The notes beneath the pieces are model-generated. The model saw nothing but the letters and a program-made list of their open reading frames with translations. It made no database searches and was not told where the DNA came from. From positions 434,001-498,000 of the forward strand of contig AP026134.1 of NCBI GenBank assembly GCA_030295235.1: 64,000 nucleotides of DNA, read 5' to 3'. Shown in pieces: positions 1 through 64,000 of the stretch; position 1 is the first letter of the stretch; every line of letters starts with the position of its first letter. A program made the translations under genes and the position numbers. This DNA comes from Fistulifera solaris. Taxonomy: Eukaryota.

Positions 1-1690
1 AACATTCAGTAGTTGTTGTTTGTCGTCGGATGATAAGCAACAAAACTGAGCATTTTCCAAGAAAAGGTATCGATCGTCGTCATGATGCATTTCTCCTTCA
101 ATCTTGCATCTTGATGTCAACAACGAGTGAACCATGGCTGAAGCCATTTTCCCATTAGACTTTGACACTCTTGTTGAGGCAGATAAAACAAGGCTCCCGA
201 CCTGCCGCATTGCAACCTCCCGGGGTAACTCAGAAATCAAATCCCTAACAATCACTCCAAACGGCGAGTCTTCACTTGGATGCGCTCCAAGGCTACACGA
301 CTCAACTAGAATCTCGCACAATTGCTTCCCAATCCCGTCTCTATGGCAGAATTCCGGGGCCATTTTCCACACGTCACAAAGCAGCCGAATAACAGCTTTT
401 TGATTAACAGGAGGAAGGACGGTAAAGAATTGATTGGCTAAAAGGCGATCTAGCAGGCTGATCAATTGGTCCATCAAAGACTTTTTCTTCTCTGCCGACT
501 TCACCCCTTTTCATCCGTGCCTGTACTAACTCACTAAGAAGCTCAGTGACATGTAAAAGAGCAGGGAACTTATTGAGTTCCTTCAGATTTTCAGTACATA
601 GGGTTTTCGACACACGGACGACATCAAGAACAAGCTGTCGAGCCTCTTCGCCTTTTAAATGCGTAAATAATTTACTAAGAAACGCGGAAACGACGTTCTT
701 GAGCAGATCCAGATTGCCTTTGACCATCGCCCCTCCCACACAATCCAGTGCGCATTTAATAACCACGTTTCCTTTTGAATGAAGCTTCCCCGAAGGGCCT
801 CGACAAACTTGGAATAAAAGCTGGGAAATACCATCGATCGCGTCTTCCTGTAATCGTTTCGCTGCTTCCGTTCGGGGTTCGTCGGCAGCGGCTAGCGCTT
901 TCAGAACCCTTTTTAGATGCCGTTTCCTCGCCGAATCAGATTTTAGCTTCCTAATCAAGGGAGCAAAGGTTTCGGCCGATAAGCGACGGACTAATTCGCG
1001 ACGGTGGGCCAGCGTCCGACCGTAATACTGACGCATCTGTTCCAAACAGGGTTCGTCCCCGTCACTGACGATCGACTCGCAGTCGTATCGAAAAATGTAG
1101 GACAATGTGCGAAAAACAGCCTCGACTACCGTGACATCCATGGGGCGTTGCTGTTGATCTTTAGATGGATAGAGCAGATCATCCAAGAAGCGTGGCAATA
1201 TTTTGGTATGGAGGAACTTGTGTATTTCGTGTCGCATATCCCTGGCAAACACCGCATAGAGGTGTAAAATATCGGTGGTAGCGTGGTTAATTGAGAAAGA
1301 TCGAGCCTCTTCCCTATCTTCATCCGGAGAAAGTAAGTATTTGTTGAGTATATCAACGATAGCTTCTGCATGATGCAATACCTCGGGAAGCGATCGGACC
1401 AGATGCCATATCTCGCGATAAAATCTACCGAATACTTCCGACGCATTCCTATCCATGGCAATGTCCAGCTCTTCAGCCAAAGTCGATGTAGAGTCTTCGG
1501 TACCTTTCTCATCATCCTTTCGTTTCGAGTGAACCTGTTCCTCCCGAACGGCGGCCGTCGTCACGCCATATCGTCGTTTGTAGTTTCGGTATATATCAGC
1601 GGAAGCACTTTTGGCGCGTTTACGGGATGAAGCAAACCGGAGACGCGTCTTAGAACGCCCATCCTGATTGAATGTCTTGGTTGTCTCCAT
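1..1690 (-). CDS. UTP20: UTP20-like small-subunit processome HEAT protein, N-terminal part; runs off the left edge
   Basis: N-terminal RLRFASS..RAK and FGRFYREIWHLVRSLPEVLHHAEAIVDIL resemble the UTP20 N-terminus; helical HEAT-like text follows. The ORF stop at 404 is probably caused by a frameshift near 430-470. Confidence 0.7.
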
Positions 1691-1997
1691 TTTGTTTCAA
1701 CGTTGTTTAATTGTGATTTGTTTCCAGGAAGAAAAATGTGAGAAGAAAATCATAAACGAAAACGTTTTGGTTGGTGACAATTGCGATGAGATCTCGGTTG
1801 ATGACAGACCAAAATCCTCCAGGAATTGTCTTCTCCCTCTAACAATTGTACATCGCGGATCGCGGCGAAGCTCTAGCACATAACTTTGACCCAATCTAGG
1901 TCAACAAACAGGCAATAAATAGCTACATCGATTGTTTATTCTAGTGCTGTGGCTACGAGAAGATTGCGAAGATTGCGAAGATCCCAACGTATAAAGA

Positions 1998-2056
1998 TGA
2001 GACTATGATTTCCTTCAAATCCAAATGACATGAGACTATGATCTCCTTCACATCCA
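1998..2056. repeat. Two near-identical ~27-bp direct copies (atgagactatgatYtccttcaMatcca), preceded by a 9-bp (gaagattgc) tandem near 1959-1982
   Basis: Seen directly in the UTP20/CENH3 intergenic region. Confidence 0.75.
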
Positions 2057-2288
2057 CCTTACGGCGTAACTGACAGAAGTAAACTATTTCAACTGAAAGA
2101 ATATAAACTTGCTTAGTTCATAGCTTATAAAAGCGCTGCGTTTCATATTCATTACTTTCTCATTATCATTACAACGAAGTGTTTCTTGTTCTACATCAAG
2201 TACGGCATGTTAAAATATGAACGAGCTCGAAGCTCTTGTACTTGTACACACCCATCTTTTAGCTTGTCGATCGCTAGTCGTAAACGAT

Positions 2289-2787
2289 CTATTCTCGATT
2301 CCATCCACGAATACGTCTCGCAAGTTGCATGTCTTTTGGCATAATTGTAACGCGTTTCCCATGAATGGCACAATGGTTTGCATCCTCAAACAATCCAACC
2401 AAGTGAGCCTCGGCGGCTTCTTGCAAAGCCAAAATGGCTGTTCCTTGCCATCGATAGGCAGTTCGGGACATTCCCTGCTGTATTTCACGAACGAGTCGAG
2501 CAAACGGCAAGCGTCGCAGAAGTAAATCCGTCGACCCTTGAAATTTGCGGATTTCTCGTAATGCACGTTCACCTTTTATCAGAGAGTTCACAGTGTGTGA
2601 GAAATCCCAAACAACCACAAATTCGCCCACTTGATAAAATCTACGTACCCGGTCTCATACGTCGCGTTCGTTTCACCCTAGGTTGTCGCTGAGCAGCTTC
2701 TTCGAAGGTTGGGCCACCTCGTGATCGACCTTGCCCTACTAAGCTCCCGCGTCCCCCTCGACGCGCTTGAGTCTTGTGTCTAACCAT
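2289..2787 (-). CDS. CENH3: Centromeric histone H3 variant (CENH3/CENP-A); 2 exons (2787-2649, 2572-2289)
   Basis: Splicing GTACGT...AAAG (intron 2573-2648) gives [14 protein letters not shown]...[60 protein letters not shown]. The H3 fold has a divergent tail, Q68->A, F84->W, T107->A and a loop 1 one residue longer, all CENH3 hallmarks. Confidence 0.88.
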
Positions 2788-3194
2788 ATTTGATGCAATC
2801 AATCAACTTTGTTCTAGCTAATGAGGCCTTGCAATAGGAAAAATACTTCGATTTATCTGAAAAGCTATTACTCCGCCGCAAAGTGCTGCTTGTCGGTCAA
2901 CGCCCTGCGCAGAATGGAAGCAGAACGCGTACTGTCTGACCGTTAAAATCCCCTTAAATACTTGGCTTTCCCGACGAGGCGCGAAGAAGGAATATGGGGT
3001 TTGACCTACTTGAAAATTCATAGTGTCTATGCCAACGGAAAGTTAATGTCGAACAAATCTATTGTACGTAGTACGCCGCGTAAAATATTTATTTCTCGAC
3101 GGCTGAAAAGCTATGGACTCGAAGAGCCTCAAAACAAAATAGAAAGGAAAAATGAAACGACAAGGACGATTTCTAGACTAATGCAATAACAAGA

Positions 3195-4398
3195 TTACTT
3201 TTTGACAGTAGCAATAGAACGTTCGTGCTTCCTCTTCAGCTCGTCGTGCCAGCCTAAAAACCTAGCCAGTTCATTTATACGATCATCGCAGTCGCCTTGA
3301 ACAAATAAGCTGCCTTTTCTCGTAAAGTCTCCGACTAGATCGCGATTGATTAAAGCCTTTTTTGACCCCGAAGCCATTGAAGGGATCATCGATACCTAAT
3401 TTCGCCAATATGAGACACGACTGAGCAGGTTCCGAACAAGTAAGTGCTTGTGGACTCAAAGCAAAGAAATGACTTACCGGGGCTACTTGCAAGGACGTTC
3501 CCATGACCAACACCAAGTCCGTTTTCTTGACATCTCTATGTAGAGAAGAGTGAAACCGCTCTGGAAGATTCTCTCCAAAGAACACGATGTCCGGCTTGAC
3601 GTAGGAACCACATAAATGACAAAGTGGAACTTTGCCAAGTTCCACGATCGACTGCTTCACCTTTTCTGCATCCGCTGGTTTGCGACACGAGATGCACGTT
3701 GACGTTCGGTAATGGCCATGACATTCAATGAGAAGTTCCGCGGGTGTGTTGGCTAGATACTCCAATCCATCAATATTCTGCGTGTAATTTCGTAGCAATT
3801 TCTTCTTCTCTGCCAGGAGCGCAATAAACGAGTGTGTTACTGTTGGAACATGTTTCAGTCCTGGCCACATTTCTTGGGCCAAAGAACAGAAAGGCTGAGG
3901 CTTTTTGCGAAAAAAGTCTAGCTCAAAGACTGCTTCCGGGTAGGGGAGGCGGAACTTTTGAAGGTTATCGTACTGTAATGCAATCCGAAAAATAAAACAT
4001 GTTAGATCATCATCAATTTACCAGCTCCGAGTTGAATAATCAAAATGCTGCAAACTCACCAAACCGGATCCCGGCGTACGAAAGTCGGGTATACCCGCTG
4101 AAACACTGATCCCCGCCCCCGTCAAGACGAGAATATTCTGCGATTCTTGGATCCAAAAACCCAATTGTTTCACCGAATGAGGTAAACTCTTGATCCACTC
4201 GTCGTCATGACGCGCTTCGAGCGGTGACGTATCTACTATTTTGAGTGATTCGATTTGATTCTGCAGCGAATCCACGTCGCTTTCCGAACCATCACTCAAG
4301 TCACTTCCCGTAGGTCGAAGTGTGCCATCCGACCGAGCAGTTTCATCTGCTCCGGAGACACTGCTTTCCGAGCGTAACGTGTTTTTCCTCGTAGTCAT
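3195..4398 (-). CDS. SIRT2: Class I sirtuin (SIRT2/Hst2-like) NAD-dependent deacetylase; exons ~4398-4060, 3972-3478, 3395-3195
   Basis: Motifs GAGISVSAGIPDFR, LYDNLQKFRLPYPEAVF, YTQNIDGLE, CHG, CxxC..CxxC, KPDIVFFGE, GTSLQVAP, INR and GDCD. GTGAGT/CAG and GTAAGT/TAG introns join the exons in frame. Confidence 0.92.
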
Positions 4399-5237
4399 AA
4401 AAGTAGATTGAATGGAGTATATTGTTCTGGAACTAATGACAGAGGGTGCCGGACTGAATGAGCCGAGTCGACGTTGATGAGAAAACGAAAAGCTGTTGCT
4501 AATGCGATAATGCCGGAAAAAGACCTGGGAGTTTTTTCCTTGCAGCATACAAAACAATAGGATGCAAGCTTGATCTGCAGAACGACCGATAATTCAGAAT
4601 AAAATTGTTAACCAAGTGCTTGGCTATTGAAACGTCGCGATGCTTGCGATGTCTCTTTTACTGTACAAGTATTAGGTGTATTGTTGTCTTCGTATTTACT
4701 ATAGGCCAAAATGTTTTTTGCCGTGACTACGACTACGGTCAGTCCTATTCCGTAAACGCCGTTCGTTTTGCAAACTCGCAAAGCTTTCTTTGCTTGAATT
4801 ACAATGCAATAGCCACCAGCTGCATTATTTACAAATGCGGGTATCAATTCATGATGATGTAGAAAAGTCTAGTGAAGCGTTCCTTCCATATTTACTGTAG
4901 CCCCAAAATGAAGGCGACCTTTCATCACGACTGCAATTCAGTCATGAATGACCCATTTTCTTCGCAACTTCGCCAACTCATTTTAGGCGTCCACCACAAT
5001 CTAGATTTACAACCGCGATAGTTTGCCTTACTTCTGTAGATGTCATGATTGCGCTGGTTCAATTTGATGCGCCAGTAAAAAGGGCGTCTTTCCTCGACTT
5101 TTAAAGCGAAGCCACGTTATGTACGACTCGATTTCAGTCACGAAATTGAAACAGGCGGACGAGGGACGAGTAATAAACAGCATCTTCACAAAATCACAAA
5201 ATACAAGTAATAAGGATGCACCATTTGACATGGTGGT

Positions 5238-6047
5238 ATGTGTCGATCCTTCCTTGTACTAATATCAAAAATCGTTCTTATCTTCTTAGCTCGAGTAGCC
5301 TATTCTCTTACGAACCAAATGAATACTGCCACCGGCGCGCTATCGTTCGTCACCGATATTTGTGGTGCATTGAAAGAACTGAAACGCACCGGATGGGTGA
5401 TGCGTCAGGTGCCCTTTCCGGAATCCGACAGCGACCACATGCATCGGTGTGCCATGTGTGCTCTACTCGTGAGTCAACCAGTGGATCCGTTGGATGATTA
5501 TTCCACGGACAGCACCTATCATCCCAGCCAGGTGGACAGTGGCAAGTTGTTGAAAATGGCCGTCACGCACGACTTGTGCGAATCACTGGCCGGCGATATT
5601 ACTCCCTTTTGTGGAGTGGATCACAATGATAAGCATGCGAAAGAAATGGCCTCCATGCAACGGATTCGTAGCATTGTGGGTGATCCTCTAGGAGAAGAGC
5701 TTTTCAATTTGTGGATGGAGTATGAAAGACAAGAAACAGTAGAAGCAATCTATTGCAAAGACATTGATAAATTTGAGATGGTCGTTCAAGCCTATGAATA
5801 TGAGAAAAAGTATTTACAGGTCAAGCCGAAGGATGTGGACCCTTTACAGGATTTGATGGAAGGCGAGGAACTGCCTTCTGTGGTTGACCAGCCATTGCGT
5901 CGCTTTTTCAAAACAACAAATTCTGTTTTTCGAACGCCATTATTCCGACGTTTAGATAATGAGCTTCGATATAGAAGAGAAGCGATGCTAAACGAGAAAG
6001 GAGGATGGGGTGTAACACAAGAAGAGCGACAGACGTATGGCAGTTAA
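5238..6047 (+). CDS. HD-domain 5'-deoxynucleotidase (HDDC2/YGK1-like)
   Basis: Motifs LKRTGWV, ESDSDHMHR, AVTHDLCESLAGDITP and KDIDKFEMVVQAYEYE. The true start may be ATG 5319. Confidence 0.9.
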   Translation: MCRSFLVLISKIVLIFLARVAYSLTNQMNTATGALSFVTDICGALKELKRTGWVMRQVPFPESDSDHMHRCAMCALLVSQPVDPLDDYSTDSTYHPSQVDSGKLLKMAVTHDLCESLAGDITPFCGVDHNDKHAKEMASMQRIRSIVGDPLGEELFNLWMEYERQETVEAIYCKDIDKFEMVVQAYEYEKKYLQVKPKDVDPLQDLMEGEELPSVVDQPLRRFFKTTNSVFRTPLFRRLDNELRYRREAMLNEKGGWGVTQEERQTYGS

Positions 6048-6290
6048 CGATCTTAAAGAAACAGATGTCGAAGAGAAAATATAGAGTTGATGCGGTCGCC
6101 TTGTTCTATATCAACTAGTCACTCGCGTTCGCTCTTGTCGATGTACAAGAACAAGCTAAAAGCCACCAATAGTCAGTAAATGAAGAAGAATGTAGAAATG
6201 GATAAAAAGACAAAACAAACGAAAAGTGTGCACAGTAAAGTCGTAAAAGTTCATGTAATTATATTGTTAGTTGAGGTCAATCGAGGGGAC

Positions 6291-6737
6291 CTAAGCAGTA
6301 AGAGGAGGTCGAGGAATATTCTCAAAGGCACCCAGTTGAACACTTCGCGGCAACGTGGCCCGCTTTCGACGCTTTGCCAGTGGAGAATCCGGGCACACCA
6401 ATTCAAACACATTGGAGCATTTCGGAGTCTGAATATTCGAATAATCGTGCCCCGCTGGTACTGGACTCGAAGGAGGAATTTCCCGAAGAATGATAGTATC
6501 TTCTTCCTCACCCTCGGAGTGATAGCTGAAAAACTCGGAAGATTCGGAACATTCCACTGTGGCCAACGTGTTTTGCGACTGCTCGAGAGAATTAGGTGCC
6601 TTCGGTTTACTCGCTAAATCGAAGAATTCCACCGAAAAGTTATCTGAACTGAGCATACTTGACGTTAATGATTCATCCAAAGTGGGAAGCATCTGAGACA
6701 GCTTCCTTCGACGTTGCAGCGCTTCATGGGAAGTCAA
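6291..6737 (-). CDS. Hypothetical Ser/Glu-rich small protein with C-terminal CPDSP and a KRRKR NLS-like motif
   Basis: 148-aa ATG ORF with disordered-protein composition; no family recognised. Confidence 0.5.
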   Translation of the reverse strand: MTSHEALQRRRKLSQMLPTLDESLTSSMLSSDNFSVEFFDLASKPKAPNSLEQSQNTLATVECSESSEFFSYHSEGEEEDTIILREIPPSSPVPAGHDYSNIQTPKCSNVFELVCPDSPLAKRRKRATLPRSVQLGAFENIPRPPLTA

Positions 6738-7649
6738 TTTTTTTCTGTCTTTTTGAAATTCAATTTACGGAAGCCAGCGATGATTGCATTTGCGGTGTTT
6801 ACTCCCTGAGTAGCCATGTCCTTATCACAACACAACTTTCTAGATCAAGAAAGGATAGAAACAAGAATGCTTGATTGAATAGGTTTCCTTTTGGTGTCAA
6901 ACGATGTCGTTTGCTTTTTGTTCTCTCTAGAGCAGCACCACTTTTCCATCAATTCACGCACGACTTTTTCCTTTGTTTGTGTTTACTGGTTATTCGGAGT
7001 TCGGAGTGTATTTTTGCCTACTTTTTCGTGTATACTGCGAATGCCTTGATGCCAAAACTTATCTGCCATTACTGTGTAGAAATTATACGAGAGAAACAGT
7101 AGGCCAAGACATTTTCCTTTGAGAAAACCTCCCAATCCTATTCTTCCACTACTATTTGACTTATTACTCCAAGTTTATTTTTGTGAGTATATTAATTTAA
7201 GTTGGTGGGGAGAAATAAGAAAGTAATTATGCCATACCATAATGTACTAGCTTCGGCATCATGAATCAATCATGACTCTACACTGTCTGATTTTGAGTAC
7301 TTTTTCCGATTCAACATATTGTGACATCATACTCGAGACTCGGAACCTTGACCGTGGAGGAGGAGTCAGTCTGACTGAAATACTGGTACTGGTACTGCAC
7401 CATGAAAGTGAAAGAGGTTGTCGTCAGCCAGTAAAGCACACGCAAGGCACACGTCAACCAAAAAATGATCAAGAGATGAGGTGAAAAGAAAAGAAGAAAC
7501 TTTCCACCCCCTTGTTGACGTGGAAGCCGAAAAGTCCACCCCAATGAGACGTGGCTTTCAAGTTACAAGTACTAGTAGTTTCTAGACGCAGCACGCAGCA
7601 TCCTTATCTTTCAACCTTTTCACTTTCATTTGCATTCAAAATTTAGCTT

Positions 7650-9506
7650 ATGAGGCAAATGATGATTCATTCTTTGTATCGAAGATTGGATGTGCAATTC
7701 ATGATTCTGCTGCTGAACGGAATACTTTTAAGTGATGAATCTCTTTACACAACTGCTTTTTCGACTTCAAGAACCGTGTCTTCTCACACACAAATCAGAC
7801 CTCACAGTCTCAGAATGAGTCATTTACCGATAGCAACGAAAGATGAGAGCGACACTGCAATTCATAACGAATACTTGCAAGACAACATGGACATATTCTT
7901 CGATGAAATCGAATCCCCCAGCGCGAGTGCACAAAAACAATTGACAACACTGGCCACAGCCAGCATTGTTGGGGTCTTGACCGGCGTGAACATTGTTATT
8001 TTTAAGAGATCGATCGAAGTCATGCGTGAATTTTGCTACGGAGACTCGTATATTGCGAACCATTTTCCGCTTTTTTCGATTCCGATGATTGGAGGAATAG
8101 CGGTTGGATTAGTCTTGTTGAGTGGGGAATTACCTCCCGGGTTACGACAAACAGTGACCGAAGTGGACCGCGACAGTATGGCTTCGATGATGCCCGAACG
8201 CACCGCCGAGAGATCACCATTGCGTCAGCTCCAACAGGGTGCACGTAAAGCCTTTGCCGCGGCAACAACCTTAGGGTCAGGAAACAGTCTTGGACCCGAG
8301 GGACCTTCCGTGGAGGCTGGTATGACAATGGCTCGTGTTGTATCCAATTTTGTCAATGATGATCGCACTCGGCGGTTTCAAGAGAATGCCCGTAAAGTCC
8401 TGGTGAGCCGAGGTGAATCAAGCGAAGACAGACGCGACGGATACTGGTCTCAGCTTGACGACAGTCCTATAATTCACGAAGCGATCAAGCGTCGGCGTTT
8501 GTTTTTGTCCTGTGGAGCCGCGGCGGGGGTCTCCGCTGGTTTCAATGCGCCCTTGGCAGGAGTATTTTTCGCCTTGGAGGTGGTTCAACGAGCTCTCCTT
8601 GCAGCAAGTGAAGAAGACGACGACACACCAAACAGTAAAACGCAAGACTCCCTTACAGTCGATTCGATCAGCATTAGTGCAATTCTTCTTTCCTCGGTGC
8701 TCTCTGCACTTGTAATTAAGTTCCTTTTAGGGAGTGAAGAAGCTCTGAGAGTCCCATCGTTTTCCTTGACGAATCCGCTTTTTGAGCTTCCGCTTTACCT
8801 TCTGTTGGGTTCTTTTGCTGGAATACTGGCGGCTTCCTTCAGTGCATTCGCGAAACTTACCAAGTCTGTTTTTGTAGGGGAGCTTGGTCCTGAATTTTTG
8901 AAGGACTTTTTCAAAACGATACCCAAGAACACGAAACCTTTGGTTGGTTCGTTGTTTTGTGGGTTAATGGGTGTCACCTACCCACAAACTCTTTTCTTTG
9001 GTTACGAGACACTCAATGGTCTTTTGGCCAGCAAAGTATTTCCAACGCAGGACGCACTATCACTACTAGCTGCGAAATTCTCCACCACTGCGGTGGCTGC
9101 TTCCTCTGGACTGGTGGGCGGAACGTTTGCTCCTTCCATTTTCTTGGGCGGTATGCTTGGGGCGGCCTTTCACAACTCTGCGGAATCCTTTGCTCATTTT
9201 CTGACGAATACATTCCCGCAAATCAGCCCACTGGTGTTTGACGTCTCCGACTTGCCCGCGTATGCCATGGTAGGCGGCGCAAGCGTACTTGCTGCACTTT
9301 TCCGCGCGCCGCTTACGGCCAGTCTGCTATTGTTTGAAAGCACAAAGAACTATGATGTGATTCTACCGTTAATGGCAAGCGCGGGCATCGGAAGCCTCGT
9401 TGGCGACATCATTGAGCAATTGTTGGAGGAACAACGGAGAGATTTAGACAATGTTTCTTGGGGTGATCTGGCCATGAAAAATGCACAAAAAGGTGATGAA
9501 CATTAA
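7650..9506 (+). CDS. CLC chloride channel/transporter, CLC-e/f-like, without CBS domains; possibly plastid-targeted
   Basis: Motifs GNSLGPEGPSVE (gating Glu), CGAAAGVSAGFNAPLAGVFFALE, GLVGGTFAPSIFLG and RAPLTASLLLFE. The hydrophobic N-terminus is followed by TAF-S/T/R-rich sequence. Confidence 0.92.
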   Translation: MRQMMIHSLYRRLDVQFMILLLNGILLSDESLYTTAFSTSRTVSSHTQIRPHSLRMSHLPIATKDESDTAIHNEYLQDNMDIFFDEIESPSASAQKQLTTLATASIVGVLTGVNIVIFKRSIEVMREFCYGDSYIANHFPLFSIPMIGGIAVGLVLLSGELPPGLRQTVTEVDRDSMASMMPERTAERSPLRQLQQGARKAFAAATTLGSGNSLGPEGPSVEAGMTMARVVSNFVNDDRTRRFQENARKVLVSRGESSEDRRDGYWSQLDDSPIIHEAIKRRRLFLSCGAAAGVSAGFNAPLAGVFFALEVVQRALLAASEEDDDTPNSKTQDSLTVDSISISAILLSSVLSALVIKFLLGSEEALRVPSFSLTNPLFELPLYLLLGSFAGILAASFSAFAKLTKSVFVGELGPEFLKDFFKTIPKNTKPLVGSLFCGLMGVTYPQTLFFGYETLNGLLASKVFPTQDALSLLAAKFSTTAVAASSGLVGGTFAPSIFLGGMLGAAFHNSAESFAHFLTNTFPQISPLVFDVSDLPAYAMVGGASVLAALFRAPLTASLLLFESTKNYDVILPLMASAGIGSLVGDIIEQLLEEQRRDLDNVSWGDLAMKNAQKGDEH

Positions 9507-9797
9507 AGGCGATTCTTTTTTTTTTATTAGGCTTTTGCTAGATTTCGTATACATTTGCAATGCACAGCTTGATCTTTGATGACATGAAAACGGTGGGGGT
9601 TGGTTCACTTCACCTGTTTTTACTATAGTCCCAAAGTGTTGGCTGTTTTTCATCACGACTGGTTTCAGTCATGAGAAAACCGTCCATTTTCTGACCTTCA
9701 CCCGTTCACGTGAAAATAGCGACAGCCGCTCCTCTGCTTGAAAGGCATTGCTTCGATGCACCAAAGAGTGAAAAGCAATAAACCATTGCTCGTCATT

Positions 9798-11188
9798 ATG
9801 TTAACTTGCGAACTATCTGGAGAAGTGATCGTCGACGGAGGCGTGGTGACGCCCTCCGGTCATGTTTGCAGCCGTCGAATCTTGCTGCAAAAAATTCAGG
9901 AGAACGGCGGATTGGACCCTTTACGGAAGGTCCGCTATCGGAAGATGACCTCATTGAACTCAAAACCAGCACCAACATTCCGCCACGAACAGCTGCGTCA
10001 TTCCCATCCATATTAAAGCAGTTACAAGAAGAGTACGATGCAGTGCTGTTGGAGTTGATTGACACGCGGGCGGCCCTGCAAGAAACGCGCCAAGAGTTGT
10101 CGACGGCCTTGTATCAAAACGATGCGGCGATTCGAGTCATTGCCCGACTTTCTGCGGAACGGGATGCTGCACGTAATACACAAATGGAACAACCACCGGA
10201 AAAGAAACGAAAGTTAGCGGCGGCTATCGAATCGCAGAATTTGTCGGAAAATGATCTTCGAGAGATGCAAGACGTTTGGGAGTCACTCAAATCGACACGA
10301 AAAGCTCGGCAGAAGGAAGCAAGCGATAAAGCGTGGAGTCCTGAACTGCATGCAGCTCTAAAAGTCTCTCAGCAAAGCATGCCATTGGAATCGCCCACTA
10401 GTTTGGCTGTATCTGCATCATCAATAGTCGGGTGCAGTAATAAGCAGTTGCTGCTTTATGACGCTCAAGAGCACAAAGCGATTGGTTCGGTGGATGCGAG
10501 CTTGTCAACTGTCGATATCGATTCAAAGCACATTGTTGGAGGCTCCGACTCGGGACTTTTGTCGATTTGGTCGTACCAAGATGGTATCAAACTGGCGCAT
10601 TCCGTTTCTGTAGAACAAGCTATTGTGCATGTCCAGCTTCATCCCAATCAGATGCACGTCATTGTTACAACACAGGATGGTGTCATTCGTATCTTTCGAA
10701 TTGAACAATCTCTTCCGGTCGTGGGGGTCTACAAAAATGAAGAATCTACTCTTACAAAAGGTGCGCTGCACCCCGACGGTTTAATCTACATTGTGGGAAC
10801 GACTACGGGAGCGTTGGCTATTTGGGATCTAAAAAACCAAGTTCTTGCTGGAACAATGGGTGGGGGTTCACCGGTTGTGGATGTCGTTTTCTCCAACAAT
10901 GGATATCACATAGCGGCAGCGCACGAAAACGGCGTTATTGTCATTTGGGATTTGCGAAAACAGAAAGAAGTGACACGGTTGGAGACCCCAGGTGTTTCCT
11001 CAGTGTGCTTTGATGCTACTGGAAAGTTTCTAGTGTATGGGCAAAGGGAAGGTGTTTCGATTACCGCTGTCAAGCAGTGGGATAAAAAAGTCACTATCCC
11101 ATGTCTGGGTGTTGAAAGGGTAGTCTGGAGTGAAGATTGGCTGGTCGTATCGACGCCTTCAGGAGTCCAATTTGTTGCACCCGCCTAA
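9798..11188 (+). CDS. PRPF19: Pre-mRNA processing factor 19 (U-box, coiled coil, WD40); frameshift near 9920
   Basis: U-box MLTCELSGE..VVTPSGHV..RRIL..GGLDP, then SFPSILKQLQEEYDAVLLE..RQELSTALYQNDAAIRVIARL and HPDGLI/FSNNGY WD repeats in a second frame. Confidence 0.92.
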
Positions 11189-11805
11189 CAGAACCTTGTT
11201 ATTAATCGATAATATAGCTGTCAAAGCGCATATGTAATCGCTTTTTGTGTGAAGCTCTTATTCATAGTACCGGTACTTGCGTCGCGAGACGATCAGTTTC
11301 GGATGTGCGGAAGTACTGTAGACTTCGTAGAAAAAGCGTTGTGATTGTGAACGATGAATCGTCGATGATGTGGGTTTAGTGAATGTCCTCAACACAGGAA
11401 AGTATCCTAGAGTCACCTTCATTGCCTGAGGTAAAAGCAGCACCTTCTAAAGGCTAATCTTTCAACTAATTCGTCAAGTTTCTTTACTATTTTCATTAAC
11501 TTTTCCGAGTCATGCCTCATCGTATCCCAACAGCAAAAAGTCGTCGAAGAAATGCGATCTAAATACCGGTAAGTGAATGAGCAAAAGGATCATAGCAACG
11601 AAGAAAGGCGACGACAGAGTGCAGTGTCGGAACGCATCAACCTAAGAAAGATAGGTCATTGTTTCGTAAACTAGCTGCGTTTGCATGAGATTCTCACCGT
11701 ATCCGAGGGATCTGTGAGTACTAGCACAGTCTTCAAATATCATCTTGTATCTGGCAGTGGCTCGACACCAACCGAACGCGTATTCGACTTAATCCTACAT
11801 GTAGC

Positions 11806-12793
11806 CTAGCCCGGTCTGCAGTAACAGAGAACCAAAAGCGATCGGATGAGCTTCAAGAAACGGCTCAAACAAATTCTTGACTTGGAACATCCTCTGTCGG
11901 CAGTCCGCTCCATTCTTCCCCGACGGACTCCGTGGCGACAGCTCGTTGTCGAAATCGTCGCACCGTACGCGTCCAAAAAGCTCATGATGGGTTCTACCGC
12001 AGACGAAATCGATGGACCCAATGGCGTCCTTAAATTTATTGGTGGAACAAATGACGGGCTACGCGTCAGAACGTTCACGACGGGCCACTCTTCCATCGTT
12101 TGTAGGCGACGTTCGTCGGTAATGAGTATGCCATCGAAACATCCCGCGCTGTGGAGGAACCCCGTAAGAATACCGGACAAATGGCCATAAAAAGAAATGT
12201 TGGGCAGGATCAGTTGCAGTACCAACAGTCTGTGACAACGAACACTTCAGTGGTGAGACACAAGCAGTGGAAGCACAAACATGCCGCGACTCTGCTTACA
12301 ATGCAAACGGATAGAATAAAGGTGGCACTTCGACCATTCCGAACAACGAACGCGATTGCGAACTGCTGGTCACATCTAACACCAGCATGTGAAACAAAAC
12401 TCCCGAAAAACCGACCGCGTGTTGCAAATACAGATCGTTGTTGCCCATTGCCAGAAACAGCAAGGATATTCCGATGTAAACCATGGGTATCATAACGATC
12501 GACAGAAAGGTGGATAAAAGATGGTAGAAAGTTCCGACTCGTTTCTCAACCGAGGAGCTGATAGCGAAAGCAGAAAGCATATTCAGTGCAATATGCAAAA
12601 AGTTCGCATGGAAAAATGCGTGTGTTAGGATGCGATAGACCTCCCAGTGCTTCACAATCCGTTGGGGACAGAGTGTGAAGGTTTGCAGCGGTAAATCGAA
12701 GACGGTTTGGCAGCCGTACACGACGAAGCAAACCGCTATCACCGTCAACGTGGAGGGTGGGACTAACTGCATCTCTTCATTTAATCGCGACAT
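11806..12793 (-). CDS. Rhomboid intramembrane serine protease (RHBDD1/RBL-like); intron 12230-12299
   Basis: Motifs YRILTHAFFHANFLHIALNM, catalytic GFSG and GHLSGILTG. GTAAGC...CACAG joins the two ORFs in frame. The 3' end is uncertain. Confidence 0.88.
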
Positions 12794-12870
12794 GATTTCA
12801 ATGATGGTTGATCGGTTGGAAGTGCTCTAATTATAAAATGGCCAGAGTCGTGCTTAAGCATAGAACCACT

Positions 12871-13150
12871 CCCCAGATTATCTGGGGATGTGAGAACACC
12901 GCACTCCCAAATTTTCCATGTAATTGAAAACACAGCACCCACAGATTTTCTTTGTATGTGAAAACATCACACCCCCAGATTTTCTGGGTATTTAAAAAAC
13001 TAAATTACCAGATTTTCTGGGAATGTGAAAAACTAAATTACCAGATTTTCTGGGAATGTGAAAAACTAAACAAGCAGATTTTCTGGGAATGTGAAAAACT
13101 AAACAAGCAGATTTTCTGGGTATTTGAAAAACCACAGGACCAGATTTTCT
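12871..13150. repeat. Tandem array of ~8.3 units of 33-34 bp (cagattttctgggaatgtgaaaaactaaaYWaS) with an internal palindrome
   Basis: Unit starts at 12874, 12908, 12942, 12976, 13009, 13042, 13075, 13108 and 13141. The core (C)CAGA-TTT-TCTG(G) is a dyad. Confidence 0.95.
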
Positions 13151-13318
13151 GTGCAGCAAGGAAAGGGAATGACCCGCATGAATTCAAAATTATGGTCGGA
13201 GACTTCGTTATTGATTATGGCTACCATAATCAATATTCGTGCTATTTCACTTTTTCCCTCCATTTTCTTGGCTTTCCCGATTATTCCTTTCATTTCCCAA
13301 AAAACAATAATTGCATTC

Positions 13319-16300
13319 ATGTTACATGACAACGATAACAAAGGCACTCGCGTCTGGGTAAAACGATCCTTGTTTCCCGTGCAGGAGTCGACTACCCGCA
13401 AAGTTGTCCGAGCGACCAGCAACGATGAGCTCGACCGTCGCTTGTCGAAGAAAAGCATCGTGCGTTCCCACTCGGGAGATGAAATACTATTCCCCTCACG
13501 AAAGAGGTCAAGTCGACTTGCATCCAATGGTGTCGAGGAATATGAGTGGGCGTTAGGGTGGATGAACGAACCAGAAACAGACGAAACTATTTCGATACGT
13601 CTGGATGACAGTGAGAACAAAAATGGCCTTGTAAAGGTCACAACGATTACGCTTTCAAAGGAGAAAGTCGGAACAGAAGTTTTAATTGCGAATCCTACCC
13701 CCTTGGCTCCCAACGACTTGGTCACGTTAGATCATTTTCATGAACCGACGGTGGTCGAATGTTTGAGACGGCGATTCGAGCAAGGTCACATTTATACCAA
13801 CACTGGACCCGTTTTAATTGCCCTAAATCCCTTTCGAAATTTGGCCGAATTGTACGGAGAGGATGTTATGCGCATGTACTGGAATCATGCGGAACAACAA
13901 GTATTAGATCACGACGATCTATTGCCCCCACATGTGTACGCGATTGCCGACAATTCGTTCCGCAACATGATGCGTGGATTAGAAATGAGTGTCTCCTCCA
14001 AGAAAAATACCAACCAAAGTATTCTCGTCTCCGGAGAATCCGGAGCCGGGAAGACCGTGACGACCAAATATATCATGAAATATCTCGCAGCTCTATCGCA
14101 ACGGGCGCATCAATCCGCCTCGGGACGAACGCGGGCCTATTTGAACGTTCCGTCCCATTCATCGTCGCCCCCGACTTTACGTCGTCATTGTCAATCGAAG
14201 CGCAGGTATTACAAAGTAATCCTATTTTGGAGTCGTTCGGGAATGCTAGAACAATACGGAATGACAATTCGAGTCGCTTTGGAAAATTCATTCAAATGCA
14301 GTTTAGTGAAACGGGGCGTCTTTTGGGAACAGCAATTGAAACATATTTATTAGAGAAGGTGCGGGTCGTACACCAAAGTGAAGGAGAAAGGAATTATCAC
14401 ATCTTTTACGAGTTGCTGTCGTCTTCTGTATCCGAAGAAGAAAGTGTTCGTCTCCAAACTCGGAAACGAAAGCCTTCGGATTTTAAGCTATTGTCGAGTG
14501 GGACCTACGTACGGCGCGATGGTGTAAAAGACTCGGATACGTACCAGGATCTGCAAAAAGCAATGAAGATGATTGGATTTTCATCAGAAGAGATATCTGA
14601 CATTGTGAATGTGACCGCTGCTGTAATGCACGCATCGAACACAATATTCGATCCTAAAATTGACGAAGGATGCAGCGTGGCTCGTGATAATGTGCACTTG
14701 ACAGCTACGTGCCAACTTCTCGGTATTAAAATAGATGATTTTGAAGAGGCTCTTTGCTTCTTTTCTCGTATGGCTGGAGGGCAGGTATATAGGTCCCCAC
14801 AGACTGTGGAGAGAGCAGAGAAAGGTCTTGACGCTCTGCTCAAGGCAACATACGGCGCACTTTTTGAATTTCTGGTCAAACGAATCAATATTTCAATATC
14901 CGGTCACGAAAATGGCCATTCATCTGTGATCGGCGTTCTCGACATTTTCGGCTTTGAATCGTTTAGACAAATTCGTTTGAGCAGCTCTGTATCAATTACT
15001 GCAACGAAGTCTTACAGCAACAGTTCAATACGTTCATGTTAAAAAACGAACAGGCTGAATACATAAGCGAAGGTATCGATTGGGATTTTATTAAATTTCC
15101 CGAGAACCAGGATGTTCTCGATCTGATCGAGCATAAAACCGACGGCATTATGTCAATATTGGACGATATGTGCAAGGCTCCCGGGGCGTCGGACAAAGCT
15201 TTTGCGAGTGAAATCATTAAGCGGTGTGATAAACAGTCGTGCTTTACTGCAAATTTCAAAGACACATCGCCCTTATTTTCGGTCAAGCATTTCGCCGGGT
15301 CGGTCGAGTACACAACGGACGGGTTTTTAGAAAAGAATCGAAATGAGCTTCCCAAAGAAACCAGCGAATTGTTAAAAAGTAGCAGCAGCAAGTTTGTTCA
15401 TCAATTGGCAGATATCATTGTGGACTCTTCATCCAATGGAAATGTCGAAGCTTCGAAAACACGGACAGTGAAAACCGTCGGTGGTTTCTTTCGTCAACAG
15501 GTGAAGGATCTACGACAAAAAATTGATACAACGTATCCACACTACGTGCGATGTATCAAACCCAATTCCGCGTTAGTTCATAGTGAATATGATTCAGCAA
15601 TGGTCGCGCAACAGCTTCGATGCGGAGGTATTCTACAGGCCGTCAGTGTCACAAGGGACGGATTTACACTGCATTATAGCCACGAGGATTTCTTGCAGCG
15701 GTACCAGGTTCTTGTTGCCGAAAAGGCAGGTACAGTGACGGTTTCGAAACAAGCGATTGAGACCGAATGTAAGAAACTTGTCGATACTTTGCTCGGGCGG
15801 ATAGAGGAGGAAGAGCAATATCACTCGAACAAAGAAAGCACAAATGATCTAGCCACCGAAGTATCCGCCGTTGATAGAACCGATGTTTCCCAAGACAACG
15901 AGGCGCTGATTCAATTTGGCAAAACCAAGGTTTTATTGAAGCATCATGCTTTCCTGTTTCTGGAGCGTCAATTGGGTGCTGTACAAAACAGAAATGCAAC
16001 CATACTGAACACCGCTTTCCGGCGGCACTTTTGTCAAACGGCGTATCGCTGCGTTCGGGCGGCGTTTCGCGCGGAACTGGCGAGTCGTGGGACAACCTTT
16101 GAAGAGTGGTTCGAACATCGTGAAATCTATTACCGTCCCCGCGAAAAAGGCAGTCTGCGGATTCCGAATCTCGTGAGCCATCGCATGAAGATGTTCAATG
16201 CTGCTGCTGGTGGTAGGAAGAAGCGGAAGGAAGTTGCCGCTGACAACAAACGAATCGAATTGAAGAATCAAGTTTGGATCCTTCAGGACGATGGTCTTTT

Positions 16301-16349
16301 TAAGCGCAATCCCGACTATGTAGGTGAACCAATTGGAGCAAAACACTAA
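13319..16349 (+). CDS. Myosin heavy chain with N-terminal extension and very short tail; frameshifts near 14175 and 14970
   Basis: Motifs IYTNTGPVLIALNPF, PPHVYAIAD, GESGAGKT (P-loop), NPILESFGNA, NDNSSRFGK (switch I), YLLEKVRV, DIFGFE (switch II), PHYVRCIKPN and QFGKTKV. There is one IQ-like segment (ILNTAFRRHFCQTAY). Confidence 0.93.
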
Positions 16350-16530
16350 CAATCAGCTTGAGGTACTGATTGAAATTTAGCTACGCTGATCATCGTGGAC
16401 GAATTAACGAATCAAACATGGGAAGCTACATGTTTGGGGTATAACCCGATGACTTTAACTAATAACAACTCAGATTGCGCTTAGCTCGTGAGCCCAACTG
16501 ACTATTACTACAGGTATAAGGTTAGGATTG

Positions 16531-17398
16531 TTACGCGAAGACTTGCAGCACAACCATACCGACAATCATCAGTAGAATCGTTCTGAAGCAACAACAAACA
16601 AGAGAAAAGTGAGGTACTGTCGGGACAAACGAGAGATCCATCCAAGACGACTTACAATCCGGGTGCGGACGACTCCAGTCCCACCGTATCGGTATTCAAA
16701 TCCGAGACACCGCCCGCCGTCGGATCTTCACCGACGGGCGCCAGAACCAGCGCCGCCACTGGCGTAACCAACGGAGCAGCCACCGGTGTAACGATTGGTG
16801 TTGGCAAAACGATCATGACCGGTCCTCCGCTGGGAACGTCACTGGGTGCGTCGCTGAGGAAGTCACTGGGAGCATCGCTGGGCGCGTCGCTCAAAATGGG
16901 TTCTACTACTACTACTGGAGCGGGCAACGGAGCGGGCAATGGCTCAGGCACGGGAGCTGGAACCGGCACAGGAACATCGACAATGTCCTCACAGGCCAAC
17001 GGAGCATATCCCGATATTTCCACGTTTCGTTCTTCTCCCACGACCGAATTGTCTTGATCGATCAAAATTTGATAGGGATATCCGGCCGCGTAATAAGCAA
17101 TGCGACACGCCGCACCTTCCACGGGGCATCGCATGTAACACAACGAACTGATTTCCGTCATGTAATCCGACAACGACATTTCACCTCCTTGCGCGACGCC
17201 ATTTTTGACGCGAATGGATCGGACGGACGGGGCGGTCGAAATGCGGTTGGTCGTCAACGTGAACTGATAGCACGGCGGTGGAGTGAACTTGTTGTTGTTG
17301 GTCGTCCATTCACTCAAACCAGTCTCCCATCCGTCGGGGCATTGACTTAGTACGGTTGGAAGGAAGAGAAATGGAAGTAAGTTACACAGTTTCATCAT
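16531..17398 (-). CDS. Secreted, probably GPI-anchored Cys-domain + Pro/Ser-Asp-Ala-Pro-rich surface protein; intron 16583-16655
   Basis: Signal peptide MMKLCNLLPFLFLPTVLS, Cys-containing domain ending GYPYQILID, and PVPAP/SDAPSDAPSD linker. Splicing GTAAG...CAG gives a hydrophobic C-terminus ESSAPGLTILLMIVGMVVLQVFA*. Confidence 0.8.
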
Positions 17399-18011
17399 GG
17401 TTGAAGGAATCGTATGTAACGCAAAAGGGGGAAAGTGAGACGAAACACCCATACAACGCGACTTTGGAAAACGGTGCAGGTGCAAAAATAATAATGAGGC
17501 AAAGTACTCTTATCACGATACCGTTACGAATTACAAGAAAATGGAGAGTTGTTTGGCCCGTCCTACTCCGACTTGGCACTGTCTTGGAGCCGCTCTAAGA
17601 AAAAGACCGTTGGAACATTCGCAACGGAGAGTTAAAATTCGAAACGAATACAATCGTACTTCCATTATCCTCATTAATTTTCTTTCAAAAGAATACCTTA
17701 AGATTAATTAGGGGATTAAATACCGTGCATCTGGAGTACTTAAAACCCTCGAATTTCAGTCCATTCAGGTCCTGAGTGAAACGTCATCACCCTTCCACAC
17801 CAAGCAATAATAATGATGCGTGACACACGCCCGACGAAATCGAACCATGACAGATTGGGAGAATTCGTGCATTGCAAATATCATCAAACTATCCAGCCTA
17901 TGTAACTTGTAGTCTATTCCTATAAAACAAATCAGTCTACATACCTTTCTATCATTGTTTGTTGATTTTAGCAAAAACAACGTGTCGAACGACACACTTC
18001 ATTGCTTCAAC

Positions 18012-21000
18012 ATGCCCACGGAAGAATCATTGCCCCGCAGCGGAGCGTTACGGCCACCCGGTGAATTAGGACATGCCCTCTCTCCCAGCGAAAGTGATCT
18101 TTCCAAAGGAAAAGGAGGCAAACACTCCAAGGCACATCCCGCCGTCCTAAAAGCGTATCAAGATGAAGAGGCCGCGATCAAACGCAATCACCGTGCGCGA
18201 CATGCGGCGGCCACTCCCCGTCGATCGGTACCCTCTCGCTGGTGACGGCATTGTGTTACAACGGAATGCCCATTGTGGTCGGCACGACGCGTCATGGATG
18301 TTACGTGATTTGTCCTCAAACACATTTTCTCTATCAGACCTTGTCACTCGGCAGTTCCGCCGAAATCATTGCCCTCGTGTCGTGCGATGAAACGGGTCTT
18401 TTGGTCGTCGCGCATGCGGATGGATACCTACAAACCTATCTTCCCCGATCTTGTGATCCTGCTACCGAAAATTTCGGTCCGTATCGCTGGTGGGATGCGG
18501 CTTATTATGACTGTAAATCGTTGTTCTCGGCCAAGGACTTCAAGGGAGATTTGGATGTATCGTTATCGCACAATTATAAATTTCTTGTCGCACACGCCGA
18601 TCAACTGGCGGTCCTCAGCATTCACTCGTCTGTCGATGCGCAAGGACCCATGAAAGAAAGCAGAAATTGTGTGGACGACACAACTTCCCGGGAGAGTTGC
18701 CCTGGCCCGAATATCCGGAAATGCGCATTCCATGGCCGTAGTCTTGCAGAAGAATGCTGGCGACGACGATGATGGATCGGAGGGGGTGCATACGTTCGAT
18801 CGCGATTGGAATGATGGGAGTCAGGCGGATTCGTCGCTAGGACCAACACAAAGAGCAACATTGATGCGATCGACGTCGGTGGGAATTTTGTATCGACCCG
18901 GTCCTTTCCTAGTGCACAATGCCGCCGTCACGACCCTGTCCTTTCGAGGACTCGGCCACCTGCATTCCGTGGAGCGTGGAAATGATTTGCTGCTGACACA
19001 TTGTGCCCGTGACTCTGTGGCGCGTATCTTCGCTCAACACGACTGGAAAGAATTGGTGGATTGGACGACGTTGCGAAATACTCGTGTGGAATGGATCCGG
19101 GGCATATCGGCTTTCACTTTGGGTGATCTGGCGAGTCATCGATCCAGGAAAAGTGGCACTATGCCCAGGACCAAGTCGGAAGAAGATATGTATGAGATTC
19201 TGGGAAAAGGGGCACCTACACACTCGGTACCCAATCATGCGCAGCCATACTCGGGCGCTGGTGCGTGGATATCGGAATTGTCGTTTCAAGGGTCATTATC
19301 AACAATACGTCTTTCGCGGTTAACGTATCTTCAGCGCGGAATCGATGAAGCTTACCCAACTTTATTTGAATGTGTTTCTTCTCTGGTGCCGCCGAATACC
19401 TTCTTTTCACATGGAATCTTAGACACCATTAGTTGTGGTTTTTGTGTACAAGCCATTTGGCCTGCGTGGAATCCTTGGTTATCCGACACGAACAATAGAA
19501 CGGATGACACGGATACGTTGCGTGGTTCTGCCATGTCTTTTTTGGGTTTGTCGACTGGAATGAATTCAACCGGAGGACATTTTGGAGGTTCACTACTAGG
19601 AATAACCGAAACCCCTCCACTGGAGCTCCGAATCACGTGTACGCACCCCATGGGGGGAAGGATTATGTTGATAGGATTTCGGCTTCGAGGGGATGAAACA
19701 GCAATCGACGTTGAATTGCCCCGGAGGGCTGAGCTATCACTGGCAGATCTTGATCGTTTCATAGTATCGAAGACTGAGACTACTGCGCCTCAGGCTTCGC
19801 GTCAACACGAGTCTGGTAGGTTATCAGCTCGAGTCTCAACAACACTTCAATCGGTGGACGTTTTATGGCATCGTCCTGGTTCGTTCTTGCCGTCCACGTG
19901 GCAGCCCAAAGACGTAGATCGACTGGGCAAAGCACTTGCTGAAGCCACTGTTGTTCATGATGAGAGTTTATTGTCCGTCCCACTTGTTGAATCCCTTTTC
20001 ATCTTCCAAAAGAATTAAGACATGAGTCTATTACAGATGTCTTGTGGTGGCCAATTCGCGAGCCCAAATTTGGCGGCCAATCCTACCTGGCAGCAATCAC
20101 TACAGGTGGCTCAATCGTCATATTTTCCGTACCTCCACCCTACGGATTCCTGGAAACAAGTATGCCAGACAAGGATGAATGTTTCCCGGACGCAGATGAA
20201 GGGCGAATCTCTCATGCACACTCATTTACATCTGAGAAAAGTGTACGTACTCGATCCGAATACGAGGTTTTCATAACACCTGATCCAGATCACGGACTTG
20301 GTCTCCGTCTCGAGTCTAAAGTGGACGGCTTGTGTGCTGTCGCAGGGTCTTTCAAGAAGCATCCGTTGAATGGAGACATGCTTCCCGCAGAAAGAACTGG
20401 CATGATATGCCTGGGCGATGAATTGATTAGTGCGAACGGCATAGACTTGGAAAATCAACGATTCGAAGACATTATTGCTCGCGTGCGCGAAAGCGGTTTG
20501 TCTGCGGGGCCGGGAAATCCGATTTGTCTCAAGTTTCGTCCACTCCAGCAGATCTCAATTGTACAAAATATTGCTTCGAGAAGCACTTTCGAATCTGGTG
20601 ACGGGGGCCAAACGTCAAGTCATATTGATTTAAAAACCTCAAGCTCCATCGGAAGCATCAAATCCGCGTCGCAATGTGTCAGTTCCTTGGTGAGTTTTGG
20701 AAGAGCAGATACTTTTTCGAATGTAATCGCTGTTGTCGAAGGTGCACTTACGACAAGTAGTGGTCAGCACACATCCGACTGGCGATTCGTACTTGTCTCT
20801 CTATTCCAGTTGATAGAATCGTCAGGAAATGGCGCTTTGTTTATAGCCGTCAATGGCGCAGAGGTTCAAGTATTTTCTATTTTCCTCAATGAAGGTGCTA
20901 GTGGGGCCAAGTTTGAAAAGCTCGATCAATTGAATGTATCCGGAGGTAGCGATCGCTGCTACGCGTTGTCAACATTGAGAATATTCATTGGTGGTGTAGA

Positions 21001-24000
21001 ACTGGCTCTTTGGGATGTCAAGGGTAAGCTTTCTCTTCTTCGAATCTCCATAGACCAAGGAAAGGATAAGCGCTTGGGTGTCACTTTCAAGTTGTATGAG
21101 GGAGTCCAACTTTGTGAACCACCATCTCTTGTAAGGGGATATTCATATGCTTTGTTTGCGACGATGACAAATAGCGATGAAGGCCGTGGGAAGTCTATTG
21201 TTGTCTATTCGTGCACATCGCATTCAGGTCAGAAAGACGAAACTCAGTTCGCGTCGCAGGAAATAAGGATCTTATCCGATCCTAACGACGATCGAATAGT
21301 TGACTTTTGCTTTCTTTCGTCCGGTTATCTGGCGTCAGCACCGATTCTGGTTGTCTTTTCGTGCACAGGGTTAATTTTATACCGGAAAACCGCGTGTTCA
21401 ATGGTATGGACACCATCTCTGAAAATTTGGTACACAAAACTCAAAGATTCAAGACCATATTTCAGTATTCTGGATGATCTTACTGTTTATGAGTGCGTTC
21501 CAGGTATTTCGATGGTCGATTCTTTGCCTCATCTTCTGTCCGGCTTATCATTGACACATCAAGCCAAACATGAAGAAAACTGTCTCTTAAATGATTGGAG
21601 CCCTGAATCTCTTCTTGCCTACATATGTTGTGAAAGTAGAGGGATCAATCATGCGCTTCAGTCGTATGTGCTCGATATTATGCGTTGGGTTCATTCGGAA
21701 TGCAAAAGTTTCGGGTTTGATTTTTTTGGACAGGGCGCTTCCGTGCGCTCCAATAGACATATGTAAAAAACTGAATCTTCTTCATGCTGATCACGATAAT
21801 GAGGCAGTACATTCCACCGTTGACCATCGTCAAACCGGAAACAACGACGCGCTTGATGAATTTCTACGCGACATTTTGATTACTTTCGACGAGAAATGCC
21901 AGGTTGATGGGAAGGGTAGAAATGATACAAACAACGTAGCACCATCGACAGTTGATAAAGGCCCTAGTTCAATACTGCGTTTAGAATTCGACCTGCGAAT
22001 GTTCCATGCTATTGGTCAGCTTGCACTTGCACCCCCAAATTTCCAAGCGACTGATTCATGTGGTGAGCTTTTTCTTTTTGCTGCTTTTTTAATGCATCAA
22101 CTAGAACGAGATGCAGACAACCAGTGCGAGTTAAACAACGACACAGAATATGCGATGATCGACATTCCTCGACAGTCGCGCACCCAATTTTGACAGATTT
22201 TCACGTGGCATCTTCTGCTTGTCTAGCTGCTATGATCAGCTCGGACCAAGAAAACCTTCTTGAGCGGTGTCGACCATTATGGCAGAAGCTGAATTGGGAT
22301 AACGCAAAAAGCTCCGCATCCCTTTATGGTTGCGATCGGATGTAGCATTGGCAAAACTTTGCGAGGAAATCGGGCAAACATCGTTTCGACAAGGCAGAGA
22401 TGTCATGGATTGTGCAATTTTCTTCATTGCCTGCGGGAAGCTTAGGACTCTAACGAATCTCGCAGCAACTGATCAAAGCGAAGTGGGTAAAAAGTTTTTA
22501 AGTTTCTCACGTCCCATGACTTCGAAAGCACAAAAGGCCGTCTTGCAGCCGAAAAGAATGCCTTTAGTCTGCTACGGAAAAACAAACATCGTGCCGCTGC
22601 ATCATTTTTTCTTCTGTCTAAACCCCCGTCTCTAAAATCAGCAGTGGAGACCATCCTGACCAAACTTAACGACATCGATCTTGCCTTCCTTGTCATGAGG
22701 CTCATGACAAATATTGACGTATGCAAGGAGGCTAGTCCGTCACTTCTATCACTTGGAGGAGGATATACGGCTGCTAGTGCGTATAAAGTTGGAATTTCAG
22801 ACCATAATGAAAACCAGGAGCCGGACTTTCAAGATTGGCGCTCAGGACTAAGCATCTCTGCAAGAAATTTTTTGATTGACCGGCTGCTACCGATGGCCGT
22901 GGATGATAGTGCTTTGACGTCCGTAATCCTTTACTGGTTGAACGAAAAGACCTTTCTCCTTGGATTCTTTCCAAGACCGTGGGTATTGCTTTCGATAAGC
23001 AAGGGGGACATTCCCTTTTCAAAAAGGACGCCATGGATTGGATACCATCAGGATCATTTACGCGATCTTGCTTGGTTAGGAATGTCGACGTTCTTGCAAA
23101 ATCAAATCAAATCATCGATATCGTGTCAAGACCGACACTACTACTGCGTCTAAAATCACCGGACAAACCTCTACTCACCGCCGTATTGTCCACGTCTTCT
23201 ACCCTTTTAGCAAGCGGGCTTGAATTGCCAGCACTACAAACCTTGTTCAAACTCTCTCATGCCGTGCGGGATGGAGAAAAGAAGATTGCCGAAAGACCTC
23301 AAATGTCCAGTATTATCAAAAAATTTCACAACGTTTCACAGAGGACTTCCGTTCTCAATGTTCCGTATTCCTCCGGTGCGATGGATTCTTCAATTTGTGA
23401 CGATTTCGCTGGCCAGGCAAACCCGAATCAACAAACAAATCATTCTGCACCTGGTGCGATCGAATCGTCCATTTTCGATGATTTCGCTGGTCCACCAAAG
23501 CCAATTCAACAATCAAATCATTCTGCATCTGGTGCGATGGAATCATCCATTTTTGACGACTTCAGTGGTCCGCCAAAGCAAGCTCAACAACCAAACCATT
23601 CTGCACCTGGTGCGATGGAGTCGTCTATTTTTGATAGCTTCACTGGTCCACCAAAGCACGTTCAACAAACGAATCCTTCTGCATCTGGTGCGATGGAATC
23701 ATCCATTTTGACGACTTCAGTGGTCCACCAAAGCAAGCTCAACAACCAAACCATTCTGCACCTGGTGCGATGGAGTCGTCTATTTTTGATAGCTTCACTG
23801 GTCCACCAAAGCACGTTCAACAAACGAATCCTTCTGCATCTGGTGCGATGGAATCATCCATTTTGACGACTTCAGTGGTCCGCCAAAGCAAGCTCAACAA
23901 CCAAACCATTCTGCACCTGGTGCGATGGAGTCGTCTATTTTTGATAGCTTCACTGGTCCACCAAAGCACGTTCAACAAACGAGTCCTTCTGCATCCGGTG

Positions 24001-27000
24001 CCATGGAGTCATCTATTTTTGACGATTTTGTGGTTCCAAGAATGCTGGTCGGCGGGACCTCTGCGTCTTTTCCGGGATCAACAAAGCTCAGCATGCTTCA
24101 CAACAACAGCCTCCTTGTCGCGATAAAAACATACCTGAAGTCGAGTTGCAACTCCATCTCTCAATCGAGCCTTTGCAGTCCCCCCCAAATTTGGAACGAG
24201 CTAATGAGCGATTTGAAATGTACGGGTGCCGCTAGAAGACGTAAGTTGTTCTTATGCCAAGTGAAATGCAGCTGGCTTGTTTTTCTTATCTTTTTTTGCA
24301 GTTCTTCGAGAAATTGCAAGAGTTTTCGATAACTGCCAGACCGATCCAACAGAGTCTCCGATTGATTTTCTCGACAAGCAGAACTCAATTATAGCCGAGG
24401 TGTCCAGCGTTCTTCAGCTTCCTTGTGATGGAGAATCAATGCTGACAAGAGCCGAAGAGATATTGGCTGACATTTCTGATTGGTCGCAAATTGACTCGAG
24501 CTGTCTCATTCAACGCGCTCTTTCAATTATCGAAACTGCTGATAAGAAGCGTCTTGTCTTCGAAGTCGTTTTACACTGCATATCCGGGCGATCGGATCTA
24601 GCCGAATTTGCGGTACGAGTAGCGTCGAGATGCCTAATAGATAGATGCTTTTCATTGGTGCGCAGTACTGACACCAGCAATCAAAGACGCATTCCCGATT
24701 CCGGTCGTCCTCGGGATTTCTACGTCAACAGTCCGCGAGAATATGCTGGCAGCTCGAGTTGTGCTTGTGGCTACACAGGGGCGATAGCTTCCCTCTCTCT
24801 CCTTTAGGAATTAAGGAGTCTATTTGTGCGATTCGACTTGGGCTGCTGATCGCAAGCTGGAACCGTGACTATGCAAGTATACAAGCGTTAGTCGAAAATC
24901 CACCGGATTGTCCTCTTGATGAAAATACCGGACGCTTACTGTGGACAAGCTTATGCTGTAACGATTCTGAGAAGCCTCAGGTTAAAGAAAAAGGAGGTAC
25001 AAGCGGAGGTTGGGAGTTTTTGGTAGACTGTAAGCGCTCGCAGGCTACCGACATGCTGAAAGATAGGCCCACTGGATGTTTCATCATCCGTCCACATACA
25101 AAAGATCATGGTGTATTTACTCTTAGTTTCAAAACAAATCTAAAGCCAGTTAAGGAGGAAAAAGAAGACGAAGGGGAAGCAAATGCAGAAAGTCTTAGTG
25201 CTCAGCTGTCGGACCAAGAGTCGAGTAACGTATCGACTGGGCAAGCGACTAAGTCGGCCAAGAAGAACGATGTCGTTCAGCACGCGATCATCCGACTCTC
25301 TGAATCTGGGTTTCGGTGCGGTTCGTTTGGACCTTTTGCTTCTCTAATGAGTCTTCTAGAAGCAGTATCGGCATCGCTACCTTTTAAACTGCGTTTTGAC
25401 AAGCCGCCAGCAAATCACCTAATTCTTGACGAAGGATCTCAAACATCCCCGAATGCGGTTTTGATCCACAAACTCGCGGCATTAATTAAAGAAGATCATT
25501 CAGTCACAGATGAAATTCTTGTTGGAAAGGAAAATGCGTCTAGCGCTTTGCAAACCTCAGCGATATCAGGCAGGACGGATGTAAACGAGACGGCACAATT
25601 AGACAGAGTCAAAATCTTTTCGAGTTTCTTAAATCTCATGAAAGTATTGTCAATGTGTCGTCAACTCACAAGTGTGGCAGCTGTTACGAGTGATGATGAG
25701 TCGAAAGTACCAGAATGCGTTGAAAGTGATAAGGACTTGGACATCAACGCTTGCAGACAATATCAAGTGCTCGAAGCGCATCGAATACTTCATCCGTTCC
25801 TGTCTTGGTGTCGAGCCGCTGAGATTCTTGTCATGTCAGATTTCACGTCACATCCTCGGTGCGCAGTAAGACCCTTAGGAATTTCCGTCGCTGGCGCTTC
25901 GGAGGAATCGAAAGAAGTTCAAGCAGTTGATCGGGACCTCAGAGGTGACGGGATGCTGAGGAAAATGATCCAGCAAGGTTCTGGCGTAGAGTTTTCGACT
26001 CTTCGACTTGTTGATGGCGGTGAATGCACGATGGTTGTGTTATTCAAGAGAAATGATGCTCTTGAATGGCTGGTTTCAAGCGGATACGAGCAAAGTGAAG
26101 CAGAGGCAGCGAATCGGCTAGCATCGATGGAAAATGCAAGATTTATTGAGCCCGTCGACTTGAGCAAGTTAAGACTCAAGCACAAGGGTGCAGCAACAGA
26201 GGAGGTAGTAACTTATCGCTTCATAGATCCTTGGGAGGTCGAAGCCCTTGAAAATCGCGACGCAGAAACTCGTTCTGCAACCCTTGGACGCAATAAAGTC
26301 CTTGGTTTCCAGTTTGAAAAGAGTTTCTTTTGCGTTAGATCCACTCCTCTTGGCAATTGGTGGAGTGCCGCTGCTGGATCTGTGGAACAGCCTACTAGGG
26401 GGGAGTTATGTTGACCAAAGCGATTGCTTCTTTGCACCCTCCGTGGGAACGTGCAGCTGGGGGAGACTTGATCATTGGGAGTGAGTCGTCTCAGTCCCCC
26501 TACGTGAATAGTATTCGCAAAATGCTATACAGAGACTCGATCTTTCGGGCGCTCCGGTTGCCCCAGCGTTTTATTACACTATTACAGGTGGAATTACTGG
26601 ACTTGAAAAACTTGACGTCGCCCGGTGGTTCACTCGCTTTGACTGTGTATGCGCTGCTGCGACCCAAGCGAGCTGGCCATGGTGCGAACCTTACCAATAA
26701 GGCCCGTACACTCGATAGTGCCGCTACACAGCCAATTAAGCTAACGAAATCGTCAGGACCGAATGCTCCTGCGTCTTGGGGGAGTGTTGTCCGCTTCCGT
26801 TTTGCCCTTCCGGAAGACGTACCCATGGACGGCACGAGTAGAGATTCCGACCAAGAGAGTATATTCAAGGGCCCACCAACTTTCCTGCAGTTGTCCGTGT
26901 ACGAAAAGAAGCTTTTGGTCGATCACTTACTTGGTTCTGCAGACGTTTCCATGGATGGTCTTTGGCCCGGAGGTCAACTGGAAGAGTGGGTACCGCTTCG

Positions 27001-27235
27001 ATCGGACAAAAGCAGCATTACATGGTTTGCCCGGATCCGACTGACCCTCCGATTTGAACTGATGTGTTTAGCGGAGAAAGGGTCCGAGGCACCGGACCGA
27101 GAAGCTCCCAGCGTTGGTTTACGACGAATTGAAGAGCTAAGTCGAGCCGGGGGTGCCGCCCATGAGGAACGTTTCGAGAAGCGGTCGTTGAGCTCCCCGG
27201 ATTTACTTAGTTACTTTGAAAGTATGGTTTACTAA
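18012..27235 (+). CDS. Giant DMXL/Rav1 (Rabconnectin-3 alpha/RAVE)-like protein with added PDZ, 26-aa repeats, SH2, DEP and C2 domains; broken by many frameshifts
   Basis: LVHNAAVTTLSFRG..NDLLLTHCARDSVARIF resembles DMXL LAHPRAVTGFSWR..NVLLTSCHDGVCRLW. GRLAAEKNAFSLLRKNKHRAAASFFLL (~22537-22617) resembles Rav1p_C. The same-strand ORFs tile the region continuously. Confidence 0.72.
23375..24030 (+). repeat. Coding tandem repeat, 78-bp (26-aa) unit, 9 unit starts, with an alternating A/B higher-order structure
   Basis: ggtgcSat unit starts at 23375, 23453, 23531, 23609, 23687, 23764, 23842, 23919 and 23997. The unit encodes GAMESSIFDDFSGPPKQAQQPNHSAP-like sequence. Confidence 0.95.
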
Positions 27236-27806
27236 AGTGGATGGATAAAAGGACATTTTCCAAAAAGTATGGTGATGGTGTTCTTTATACCTGTTTTGCT
27301 TCATGGTCAAACGTTTTCATTTGAAGTGATTCATTTCCCAAACCAGTGGTTAGTCACACCATCTGTATCAAAATGATGCTTTCTTACATTCCGCTTCCAG
27401 GCCGGTACAGACATCAAGCTGAATTGGATTTTCGTCCCCCTTTTCTTTCTTTCTACTCCGTGTTAAATATTGATGCTATTTCGCAAGTGAAATTGACGCT
27501 AGTTCATTGAAGCTAATTCATTGAAACAGCATTGTAAACAATGGTTAGGACGTAGTACTTGTACCTGGTACTGCCCTGAAATGATCAAGGTCGACGATGG
27601 ACGGGACTGAAAACATTGAGTCGTCGGACTGAAAGGGAACCTACATTTAAAGGGATAGTCTAGAATAAGAGATACTGTATGTCGCTCCGCAAATTGCTGC
27701 CCGTCGCCCGTCGTTGGTGGGGATTTTTTTAGTGGCCCGTGTTGACTTCGTAATTTGTAACATTTGTGTGTCGGTCGGAGACCGTTGGCGTTTGGCCGCT
27801 GTTGTT

Positions 27807-27833
27807 TGGAGAGAGCGAGAGAGAGAGAGAGAG
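27807..27833. repeat. (GA)n microsatellite upstream of adenylosuccinate synthetase
   Basis: gagagagcgagagagagagagagag seen directly. Confidence 0.8.
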
Positions 27834-27900
27834 TTTCTCGATCGGTTAGCTTTCTTGAAACCAGTCTATCTATCTTTCTATTTCGGCTATTACGACGAGC

Positions 27901-29543
27901 ATGTTTCGAACGGCCTTTTCGAAAAGCCGAGGAGCGGCATGGGCTTTGGGCGCGACGGCTGGAAGTGCCGTTACTGGGTTGGTAAGAAAGATTTTGACTT
28001 GTTTCGAAAGCGCGACTTGAATAAAAGACTGAGAAAGCTAATACCGACATTCATTCGTTTCAGATCTGGACTTCACAGCAAGAGACACCTGCTTCCTGTA
28101 GCAGTGACAACACCTCTGTCTTGGGAATGCTGCAACAAGTTTCACAACGACTGGAACATCTAGAGCAGTTGGTCGGTGGCAAGAGTCTTAACAACGCCAG
28201 CCAACGTTCTTCCACAAAAGATTCACCTCGCATCGATATCGTCCTCGGCGCGCAGTGGGGTGATGAAGGAAAAGGAAAGCTGGTAGACATGCTTTCCTCA
28301 GGAGGATACGATGTTTGTGCGCGTGTCGCGGGCGGATCGAATGCGGGTCATACCATTGTGGTGGAAGGCAAAAAGTACAAATTTCACCTTTGCCCAGTGG
28401 AGTATTGAATCCGAACGCCGTTTGCGTGATCGGTAACGGTGTTGTGGTGCACATTCCGTCTTTTTTGAATGAACTTGACAGTCTCACGGCCGCCGGTGTC
28501 GATTGGAAGGGACGGGTCCTCTTGAGTGATCGAGCGCACCTGGTGTTCGATTTGCATCAAGAAGTCGATGGCATGTCGGAAGCGGGTTTGGGACGACACA
28601 AGTTGGGAACGACGAAAAAGGTATTGGACCCGCGTATGCGTCCAAGATCAATCGCACCGGACTACGCGTGGGAGATTTGCAAGATGACAGCTGGGATAAC
28701 TTCGAGAGACGCTTCCGGAACCTGGTAGAATCTCACAAGCAGGCATTCCCCTCGCTAGAAGTGGACATTGACGAGCAGCTCGCCTACTACAAGGCCGTTG
28801 CCCCTCGCGTACAAGAAATGATGGTGGATACCATTCAGTACACAAATCAACAATACGACCAAGGCAAACGCATTTTGGTCGAAGGTGCGAATGCTACGAT
28901 GCTGGACATTGATTTCGGTACCTACCCGTTCGTGACAAGTAGTAATCCATCGGTGGGATCCGTGTTGACTGGATTGGGTGTCAGCCCAAGGAAGTTGGGA
29001 GGCATTTACGGGACGGTCAAGGCTTACTGCACTCGCGTGGGAGAAGGACCCTTCCCCACCGAGTTGCCCGTGGAAAAGAACAGTCCCGGCTTTCATCTCG
29101 GTCACGTGGGTGCCGAGTACGGAACAACGACTGGACGTCCGCGTCGCGTGGGATGGTTGGATATCCCGCAAATGAAGTATTCAGCAACATTGAATGGCTT
29201 CACCAGCTTGAACTTGACGAAAGTAGATGTCCTCACTGGACTCGAAACAGTGAAATTGGGAGTTTCCTACAAATACAAAGGCAAGTATCTGGACTCGATG
29301 CCGGCCAACTTAAAAGTCCTTGAGGATGTTGAAGTGGAATTTGAAGAACTCCCGGGATGGAAGGAAGACATTTCATCGTGCAGGACGTTCGAGGAGCTAC
29401 CAATGAATTGTCAGACCTACATTCTGCGTGTGCAAGAACTGATTGGCGTGCCAATTCGGTGGATTGGCGTGGGCCCGAATCGGGCGGATGTCATTGACCG
29501 TGGCGTAGGATGGGACTTATCAGAGTCACCATCTCAATCATAA
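27901..29543 (+). CDS. ADSS: Adenylosuccinate synthetase; exon 27901-27981, intron 27982-28063; frameshifts near 28395 and 28620
   Basis: Motifs [71 protein letters not shown] and TKVDVL. Confidence 0.95.
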
Positions 29544-29581
29544 AATTAAAGCAATCCATTCTATTCTTTTTCTTCGATTCA

Positions 29582-29602
29582 GTTTTGTTTTGTTTTGTTT
29601 TG

Positions 29603-29633
<31 letters not shown>

Positions 29634-29646
29634 GTTTTGTTTTTGT
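29582..29646. repeat. (GTTTT)n microsatellite in the ADSS 3' region
   Basis: About 12 GTTTT/GTTTTT units seen directly. Confidence 0.92.
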
Positions 29647-29938
29647 TGTCTGTTTGCTATTTTATTGAACAGCCCAAAGTAGGCGAGACACCCAGTTCAA
29701 TCCATTTATTGAGTCCCGTGATTTGCGTCAGCATTTCTGAAAAAGTTCCACTCGCGATCTGCGATCTTCCAACCTCAACTGGATCGTACTCTTTGGTCGT
29801 TACGTCACTGAGGCCTGTGTAGATTTTCTACCAGCCGATGGATCGCGACATGGCAAAAAGCCAGCAACAAAGCAACCCCAATAGTTCATCATCATCGACA
29901 TCTCTCGTTCCTTTTCATTACAACCTCAATTACTCAAC

Positions 29939-30771
29939 ATGAAGACCGCTATCCTTGCCTGCTTGCTGTCTAGTGCTGCGGCCTTTGCGCCCGCACAAAA
30001 GGTCAGTGAACGATTGAGCGGCGAAATTCTGATAGTCGCCCGAACGCGATCAACGAGCATTGCAGTTGTTTTACGTAAAAGGACCGAAAGTGCCTGGGAG
30101 CTGATTCGCTCTCTTCTGAAGCTTTTCGTTCAGTCTTTTTTTACGGAAGATTCCACTATGAAATGATAGTTTATGCTAGTCATAATTGTGTTCCCTTTCT
30201 CACGACATTTGTTTCATTTATCGTCTTATCACAGTCGGCAAAGACTTCTGCCTTGAACGCGGAGATGTCCAAGTCGATCCCTTTCTTGACCGCCCCCAAG
30301 AACACAGCTGGATGGGTTGGTGATGTCGGCTTTGACCCGCTCGGTTTTTCGGACTACTTTGACATGAAATGGTTGCGAGAATCCGAGATCAAGCACTCTC
30401 GTGCGGCCATGTTGGCTTCCCTCGGTTTCGTGGTGCAACAGTTCGTGACGCTTCCCGGCATGCCCGATGTTGATGATTCCATGTTGGCTCCCGCTGCCGT
30501 GGGACCCAGCCCTATGTTGCAAATTTTCTTCGGACTCGGAGTTTTGGAATTTTGGTCCAACAACGGAAAGGTCACCATCGAAAACATGTTCTCAGACTCG
30601 AGCCGAGTCCCCGGAAACTTCGGTTTTGACCCTCTCGGCATGGCTAAGGGCAAATCGGCGGAGGCCATGGCCGATATGGAATTGAAAGAGATCAAAAACG
30701 GCCGACTTGCCATGTGCGCCATTGGAGGTATGATGGCCCACAACATTGTCACCGGTGAACCTCTTCTCTAA
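29939..30771 (+). CDS. Light-harvesting fucoxanthin-chlorophyll protein, Lhcr-type; intron 30002-30234
   Basis: Bipartite presequence MKTAILACLLSSAAA-FAP; motifs SKSIPFL, GDVGFDPLGF, WLRESEIKHSRAAMLA, GNFGFDPLG and KEIKNGRLAMCA. Confidence 0.93.
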
Positions 30772-31839
30772 GTCGTTTATGCACAACCACGCAGTTGGTG
30801 GAATTGCCATATTGGGCTTTTCCGATGCTGGCGAGACCATTCTAAGAGGATAGAGCTAGTGCAGCCATAGTACTTTTCTCTTCTGTTATTCTGTAGTCTG
30901 CTTGACACATCTCTACAGTCTCTTGTTTATTGAGTTGGTCTCGTTAAGATCAAAGCTTTTGCATTGAAAACAAACACAAAGACACCACTACATCATCATA
31001 CTTCCCAACGATTAGTACGGTGTTCGTTAGAATCTCGCAAAGAACACCGTAATCGTCGGTCCCATTGCAATCTAATAGTAAACTTGTCTCAAGCAATGAT
31101 TAGTGGTAATGACAATCTTGGTGTAAGAGGCGATTACTTCGAAGAGGCCATTTCATTTCGTCCTCGTCTCTTAGACACTCGTTCTCGGGACTAGAAAACA
31201 CGCCGCTACGATATTAGAGAACACGCTCGTGCGGCGGAACGTAATGCGATTAGTGTACAAAAATTCCTGGAGCGAACAGTGTACGTGAAAGCAAAGGGGC
31301 ATGTTTGGTGGGGGGAATGGCGCCGCGCCGCGATAAGACAGAAAAAACCATCATAATCAGAAGATAATGGTGTCGAGTGTGACCTTAGTTCGATAAACTT
31401 CCTTCTGCGGCTACATGAGAGGCACGTAGACTTTCGGAATATTGTCGAGAAGCATTTTCCCATGTTTTTAGTCGAAAGAAGTATCGCTTATTGATAAAAG
31501 ACACGATTAGACTATGTTGGAGGAGGGATGACAAAGGTGCAAAATAGAGGTGAAATGGCCGGGTATTCGTCCATTGATAAAAATTTCCTACGACAGCTAC
31601 GTAAAACGCACGTACAAGGTACCGGTACGGTACAGTACCGGGTACACTCTCGTCCCGTTGTCACACTCCTCTTTCCTGTTGTCGCAGCACGAACGAGTTT
31701 ACTAGTAGGTAGTATGAGACACGTCATACCTGGGTTTACCGTTCGTTTCACTTTACTAAAAATCGATTGCAATCCTCGATTTAATTTAAACTCATTGAAG
31801 TCAAGAAACTGATTCAACACAACTCCAAAGTATTCAACA

Positions 31840-32634
31840 ATGAGCTACCGCGGAAACAAACGCATTTCTACCAAGCGCAAATTCGTCGCTGATGGTGTTT
31901 TTTACGCCGAACTCAACGAACTTTTGATTTCCGAGTTGGCCGAGGATGGTTATGCCGGTGTGGAAGTTCGCACCACTCCCCACCGTACCGAGCTCATTAT
32001 CCGTGCCACCCGCACCCAGAATGTTCTCGGTGAGAACAACCGTCGCATCCGTGAGTTGACCTCTGTTGTCCAGAAGCGTTTCAACTTTGCGGATGGTGCT
32101 GTTGAATTGTACGCCGAACGAGTTCAAAACCGTGGTCTCTGTGCCCAGGCGCAGGCGGAATCCCTCAAATTCAAGCTTCTCGGAGGACTTGCTGTCCGTC
32201 GTGCTTGCTACGGTGTTGTTCGTTTCGTCATGGAAGCCAGCGCCAAGGGTTGTGAAGTTATCGTCACTGGAAAGCTTCGTGGTCAGCGTGCCAAGGCAAT
32301 GAAATTCGGCGACGGTTACATGATCAAGACGGGTCATGCCGGACAAGTTTACACCGATGTTGCCGTTCGCCACGTACTCATGCGTCAGGGTGTTATTGGC
32401 ATCAAAGTCAAGATCTTTTTGCCTCAGGACCCCAAGGGAGTCATCGGACCCAAGATCCCGCTCGATGATGTTGTCACTATTTTGGAGCCCAAGGAGGAAT
32501 TGAGTCCTGCTGCTATGCTCGCCCAACAACAAGCTGCCGCTGTTGCCGCCTACAGTGCTCCTCCTCCCATGATGGAGGCTAGCATGCCGGTGGATGTTAT
32601 GGGAGTCGACCCCGCCGCTCAAGCTGGTTTCTAA
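31840..32634 (+). CDS. RPS3: 40S ribosomal protein S3 (uS3)
   Basis: Motifs [41 protein letters not shown] and GKLRGQRAK. Confidence 0.98.
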
Positions 32635-33253
32635 ATCTTACAAAAAATTAGTTGTTGATCACTTCTTGCTTGTATTTATTGTATCATTCGTTGTGAAAGT
32701 TCGTTTAGAAACACATATTAGCTTTTTAATTGAAAAGGAGTCGATGGATCTTGACATCAAGAAGGGGCTTATCAGGTAACCTAAAGGCGCAGACGATAGC
32801 TAAAGCCAGCTTCGGCTTGGTCGTAGGTCGTAGGTCGTGGTAATCTTCATATTCAAACGAGAAGAATTCCAGATTCCCTTGCCAGCCACGCGCCACGCGA
32901 CACCTGCCACCTGCCACCGACCGCGGCTAGCTAGAGGCTGCGCGCAACCGCACTGTCCCAAAGCCAGAAGGTGGTTCAAAGCGATCATCTGTTCCAAACC
33001 AAGAAGTATAGTAGACTGTGTACCCGCTCCACGACAGCTATAGCCCGTACGTAAGTATTTTTGTGCAAAGAAAAGCGACGAACACATTCTCTTTTCTCTT
33101 TTGCCATCAAACAGATTGTATTCCAAGATACTTTTGATTTTTGATTCACCAATCGACGAACAAAGGTTTTTTCTTCTTTGCGGTTCGCATCTGCATTCAA
33201 AAGATCCCATCAATCCGCCAATCCAATCATAAACTACAAGCCAACAAGAAAAC

Positions 33254-34040
33254 ATGAAGTTTTTCTCTGCCGTCTTCCTCTTGACTACATCTACCTTGAC
33301 CAGTGCATTCGTTGCACACCGGGCTGCGTTTGTCACGAAGACACAACTTTTCGCTGCCCATCCAGATGCAAGTGCTGCGATTGAGGCCGCCGTAAAAGCG
33401 TCGAAAACTTACGGGCCCACTTCTCCGGAAGCACGCGTGGCTTGGGAAGTTGTTGAGGATATTGCTGCCTCGGACAACAGGTAAGACGCCTTCTTCGAAA
33501 CATTGAAAACGAATCTTTACGTCTCCTCACCGATCGATCGCATCATCTCTGCTGGTGAATGATAGTGCCGCATCCAAAGGAACTCTCGACGAAGAATGTG
33601 ACTGGATGGACGAAAACAACCGTCTGTGCATGGAATACGACACGAAGAAAGAGAAACTTGCGGAAGCTATCAAATCAACGTTTGATCTCAACTCTATGCA
33701 GAAGCAACTGGAGCGTATCAAGGCTATGGCGGAGGAAGTTCAAGCCATCAAGATTCCAGTAGCGGCTTCTCAGCCCAGCAAAACGACTCCGCAAACGGCT
33801 GCTGCTTTACAAGCGGCCAAGGATGCCGTAGCCAAGTACGGTGCGAGCTCTAGCGAAGCCAAGATGGCTTGGGAGGAGTTGGAAGAGATAGCTAGTTCCG
33901 GTTTGTCCAATTCCATCGGTAAGCGACTTGACGAAGAATGTTTAGTAGAAACAGCCATGGAAGCTTGCATGGCATTGGAAGAGTTGAACCGAGTGATGAA
34001 CTTGGATAAGACCAAGAACGATTCTGGATTGAATGCCTAA
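33254..34040 (+). CDS. Plastid-targeted CP12-like protein with two CP12-type modules; intron 33481-33565
   Basis: Signal peptide + TSA-F motif; SPEARVAWEVVEDI and SSEAKMAWEELEEI, each followed by an LDEEC..C Cys pair. GTAAGA...ATAG joins the exons in frame (DNSAASKG). Confidence 0.75.
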
Positions 34041-35197
34041 AGAAGATGTGCGATTATCGACCTTGAGTAATTTTCCCTTATAGTGGAATTTCAGCCGATA
34101 CCTTTGAAACGAAAGCCTTTCTTTGAGTAGCTCAAGTTTTCTTTTTGTAGATGCTTGTTGTGAACGAAATCAGAACGAAATCAAAACAAGCCATAAGTGA
34201 ATTTCTCATTCGTGTCACCATCATCCACAGAAGAGCTATCCCGCTCTTTACCCTCAAGATTTTTACGCAGAATGGTCTTGCTTGGCATGTTATTTTTGGA
34301 GTTGCTTCCTTCGACGAGATGACTATGTATTACAAAAGTAAAATGGGCATGGCGCGTCGTTCAGTACCTTCTCCACTGGAAGATTTTGGTTGCGTGGCTT
34401 ATTTTAAGGCCAGATTTTTTTTGGTCGTTGTTCATTTGAAGTCTTGAAGTATTCTATAGGGATGGCTACCTGGTACTTGTTAGTGGCTGGGGTTACCTCT
34501 GACTGAATTTCAGTCTCGAGTCTTGTCATCATTACTCCGTATTATTTACCGTTGCAGTGTTATTTGCAGTACCAGTAAACTTACTGTACCTGGTACCGGT
34601 AGGGAGTTTTTGGCACTCGGAAGTAGCTACTACTTGTTGTACCCCGCTGGCCGCTGGTATTTTTGGAAGTCGGAAACCAACATTTTCACATGCAAAAGGA
34701 AGACAGGTCGAAATTTGGCAGCAGAATCGCCGCCATGATACACACTCTGTTATGAACTTCTCCTCATTTATATGCGTCCCCATAAATATCACGAGGAAAG
34801 AAGTCTTGAAGAGTATCGAACCATTCAAAGCGGCTTAGAGTCTCATTAGCAAGTAAAAGAAGCCCAGAAAAACGTGTGAAATAACAAAAAGGCGATTTGC
34901 GAAATATTCGGTCCTTGAACTTTCCTTCCATTAGTTGTAAGAATAATGTCTTCTCCAGACCACAAAGCGAATTTGCTGCTTATTGTCAAGATATTAGCAT
35001 TCGTGCTCTTTATTTCGACAAGATATCAAGGTGAGAGATGGCTACAATTTTCACAGCTAGCAGCATGCCTCACTTTTGAATTGTTCTATTTTTTCAAATT
35101 TCTCACACTATTTCCATCATTCGTTTCTCGATAAGTCAACAAAGCAAATGATTTAATTCAAAAGACAGCAATACGACGTAATGAACTGTACCTGGTA

Positions 35198-36007
35198 GTG
35201 AACGGTCAATGTCAGTCGGATCTACAGGAATTCTGCGAGTTTCCGCTCACGAGACTTGATGACATTGGGGCAAGTGAACTGGACTTGGAAGCCGGCGATA
35301 AGCATACCGTTCCGGTTCAAGAAACACGCACTGTCATCGCTGTGACTCCTACTAAACTTCCCGCAGCATCAGAAGAAACATCTATCAGCAAACTTCTGTT
35401 CCCCCTGGAGTGTTTAAAAACAGCTAGGATAGAGCAGCGCGTGACTCCAGCGTGTAGCTTCGCTTTGGATCAGTTGCAAAGCGTTTCGGAGCTACAGCAT
35501 CAACAAGAGTTGAATCGAGTTCCCGCCTTGTGGGTATTCAAGACCTCTTGGACGTTTTTCTTTTCACCGGTCTTTTTCTTTCTTTTGCCTGGCTTGTGGA
35601 CATGAATGGTTTGGTGCGCTATGCGTGTTCGCGATATAGCGGTGGCAAATACTTCATTGCCTTATTTTTTATGGTTCTGGTTCTTTTTATTCAATTGTGC
35701 CATGGCCCCTTTGGTTTTCTACATGGTGCTCTGGTTTTTCTACTTGTACGGCGAAGAAAGGAAGGCGATGGCAACAAAGACGGATCTTGTCCAGACAGGA
35801 AGCAGGAATGCAATTCGAGGACTCAGCAAAGTTGCAAACTGCGATTTCTGCTGCAAGACCCATTCCGGCGCCCACAATGCATCAGTGGTCGCGGAAAGTT
35901 GTTGCGAATGCTGCAAGGATACTTGCCTTGGCGATGATGAAAGCGCTGCTGTTTTTGACGCGGCGATCGAAGAAGAGAATTTTATCGTGAAGGGAACTGA
36001 GTGCTAG
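35198..36007 (+). CDS. Hypothetical membrane protein with a Cys-rich C-terminal tail; frames disrupted
   Basis: Three overlapping ORFs carry hydrophobic stretches and a CDFCCK/SCCECCK tail. The exact model is unresolved. Confidence 0.4.
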
Positions 36008-36473
36008 TCGGTCTTTGTTGCGTAATATCTAAAGAATTTGTATCTTTTTTACCTTCATCTTGTGCAAGGGACCGTCCATAGTAACTGTATTATCCTTATG
36101 TGTTTTTGCGACCTATACTAGCAAATAGACGCCAAAGCTTGGCTCAATGGCACACTCGCTATAGCTTGATGTGTTCTGCACACATACTGCATTTCAATCG
36201 TTGCCCGCCTTCTTGACAGTCCAAATAGATCATTCACGAACATTCTAAGGGAAGAAAGAAGGAAAGCTTTCCATTTATTGAGGTATCGGAGAGTGAGAAT
36301 TTCTATGCAGGAGTAAAAACGGGTTTTATTCCTACCAACTTAGTCAATAAACAGAGAATAGACATAAAAAGGATCAAAACTCAGTCAGTCAGCACTTTGC
36401 TGTTGTTACACGATACAGAGTATTTACTAAATTGTGCACACTAAACCCATTAAAAGACGAGTAACGCGACCAA

Positions 36474-37483
36474 TCATTGCATAGCACTGGTATCCGAGTC
36501 TGGTTGAACAGGTAAGTCTTTCATACTGTCCATTTCATCCAAGGCAGCCCGGATCCTCGCGACAGCCGCTTGATCGTTCTTTTCTATGGCTATACGAAGT
36601 GCCGCTTGTAGCTTGTTGATTTCAAACACGCGTTCCACAGCAATAGCAGGTCGTTGACTGGTCTGTTGCAGTTTGTTAGCACTTCGGTACATGGGAAATC
36701 GTTTTGAAGTGCTTCCAAAGAGAGAAAGGATGCTTCCAATTGTCGATTCACTTTCATCGATATCGGCGCCCGGTAACGCAGAGCCAATGCTATCGATATA
36801 AAGGCAAAAGATACTTGCGGACGAAAATCGTAACTGATTTTCTGTAAGGTTGAAACCGTCGGCTGCAGCGATATACGTCCCAGATGTTTCACCGAACACC
36901 GCCACGTAAACTGTTTGTGGTCTTCCAAAATGATTTCATCTACCGTCGCTACCGGCAACGATATACGTGATTGTCCCCATTCATGCAACTCTCCATACGT
37001 ATCTACACCATCGGGAAGCTTGTTGTGTACTATTTCTAATACTTCTTCCGCCACTGGAGCGTCGCACTGTCCGTCCTCACACGAAAGCACAATCACACGC
37101 GCCAAAATATCCGGAGGCAAGATGGCACCGGCCATGTCGACATTCGCAAGTAACTGTAAAATAGTCAATGCTTCCGGAGATGTCGCGGCACCCGTATCGG
37201 CAATGGTATCCGTGACACGGAGTGGATAATACGCATCTTCTCCAGCACGGAGCAACACCCAAAAGCCCGTTGCCGACACAGAAACGCCCGCCAAGGCAAC
37301 ACGCTGCAATCGCGTGAGTTCCATGTTGCCATTGTCATCGGCGTACCGTAGTGTCATTCTGGTTCGTTCCGCTTTCGTCGTGGAATGAGAGGGAGTGAGA
37401 AAGGCATGGCTCATGCTACTCAGCAGAATGACCAAAGCCAACAACTGTCGCCGGAAATGGGTGTGAAACGAAGTATAATACAT
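36474..37483 (-). CDS. Predicted plastid protein resembling bifunctional nuclease (DUF151)-like proteins, with a C-terminal UVR (UvrB/C) motif; frameshift near 36700
   Basis: Signal peptide + SHA-F; GVSVSATGFWVLL..SPEALTILQL; ISIALALRYRAPI; C-terminal LQAALRIAIEKNDQAAVARIRAALD. Confidence 0.55.
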
Positions 37484-38367
37484 TTTTACAAAGTTTTGAT
37501 TTGTGTACGATCAAAGGAAAGAGAATAATGTTTAACTTCTGATAACATTTGATGATGCTTGGTTCTCTTCTGCTTTCGAAGCTTTCGCAATGCGAAATTT
37601 GGCATGATCCTCGAATTCGAAGAAATAATAAAATGTGCCGAACGTCTCGGCAACCGCTGCCTTTGTGAGCCGAATTATACTATTCAAGACACAGTAGGCT
37701 GATCCTCTTCGACGACTCAACAGAATTTTTCAGTCACGATATTGGACGTCACCATTGTGTCAATACCATGAAACACGTCTAGAGCATCTTGAGCCCATGA
37801 AATCTAATTGCTTACTTGCTTGAATCAAGAGGGCGTCTGTGTTGTTGATACTGATGATGCTGTAAGGATGAATTGGGTCGAGTTGGTGTATCTTAGCAAT
37901 TACTTTTAAATACTCACTATCTATAGAACTAATTGTAGGTTCCCTTCGTAGAAGCGACCCGAACGACTTCGAGTCCCGACTATGGATGACGGAAAAGAAT
38001 CTACTCCGCAAGAAGTATCAAATCAACCTGACAAGGTCAAAACGCATATATGAAGCAGATCATTCACTCATAAATTGACGAAATGCCAGGCTCGACCTAC
38101 AGCATTTTATCTGCAAGTATCTTTACACAGATAGTCTATCACATTTATTGAAGATCACAAATTCAAGATCAATCTTTTCAACATTACCAACGCCTCAATG
38201 CAATTGTCGTTCGGGTAAAATTCAACAGCGCTGGCGGTGTTTCACGTGACTCGTTCATATTATGTACTGTATGTCTGATTTAGGTGAGTCAGTTGATGCA
38301 TGTACACGCGTGATGATCTTGTTGTTTTCATTCAGAGTTTTGCATTCGTCAAAATCAACTCGTCGGT

Positions 38368-39589
38368 CTAGTCAAGCCTTCTCCGTTTCGATGCTTGGAT
38401 GTTTGGATCGATGGATTCATTCATTTTGGTTGTCGATACTTTTGTCTCGCTTTCGTTCTCAGATTCATTTGCCGATGCGAGACCTCCCTGTAGTACGTGA
38501 AGTGCAATCAATTCCCCGTGGTGCAGGCTCTCAATAGAACCAGCACCGACGGAGTCATTGTCGGGTGCACCTTCTACGGCCGATGCTTCGTTGTTCTCGG
38601 TAGCCGACTGCTGTCTACGCCTTAACTGTTCTTGTAACTGTCGGTACCGGACTCGCAAACGCTCCAAAGTCAAGGTCACTTCCGCTTGCACGGTTTCTGG
38701 TTGCGCCAGAATGCGCTCCGCCTGTCGTCGCACAGAGAGCGGCATATTTGCCATCGACACATCTTCGACACGATGCTGCACATGGCTACCACTGCAAGTA
38801 CTGGTACCTTCATCTCCCAAACTTTTGAGTTCTCCATGAAGTTCCGGATCATCTTCCTGAATTTTCTGTAAACGAACAAAATACTTTTGCGCATGCGAGC
38901 GCACTTGCGCGGAGGACCGTGATGGAATCAAGGTGGCGACTTTCTTCCATTCGCGCCCGTGTATTTGCAAGCCTCGCAAAAATTCTCGGTGTTCCTCGGC
39001 GGTCCACCGTCCCGTGGACTCGTTTACCTTTTTCTTGATTTGGTTTTATTTGTTTTCGCGGATGCGGCGCGCTTGTGCTTTGGGTTGCTGGCTAACAAGA
39101 GAGTCGACTCGACCGGTACGGGCATTGGGAGACGACCTCTATTTGAATTGTGATCCTCCGAAACAAACTCTTCCCGTTGAAACTCGTGTTTGTCGGAATT
39201 ACCGACATCAGCACAAAGCGGATTGGATTTATTATTCTCTGGGAGCAACACGACCTGAAGCGTGACTTCAGCTGCAAGACTAGCTCCATTTGGTTCTTCG
39301 CTTTCCAGGGTTCTCTTCGGCAACACAGCGCGCGGTAACACGGAACTGTTGTCTGCCTTCGCCATATCGTTGCTTTCAAGTGTATTGCGCTCTTCGAAAC
39401 GTGGATGCGGATGATTTGATAGATCCAGACGATAGTTCAGAGGGGCAATGTCAGACGCAGAGCGGTCCAACTGAGGAGAATTGTTCGTTTCTGGAGAAGG
39501 AGGCAAGTTGTTCGTTTGACAACAAACTTCTTCTTCTTCCTCTTCTTTTTGTACTTGTCAATGCCTTCCGTGCTACTTTCCTCCTCCAT
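38368..39589 (-). CDS. MYB-related (1R, SHAQKYF class) transcription factor; frameshifts near 39030 and 39550
   Basis: STGRWTAEEHREFLRGLQIHGREWKKVATLIPSRSSAQVRSHAQKYF. The start is inferred (MEEESSTEG). Confidence 0.88.
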
Positions 39590-40516
39590 CCTAAATCATT
39601 CCCTTGTCACCACGCAAGTACGCAGGAAAATTGGTGTCTGGTGGTGGTGTGCGGAGTAATTCTTCTTTGTTGTTATTGCAAGGCACAGAGTGCCACGAAA
39701 GAGGCGATTGCTGACTACTACTACTTGATGCCGGTACACTTTTCTACGGACGAGTGGCGATCTTCCCACTTCGACATGACGGCCATCAATTTTTATTCTT
39801 TTCCGAAGTGGAAAATTAAGCGGTGTCTTCGAAAGTTCCTTGCGTCTGGCTGTTGCTGAGGAATTTCACGATCGCATCAGATCGCGGACGTGTCACCTGT
39901 GACACACAATACGTGATTCACAGTCTCGACATCAAACAAGACTCGCTCTCTGCGCATGGACAGACGACGAACCATTCTCTGTCATCACGGAAAACGAGGG
40001 ACACTTTTCCAAAACCATCGTTCGCTTGGTGCAACGTTGTTGGTGTTCCATTTGGCCAGATTGCGCCTTTTTATTGCTTTACAACTGTATTTGTCAATAA
40101 GAAGATAAGTAGCATTTGCGTCGCCATTGTAAACGCCGAAACAGCACGACGTGAAAAAAAGAAAGCGTGTGACGATTGATTGCTTGGAACGACGTGTGCT
40201 GCTGAGAGTAAGTACGAAAATGAGAGAACCCGGAAGTTGAAAAGATTTTGCGTGTGTCGCACAACTTCAATGCCCCCTCCTCGTCCATCAGCCGTCATCG
40301 GATTGCAGATTTTCTGCTTTTGCATCTTGCATCCTGGAGCCATACTTGATCAGGAAGACGACCCCATTCATGCGGTAGTTCTCCCGATTCTTCCGCCTTT
40401 ACTAACGCGCTGCTTTACCAGACTCGAAATCCTTATTCAATTAGCAGAGATTACTGGTTTACCATCGTGTTGTTGCTGAAGAAAGAAATCCAGATTTGTA
40501 TCCGCCCTTCTCGATT

Positions 40517-40861
40517 ATGCAGAACTCGTCGCAAGGCAAGCTAGATCAAGGCGCCGTGACGCTCTTTCCACCCTTGGATGAGGATCATGACGTGCTACCA
40601 GTTCAATTGGCGGAGCAATTTCATCGCATGAAGCGTCGATCGTTCGATACCAAAGACGAAGAAATGCGTGAGCTAGCGTTAGAAACAGCTGTTCTGGTGC
40701 ACAATGAAATACAACACATGAAAAATTCTATTGCTGAATTAGAGAACATGTTAAGACAACCAGCGGAGAGAGGCGACAGTGCCCTGAATGGATTCGACTT
40801 GGTATCCAGGGCCGGTAACGATGAAAGCGAAATTTTGATTGCGAAGCCAAAAGTCCCCTGA
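40517..40861 (+). CDS. Hypothetical small coiled-coil protein
   Basis: ATG ORF with a heptad-like segment (EIQHMKNSIAELENML); no family recognised. Confidence 0.5.
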   Translation: MQNSSQGKLDQGAVTLFPPLDEDHDVLPVQLAEQFHRMKRRSFDTKDEEMRELALETAVLVHNEIQHMKNSIAELENMLRQPAERGDSALNGFDLVSRAGNDESEILIAKPKVP

Positions 40862-41072
40862 AAAGTGCCCCTTCCTCAGAAGGTTCAACCGCGTAAAGTT
40901 AGGTAGGCTCAAGGAAAGAAATTTGTAAAATTTTGTATTATTTACAATTGATTCAATGTAGCGCCGAAAAGTGTTTCGACGCAATGAAACATAAAAGGCA
41001 TCGATAGTGACGAGCCAGCAACGGAGCACTGAACGACAGATTCTATGAACCGAGTATAGCATCGAGCCTTTC

Positions 41073-43426
41073 TTACACAAGCAACGCTGTTTTCTCTGAT
41101 ATACAAGCATCCGTATTAGTAACAGATGAGGCTCCGTCGTCAAGAATCGAGTCGTCTTTTTCGTCGTCGCTGACGCTCGCATCGTCCCCGCAAATCCGAA
41201 ATGGATTCAGTTCTTCACTGAGCTCTTTCAGTCCTTCTCGAACATATGAGAGGGTTTGCTTAGCTGCCCTTCCATCAAAGGAGGCAATTCGATCCTCAAT
41301 ACCAAGGATAGCTTCGTCGTCATCCGATTGTCCAGATATCGCTTTCTGTGCGTACGAAGCAAGCTCTGCTTCCATTGCATCTTCGTCTTTTGGTAGCCAT
41401 TTTATCAGAAAAAGCAACTGTATGGCGCTGATCATCCAGAAAAGAATGATCTAACAGAAAGGGTAAGGTGTTTTCATTCCCTTGTGACAGCCTTGGTAAA
41501 AACACAAGCTTGCTCGTACCGTTATGTTAAAAGCCGACTTTCGAGAGCAGCCGTGGAAAACGCTCAAGAGAGTTATACAGCTTGGCCCGATCCCCCGACC
41601 TAACGTTATAAGAAGATTTGCAGCTGTCAATGTGGCTCCTCTTGTCTCAGGTGGATTCACGTTGAGTAAACAAGGCCTCACACTGACAGCCGGTAATGAA
41701 GCAATCAAGCCGGAGCTAAAAGATAACAGCAGCCCTTGGGCGCTGCGTGCCCTGGTGAACTGACTATTGATAAACCCATAAAGAGGAATGATTCCAGCTG
41801 CCGTTGAAACGGCCATAAAAAGTGGAAGATACGACCGCTTGACAGAATGGATATTTTGACCGATGTACCCGCCCAAGATCCCTCCAACTCCACTACCCGC
41901 CGCGAAGACGAGGATCAAAAACGTTGCGTCCGGGACAGAAAATCCTCGTTCTTGCGATAAAAAATCATTCAAGAAAACGAAAATGATTCCCCACGGAAGA
42001 TTTGAAAAGAAGCCTTGCCACAGAAGAATCCAGTTTGAATTGTTGTGTCGAATAGAATGGACGAATCCAGACCAAGTCAATTTCCGATCGTACCGCTTGC
42101 CAGTCTTTTGAAACATGTCCTGCAGTATGGCCTCCTTCCCTCCACGAATGGGTTCTGACACCAAGCATCCACATAAAAGCGCACAAGCCAGCGAAAAGCA
42201 CGAAGATACCCAAAAACGTGTCGCCAACTATCTCCAAGGTTGCTTCCTGCATAGACCTGTCCAGCAAGAATACCTATGCCCATACAAGCCGTAAGTCCAG
42301 AACTAGCCGCGTTTCTCTCATGTGCTGAAAATAAATCGCCCAAGAAACTGAAAGCTACAGGAACACTGCCAGCCATGAATCCACCGGTGACGAGGCGAGC
42401 CGCTATAAACTGTCGATAAGACACTGCTGCCGCAGCACCCGCGGTAGCCATTCCGGTTCCAGCAACCGTGGCAACAAATAGGCGTTGCCTGTGTTTTGTG
42501 AGATCAACTGCAACACCAATGGCCGCGGCAATCGGGAATGAAAACACTCCAGTCGCCAGCGCGCAATAACTTCCAAGGTACAGATCGCGGTCGGCGGCAT
42601 CCGTCCAGCCAAAAGTAGAAGCTATCTCCGTCAAATTTGGAGCCATAATGTTGCTACTTGACCATACGGCACAAAATGCAAGACCGAGGAGAAGGGACTG
42701 GGCATGCCGCGTTTCGTGTGGCTTTCGTTTTTTTGAAACTCCTGCTTTCAATGAGTCCATGCCACCATTCTGATACGACATAGTTGATACTGGAGTTTCG
42801 AAAGAGTCTCTGGGCTCGGCCTCCTTCCTTTCGTATGAATGGGAACCTGCTCTTCTGCTCTTCTCTTCGGTTGAAAGATCTCGAGCTTGTTTCGAAAAAA
42901 TTTGAAGCCACTTCTTTCGGTTGCCACATCTTTCGTGGTCATCCTGTGATCTCGGCCAAGGCAAAGTACCCGAAACAGGAGAACCAGGGGGAGTTAGAGC
43001 AATCTGTACATCACTGGCATCTATCTGGTATAAGCAGCTTTCGGACCGTAGAATATCATAGGACTCCCTTTGTCGCCGCCCTTTCCTCTGTCGATCTCGT
43101 TCTAATACCGACATACCCGGAGAAAAGTCCGGCGATTGCGATTCCCAAAGCCCGGCACTTCGTCGCTGATCATGTAATGCTTGTTGAATTTCTTGCCCAA
43201 AAATGGATCGTCGTCTTTCCGGCGGTGGCACACTCAAGGGCGGAGAAGGAAAAGGCTCTGCATTGCGATTCGAAATAATGAGAGTGGCAGCATCCGACGT
43301 GGTGTGCGCTAGTGAATTCAGAGTATATGCTATAGATGAGTCTTCAGAATAGGAGCGAGCGTTTGCAGAAGCAGGCGTTTGCAGCGATTCTGGCGCCTTG
43401 CGAATGTTCAAAGATGTCGAAGTCAT
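41073..43426 (-). CDS. Major facilitator superfamily transporter (Spinster-like) with a long disordered N-terminus; frameshift near 42230, intron 41451-41519
   Basis: About 12 hydrophobic segments; NIMAPNLTEIA, ARLVTGG, FSFLGDLFSAHER, PWGIIFVFLNDFL and LLNVNPPETRG. Confidence 0.85.
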
Positions 43427-44224
43427 TGTAGTAAAGATAAGAATCGATATCAATACCGCGGTCACTTGACTTAGTGATCCTTCCTCAACAGGGGTCACTC
43501 GCAAATTCTCTTTCCATTCGATCTATTGTGTTTCACTCACTGAAATCAGTTATTACCTTAAAGACCTTAAGCTTGACTACTAGCAAGAATTTGTTTCGTT
43601 TTACCTTTTCATTAGACGAGTGCGTTGATCGTTGATCGTCCCGCGTTCATTCCGAACGTTTGCACGAAGGATCGAGATCGTGATGTGAATGCATTCGATA
43701 TCCCGTAATCCTATTGATCTAATGAACTTGCCCTCAACATTGTATTCTGTGTCTTAGCGGTCGAGAGGACGATCTTTGAAATTGACCCAAGTACCGGTAC
43801 AAGGTATATTACTACATAGGATGTCCGCAAGGCGTGATGAAAATGGACTCTAGGCTAAAAAGTAGGAATTCGAAAAGATGGCTGGTTCATCATTACAAAA
43901 ACTGTGACCGGCTCCCACTAAACACTATCAGAGCCCCTAAGCTAGTAATTTCTTCAGGACAAGAAATGGCTCCTTTTTCCTCTCTGGGCGTGAAATGAGG
44001 CATGAGCATGAGGCATGAGGCATTTGCCATCGAGTAAGTCTACGACCTGCATTGTAGTGAAGGGGCGGGGGAGTTGAGTGAAATAAAGGAAAATACGTCG
44101 CTTTGCAGGGGATAGAGCATTATCCAGACGTTCAGCAAGCGCCACGAAATCAATCGCTCATTCCACAATCAACGCCGTCTTCGAGTTTCAGGTCAATATC
44201 AGAGCAGTACAAAGCCCAGAGAGC

Positions 44225-44947
44225 ATGGGTGCACCCGGCAAAAAAGTCCGATTCCCTGATGATAATCAATTAGTATTACTGTTGAAAGAGGTGGAGAATC
44301 GAGAGGACTGGACTGAATCCGAGAGAGGGGCTCTCTTCTTTAGTAAACAGGACTACGCAAACTTTAGACGGTCAACGAAACTAGTCATACTTCACAGTGA
44401 GAAAAAAGGATACAGTGTTCATTTGAAAGACGCTTTTTCGGAGAAATCAGAAAATGCCCAAGAACACTTGAATCAGTGGTGTCTTCACGGTCACGAACAC
44501 CGTGGATTAGAACGTTTAACATGCAAGTCGCATGGCGAGCAACGACACGAAGAGCAATTCCGAGCGGTGATGGCTGTTTTACAAACACAAGATGAATTAT
44601 TAACCAAAGGCAAGGATGTAGACCCACAGAAGCTACGCAAAGTTTCCTACAAAGCGACAAGAGCTGCTCGGCACTTTGCACGTATGATAGCAAAAGCTGA
44701 CATGTATGCTGTTGAGAACGAAGCGCTCGTAGAACTCGACGACGAGTCAATTACAACAACAACTGTGACATCGGCCTCCTCGGTAGTAGTCACAGATGAT
44801 GAAATATCGCTCCCGCGCATCGATACTTTGCGAGATTCAATGCACGGACAAGGACAAGGGAAGCGATTCTACCGTTTTAACTTCATGAATCGAACACGGA
44901 ACAAGAGAAAAGAGGCAGTTCCGGTGTCCCCTCACAAGGACAGATAA
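44225..44947 (+). CDS. Diatom-type uncharacterised protein (KKVRF...FFSKQDY...RGLE...AVL family)
   Basis: 240-aa ORF sharing its motif order with 46447-48286. Confidence 0.75.
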   Translation: MGAPGKKVRFPDDNQLVLLLKEVENREDWTESERGALFFSKQDYANFRRSTKLVILHSEKKGYSVHLKDAFSEKSENAQEHLNQWCLHGHEHRGLERLTCKSHGEQRHEEQFRAVMAVLQTQDELLTKGKDVDPQKLRKVSYKATRAARHFARMIAKADMYAVENEALVELDDESITTTTVTSASSVVVTDDEISLPRIDTLRDSMHGQGQGKRFYRFNFMNRTRNKRKEAVPVSPHKDR

Positions 44948-46446
44948 TGCTAAACGCGATCGCATGTCATGGCTGACAAAGCTCATTTTCGTTTGTGGCA
45001 GCATGTACAAACACTGGAGAGCCATGTCACGAAAGGCGAAGATTCTTCAATTCATAAACTAAAGGGTATAGAAAGTTACGAATCAAACTTAACAACAAAT
45101 AGTTTTCCGTGACTTTGAATGAAGTCGCTAAGAACCGATGTCCATCTCACTTTGCGGAACGGATCAGCTGCAGACTGCGATGTAAGGATGGGCCGTTTCG
45201 ATTCAAAGTTTTAAAGCGTTTCATATTTGCTAGGGGGGAAGAAAGCAGGCAGTCTTTGCCCGTTAAGTATGCAAACGACTTCTTGTTCGGCTTTCCGTTC
45301 GTTAACCAGCAAGAATTTGAAACGCCAGTCGAGTTGACGTCGTCTCAGCAATTATATCGACTGTTACCAGGATGGAGTCTGCGTCGCAAAACGCCGATTG
45401 GCTTCATAGACCACAAGTACAAAGGAATGAATAGTCGTTCAGTTTCTTGTTAACATTTTGTGACCTTCCTTGCTCTCACGCTGGAGTGCAACGATAACTC
45501 TGAAAGTACGTTGTCAGGAATCGACGGCCTGCTATGCGGAAGAGGAGTTATTTCACGCGTAAAATCAAGCTACAGCAACACGAACGGAGTATGTCTTAAA
45601 ATTAGTTCTTTTCGAGTTGATTGAGCGTAAGGAATATGCTATTAAACACTTTTCAAGTCTCAACGATTAGACCTCTCTCTTGTCAGCTCTCTCATTCTTT
45701 TGCCATCGTTTCTTTCATGGGCATTAACTTTTGGCGATTGCTAAGAAATCATCTTGCTCCTAGCCAATAAAATTTGCGCTTTCGGCATTCTCATTGTCGT
45801 CGTCCAATCCTTTCCTTTCTGCACCTCGTTCACGGTTCACGGCGATTTTTTTGTCACGTAGGGAAAATTTGCAGCACTCAATGTTGCATAGCGCATGCTT
45901 TTCGCATCTGCTGTTCGGGGGGGCACTATCGCTGAAGTGTACCCTAACTTCTTTGTCTGGTTCTGCAAACCGAGCTCTTGTGTACCGAACTTCAGTTTCG
46001 GTCTACTCTGATAAGTGGCCTCACGAGCCACATCATTTCCTCCGTTTTTGTCCTTGAAACGGACGATCGAACACGTAGCACTAGCTCTCTACTCTAGAGA
46101 GCACTACCATGTACCATGTACCGTAGCACGTAGCACTGCCCACGTGAGTCTCGTTCCATTTTTCCGTTCGGTTCCCATTGTACTACGTGATCTTATACTG
46201 AAATGGAATTGGAGGTACTACGAATACGTTCCATCCTCCCGCACGCAACAACAGGACGACTTTCGGCGCAGTTTTTTTTTTAGTGCAAGTCCTCTTTCCT
46301 CTTTCCACAGAACGCAACGCGAAGACGTTTGTTTCTTATAAACAAGAAGCACGGTGAATCTACACTTTCCTTCAACACATGTTCAATCGACACTAGGCAG
46401 CATACGTCAAATCAGCAGACAATTGGTGACTCAATCTAAGTGAACG

Positions 46447-48286
46447 ATGTCGTTGGGTCTCCTTGCGAAAGATTCCATCCAGGACTTCACGTTGCTGCTG
46501 AAGGAGAAAGATGACACAGATTCAATCTGCGAAGATGGATCGACCCCTTTACGATCTTCCGACCTTGATGACTCTGTCGAGCATTTAGTTCCTACGGATC
46601 TTACAACGGATGACGGAGATTGCGAAACAGACGCAACGAACGCTTGTTCAGCAGCCCTTGAAGAAGGCTGCGAAAAAGCAAGAACAGCGGTCGCGAATCC
46701 CCAGCAGGCAAACGACGACAGCCGATCCGACTCTTCTGACATTACCCAGTACGCCGGCTTTGAGACAGCATATCATTTTGATAGTCAGAATGATTCGAGC
46801 AAACTGGAATATTACCCGGAGGCTACGTTTTCTGTGCAGCAACACAATGCATTCTTCCCGAACTTGATACGTTGCCTTTTTCCTTGGGTCTTTCGAGAAA
46901 GTGAGCAAGAGGCGGAAGACTTAAATAAATCTAGAGAAGAAAATGGCGAGTGTGAAGCGAAGACAGATGATCAGGATTATCAGAAGTCACAGGCAAACGG
47001 TTCACAGTTGAACAAAGGAAAAACAGAAGACGATGAACAATCTGCGAACAGCGATGCGCTAGGAGAGAAGCTCTCCCGGAAAGACCGACAGGCGGTCCTT
47101 GCTCGTTTAGGTCTGGCTGAACCAGGCACTGAAGCTAAAATTCTCAAAGAGAAGAAAGGTCTTCTGAATGGTATACCCACGTACGATACGTCTCCACTTA
47201 GATCCATTGAAGACTCACCAGAATCATCAGAGAGCAATGGAATCAAGGGTATTCTGAAGCGCGCCTCAACGAAAGATCTATCCAATGCAAAGAAAATAGA
47301 CTCGGATGCTTCCAGCATCACAAGCAAGAATACAGCAAAAAGGCGGAGTCTCTTTCCTCAGTATGATACCACCCGTAAAGAAGGCAAAAAGCCCCCCGTT
47401 ACGTTTGCACCAATGGCACGAGTCGTTACCGTGAAATCCAAGAACGAGATGACTCAAGAAGAAAAGGCGGACATCTGGTGGCAAAAGAGTGATTACGAAA
47501 ATTTCAGAAAAACGGGGCGAATGATCACCAAAGCCATTATGGAAGGCGGAAGCCAAATCTGGCTGTCTAGTCAGAATCCCAAGGGTTCCTCCGCCACAGA
47601 TTCTGGAGACACTCTTGGCCAAGAAGGAGACAAGTGGTGGCACAAGTTTGGTCATTCAAGAAGAGGTCTTGAGCACGTTGTATCACAGCAAGAAGGAAGA
47701 GAGCGCCAAATCAATGTCAGAAACGCGATTAGAGCCGTTGTCGAAGAACACGCCCGACAAAAAAGCATACAAGCGAGAAGATCCCGAGAAATTGCGAATA
47801 GTCGCGCTCAACTTGACGTCCTGGGCGCGTGATCTGGCACTGGCCGCCGGATCGTCAGACGCGGATGCAGTTTCATCGTCATTCTCTGCCGACCGGAAAT
47901 CACGTGAATTTTACTTACTAAAAATGACGCGCGACAAGCAAAAGCCAAGTGGCAGCATTCCTGGCTTCATGCAGCCTCATCACCCTGGTTCGCCTCCCCC
48001 AAATGCCGTTGTGTGTGCGTTGTCGGACGCTAGGCAACAGCAGCGTCTTGACGCAAATACATCAGCTCAGTTACGGTTTCGTCAGCAAAGACGTGTACCA
48101 TCGCTACCAACGTCAGAGGAGAAAGAGTCTACGGAACCAGTAAAAGAGCAAGGCTCTTCCCAAAAAGGCGAAAGTCTAGCTCATCGCGCAGCGGGATTCT
48201 TAGTGAACGGTGAGAAAGTAGATGCTTCGGGTGTTCTTGCTGGAATGGGTGTTCTGTCGAAAGAGCCTACGGCTGTGGCGACTTAA
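46447..48286 (+). CDS. Diatom-type uncharacterised protein (GILK...VTF...WWQKSDY...RGLE family) with an acidic N-terminus; frameshift near 47760
   Basis: Two long overlapping ORFs joined at the A-run near 47758-47764; motifs GILK, VTF, RRGLEH and LRIVALNLTSWARDLALAAG. Confidence 0.78.
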
Positions 48287-48543
48287 TCATGTCAAGAAGT
48301 CTCGCTTCTGACCTAAAGAAATGGAGCCCGGGGACTGTTTTGTCATTGAAAGAGACAAAAAATAGCTAGTTATTTTCGTTGACTCACCGATAAAAACCTC
48401 GCATCCCACCCGACTACTTAAAGAACAGAGACGCCAGTAGCTGGTTGACCATCTAAAGGAATATTAATAGCTATGTGTTATCTATCACCCATGCCAATAT
48501 CTAGTGTACCAATAATGTTACCATGGGGACTGGTGGCGTATAA

Positions 48544-49272
48544 CTAGTCATCTCGGAGATACACGCTAACGAATTTCTCGCCGTCCGGGCCAACCGCCTC
48601 CTCAATCCAAAAGTTCCCGTCGAAATACGCCGTTTGTACACAATTTGACCTCCCTTGAAGCAACCCGAAAAAGGAAACACCAACATTCTTGAAGCCGAAT
48701 ACATTGGTGGTAATCTTGTCGTAAACAAATGTAATAACTCCTCGTGCGTCCCCGGTCCACTTGCTGTGAGCCGTTATCGCCTCTAAGCCAAACGTTTTCT
48801 CGCTGAAACGTAGTGAATAGTCCATATTGGCTTCGTCCACAAAGTGCAAATACACAGTCGCATCTTTCGGAAGAGCCCCCAGCGTGGCTGCTTCCGTGCT
48901 GAACACGAGTCGCCACGAAGATCCCGGTAGTTGAGCTGCTACACTCGACAGTGCTATCGGTGAGGGTCGCTTGGCAACAATTTGGCGAGCGTAATTGGCA
49001 AAGGCGGCTCTGGTGAAAGGATCCAAGTCTTTGGAGCCAATTCCCTTGGCCTTTATTGCATTCAGTTGAGCACGTAGTTCTTGCAACTCGAATTCGCAGT
49101 TATCTTTGTATGGCTCTTTTCGAGCTGCAAGACTGGTAAGATACAGGGATTGTTGGAACCATCTAGTTGATGATGGCGCCATGGGAAAGCCAGATCTAGC
49201 ATAAAGGAATCCCGAGGCCGCCATATTCATAGAAAAGATAGCAAGGGGGAGTCGGATGAAGCTAGTTTTCAT
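48544..49272 (-). CDS. PAP/fibrillin-like plastid lipid-associated protein
   Basis: Signal-like N-terminus with ASG-F; LPGSSWRLVFSTE and TAYFDGNFWIE resemble the fibrillin lipocalin-like ends. Confidence 0.65.
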   Translation of the reverse strand: MKTSFIRLPLAIFSMNMAASGFLYARSGFPMAPSSTRWFQQSLYLTSLAARKEPYKDNCEFELQELRAQLNAIKAKGIGSKDLDPFTRAAFANYARQIVAKRPSPIALSSVAAQLPGSSWRLVFSTEAATLGALPKDATVYLHFVDEANMDYSLRFSEKTFGLEAITAHSKWTGDARGVITFVYDKITTNVFGFKNVGVSFFGLLQGRSNCVQTAYFDGNFWIEEAVGPDGEKFVSVYLRDD

Positions 49273-49999
49273 GTTGCTCCGTCACTTCGTAGTAGCTGTA
49301 TGTTTTATGACACAGGTAGCAGCCGCACTTTTATGATTGGCGTCTCTGAGGTGGGTAATACGGTGGCACAGAAACAACGTTTGCATTATTTGTTGATCAT
49401 GTCGACGCCGTTATTGAGTGAAAAAGTAATGCAATGAGTGTGTCTTGCGGATTACGTGCGTAACGTGGTCCTGATACCTGGTAGGTACGGTTCCGGTACC
49501 GTACCGGTACCTGGTACTGCGGTGAGCGGTGACCTATGTTCATGACTGAAAATAAGTCAAGAGTCATGCGAAAGGTCGCCTACACTTTTGACTAGAGTCC
49601 CACAATGAATCACACGCTTGTGAATACATTTCGACATTAATACTCAAATTGTGCCTTGTAAAAAAATGTAAATCAGAGTTGAATGTTGCAGCTCCCAAGG
49701 AAAACAAGGCGAAATGAATACCATCGCGGTAATGATAAACACAAAGGCGAGCAACAAAGATTCCTCCTAATGACTCATGACTGAGAGCCAGTCATGAAGA
49801 CTGCCCTCTTTATAACATAAACTAGGAAGGGTATGATTCAGAATGCCTTTCGACTACAATCACCGAATTTTCCCTTGAAAGTGGACCTAACGCGTGTGAA
49901 TTTCATAACACAAGTAATTAAGCAATAACTTCCGACCACGATCCCGTATTATTTATATCTCTATTTATATCATGTATGTCTCTTGCGAGTGAAGGTTTT

Positions 50000-51526
50000 T
50001 CATTTCATGTGAACCATCATCTCAAAAGGGTTGCTGAGCAATTCCTGCACTCGGACGTGAAAGCGAGCAAGCTGGGCCCCATCCACATATCGGTGATCAG
50101 CGGTCCATGTTATCGGTAAGACACTCGATGCAATTACTTCATCGTTCTTTCCAAATCGCGGGAGCTTTTGCAAGCGTCCGATAGCCCCCATGGCTAGTTG
50201 TGGCGGGACCAGTACGGGCTGCAAGGACAAACCGGCTCCCAGAGCACCAATATTAGACAATGTAAACGTAGGACGAGTCGAGTCAAGCGCAATCTCATCA
50301 CGATTTTCTTTGAGCGAATCCAATTTTTCCTGAATCTCAGAAATGGACATCATGGCACAATCTCCTATCACAGGAACGACAAGTCCTCTCGCCGTATCCA
50401 TCGCTACTCCAATCTGATGTTGCGATTGCATACGAATGGAACTCTCCGTATTCTTGGCAGCGTTCAAAACTGGAAAGTCCTTCAACGCTATACTGCACGC
50501 CTTGACAATGAAAGCCAACAAACTAAGGTTCTTCGACAATGCTGAGTTGATTTCTTTCCGGATCGCTAGCAGATGTGTAACATCGATTTCGTCTCCCAGG
50601 CACATGTGAGGAATTTCTAGTGATTGCGTCATGGCTTTTGCCATTGCACGTGTATAGCCCCGTAATTCCACGATCTCTCCATCCATATTGTGCGACGCAA
50701 CTTCGGTTTCCAAAGCAATGCTTTTCTTGTCCATGAGCGATTGATTGCTGTCGACAAATGCCAGAACATCCGCTTTCAGCAGTCTTCCTTGCGGCCCCGT
50801 CGCCGGAACAACGGATGGATCGATCGCTTTTTCTTTGCAAAGTTTTCGAACAGCTGGACTTGTCTGAATCTTGACATTCGACCCCTGAATAACAGAAGAG
50901 TTTGGCGATACTACCGGTGCAGCGCCCTCAAGAGATTCGCTAATTATCGTTGTTTCTTCGTCAATCATCATCGTAGTATGCGGTGACTTTGCACTTGATT
51001 CCATTGTGTCATTAGCATCAACAAGGCTATCGGTATAAGCACAAGTCTCAAGAAAAACAAGAGGCTTTCCCACTTGAATCATATCGCCAACTTTTCCCGA
51101 AAGCTCCAATATTGTTCCGTCAAAGCGGCTAGTTATATCCACCGTTGCTTTATCACTTTGAACCTGACAAATCAAATCAAACTGCTCGACAGTATCACCG
51201 ACTTGCACATTCCATTTGATCAACTCAACTTCGTGAATGCCTTCTCCAATGTCGGCGAGGAGAAAGGGAATGACAGCTTTGTCATTTTGAAGAGCAGGAG
51301 CAGTCGAGAGATGGCTCTTGGTCAATTGATGCTGATAGATCTGCATAGAGGAGGATCGAAAGGATCCCGCTATGCGACAAGTCACTGCCGTGTATGGCAC
51401 AGTAGAATAGCCTGGGATGACAGAACTGACGTGACACAAAGACGAACGTTGCACGAGCACGGAATCTATTTGCTGTCGAGAAAATCTGGCCGCATATGAT
51501 CGCAGCTTCAACGACGAGCCAATCAT
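50000..51526 (-). CDS. DBT: Branched-chain alpha-ketoacid dehydrogenase E2 (dihydrolipoamide acyltransferase), mitochondrial
   Basis: Lipoyl domain FLLADIGEGIHEVE..EQFDLICQVQSDKATVDITSRFDG; E3-binding SPAVRKL..TGPQGRLLKADV; catalytic FTLSNIG and DHRYVDG; Arg/Ser-rich presequence. Confidence 0.93.
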   Translation of the reverse strand: MIGSSLKLRSYAARFSRQQIDSVLVQRSSLCHVSSVIPGYSTVPYTAVTCRIAGSFRSSSMQIYQHQLTKSHLSTAPALQNDKAVIPFLLADIGEGIHEVELIKWNVQVGDTVEQFDLICQVQSDKATVDITSRFDGTILELSGKVGDMIQVGKPLVFLETCAYTDSLVDANDTMESSAKSPHTTMMIDEETTIISESLEGAAPVVSPNSSVIQGSNVKIQTSPAVRKLCKEKAIDPSVVPATGPQGRLLKADVLAFVDSNQSLMDKKSIALETEVASHNMDGEIVELRGYTRAMAKAMTQSLEIPHMCLGDEIDVTHLLAIRKEINSALSKNLSLLAFIVKACSIALKDFPVLNAAKNTESSIRMQSQHQIGVAMDTARGLVVPVIGDCAMMSISEIQEKLDSLKENRDEIALDSTRPTFTLSNIGALGAGLSLQPVLVPPQLAMGAIGRLQKLPRFGKNDEVIASSVLPITWTADHRYVDGAQLARFHVRVQELLSNPFEMMVHMK

Positions 51527-51567
51527 TCGTTGCGTAATTTGTGTTTCCAAGTTATTCAAGCGATAAG

Positions 51568-51633
51568 ATTGGAGACTTATTATCGTTGTTCGCTAAATGA
51601 TCATTGGAGACTTATTATCGTTGTTCGCTAAAT
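51568..51633. repeat. 31-bp direct duplication (attggagacttattatcgttgttcgctaaat, x2) upstream of DBT
   Basis: Copies start at 51568 and 51603. Confidence 0.9.
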
Positions 51634-52915
51634 CGATCGAATGAAATTCTTCACCAGGTACCAGGTAGCAGGTAGGTGTGAAAACGAACAGGCGCAGAAT
51701 TCTTTTGTGATGTCTTTTTCTGTCGCTGTCATTGTTGTGTGTCACATCAAAAGCGTTGATTAGCGTTCAAGTTTATAATACGTGAACCGATGCCGATGCG
51801 CCATCCCATCGCAGAGGCGTTCTGGAGAGTGTGTAAAAAATGGCAAAATTAGAATTATTCGAAACAAAAAAAATCAACTTTTGATTTTCCACATATTGAA
51901 AAAAATTACATAGTTTGGTCTAATGATCCCAAATAAATCTAAAACAAGATCAGACTTTCAAAGTTCCAACGAGTAACACTCAAATTCAATGTGTCCACAT
52001 GGGAAAGGCCCAAAAATTCAAGCACCGGTCGAGCTACTTATGCACACACGTCCAAGGTCCAAGGTCTCTATCTACTCGTGGATAAATTTAAACCTTATCT
52101 GTTTCCAAAGCACATAGCACATAGGCGCGTAGGGCAAGACCCCAGGGACTCACAGGCCTAAGATATAGGATGAATAGTCTAATTTCGATTATGGTTCAGT
52201 AATTCAAACATGGGACATGGGACCTTTAAGTCTTCAAACTGTAAATTAAATTACTTGGCAGGAGTTTGTTGGGCCTTTGTCTTATTCGTCCCTTGGGTCC
52301 TTTTCTCTTTTCTCGTCCTTTTGACATCCTGTCGTGGACAGTAGCGTACATCGTTAAACGTTTAACGTTTAACGTTCAATATTCAATACTGGTCCTTTTC
52401 AGAATTTGAAACTTGAAATAATAGAATAGGTTGACCGCACTAGTTATCACTGATTAGATTTCATTTAAATATGATTCGATTTTAAACAAGTACCGCAAGA
52501 CTAAGGGCTTTTCTCACTGGTATTGAATTTATGAATTTATGATTGTGTGTGATTGGAGTTTCACTTTGCACTATTTCAAATATGGAGTAAAAAGCTGGTA
52601 CATGCGACAGAACGATTCACAAGAAGAATAGGGAGTGAGGCTTAGGTCCTTGGTTACTACTAATCATAAAAATTGCTTTGGGCCTTCTTTCTTAAAAGAA
52701 CCGAGTTCACTTTGAAACGTCTCAAGTCTAAATCTAAAACGCATGGAGAAGGATCCAAGCGCCAAAAATTACTTCCACACGCAAACCCGAGAATTTATAA
52801 TCACAATTCGCATCGCCGCATTTGCGAACCAAGATAATCTAAATTAACAGCAGCGCTTTTCATCAGGTGACCATTCAAAACATCTATTCCAACACAATAC
52901 CCCGCAAAAGAAACA

Positions 52916-53326
52916 ATGACTCTCAATAAACCCATCACAAGCAAGATAGAATCACCCAAGAAAGCTACACCCAGCAGCTATTTCAATCGTCCCAAATGCT
53001 ATTTTGAGAAAGACCACAAAGAGACGAATTCTGACAAAGAGCTGCAGTCACTGAAGAAAAGAAGGTACATGCGAAGAGGTTCAAAGACAGCGGAAATGCT
53101 CATACAATCCTTACCGTATATGAACCTGGCGAAGCTAAACTCTCCTCGTGAACGAAGCGTTTCCCCTGTGCAACGGCGACTCTCCATTGTTTCCGCGTTG
53201 AGACTCAATTTAGAAGCGTCTCATATAAATGACACAAAAACCAATACATGTTTTGAAAAGATACCTTTACGAACCGACGAAAGGAGGAGTACGACCATCG
53301 ACATTCTGTCTTGCATCAAACCCTGA
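52916..53326 (+). CDS. Hypothetical basic small protein (KRRYMRRGSK motif)
   Basis: 136-aa ATG ORF preceded by an A/C-rich leader, with RRxS-type motifs. Confidence 0.6.
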   Translation: MTLNKPITSKIESPKKATPSSYFNRPKCYFEKDHKETNSDKELQSLKKRRYMRRGSKTAEMLIQSLPYMNLAKLNSPRERSVSPVQRRLSIVSALRLNLEASHINDTKTNTCFEKIPLRTDERRSTTIDILSCIKP

Positions 53327-53898
53327 ACACGCTTTGTCGCTCATGGCCGACTTTTACGACACTGTGGTGCTTCCAAGTCCCCATTTCAATGCCTTTAAGG
53401 TAGTTGAAACCCATGTTTGACTAACTGTCGCGAACACCTATTTAGGAGCGGCAATCTAGGTGCAGCTCATCGCTAGTTCGTATTGTCATGCATTTTAACT
53501 CCCTTAGCCTTCCGATACCTATTGATTAGCTCTATATCCTTACACAGAAAGAGCAAGCGGTTCTTGCAGTAGCCAGCATCGACTGGATGATGCGGCATGA
53601 GTATCTGTATGTCCGCCAAAAGAATCTTAGATGTCGGATAGCCACATCCACCCTTCTCTTGCATGAAAGTCACAAGGATCTATCAATGCAAACAGAATGG
53701 AAGGTCACAGCTATTGCACCTGACACACTGCTTTGAAAATGAATGCTAGCTCGTAGCTAGGAGATGATCGATCGTTTTTAGCCAGCTATACAACGATCAA
53801 CGAAGAGGAAAGAGCAGAAACGCCATCAATCATCCTTTAAAAACACTCGGCTCATTCCTATTTACTCAACTTTTTGTCTAATAGTAAGTAGTAATTAT

Positions 53899-54409
53899 TT
53901 AATGGGCCGCAGCACGGGCACGTTGCTGTGAGTTGACATTCTTGATATCTTCACGTTTGGCCAGTGCTCGTTTGTGCGAACCCAATCGACGCTTGGCAAA
54001 CTTGTAAATTCGCTTATCGGCCGAAGAACCGCCGGTTTTGATCATATCCAAAATACGACGTTCATAGGGAGCCAAACCGACGACTTCACGGGCAATTTGA
54101 CGGCACATGGTGACGCGCTTTCCGGCTTTCTGTGAAAAATTTAAAAAAAATGAAAAGCAAGAGTGAGTCGACAGAGACAAAACGGTGGCTTTTCTTTTCG
54201 GATGACCGAAGAGAAGTGAAGGGAAGCAAGGCTAGAGACGACGAATGCTATTTCGAAAAAGAACTTTCACTTCGCTTCATGCACTCGTTCGGCATTTTCT
54301 ACGGTGATAGAAGACTTACACCCTTGGAATGGCTGGGCTTGGCTTTCAGTTCACGTTGTTGCGTGATGTGTCCCGAGTTGGCACCTTTGGCGTAACCGTT
54401 TCGTGTCAT
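53899..54409 (-). CDS. RPL36: 60S ribosomal protein L36 (eL36); intron 54130-54319
   Basis: MTRNGYAKGANSGHITQ..KPSHSKG spliced (GTAAGT...CAG) to KAGKRVTMCRQIAREVVGLAPYERR..FAKRRLGSHKRA. Confidence 0.96.
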
Positions 54410-54890
54410 GGTATATTCTATTTGAATGGTTCAATATAATAATAAACGAGGAATTTGATCCACCGTGTTGTTGGGTTGTTGGCGGCGTGGATGGTATCGA
54501 CGAGAGGGACTGAACTGGTTTTTTTTTCTACGTAGATGTACGTAGAAAATATACTGTGGTTACCCTTTACCGCTCTACTACAAAAATTTTACGCTCGTCC
54601 GGCAACAACGAAAAATTTTTCCTGGAGCAATTGTTTCGTCACAGCTTGGTAAGGTGAGACCATGAAGTTGTTTCGTTCTTTCAGGAATTTCCATGAATTG
54701 ATTCATTTCTTGATTTGTGTGTAGTAGGAGCGGTGTAGAATGATGAAGTCGTTTTCGTTTTGTTCACTCCGAAAGATGTTTTTCAAAAAATCCATTCGAG
54801 CTCTCTTATACTCACGTGACCTTGTTTTTTATTCTTCTGTTTTATAGCTTGACTGTTTTTACTTCATTTATTTACATACACATACAAAAC

Positions 54891-55232
54891 ATGCCGGACA
54901 ATCGCTGGACGCAAAACACTCGCCACTCGTACAATACGGCTTCGGCCAAACTGCGGGCCATTCGCATGCCCGGTGGGGCCTTGAAGAGTCAACGTGTGAC
55001 CAAAACTACCAAAGGACCCCGTTGCTCCGATTGCAAGAAAGTTCTTCCCGGAATCAAGCACATGAAATCGTCCGAATACGCGCGAACCTCGAAACGAGAG
55101 CGTACCGTCAGTCGTTGTTACGGTGGATCGACGTGCCATGCCTGTGTGCGCCAGCGAATTATGCGGGCGTTCTTGTTGGAAGAACAAAAGGCAGTCAAGA
55201 AGGTATTGGCGGAACGAGCGGCCAAGAAGTAA
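54891..55232 (+). CDS. RPL34: 60S ribosomal protein L34 (eL34); probable 5'-UTR intron ~54649-54848
   Basis: RHSYNTAS..MPGG, CSDCKKVLPGI and VSRCYGGSTCHACVRQRIMRAFLLEEQK. Confidence 0.96.
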   Translation: MPDNRWTQNTRHSYNTASAKLRAIRMPGGALKSQRVTKTTKGPRCSDCKKVLPGIKHMKSSEYARTSKRERTVSRCYGGSTCHACVRQRIMRAFLLEEQKAVKKVLAERAAKK

Positions 55233-56065
55233 ATAGAGTAATCCAATCAATCAAAATGATGATACGGTTTTCGCTATTGTGTTTGTGTGTGTGTTTTGAT
55301 TGTTGTCGATTGTAAACGGCAGGGAGGTTGTTATAAGAAGCACATCTTTTCTTAGTTTTGATAACGATGAGAGACAGGATGCGACCTTCCTGCTTGCTAT
55401 TTTGTCACCGAAACGTTAACGAGATTAGACTTTTGCATACCATCAACATCCCGCGATCCTTGTTTAGCTTTTGATTGAGGGTTAGCAACGAAAATTAACG
55501 TCGTCGAGCCACAACCTGCATCATCGCTTCTCGGCTACAATGGTTGTATTTATGAAGTATACTAGGAGTTTTTCGAGGAAATAATTAGTCTATTGCGGAG
55601 TTCTTTCATTGTGATTGGCAGTGCATGTCGAAATAATAGCTCCCCCCTGCGGCATTCCACTTTACTATAAGGCCAAACTGTTGACTGTTTTTCGCCACGA
55701 TTGGATTTAAGTCATGAATAAAAAGAGAAGGTTGCTTTATTTTGCTCATTGAATGTTTCTTTATCGAGCGTTGTCATCTGTAATGATCTCCATTGAAAAT
55801 TAAAAACTGTGCTCATCGTCGCTTGACCTACCCTTTCAATTTTTTTCACCCTGAAAAGCACCCCTCACTTTACAGTACCAGGTTTCAACTTTATCACGAC
55901 TGGATTTTGATCTCGAGTCGCTCTAGTGTCAGAGTTACGGACGACATCATTCAACTTTCTTCGTCGCTCTGACTGCGTGATAATAATCGACACGGCGATC
56001 CATTTGAATCAAAAGGTTTTATAGTGTAAAAGGCAGCCCAGTCAAGTAGGTTTTGAATGAATGCA

Positions 56066-58660
56066 ATGAAACTTCGAATCAGTTTGCTTCTTGTCGTGGC
56101 GGTTCGAGTGCAATCCTTCCACTCTATTGTCACCCAACAACCTTTTCCCTTTCAACTCTACAGCAGCTCTGCCGGAATCCTTTCCGAAACCGTCTCCGTA
56201 GAAACAATAGGAGATTGTTTAGGATCGGGAAGGTGAGTTGGAAGGAGTACGCTTGGTAGTTCCGTGTGTCTCTTTCTCATTACTGCTCTTTTTCTCAGTT
56301 ACGGCACAGTTCACCTCCTTCAAACAGTACAAGCGGATCAGCGCAAAACATGGTTGGTAGGAAAGCGTGCATGGACATTGGAAGAATTACGAGAACAAAG
56401 AAACGAACAACAAAGTAAAAAATTAGAGGAACTAGCCGAACGATGTCGCTATTATTTGGACGTGGAAGCGTATTGTCTTTCCAAATTTCAGAATCAAAAC
56501 AATATAGTCCCATTTCGGGGCCGCGCCAAAGATGAGCAGGGGCGTGAATGGATGTTAATGGATATGATGAAAGCGGATGAAGCGGATGGAATGCCACATG
56601 CCAGCAGTGTTGCCCCTAGTTTACAAGACATTATCGAGCAAGATCGCACGGATCCACACAACAATCATCATTTGTTTTACTTATCGGCCGCGTTGGGAGT
56701 TCATGGAGATTTATCTCAAACATTGGATGTCGTCATCTCCAACCTTTTGCATGCTTTGAAAGCAACACACGAATTGGGCATCGTCCATCGGGATGTCAAA
56801 CCAGGTAATCTTCTCGTGGTTCCTTCGGGCCGGCTGGTGTTATTGGATTTCGGGAGTGCCGCGGATTTGTCACCCAAGGGCTGGTTCGCGAAGCGAATGG
56901 GATGGGAACAAGACCGCGTGGCAGTTTCTCCGATTTACGCGGCTCCGGAAGTATTCATTAATCCGACAAATGTACAAGAGTCGCTGACGTTCGATTGTTT
57001 CAGTGCGGGGCTGTTAATTTGTCAACTGCTTTTTCAATACCTGGATGAACGAACCGAATCCGGATTTCATCAGCAACGTGAATCGGTGGATTGCGATTTG
57101 GACGAATGGCTCCGTACCGCGTTAGCGAGTAAAGTGAGTCCAGCCGGCATGGACGATGCCATGGACGTTTTGCAGAAACGACCCGGACTCTGGCGCTTAT
57201 TGAAAAGTCTGCTGCAAAAGGATCCTAGAAATCGTATCTCTAGTGCCAAGGCTTTGGAATTGTGGTATCTGATCCAACAAAATGCGTCAACGGAAATTCA
57301 AAAACGCGTCGCTGATGCCCGGCTGGACGATGGGGCTTACTTGAAGGACTGCTTGGAACTATACAGTTCGTGTCCAGTGACCCCCACGGTATGGCCTCTA
57401 CACTTTGTCGCAACGTTCGATCGAAGAAAGCCGCTAGGTTTATATCTCTCGGAAGTAGACTTGGACGAGGAAACGAAAGCTGAGCTTAGTGCTGAAGATC
57501 GCAAGAAATGGGACGCTGCTACAAGTGATATGCCTTCCGGAGAAGTATTTGTCCAGGGACTTGTCCCTGATAGTCAAGCGGATATCTTGGGTATTTTTCA
57601 GGTAGGAGATCGACTCGAAGGTGTAGGTGAACTACCTGTTTCAGGTGCAGGCTTCGAAAAGGTCTTGGAACTATTGAAAGATCAACCCAAGCAGAGCAAG
57701 TTTGTTACGCTTCACTTTGCAAGAAAATCGGCAATTCAGGTAACAGATATGAATGAGAATGGAATTATGGATGGACCTGTAAAGGTCGTAGATCAAGGAG
57801 CCTGGACAACCAAAGGTCGTCGTCCTTCTCAAGAGGATGCGTATATAATGCATGAAGTTCTTGGTTCAAAAGAAAGTTCCTTGTTATTAGCAGGCGTGGC
57901 AGATGGGCATTTAGGTAGAGCAGCATCTAGCTTTGTCAAGTCGGAGCTTCCGCTTTCTGTTTCTGAAATATTATGGAAGCAATCAAGAAGAAATACGAGC
58001 TTGGGCCAATTGCTATTTGACGCATGGGATCAAGTATGCGAAAAATACCGGAGCGGATGCATATCCGGAGAAGAATGCGCCGCAGATTACAATCCTCGGG
58101 AAGGGTTTTTGATGGCCAACACCGGGTCCGTTGACGCAATCGCAGGGACCACCACATGTCTTGTGGCTGTCGACTCACAAACGAGTCAAATGTCATTTTT
58201 GAATTGCGGCGATTCTAGGGGCCTTGTCGTTGATAAAGAAGGCAAACTGGTCTACATCACTAATGATCACACACCCGAGTACGATCAGCAACGGCTCACC
58301 GAGGGTCGCAGTCAAGGTAAAGATTACGAGCCACCATTGTGTCGAGCAGGTCGATGGTCTGTTGCAGTGGGAGACTTTTGCTATGCTTTAGCACGGTCCT
58401 TGGAAGGTCCTTTTGCGACTTCCAAGGGTATCGTCTCGGAGCCCGATATTGATCAGTTTCACGCACCTCCCGGTGCCACCGTGGTTGTGGCCACGGATGG
58501 ATTGTGGGAAGTGATGGATTCGGAACAAGTGGCTCACATAATAACGAAAATGAGGAGGCATTCGGAAAGTGCTGCCGAGGTTGCGAAAGTGTTGTGCGCA
58601 CTCGCTGTTCAAAACGGTTCAAGTGACAACGTAAGCGCCGTTGTTGTGTACATGGAATAA
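56066..58660 (+). CDS. Predicted plastid-targeted STN7/STN8-like Ser/Thr kinase - PDZ-like - PP2C phosphatase fusion; intron 56233-56298
   Basis: Exon 1 MKLRISLLLVVAVRVQS-F.. splices (GTGAGT...CTCAG) to complete GSGSYGTV. Kinase motifs HRDVKPGN, DFGSAADL and YAAPE; PDZ-like PLGLYL..FQVGDRL; PP2C motifs RRPSQEDA, DGHLG, GTT, NCGDSR, DH, ATDGLWE and DN. All three domains are in one uninterrupted frame. Confidence 0.9.
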
Positions 58661-59148
58661 ATACTGATGTTGGCAACTCATTACTGTGACCCGAGACGCA
58701 AAAGTTATGTTTACAACAGCGATCTTTCGGGAGGGTCAACCTGGGGTGATGAGAAGCATCCAGACCAGAATGAAAACATGTTTTTTTGTTTTTGTGAGTG
58801 TCGACAGAACCGACGCCCCGATGAGCCCTACAGATAGTTGGATGCAAGCCAAGCTTCATTGCTGGTACGGTACCAGTACCGTGTCTCAAGCTGCATCTTC
58901 GTGTGACTCAATCGAGACCCAGTCCCGGAAAATAATGCCCACATCACAGCGTTTATTAATTGACACCTACAATTCTTTACAACAACACTTCGTTAATTCG
59001 TTAATAATTGTCTCCCAGAAACGTTTGTCATTCTTATGCTTATTCGACGTACAAAAGGAACTGATTGCGGTTTCATTTCGTGGGGACTCGAACAGTGAAT
59101 TCCGAAGCGCGTAGCTGCACTCAGAGGAAAAAGAAAAAAGGAATCATC

Positions 59149-61398
59149 ATGGAATATCAATCGCATTTGAGTTTTTCATCGTTTCAAGATGAAGTGCATT
59201 CTCGGAAAACCAAGCATCACCGGTATTCGGTGGATTTATCTGCCGATCGTCGACGAGCATCTCTCTTTGGAGAGTCAACTGCAGTACATGACGCAGAAGA
59301 TCTCTCTCCCCTTTCACCGTCAGAGCACTATCCTCATGACGACACTCAACATTGGCTGCGAGATGCGTTGCACCAAATTCCCGCAATTCTTTTAATCGGC
59401 TTATTTCATCTGATGGTAGGGATTCCTTTTGGGGTTTCTTATTTTCCCATTGGTTGGGCCACGGATGACGACTCCTCGAGTGATAACACAACAGCCTTTC
59501 CGGTCAAAGGTAAAGAAGCCTTAGGGATTCGTATGTTTTTGTTCTCCACAATGATCGGGCAAATTGTCTTCACGTATGCATCCGGCTTTGCAAGTCCGAT
59601 TGGCTTACAAATGATCGAGAACGTACCGTTTTGTCACGAACTGGCTACCATCGTCATTCGTCATCAAGGATACGGGGTAGAAGCCCTGTCGACGCTTTTG
59701 TTCCTCTTTGGTTTGGCATCACTGGCAGTGGGTTTCGTATTTGGAGCGTTGGGCTACTTTGGACTGGGTCGGATAGTCTATTATTTCCCCACACATGTTC
59801 TGGTCGGCTGTATTGGTGGCATTGGAGTCTATGTTGCGAAGACAGCAGTGGAGGTGGCATTGAACGCACCGTTTGGATATGAGACCATACGGCGCAATTT
59901 CCATTTGTTGAGAGTGGTTCTTTACTTCGAAGTGAGTCTACGGATTCTTCAAAAACTAACCTGGGACCATGTGGCAAAGAAACCGCGATATGCATTACTA
60001 TCACCCATCTTCTTCTGCTGCATCACGCCAGTTTTCTACGCTGCCTTGTTTTTATTGCAGGTCCCCATTCAAGGCGCCCGGGACCGAGGCTATTTCTTTC
60101 CGGCGTTGAACGGCGACTGCAGTGACTGTTCCATTGTCAACGAACATCTTTGGGACATGTGGCGTGTTCTCGATATCACGACGTTATCCTGGCCAGCTGT
60201 GTGGGAATCCCTGCCCACATTACTGGCGCTGATTCTTTTTCATTAATTCATGTGCCCATCAATATACCCGCCTTTGCAATCTCCACCAACACAGAAGTCG
60301 ACATGAACAAAGAATTGCTAGCGCATGGCTACGCAAATCTTTTTGCAGGATTGTCAGGTGGCTTGCAAAGTTACATGGCTTACACCCAGTCCGTATTGTA
60401 TCACAAATCAGGCGGTTACGGAAGAATGTCAGGATACGGGGTTGCTGCGTTGACTGCTGTTCTATTTGTCGTCGGACCGACCCTGGCTTCTTATACTCCG
60501 CGTTGCATGGCTGGTGCTCTTTTGCTTCATGTTGGATTGGATCTCTTTCTTGAGGGCGTTTATGATTCCTATGGAAAGTTTGATATGATTGAATATGCGG
60601 GTATATGGCTGATTACGCTAGTAATGACAGTTCGACGTGCAATTAGCAATATTCGTCTCCGGATCAGAGGACGGATTTCAATGTGAGTACAACCTGACGG
60701 AGGAATTGATGTACGTTGGCAAACTTAGCCCCCATGTCGAAGGGATTGTCGACGAGACAACCGAGCTGAGACGGTCTTCACTTAATGAACGGCTCACTTT
60801 CAAAGGCAGTCACGTCTGTAGTTCGCTTGACAAGGCCTTGATTTACGCCGAAGATGCCCTTGTACATTCGGTTGACCCGAGCTTGCTCTTCAACAACATT
60901 CGTATGAGCCACCCTCCCATTCGGCGAGACTCTTCCTTAGATGAAGAAAAAGATGTTGCGCTGAGATATTTGCAAAACTTATGCCCATCCGGAGATACAA
61001 GAACCGTGCAGGTTCTCTTTTCAAAATTCAAACGAGAGACTTATGTGAAGGGACAGTATTTATGGAGGCAGGACTCTCCGGGAAATTGCGCAAAGCTTCT
61101 TGTTTGGGGTGAATTGATAGCCTACATTGAGAACGAAGCCAATACGTTCGAGATTGTTGAAACTGGCAATACAGTCGGTGAACTTTGCCTAGTGGACGAC
61201 GTTCCACGAATGAGTTCAGTTTGCTGCTTGTCAGAGAACGCTGTTCTTTATAGCATCAGCCGCGATGATTTCACGTATCTTGTCGAGACGCATCCACACG
61301 CAGCACGACTCGTTGATTTACTTTGCATTCGCTATCTTTCCGCGCGAGTGCAGCTCGCGAGTAATCGTATATTCGAGACACGCTGTTTACCTGTTTGA
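59149..61398 (+). CDS. SulP/SLC26-family transporter with a C-terminal cyclic-nucleotide-binding domain (Vsb1-like); frameshifts near 60240 and 60630, STAS region apparently missing
   Basis: Motifs QMIENVPF, LGRIVYYFPTHVLVGCIGGIG, IHVPINIPAF, DMNKELLAHGYAN, and a cNMP-type GNTVGEL..PRMSSV. Confidence 0.85.
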
Positions 61399-61572
61399 AT
61401 CTATTGACATGGGCCATCCACAAGAGCACAATTTTGTTTCTTACTCCAGACTTCCGTTCAGCCGTCCTCGACTACGGTACCTGTTTCCTTTTGAACGAGC
61501 AGGTAGGCTTTTGAAACGGTTAGCGGCAAATTAAAAATAGTATTTATAACTGTCCTATCTTTTATTAATGTT

Positions 61573-62955
61573 TTATACTTCATATTCTTGATCGTGAGAT
61601 TTCTTTTCGTCGGCGTCTTTCAGCTGTGTTAAACTTCTTTGAATAGCCCACTCGGCAGCATCTACAGCCCCAGAATCAGTCGCCCCCTCTGCCTTTTCTG
61701 CTTCAGCACGCGCCCTATCTTCTCCAGAAAGTTTTTCCCTTTCTTTTGGTACATCGGAATCTATTGATCTGTTCAGAGCTGTGAAGTCTTCGCTGTTAGG
61801 ACTCCCGAGAGATTGGTCACCAATCATAGCTGCAGCCCGACCAACTGCGTCCCAATCTCCGCGCTCGATTGCCAACTCAAGAGCTGATCGCTGCTCTTTC
61901 AAAGAATCTGGCGAAACAAATATGGATATATCTGAATCACCAGGAGTGCTTGGCATGGACTGAGGACTTGCTATCGTTTGTGCTGCAGGCTTAACTCCGG
62001 GAACTACACCACGCTGAACAGTTTGCTTTGCTTTCACTTTTGCTGCTTTCTGGCTAGCAGCTCGGGCCTTCTGAGCGGCTGCTCGCTCTTGCATTGGTCT
62101 TAAAGTTTCTATTAACTCTTCTTCACGTCCCTTGAATTGATTCATCATTTCGTCTACATTGTCAATCTCTTCCGGAACGACCCGGCGAACTAGCGCTTCC
62201 ACTTCAGCTCGAATTTCCGCCCGCTTGGCTATCTTGCTGGGACTATCAGATAAAGTCGACATGGAACGTGTTGCCCCAGTGTCGGTACCTGTTCCGGTCA
62301 TCGAATCAGCACTCGACTCAACTGAAGCACCGACTGTGCCCTCAACGTTTCGCGATGCCTCTGTTTGGTACTTGGCCGCTGCTAGAACACCTTCCTAATA
62401 ATCGGCATCCAGCCACTGCTCAAACTCAGCCTCGAAAGCGACTTCAATACTCGGAAGACGACGGTAGACAATACCAGACCAATCGCCAGCGTATATCATC
62501 TTATCCAGCGCTTCCCTATTTTTTTCGGAAAGGTTTTCAATCATTATTGAAGCCCGACCAACTGCGCCCCAATCTCCGAGTTCGATTGCCAAATCCAACC
62601 ATGTTCTCCATGTAGTTGGATTGTGCGCCAGTGCCATTCGTAGTGTGCTCGTGAGTTCCTCCACCACATCCGGCGGAAGAGGGCCTGGAAGACGTTCAGT
62701 ACTTGTGGCTAGATAACGATACACTGCTTCCGCAGCTAATGTAGCAAGTGATTTTGGTGAAGACGTACCGTCTCCATGATCGATAAAGTTGTTTGTAACG
62801 GGGAAGAGAGTTGCAAACCAGTTGTTTGGATCCTTTGAAGCATGATGCTTGTATGAGAAGCACTTTATTGTCATAACACGCCGTTTCAGCATCTTACATC
62901 TTATTTCCTGAACTACATCGGCATCCTCTCCATTTTTAACTTGCTGGTGAAACAA
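61573..62955 (-). pseudogene. Chimeric/partial duplicate of the GDW-repeat gene at the right edge, with an in-frame stop at 62395-62397
   Basis: ORFs 62395-62955 and 61573-62301 are in the same frame, separated by one TAG (DY*EGVLAAAK). The segment ~61573-61885 is nearly identical to 63514-64000 apart from indels. Confidence 0.6.
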
Positions 62956-63513
62956 AATTATGAGATCACTTCTGCGATGAATACGAAGCGACAGAGAGCG
63001 ATGTTATACGACTTACCGCAGGGCAACACCGCGCACTTCGTTCCATAGAATGAAAGTGATTCGTTTCGGAGTGACGAGGGCACGCGCATCCCATCTTGGA
63101 ACAATGCTGCCGCTCTTCGTTTTCTTGTTCGTCAGCAGGCCTTATTAGATTAATGAGTCTGGATTGAGTATCATAAAGTAATTGAATTTTCTTTCTTCGG
63201 TTCTTCTGTGATTTTGCTTGTTTTTTTTTGTTCTTTTGCATGATGAAAGTCGAAGTCGGAAAAGATGCGTGATCTGCGCAGACTGCGCAGAGCGACGTTA
63301 CCTACGCGCGAGTGTGCAAGCAAATGTACCGGGAACAATCCGGGACTGGCTGTTCACGGATGTACTCTCTCTCCGATACAGTACCTTGTACGGTACGGTA
63401 CCTTGCCGCTACGACGAACGAACCAATGGGGAGAATCCGTAGTAAATACTACGTACTTGTACCTGGTACCGTACTTATACGATACGAGACTATTTTATTT
63501 AAAGAAAAATGTT

Positions 63514-64000
63514 TTATACTTCATCTTCTTGATCGGGAGAATGGCGCGCTGAAGGTTTCTTCTTGTCGGCCTCTTTCAGCTGTGTCAAACTTCTTTGAAT
63601 AGCCCACTCGGCAGCATCTACAGCCCCAGAATCAGTCGTCCCTTCTGCTTTTTTTCTGTTCAGCGATTTGCATCCACAGTTCAGCTTGTTGTAGTGCTTC
63701 TTCCTCTTCGTCCGTTATTTTACTTGTTGCCTCTTTCTTCGCGGGAGACCCCGAGAACACGAGGGCTTTAGACACAACACCAGACCAATCGCCAACATTT
63801 ATCATCTCATCCAGCTCTTCAGCACGCGCCCTATCTTCTCCAGAAAGTTTTTCCCTTTCTTTTGGTACATCGGAATCTATTGATCTGTTCAGAGCTGTGA
63901 AGTCTTCGCTGTTAGGACTCCCGAGAGATTGGTCACCAATCATAGCTGCAGCCCGACCAACTGCGTCCCAATCTCCGCGCTCGATTGCCAACTCAAGAGC
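63514..64000 (-). CDS. C-terminus of a large GDW-repeat protein (AIERGDWDAVG / GDWSGVV / AAEWAIQRSL) entering from the right edge
   Basis: ORF 63632-63991 plus a frameshifted tail ending at TAA 63514; the tail matches the copy ending at 61573. Confidence 0.65.

Follow-up and report, generated by a model that had tools for sequence, protein, structure and literature searches.

Chloroplast kinases of the Stt7/STN7 and Stl1/STN8 type are opposed in plants by PP2C phosphatases, TAP38/PPH1 and PBCP, which are separate proteins (PMC12661317 and PMC6056723, in the available excerpts). The gene described here shares with TAP38/PPH1 and PBCP the PP2C family, the metal-binding aspartates and the concept of a phosphatase set against an STN-type kinase, whereas here the phosphatase is fused to the kinase. 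Diatoms are described as having no STT7/STN7 homologues (available text of PMC10089185), and phosphorylation as an overlooked layer of control in these algae (available text of PMC7378808). Kinase and phosphatase on one chain have precedents: bacterial proteins join PP2C to a Ser/Thr kinase (excerpt of PMC1262709), and Mycobacterium Rv1364c carries both activities and acts on its own STAS domain (excerpt of PMC9138534). In the bacterial forms, unlike in the diatom fusion, the PP2C comes first and the kinase is a generic one; a bacterial-type fusion of this kind in our data set (P0305) has a kinase that falls in the outgroup of our tree. We take the Arabidopsis proteins At2g40860 and At2g20050 to be joined kinases and PP2Cs as well. 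Kinase-PP2C fusions as such are already known, so the idea is not categorically new, but STN-related kinases, PDZ domains and secondary-plastid presequences are all absent from the fusions compared. The source cited for the absence of STN7 from diatoms is reportedly Grouneva et al. 2013.

The gene lies on contig AP026134.1 of Fistulifera solaris, within a stretch of 64,000 nucleotides (the window, to which all positions refer). It consists of two plus-strand exons, 56066-56232 and 56299-58660, and encodes a product of 842 aa. Exon 1 codes for the presequence and for the beginning of the kinase as far as the glycine-rich loop, with a hydrophobic core, the sequence VQS|F and the first half of that loop in the frame of the ATG at 56066; exon 2 ends with the stop codon TAA. 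A 66-nt GT-AG intron on the plus strand (56233-56298) interrupts the glycine-rich loop, and its retention brings an in-frame stop. When donors from 56225 to 56244 and acceptors from 56260 to 56329 were scanned, this was the sole pair that yielded an open protein. The open frame at 56237-58660 (807 codons) spans all three domains but lacks the N-terminus of the kinase. The preliminary description, which had presequence, kinase, PDZ-like domain and PP2C all in one frame, was therefore right that one polypeptide carries all the parts, each of which we located at the position it gave, but not that the frame is continuous, as the intron lies in between.

Protein P0002 (FisN_22Lh148, source name Fistulifera solaris) has the same length of 842 aa and the same N-terminus as the spliced product, and is 100% identical to it over the 786 residues of exon 2. 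A contig from the public run X2, taken as RNA by guess only, skips exactly the 66 intron bases; it shows 14 differences and so may stem from the homeolog. A second contig from this presumed RNA run bridges the junction between PDZ and PP2C (57651-57869) with zero differences. The run X1, which may be DNA, carries the 66-nt intron unspliced. We regard it as almost certain that kinase, PDZ and PP2C are made as a single fused protein. The homeolog copy of the fusion gene lies on contig C13 of the same assembly, and dN/dS between the two copies is 0.10 for the kinase, 0.09 for the PDZ and linkers and 0.08 for the first 261 codons of the PP2C. Opposite window position ~58546 this copy (L007, G000:C13) shows a gap of one base close to the end of its PP2C, and the frame stops early; its database protein (P0399, FisN_22Hh148) is complete, and the gap is probably an assembly error.

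The neighbouring genes in the window gave no functional lead. Upstream lie two divergent ribosomal protein genes, L36e (53899-54231, minus strand) and L34e (54891-55232, plus strand), and on the minus strand a 2-oxoacid dehydrogenase E2 subunit (50000-51592) and an MFS transporter (42077-43522). Downstream, a sulfate permease with a cyclic-nucleotide-binding domain (59065-61398, plus strand) is spread over three frames with a stop at 60244-60246, which reflects either introns or a frameshift. Direct repeats at 61597-61884 and 63553-64000, 2116 bases apart and 100% identical over 184 nt, reach the end of the window; they lie in a repetitive minus-strand gene that has no Pfam match, and may be internal repeats of that gene or a tandem duplication.

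Three domains make up the mature part of the protein, as previously described. The STN-related Ser/Thr kinase domain (aa ~45-380; 56198-57271, plus strand, interrupted by the intron; Pfam Pkinase E 9e-22) contains GxGxYG, K78, E112, HRD219-221, K223, N226, DFG239-241, SPIY/APE, D288 and R368. The PP2C domain (aa ~550-842; 57779-58657, plus strand; Pfam PP2C E 2.9e-21, 76.7 bits against a cut-off of 20.3) contains R564, E568-D569, D591-G-H, NCGDS 691-695, D712-H, D789-G and D832-N. Between them lies a PDZ domain in which an acidic insertion follows the second strand (aa ~421-532; 57392-57727, plus strand). The best PDB sequence matches of this middle region are PDZ domains (best E 7.8e-6), and the region had no match in a Pfam search of this protein; Pfam PDZ is above the cut-off in seven relatives (P0181, P0208, P0210, P0256, P0258, P0260 and P0279). 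In the ESM Atlas the kinase led to generic kinase clusters, and the PDZ leads were under 0.9.

From the 89 fusions found among the homologues (see below), 54 full-length alignment rows were selected. In these, K78, E112, HRD, K223, N226, D239, D288 and R368 of the kinase, and R564, E568, D569, D591, D694, D789 and D832 of the PP2C, are kept in 53 or 54 of the 54 rows, and the metal-binding residues E568, D569, D591, D694, D789 and D832 in all 54. Because these catalytic residues are kept, both domains appear catalytically intact, and both are probably active enzymes. A pseudokinase or pseudophosphatase reading was rejected.

The kinase had been likened to STN7/STN8 on the basis of its C-lobe pattern. 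That pattern was borne out, as the block F..L..(Y/W)DL..W is common to this kinase and the STN kinases, which also share small residues after DxG. The structural comparison points in the same direction: the AlphaFold model of the kinase (pLDDT 86) has the Micromonas Stt7 homologue (PDB 4ix3) as its first-ranked Foldseek match, with a fold-comparison Z of 26.5 (rmsd 2.6, 275 residues aligned) against 21.1 for the next chain. By sequence, 4ix3 is absent from the best 60 PDB kinases, both for this kinase and for its diatom profile; it comes first for a less diverged relative (P0240) and third for the profile of a paralogue described below. P0002 reaches 104 bits against an STN profile; none of 96 generic kinases exceeds 53 bits, and a true member scores 335. 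A profile-profile alignment of fusion kinase and STN covers 294 columns at 23% identity. When a plant STN8-like query was searched against this genome, the gene and its homeolog were the top two of 62 matches (E 3.5e-11 and 5.8e-10; next 7.3e-8), and the 98 matches of a green-algal STN query included the fusion P0208 as well as named STN8 and Stt7 proteins.

Phylogenetic analysis places the kinase beside, rather than within, the STN7/STN8 clade. In trees of an 89-domain set and a 40-row set, which have a small outgroup and no named land-plant STN7, the fusions and the paralogue form one clade (support 96/94 in the 40-row tree) that is sister to the STN clade (85/94), and both together are separated from six outgroup kinases at 100/99. 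Forcing the fusion family into the membrane-anchored STN7/STN8 crown was rejected (AU p 0.0015, for a group chosen after the tree was seen and with long branches present). The features of that crown are missing as well. The best 19-residue hydropathy before the kinase is 0.71, compared with 1.06-2.14 in 13 members of the crown; the PG-hydrophobic motif typical of these is missing, and so is the CxxxxC found in 4/5 of the Stt7-like controls scored ('Stt7-like' being our own assignment); the absence of an N-terminal transmembrane segment and lumenal cysteine pair, remarked on in the preliminary description, therefore holds. Before Y-x-(A/P)-PE in the P+1 loop, SP is found in 25/25 fusions where STN kinases have DP, and the gap between APE and helix F is 9-13 residues rather than the 27-35 of STN rows, with a 32-residue STN insert missing. 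Because of this sister position, the rejected crown nesting and the missing transmembrane helix, CxxxxC, DP and insert, the kinase is STN-related, a sister family, and is not a member of STN7/STN8; we accordingly rejected the reading of it as an STN7/STN8 orthologue.

Several other kinases in these trees deserve mention. A stand-alone kinase, P0513 (source id tig00001086_g6861, a style which we take to point to Cyanophora), branches next to the fusion family (86/67, without firm support) and is a possible relative and a lead for the family's origin. Two soluble STN kinases of the Stt7d type, P0486 and P0469, bear an N-terminal PDZ-like domain (E 0.0015, under the cut-off) or an FHA domain, so that docking modules recur on soluble STN-type kinases. 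P0470, P0471 and P0479 lie on the STN8/Stl1 side of the tree, two of them with signal-peptide-like N-termini, and could be genuine STN kinases from algae that have complex plastids. A degenerate copy of the fusion-family kinase is embedded in low-complexity sequence in P0211, P0220 and P0223 (1292-2100 aa); P0211 lacks the DFG motif and is nested in the diatom fusion clade, and these copies are possibly a pseudokinase offshoot.

TAP38 does not stand out among the sequence matches of the phosphatase. The best PDB matches of the PP2C domain are PPM1B, PPM1A and other generic PP2Cs; PPM1B has an E of 2e-12, against 7.5e-7 for entry 4yzg, which we take to be TAP38 and which is 46th in the best 60 of 72 PDB rows. 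PBCP is absent among these best 60 of 72. Within these PDB matches, TAP38 comes no nearer to the domain than the generic PP2Cs do. In a PP2C tree that leaves out P0208 and has no inferred root, 16 fused domains stand on one side of a branch and 11 other PP2Cs of this genome on the other (94/94), a grouping consistent with one old fusion event. The fused PP2C also has an insertion with three cysteines, C636, C643 and C649 (58037-58141, plus strand), and a further conserved cysteine, C737, at ~58340, while C414 sits at the junction of kinase and PDZ. Across the 54 rows, C414 is kept in 53, C636 in 49, C643 in 54, C649 in 53 and C737 in 52, and the PP2C cysteine pattern is found in 100 of the 103 complete fusions (near-duplicates included) among 513 fetched proteins. 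The insertion is present in diatoms and Parmales and absent from P0208, P0210 and P0256.

The N-terminus resembles a plastid-targeting presequence, as had been proposed from the VQS-F motif. A predicted signal peptide (aa 1-17; 56066-56116, plus strand) with cleavage at VQS|F is followed by a transit-peptide-like stretch (aa 18-44; 56117-56197, plus strand) with 8 Ser/Thr among 27 residues, 1 acidic residue and no Lys or Arg. Targeting was scored by our own heuristic, in place of SignalP/ASAFind, using the rule that F (or W) at +1 after the cleavage site marks stromal import (available text of PMC4329603). By this measure, 52 of the 68 N-termini that are complete have a small-x-small|F/W motif after the hydrophobic core (the other 27 of 95 sequences were excluded as N-terminally short), compared with a mean of 6.6 and a maximum of 14 in shuffled sequences and 0/91 in unrelated kinases. 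The same source, in the text available, states that plastid import requires a net positive charge of the transit peptide, and the case for this single protein is weaker because its stretch contains neither Lys nor Arg. No transmembrane segment was found between presequence and kinase. The protein is thus predicted, with good though not full confidence, to be imported into the plastid.

The kinase-PDZ-PP2C architecture was found in diatoms, Parmales, Tribonema and Chrysoparadoxa. Among 120 homologues listed, 89 have kinase and PP2C, 3 the PP2C side only and 28 the kinase side only, and the domain order is identical in all fusions, which include MMETSP transcripts labelled 'complete'. Both pennate and centric diatoms carry the fusion (named sources include Amphora, Seminavis, Cylindrotheca, Nitzschia and Skeletonema), as do Triparma and Parmales sp. 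among the Parmales, Chrysoparadoxa in a profile search and Tribonema in a further search. Beyond diatoms and Parmales, a complete PP2C is found only in P0208 among the matches listed; the models of Chrysoparadoxa, Tribonema, P0256 and P0156 end within the PP2C. No named brown alga, eustigmatophyte or haptophyte is among these matches, and a metagenome scan gave, among the matches listed, generic kinases at E 1e-12 or weaker and no fusion-family loci. A paralogue with the same kinase clade, PDZ and conserved junction cysteine but without the PP2C occurs in Ditylum, Thalassiosira and proteins P0236, P0254, P0280-P0291 and P0240; a genome search found no copy of it in this genome. Our literature search, which left most subscription papers outside its coverage, found no description of the architecture. 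The main text of a study of the ancestral ochrophyte plastid proteome (PMC5462543) mentions none of STN7, PDZ or protein phosphatase, as far as its available part goes, and its supplements may list the fusion family.

That 28 of the 120 homologues listed end after kinase or PDZ, and that one MMETSP transcript yields two separate ORFs (P0119 and P0411), might suggest that kinase and phosphatase are separate genes which gene prediction has joined by mistake. However, the 28 short forms all depart from the alignment at two shared positions, 25 of them at the first, and continue with V-S/R/C/G, so the pattern fits reading into GT introns, which we infer to be present there. The cluster of P0119 also contains a full 1032-aa fusion (P0413), and the 807-codon open frame and the X2 contig across the PDZ-PP2C junction both argue against separate genes. 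We therefore rejected the split-gene reading, whose chance of being correct is practically negligible.

We propose that the product is a nuclear-encoded, soluble enzyme of the plastid stroma with two opposing active sites, which its PDZ domain would dock to a protein or complex of the plastid that probably belongs to the photosynthetic apparatus, so that kinase and phosphatase together could set the phosphorylation state of one shared target. Since the lumenal sensor of Stt7/STN7 is missing, the balance would be set from the stroma. The cysteines C414, C636, C643, C649 and C737 would be the likeliest sensor of redox state or metal, and changes in Mg2+ and pH that are driven by light and act on the PP2C could be a second route of control. 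The insertion cannot be the ancestral control because it is missing from the more distant fusions, and the apparently lower frequency of enzyme redox control in diatoms (available text of PMC7378808) counts against a cysteine sensor. The paralogue, whose kinase-PDZ unit works without a fused phosphatase, also speaks against the proposal. We give this reading, a soluble, PDZ-docked plastid writer and eraser acting on a shared target under stromal control, a probability of about 0.45; the shared-target step, taken alone, falls likewise a little short of an even chance. Architecture, conservation and ancestry are shown here, whereas docking, the shared target and the writer/eraser switch are what the arrangement would suggest.

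Other arrangements of the same parts would give a different biology. The PP2C may act chiefly in cis, on the kinase or linker of its own chain, holding the kinase off until a signal arrives, so that phosphorylation would be the sole outward activity; plant PP2Cs hold SnRK2 kinases off in an analogous manner. The fixed domain order would provide the phosphatase with a tethered substrate, and the kinase is of the RD type, its P+1 loop opening with an invariant Ser at the position where Asp is found in STN kinases. However, the activation segment has no further conserved Ser/Thr, and the kinase-PDZ paralogue lacks a PP2C; we consider such self-resetting unlikely. The existence of the kinase-PDZ unit alone in some diatoms and P0240, together with bacterial kinase-PP2C fusions of unknown relation (excerpt of PMC1262709), would suit two enzymes on one scaffold with separate substrates, merely co-localised and co-expressed by the fusion. 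That the fusion has persisted, with its domain order unchanged, from diatoms to the Tribonema lineage suggests coupling instead, and leaves separate substrates only a small chance of being right.

It is also conceivable that the protein is a direct stand-in for STN7/STN8 and TAP38/PBCP, with antenna or PSII core proteins as substrates and plastoquinone control, since the ranking of the gene and its homeolog with the STN8-like query makes them the closest STN relatives found in this genome. Yet the transmembrane helix is missing, as is the lumenal cysteine pair that is tied to activation at cytochrome b6f (available text of PMC12661317), and both the rejected nesting in the membrane-anchored crown and the rank of 4yzg among the PP2C matches speak against it, which makes a stand-in decidedly unlikely. 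Finally, the protein might work outside the stroma, in the periplastid compartment or ER, in a role unrelated to photosynthesis; the missing basic residues of the transit-peptide-like stretch and the heuristic nature of our targeting score would allow for this. A non-stromal role is nevertheless very improbable, given the F or W at +1 in most of the N-termini, a stromal-import mark in the available text of PMC4329603, and the plastid location of the nearest kinase family, which is also the location predicted for the fusion.

Based on our findings, we suggest that a group said to lack both STN7 and state transitions has a conserved STN-related kinase that is predicted to enter the plastid and carries a phosphatase of its own. 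This extends the STN superfamily to a soluble branch in the red lineage, with P0513 as a possible relative. We further speculate, though the odds are against it, that a soluble sister of the STN kinases was retained in ochrophyte plastids and fused to its own phosphatase, and that this single switch under stromal control may be the main regulator of light-dependent phosphorylation of the photosynthetic apparatus in diatoms. The gene offers a test case for asking who writes and who erases plastid phosphorylation in these algae.
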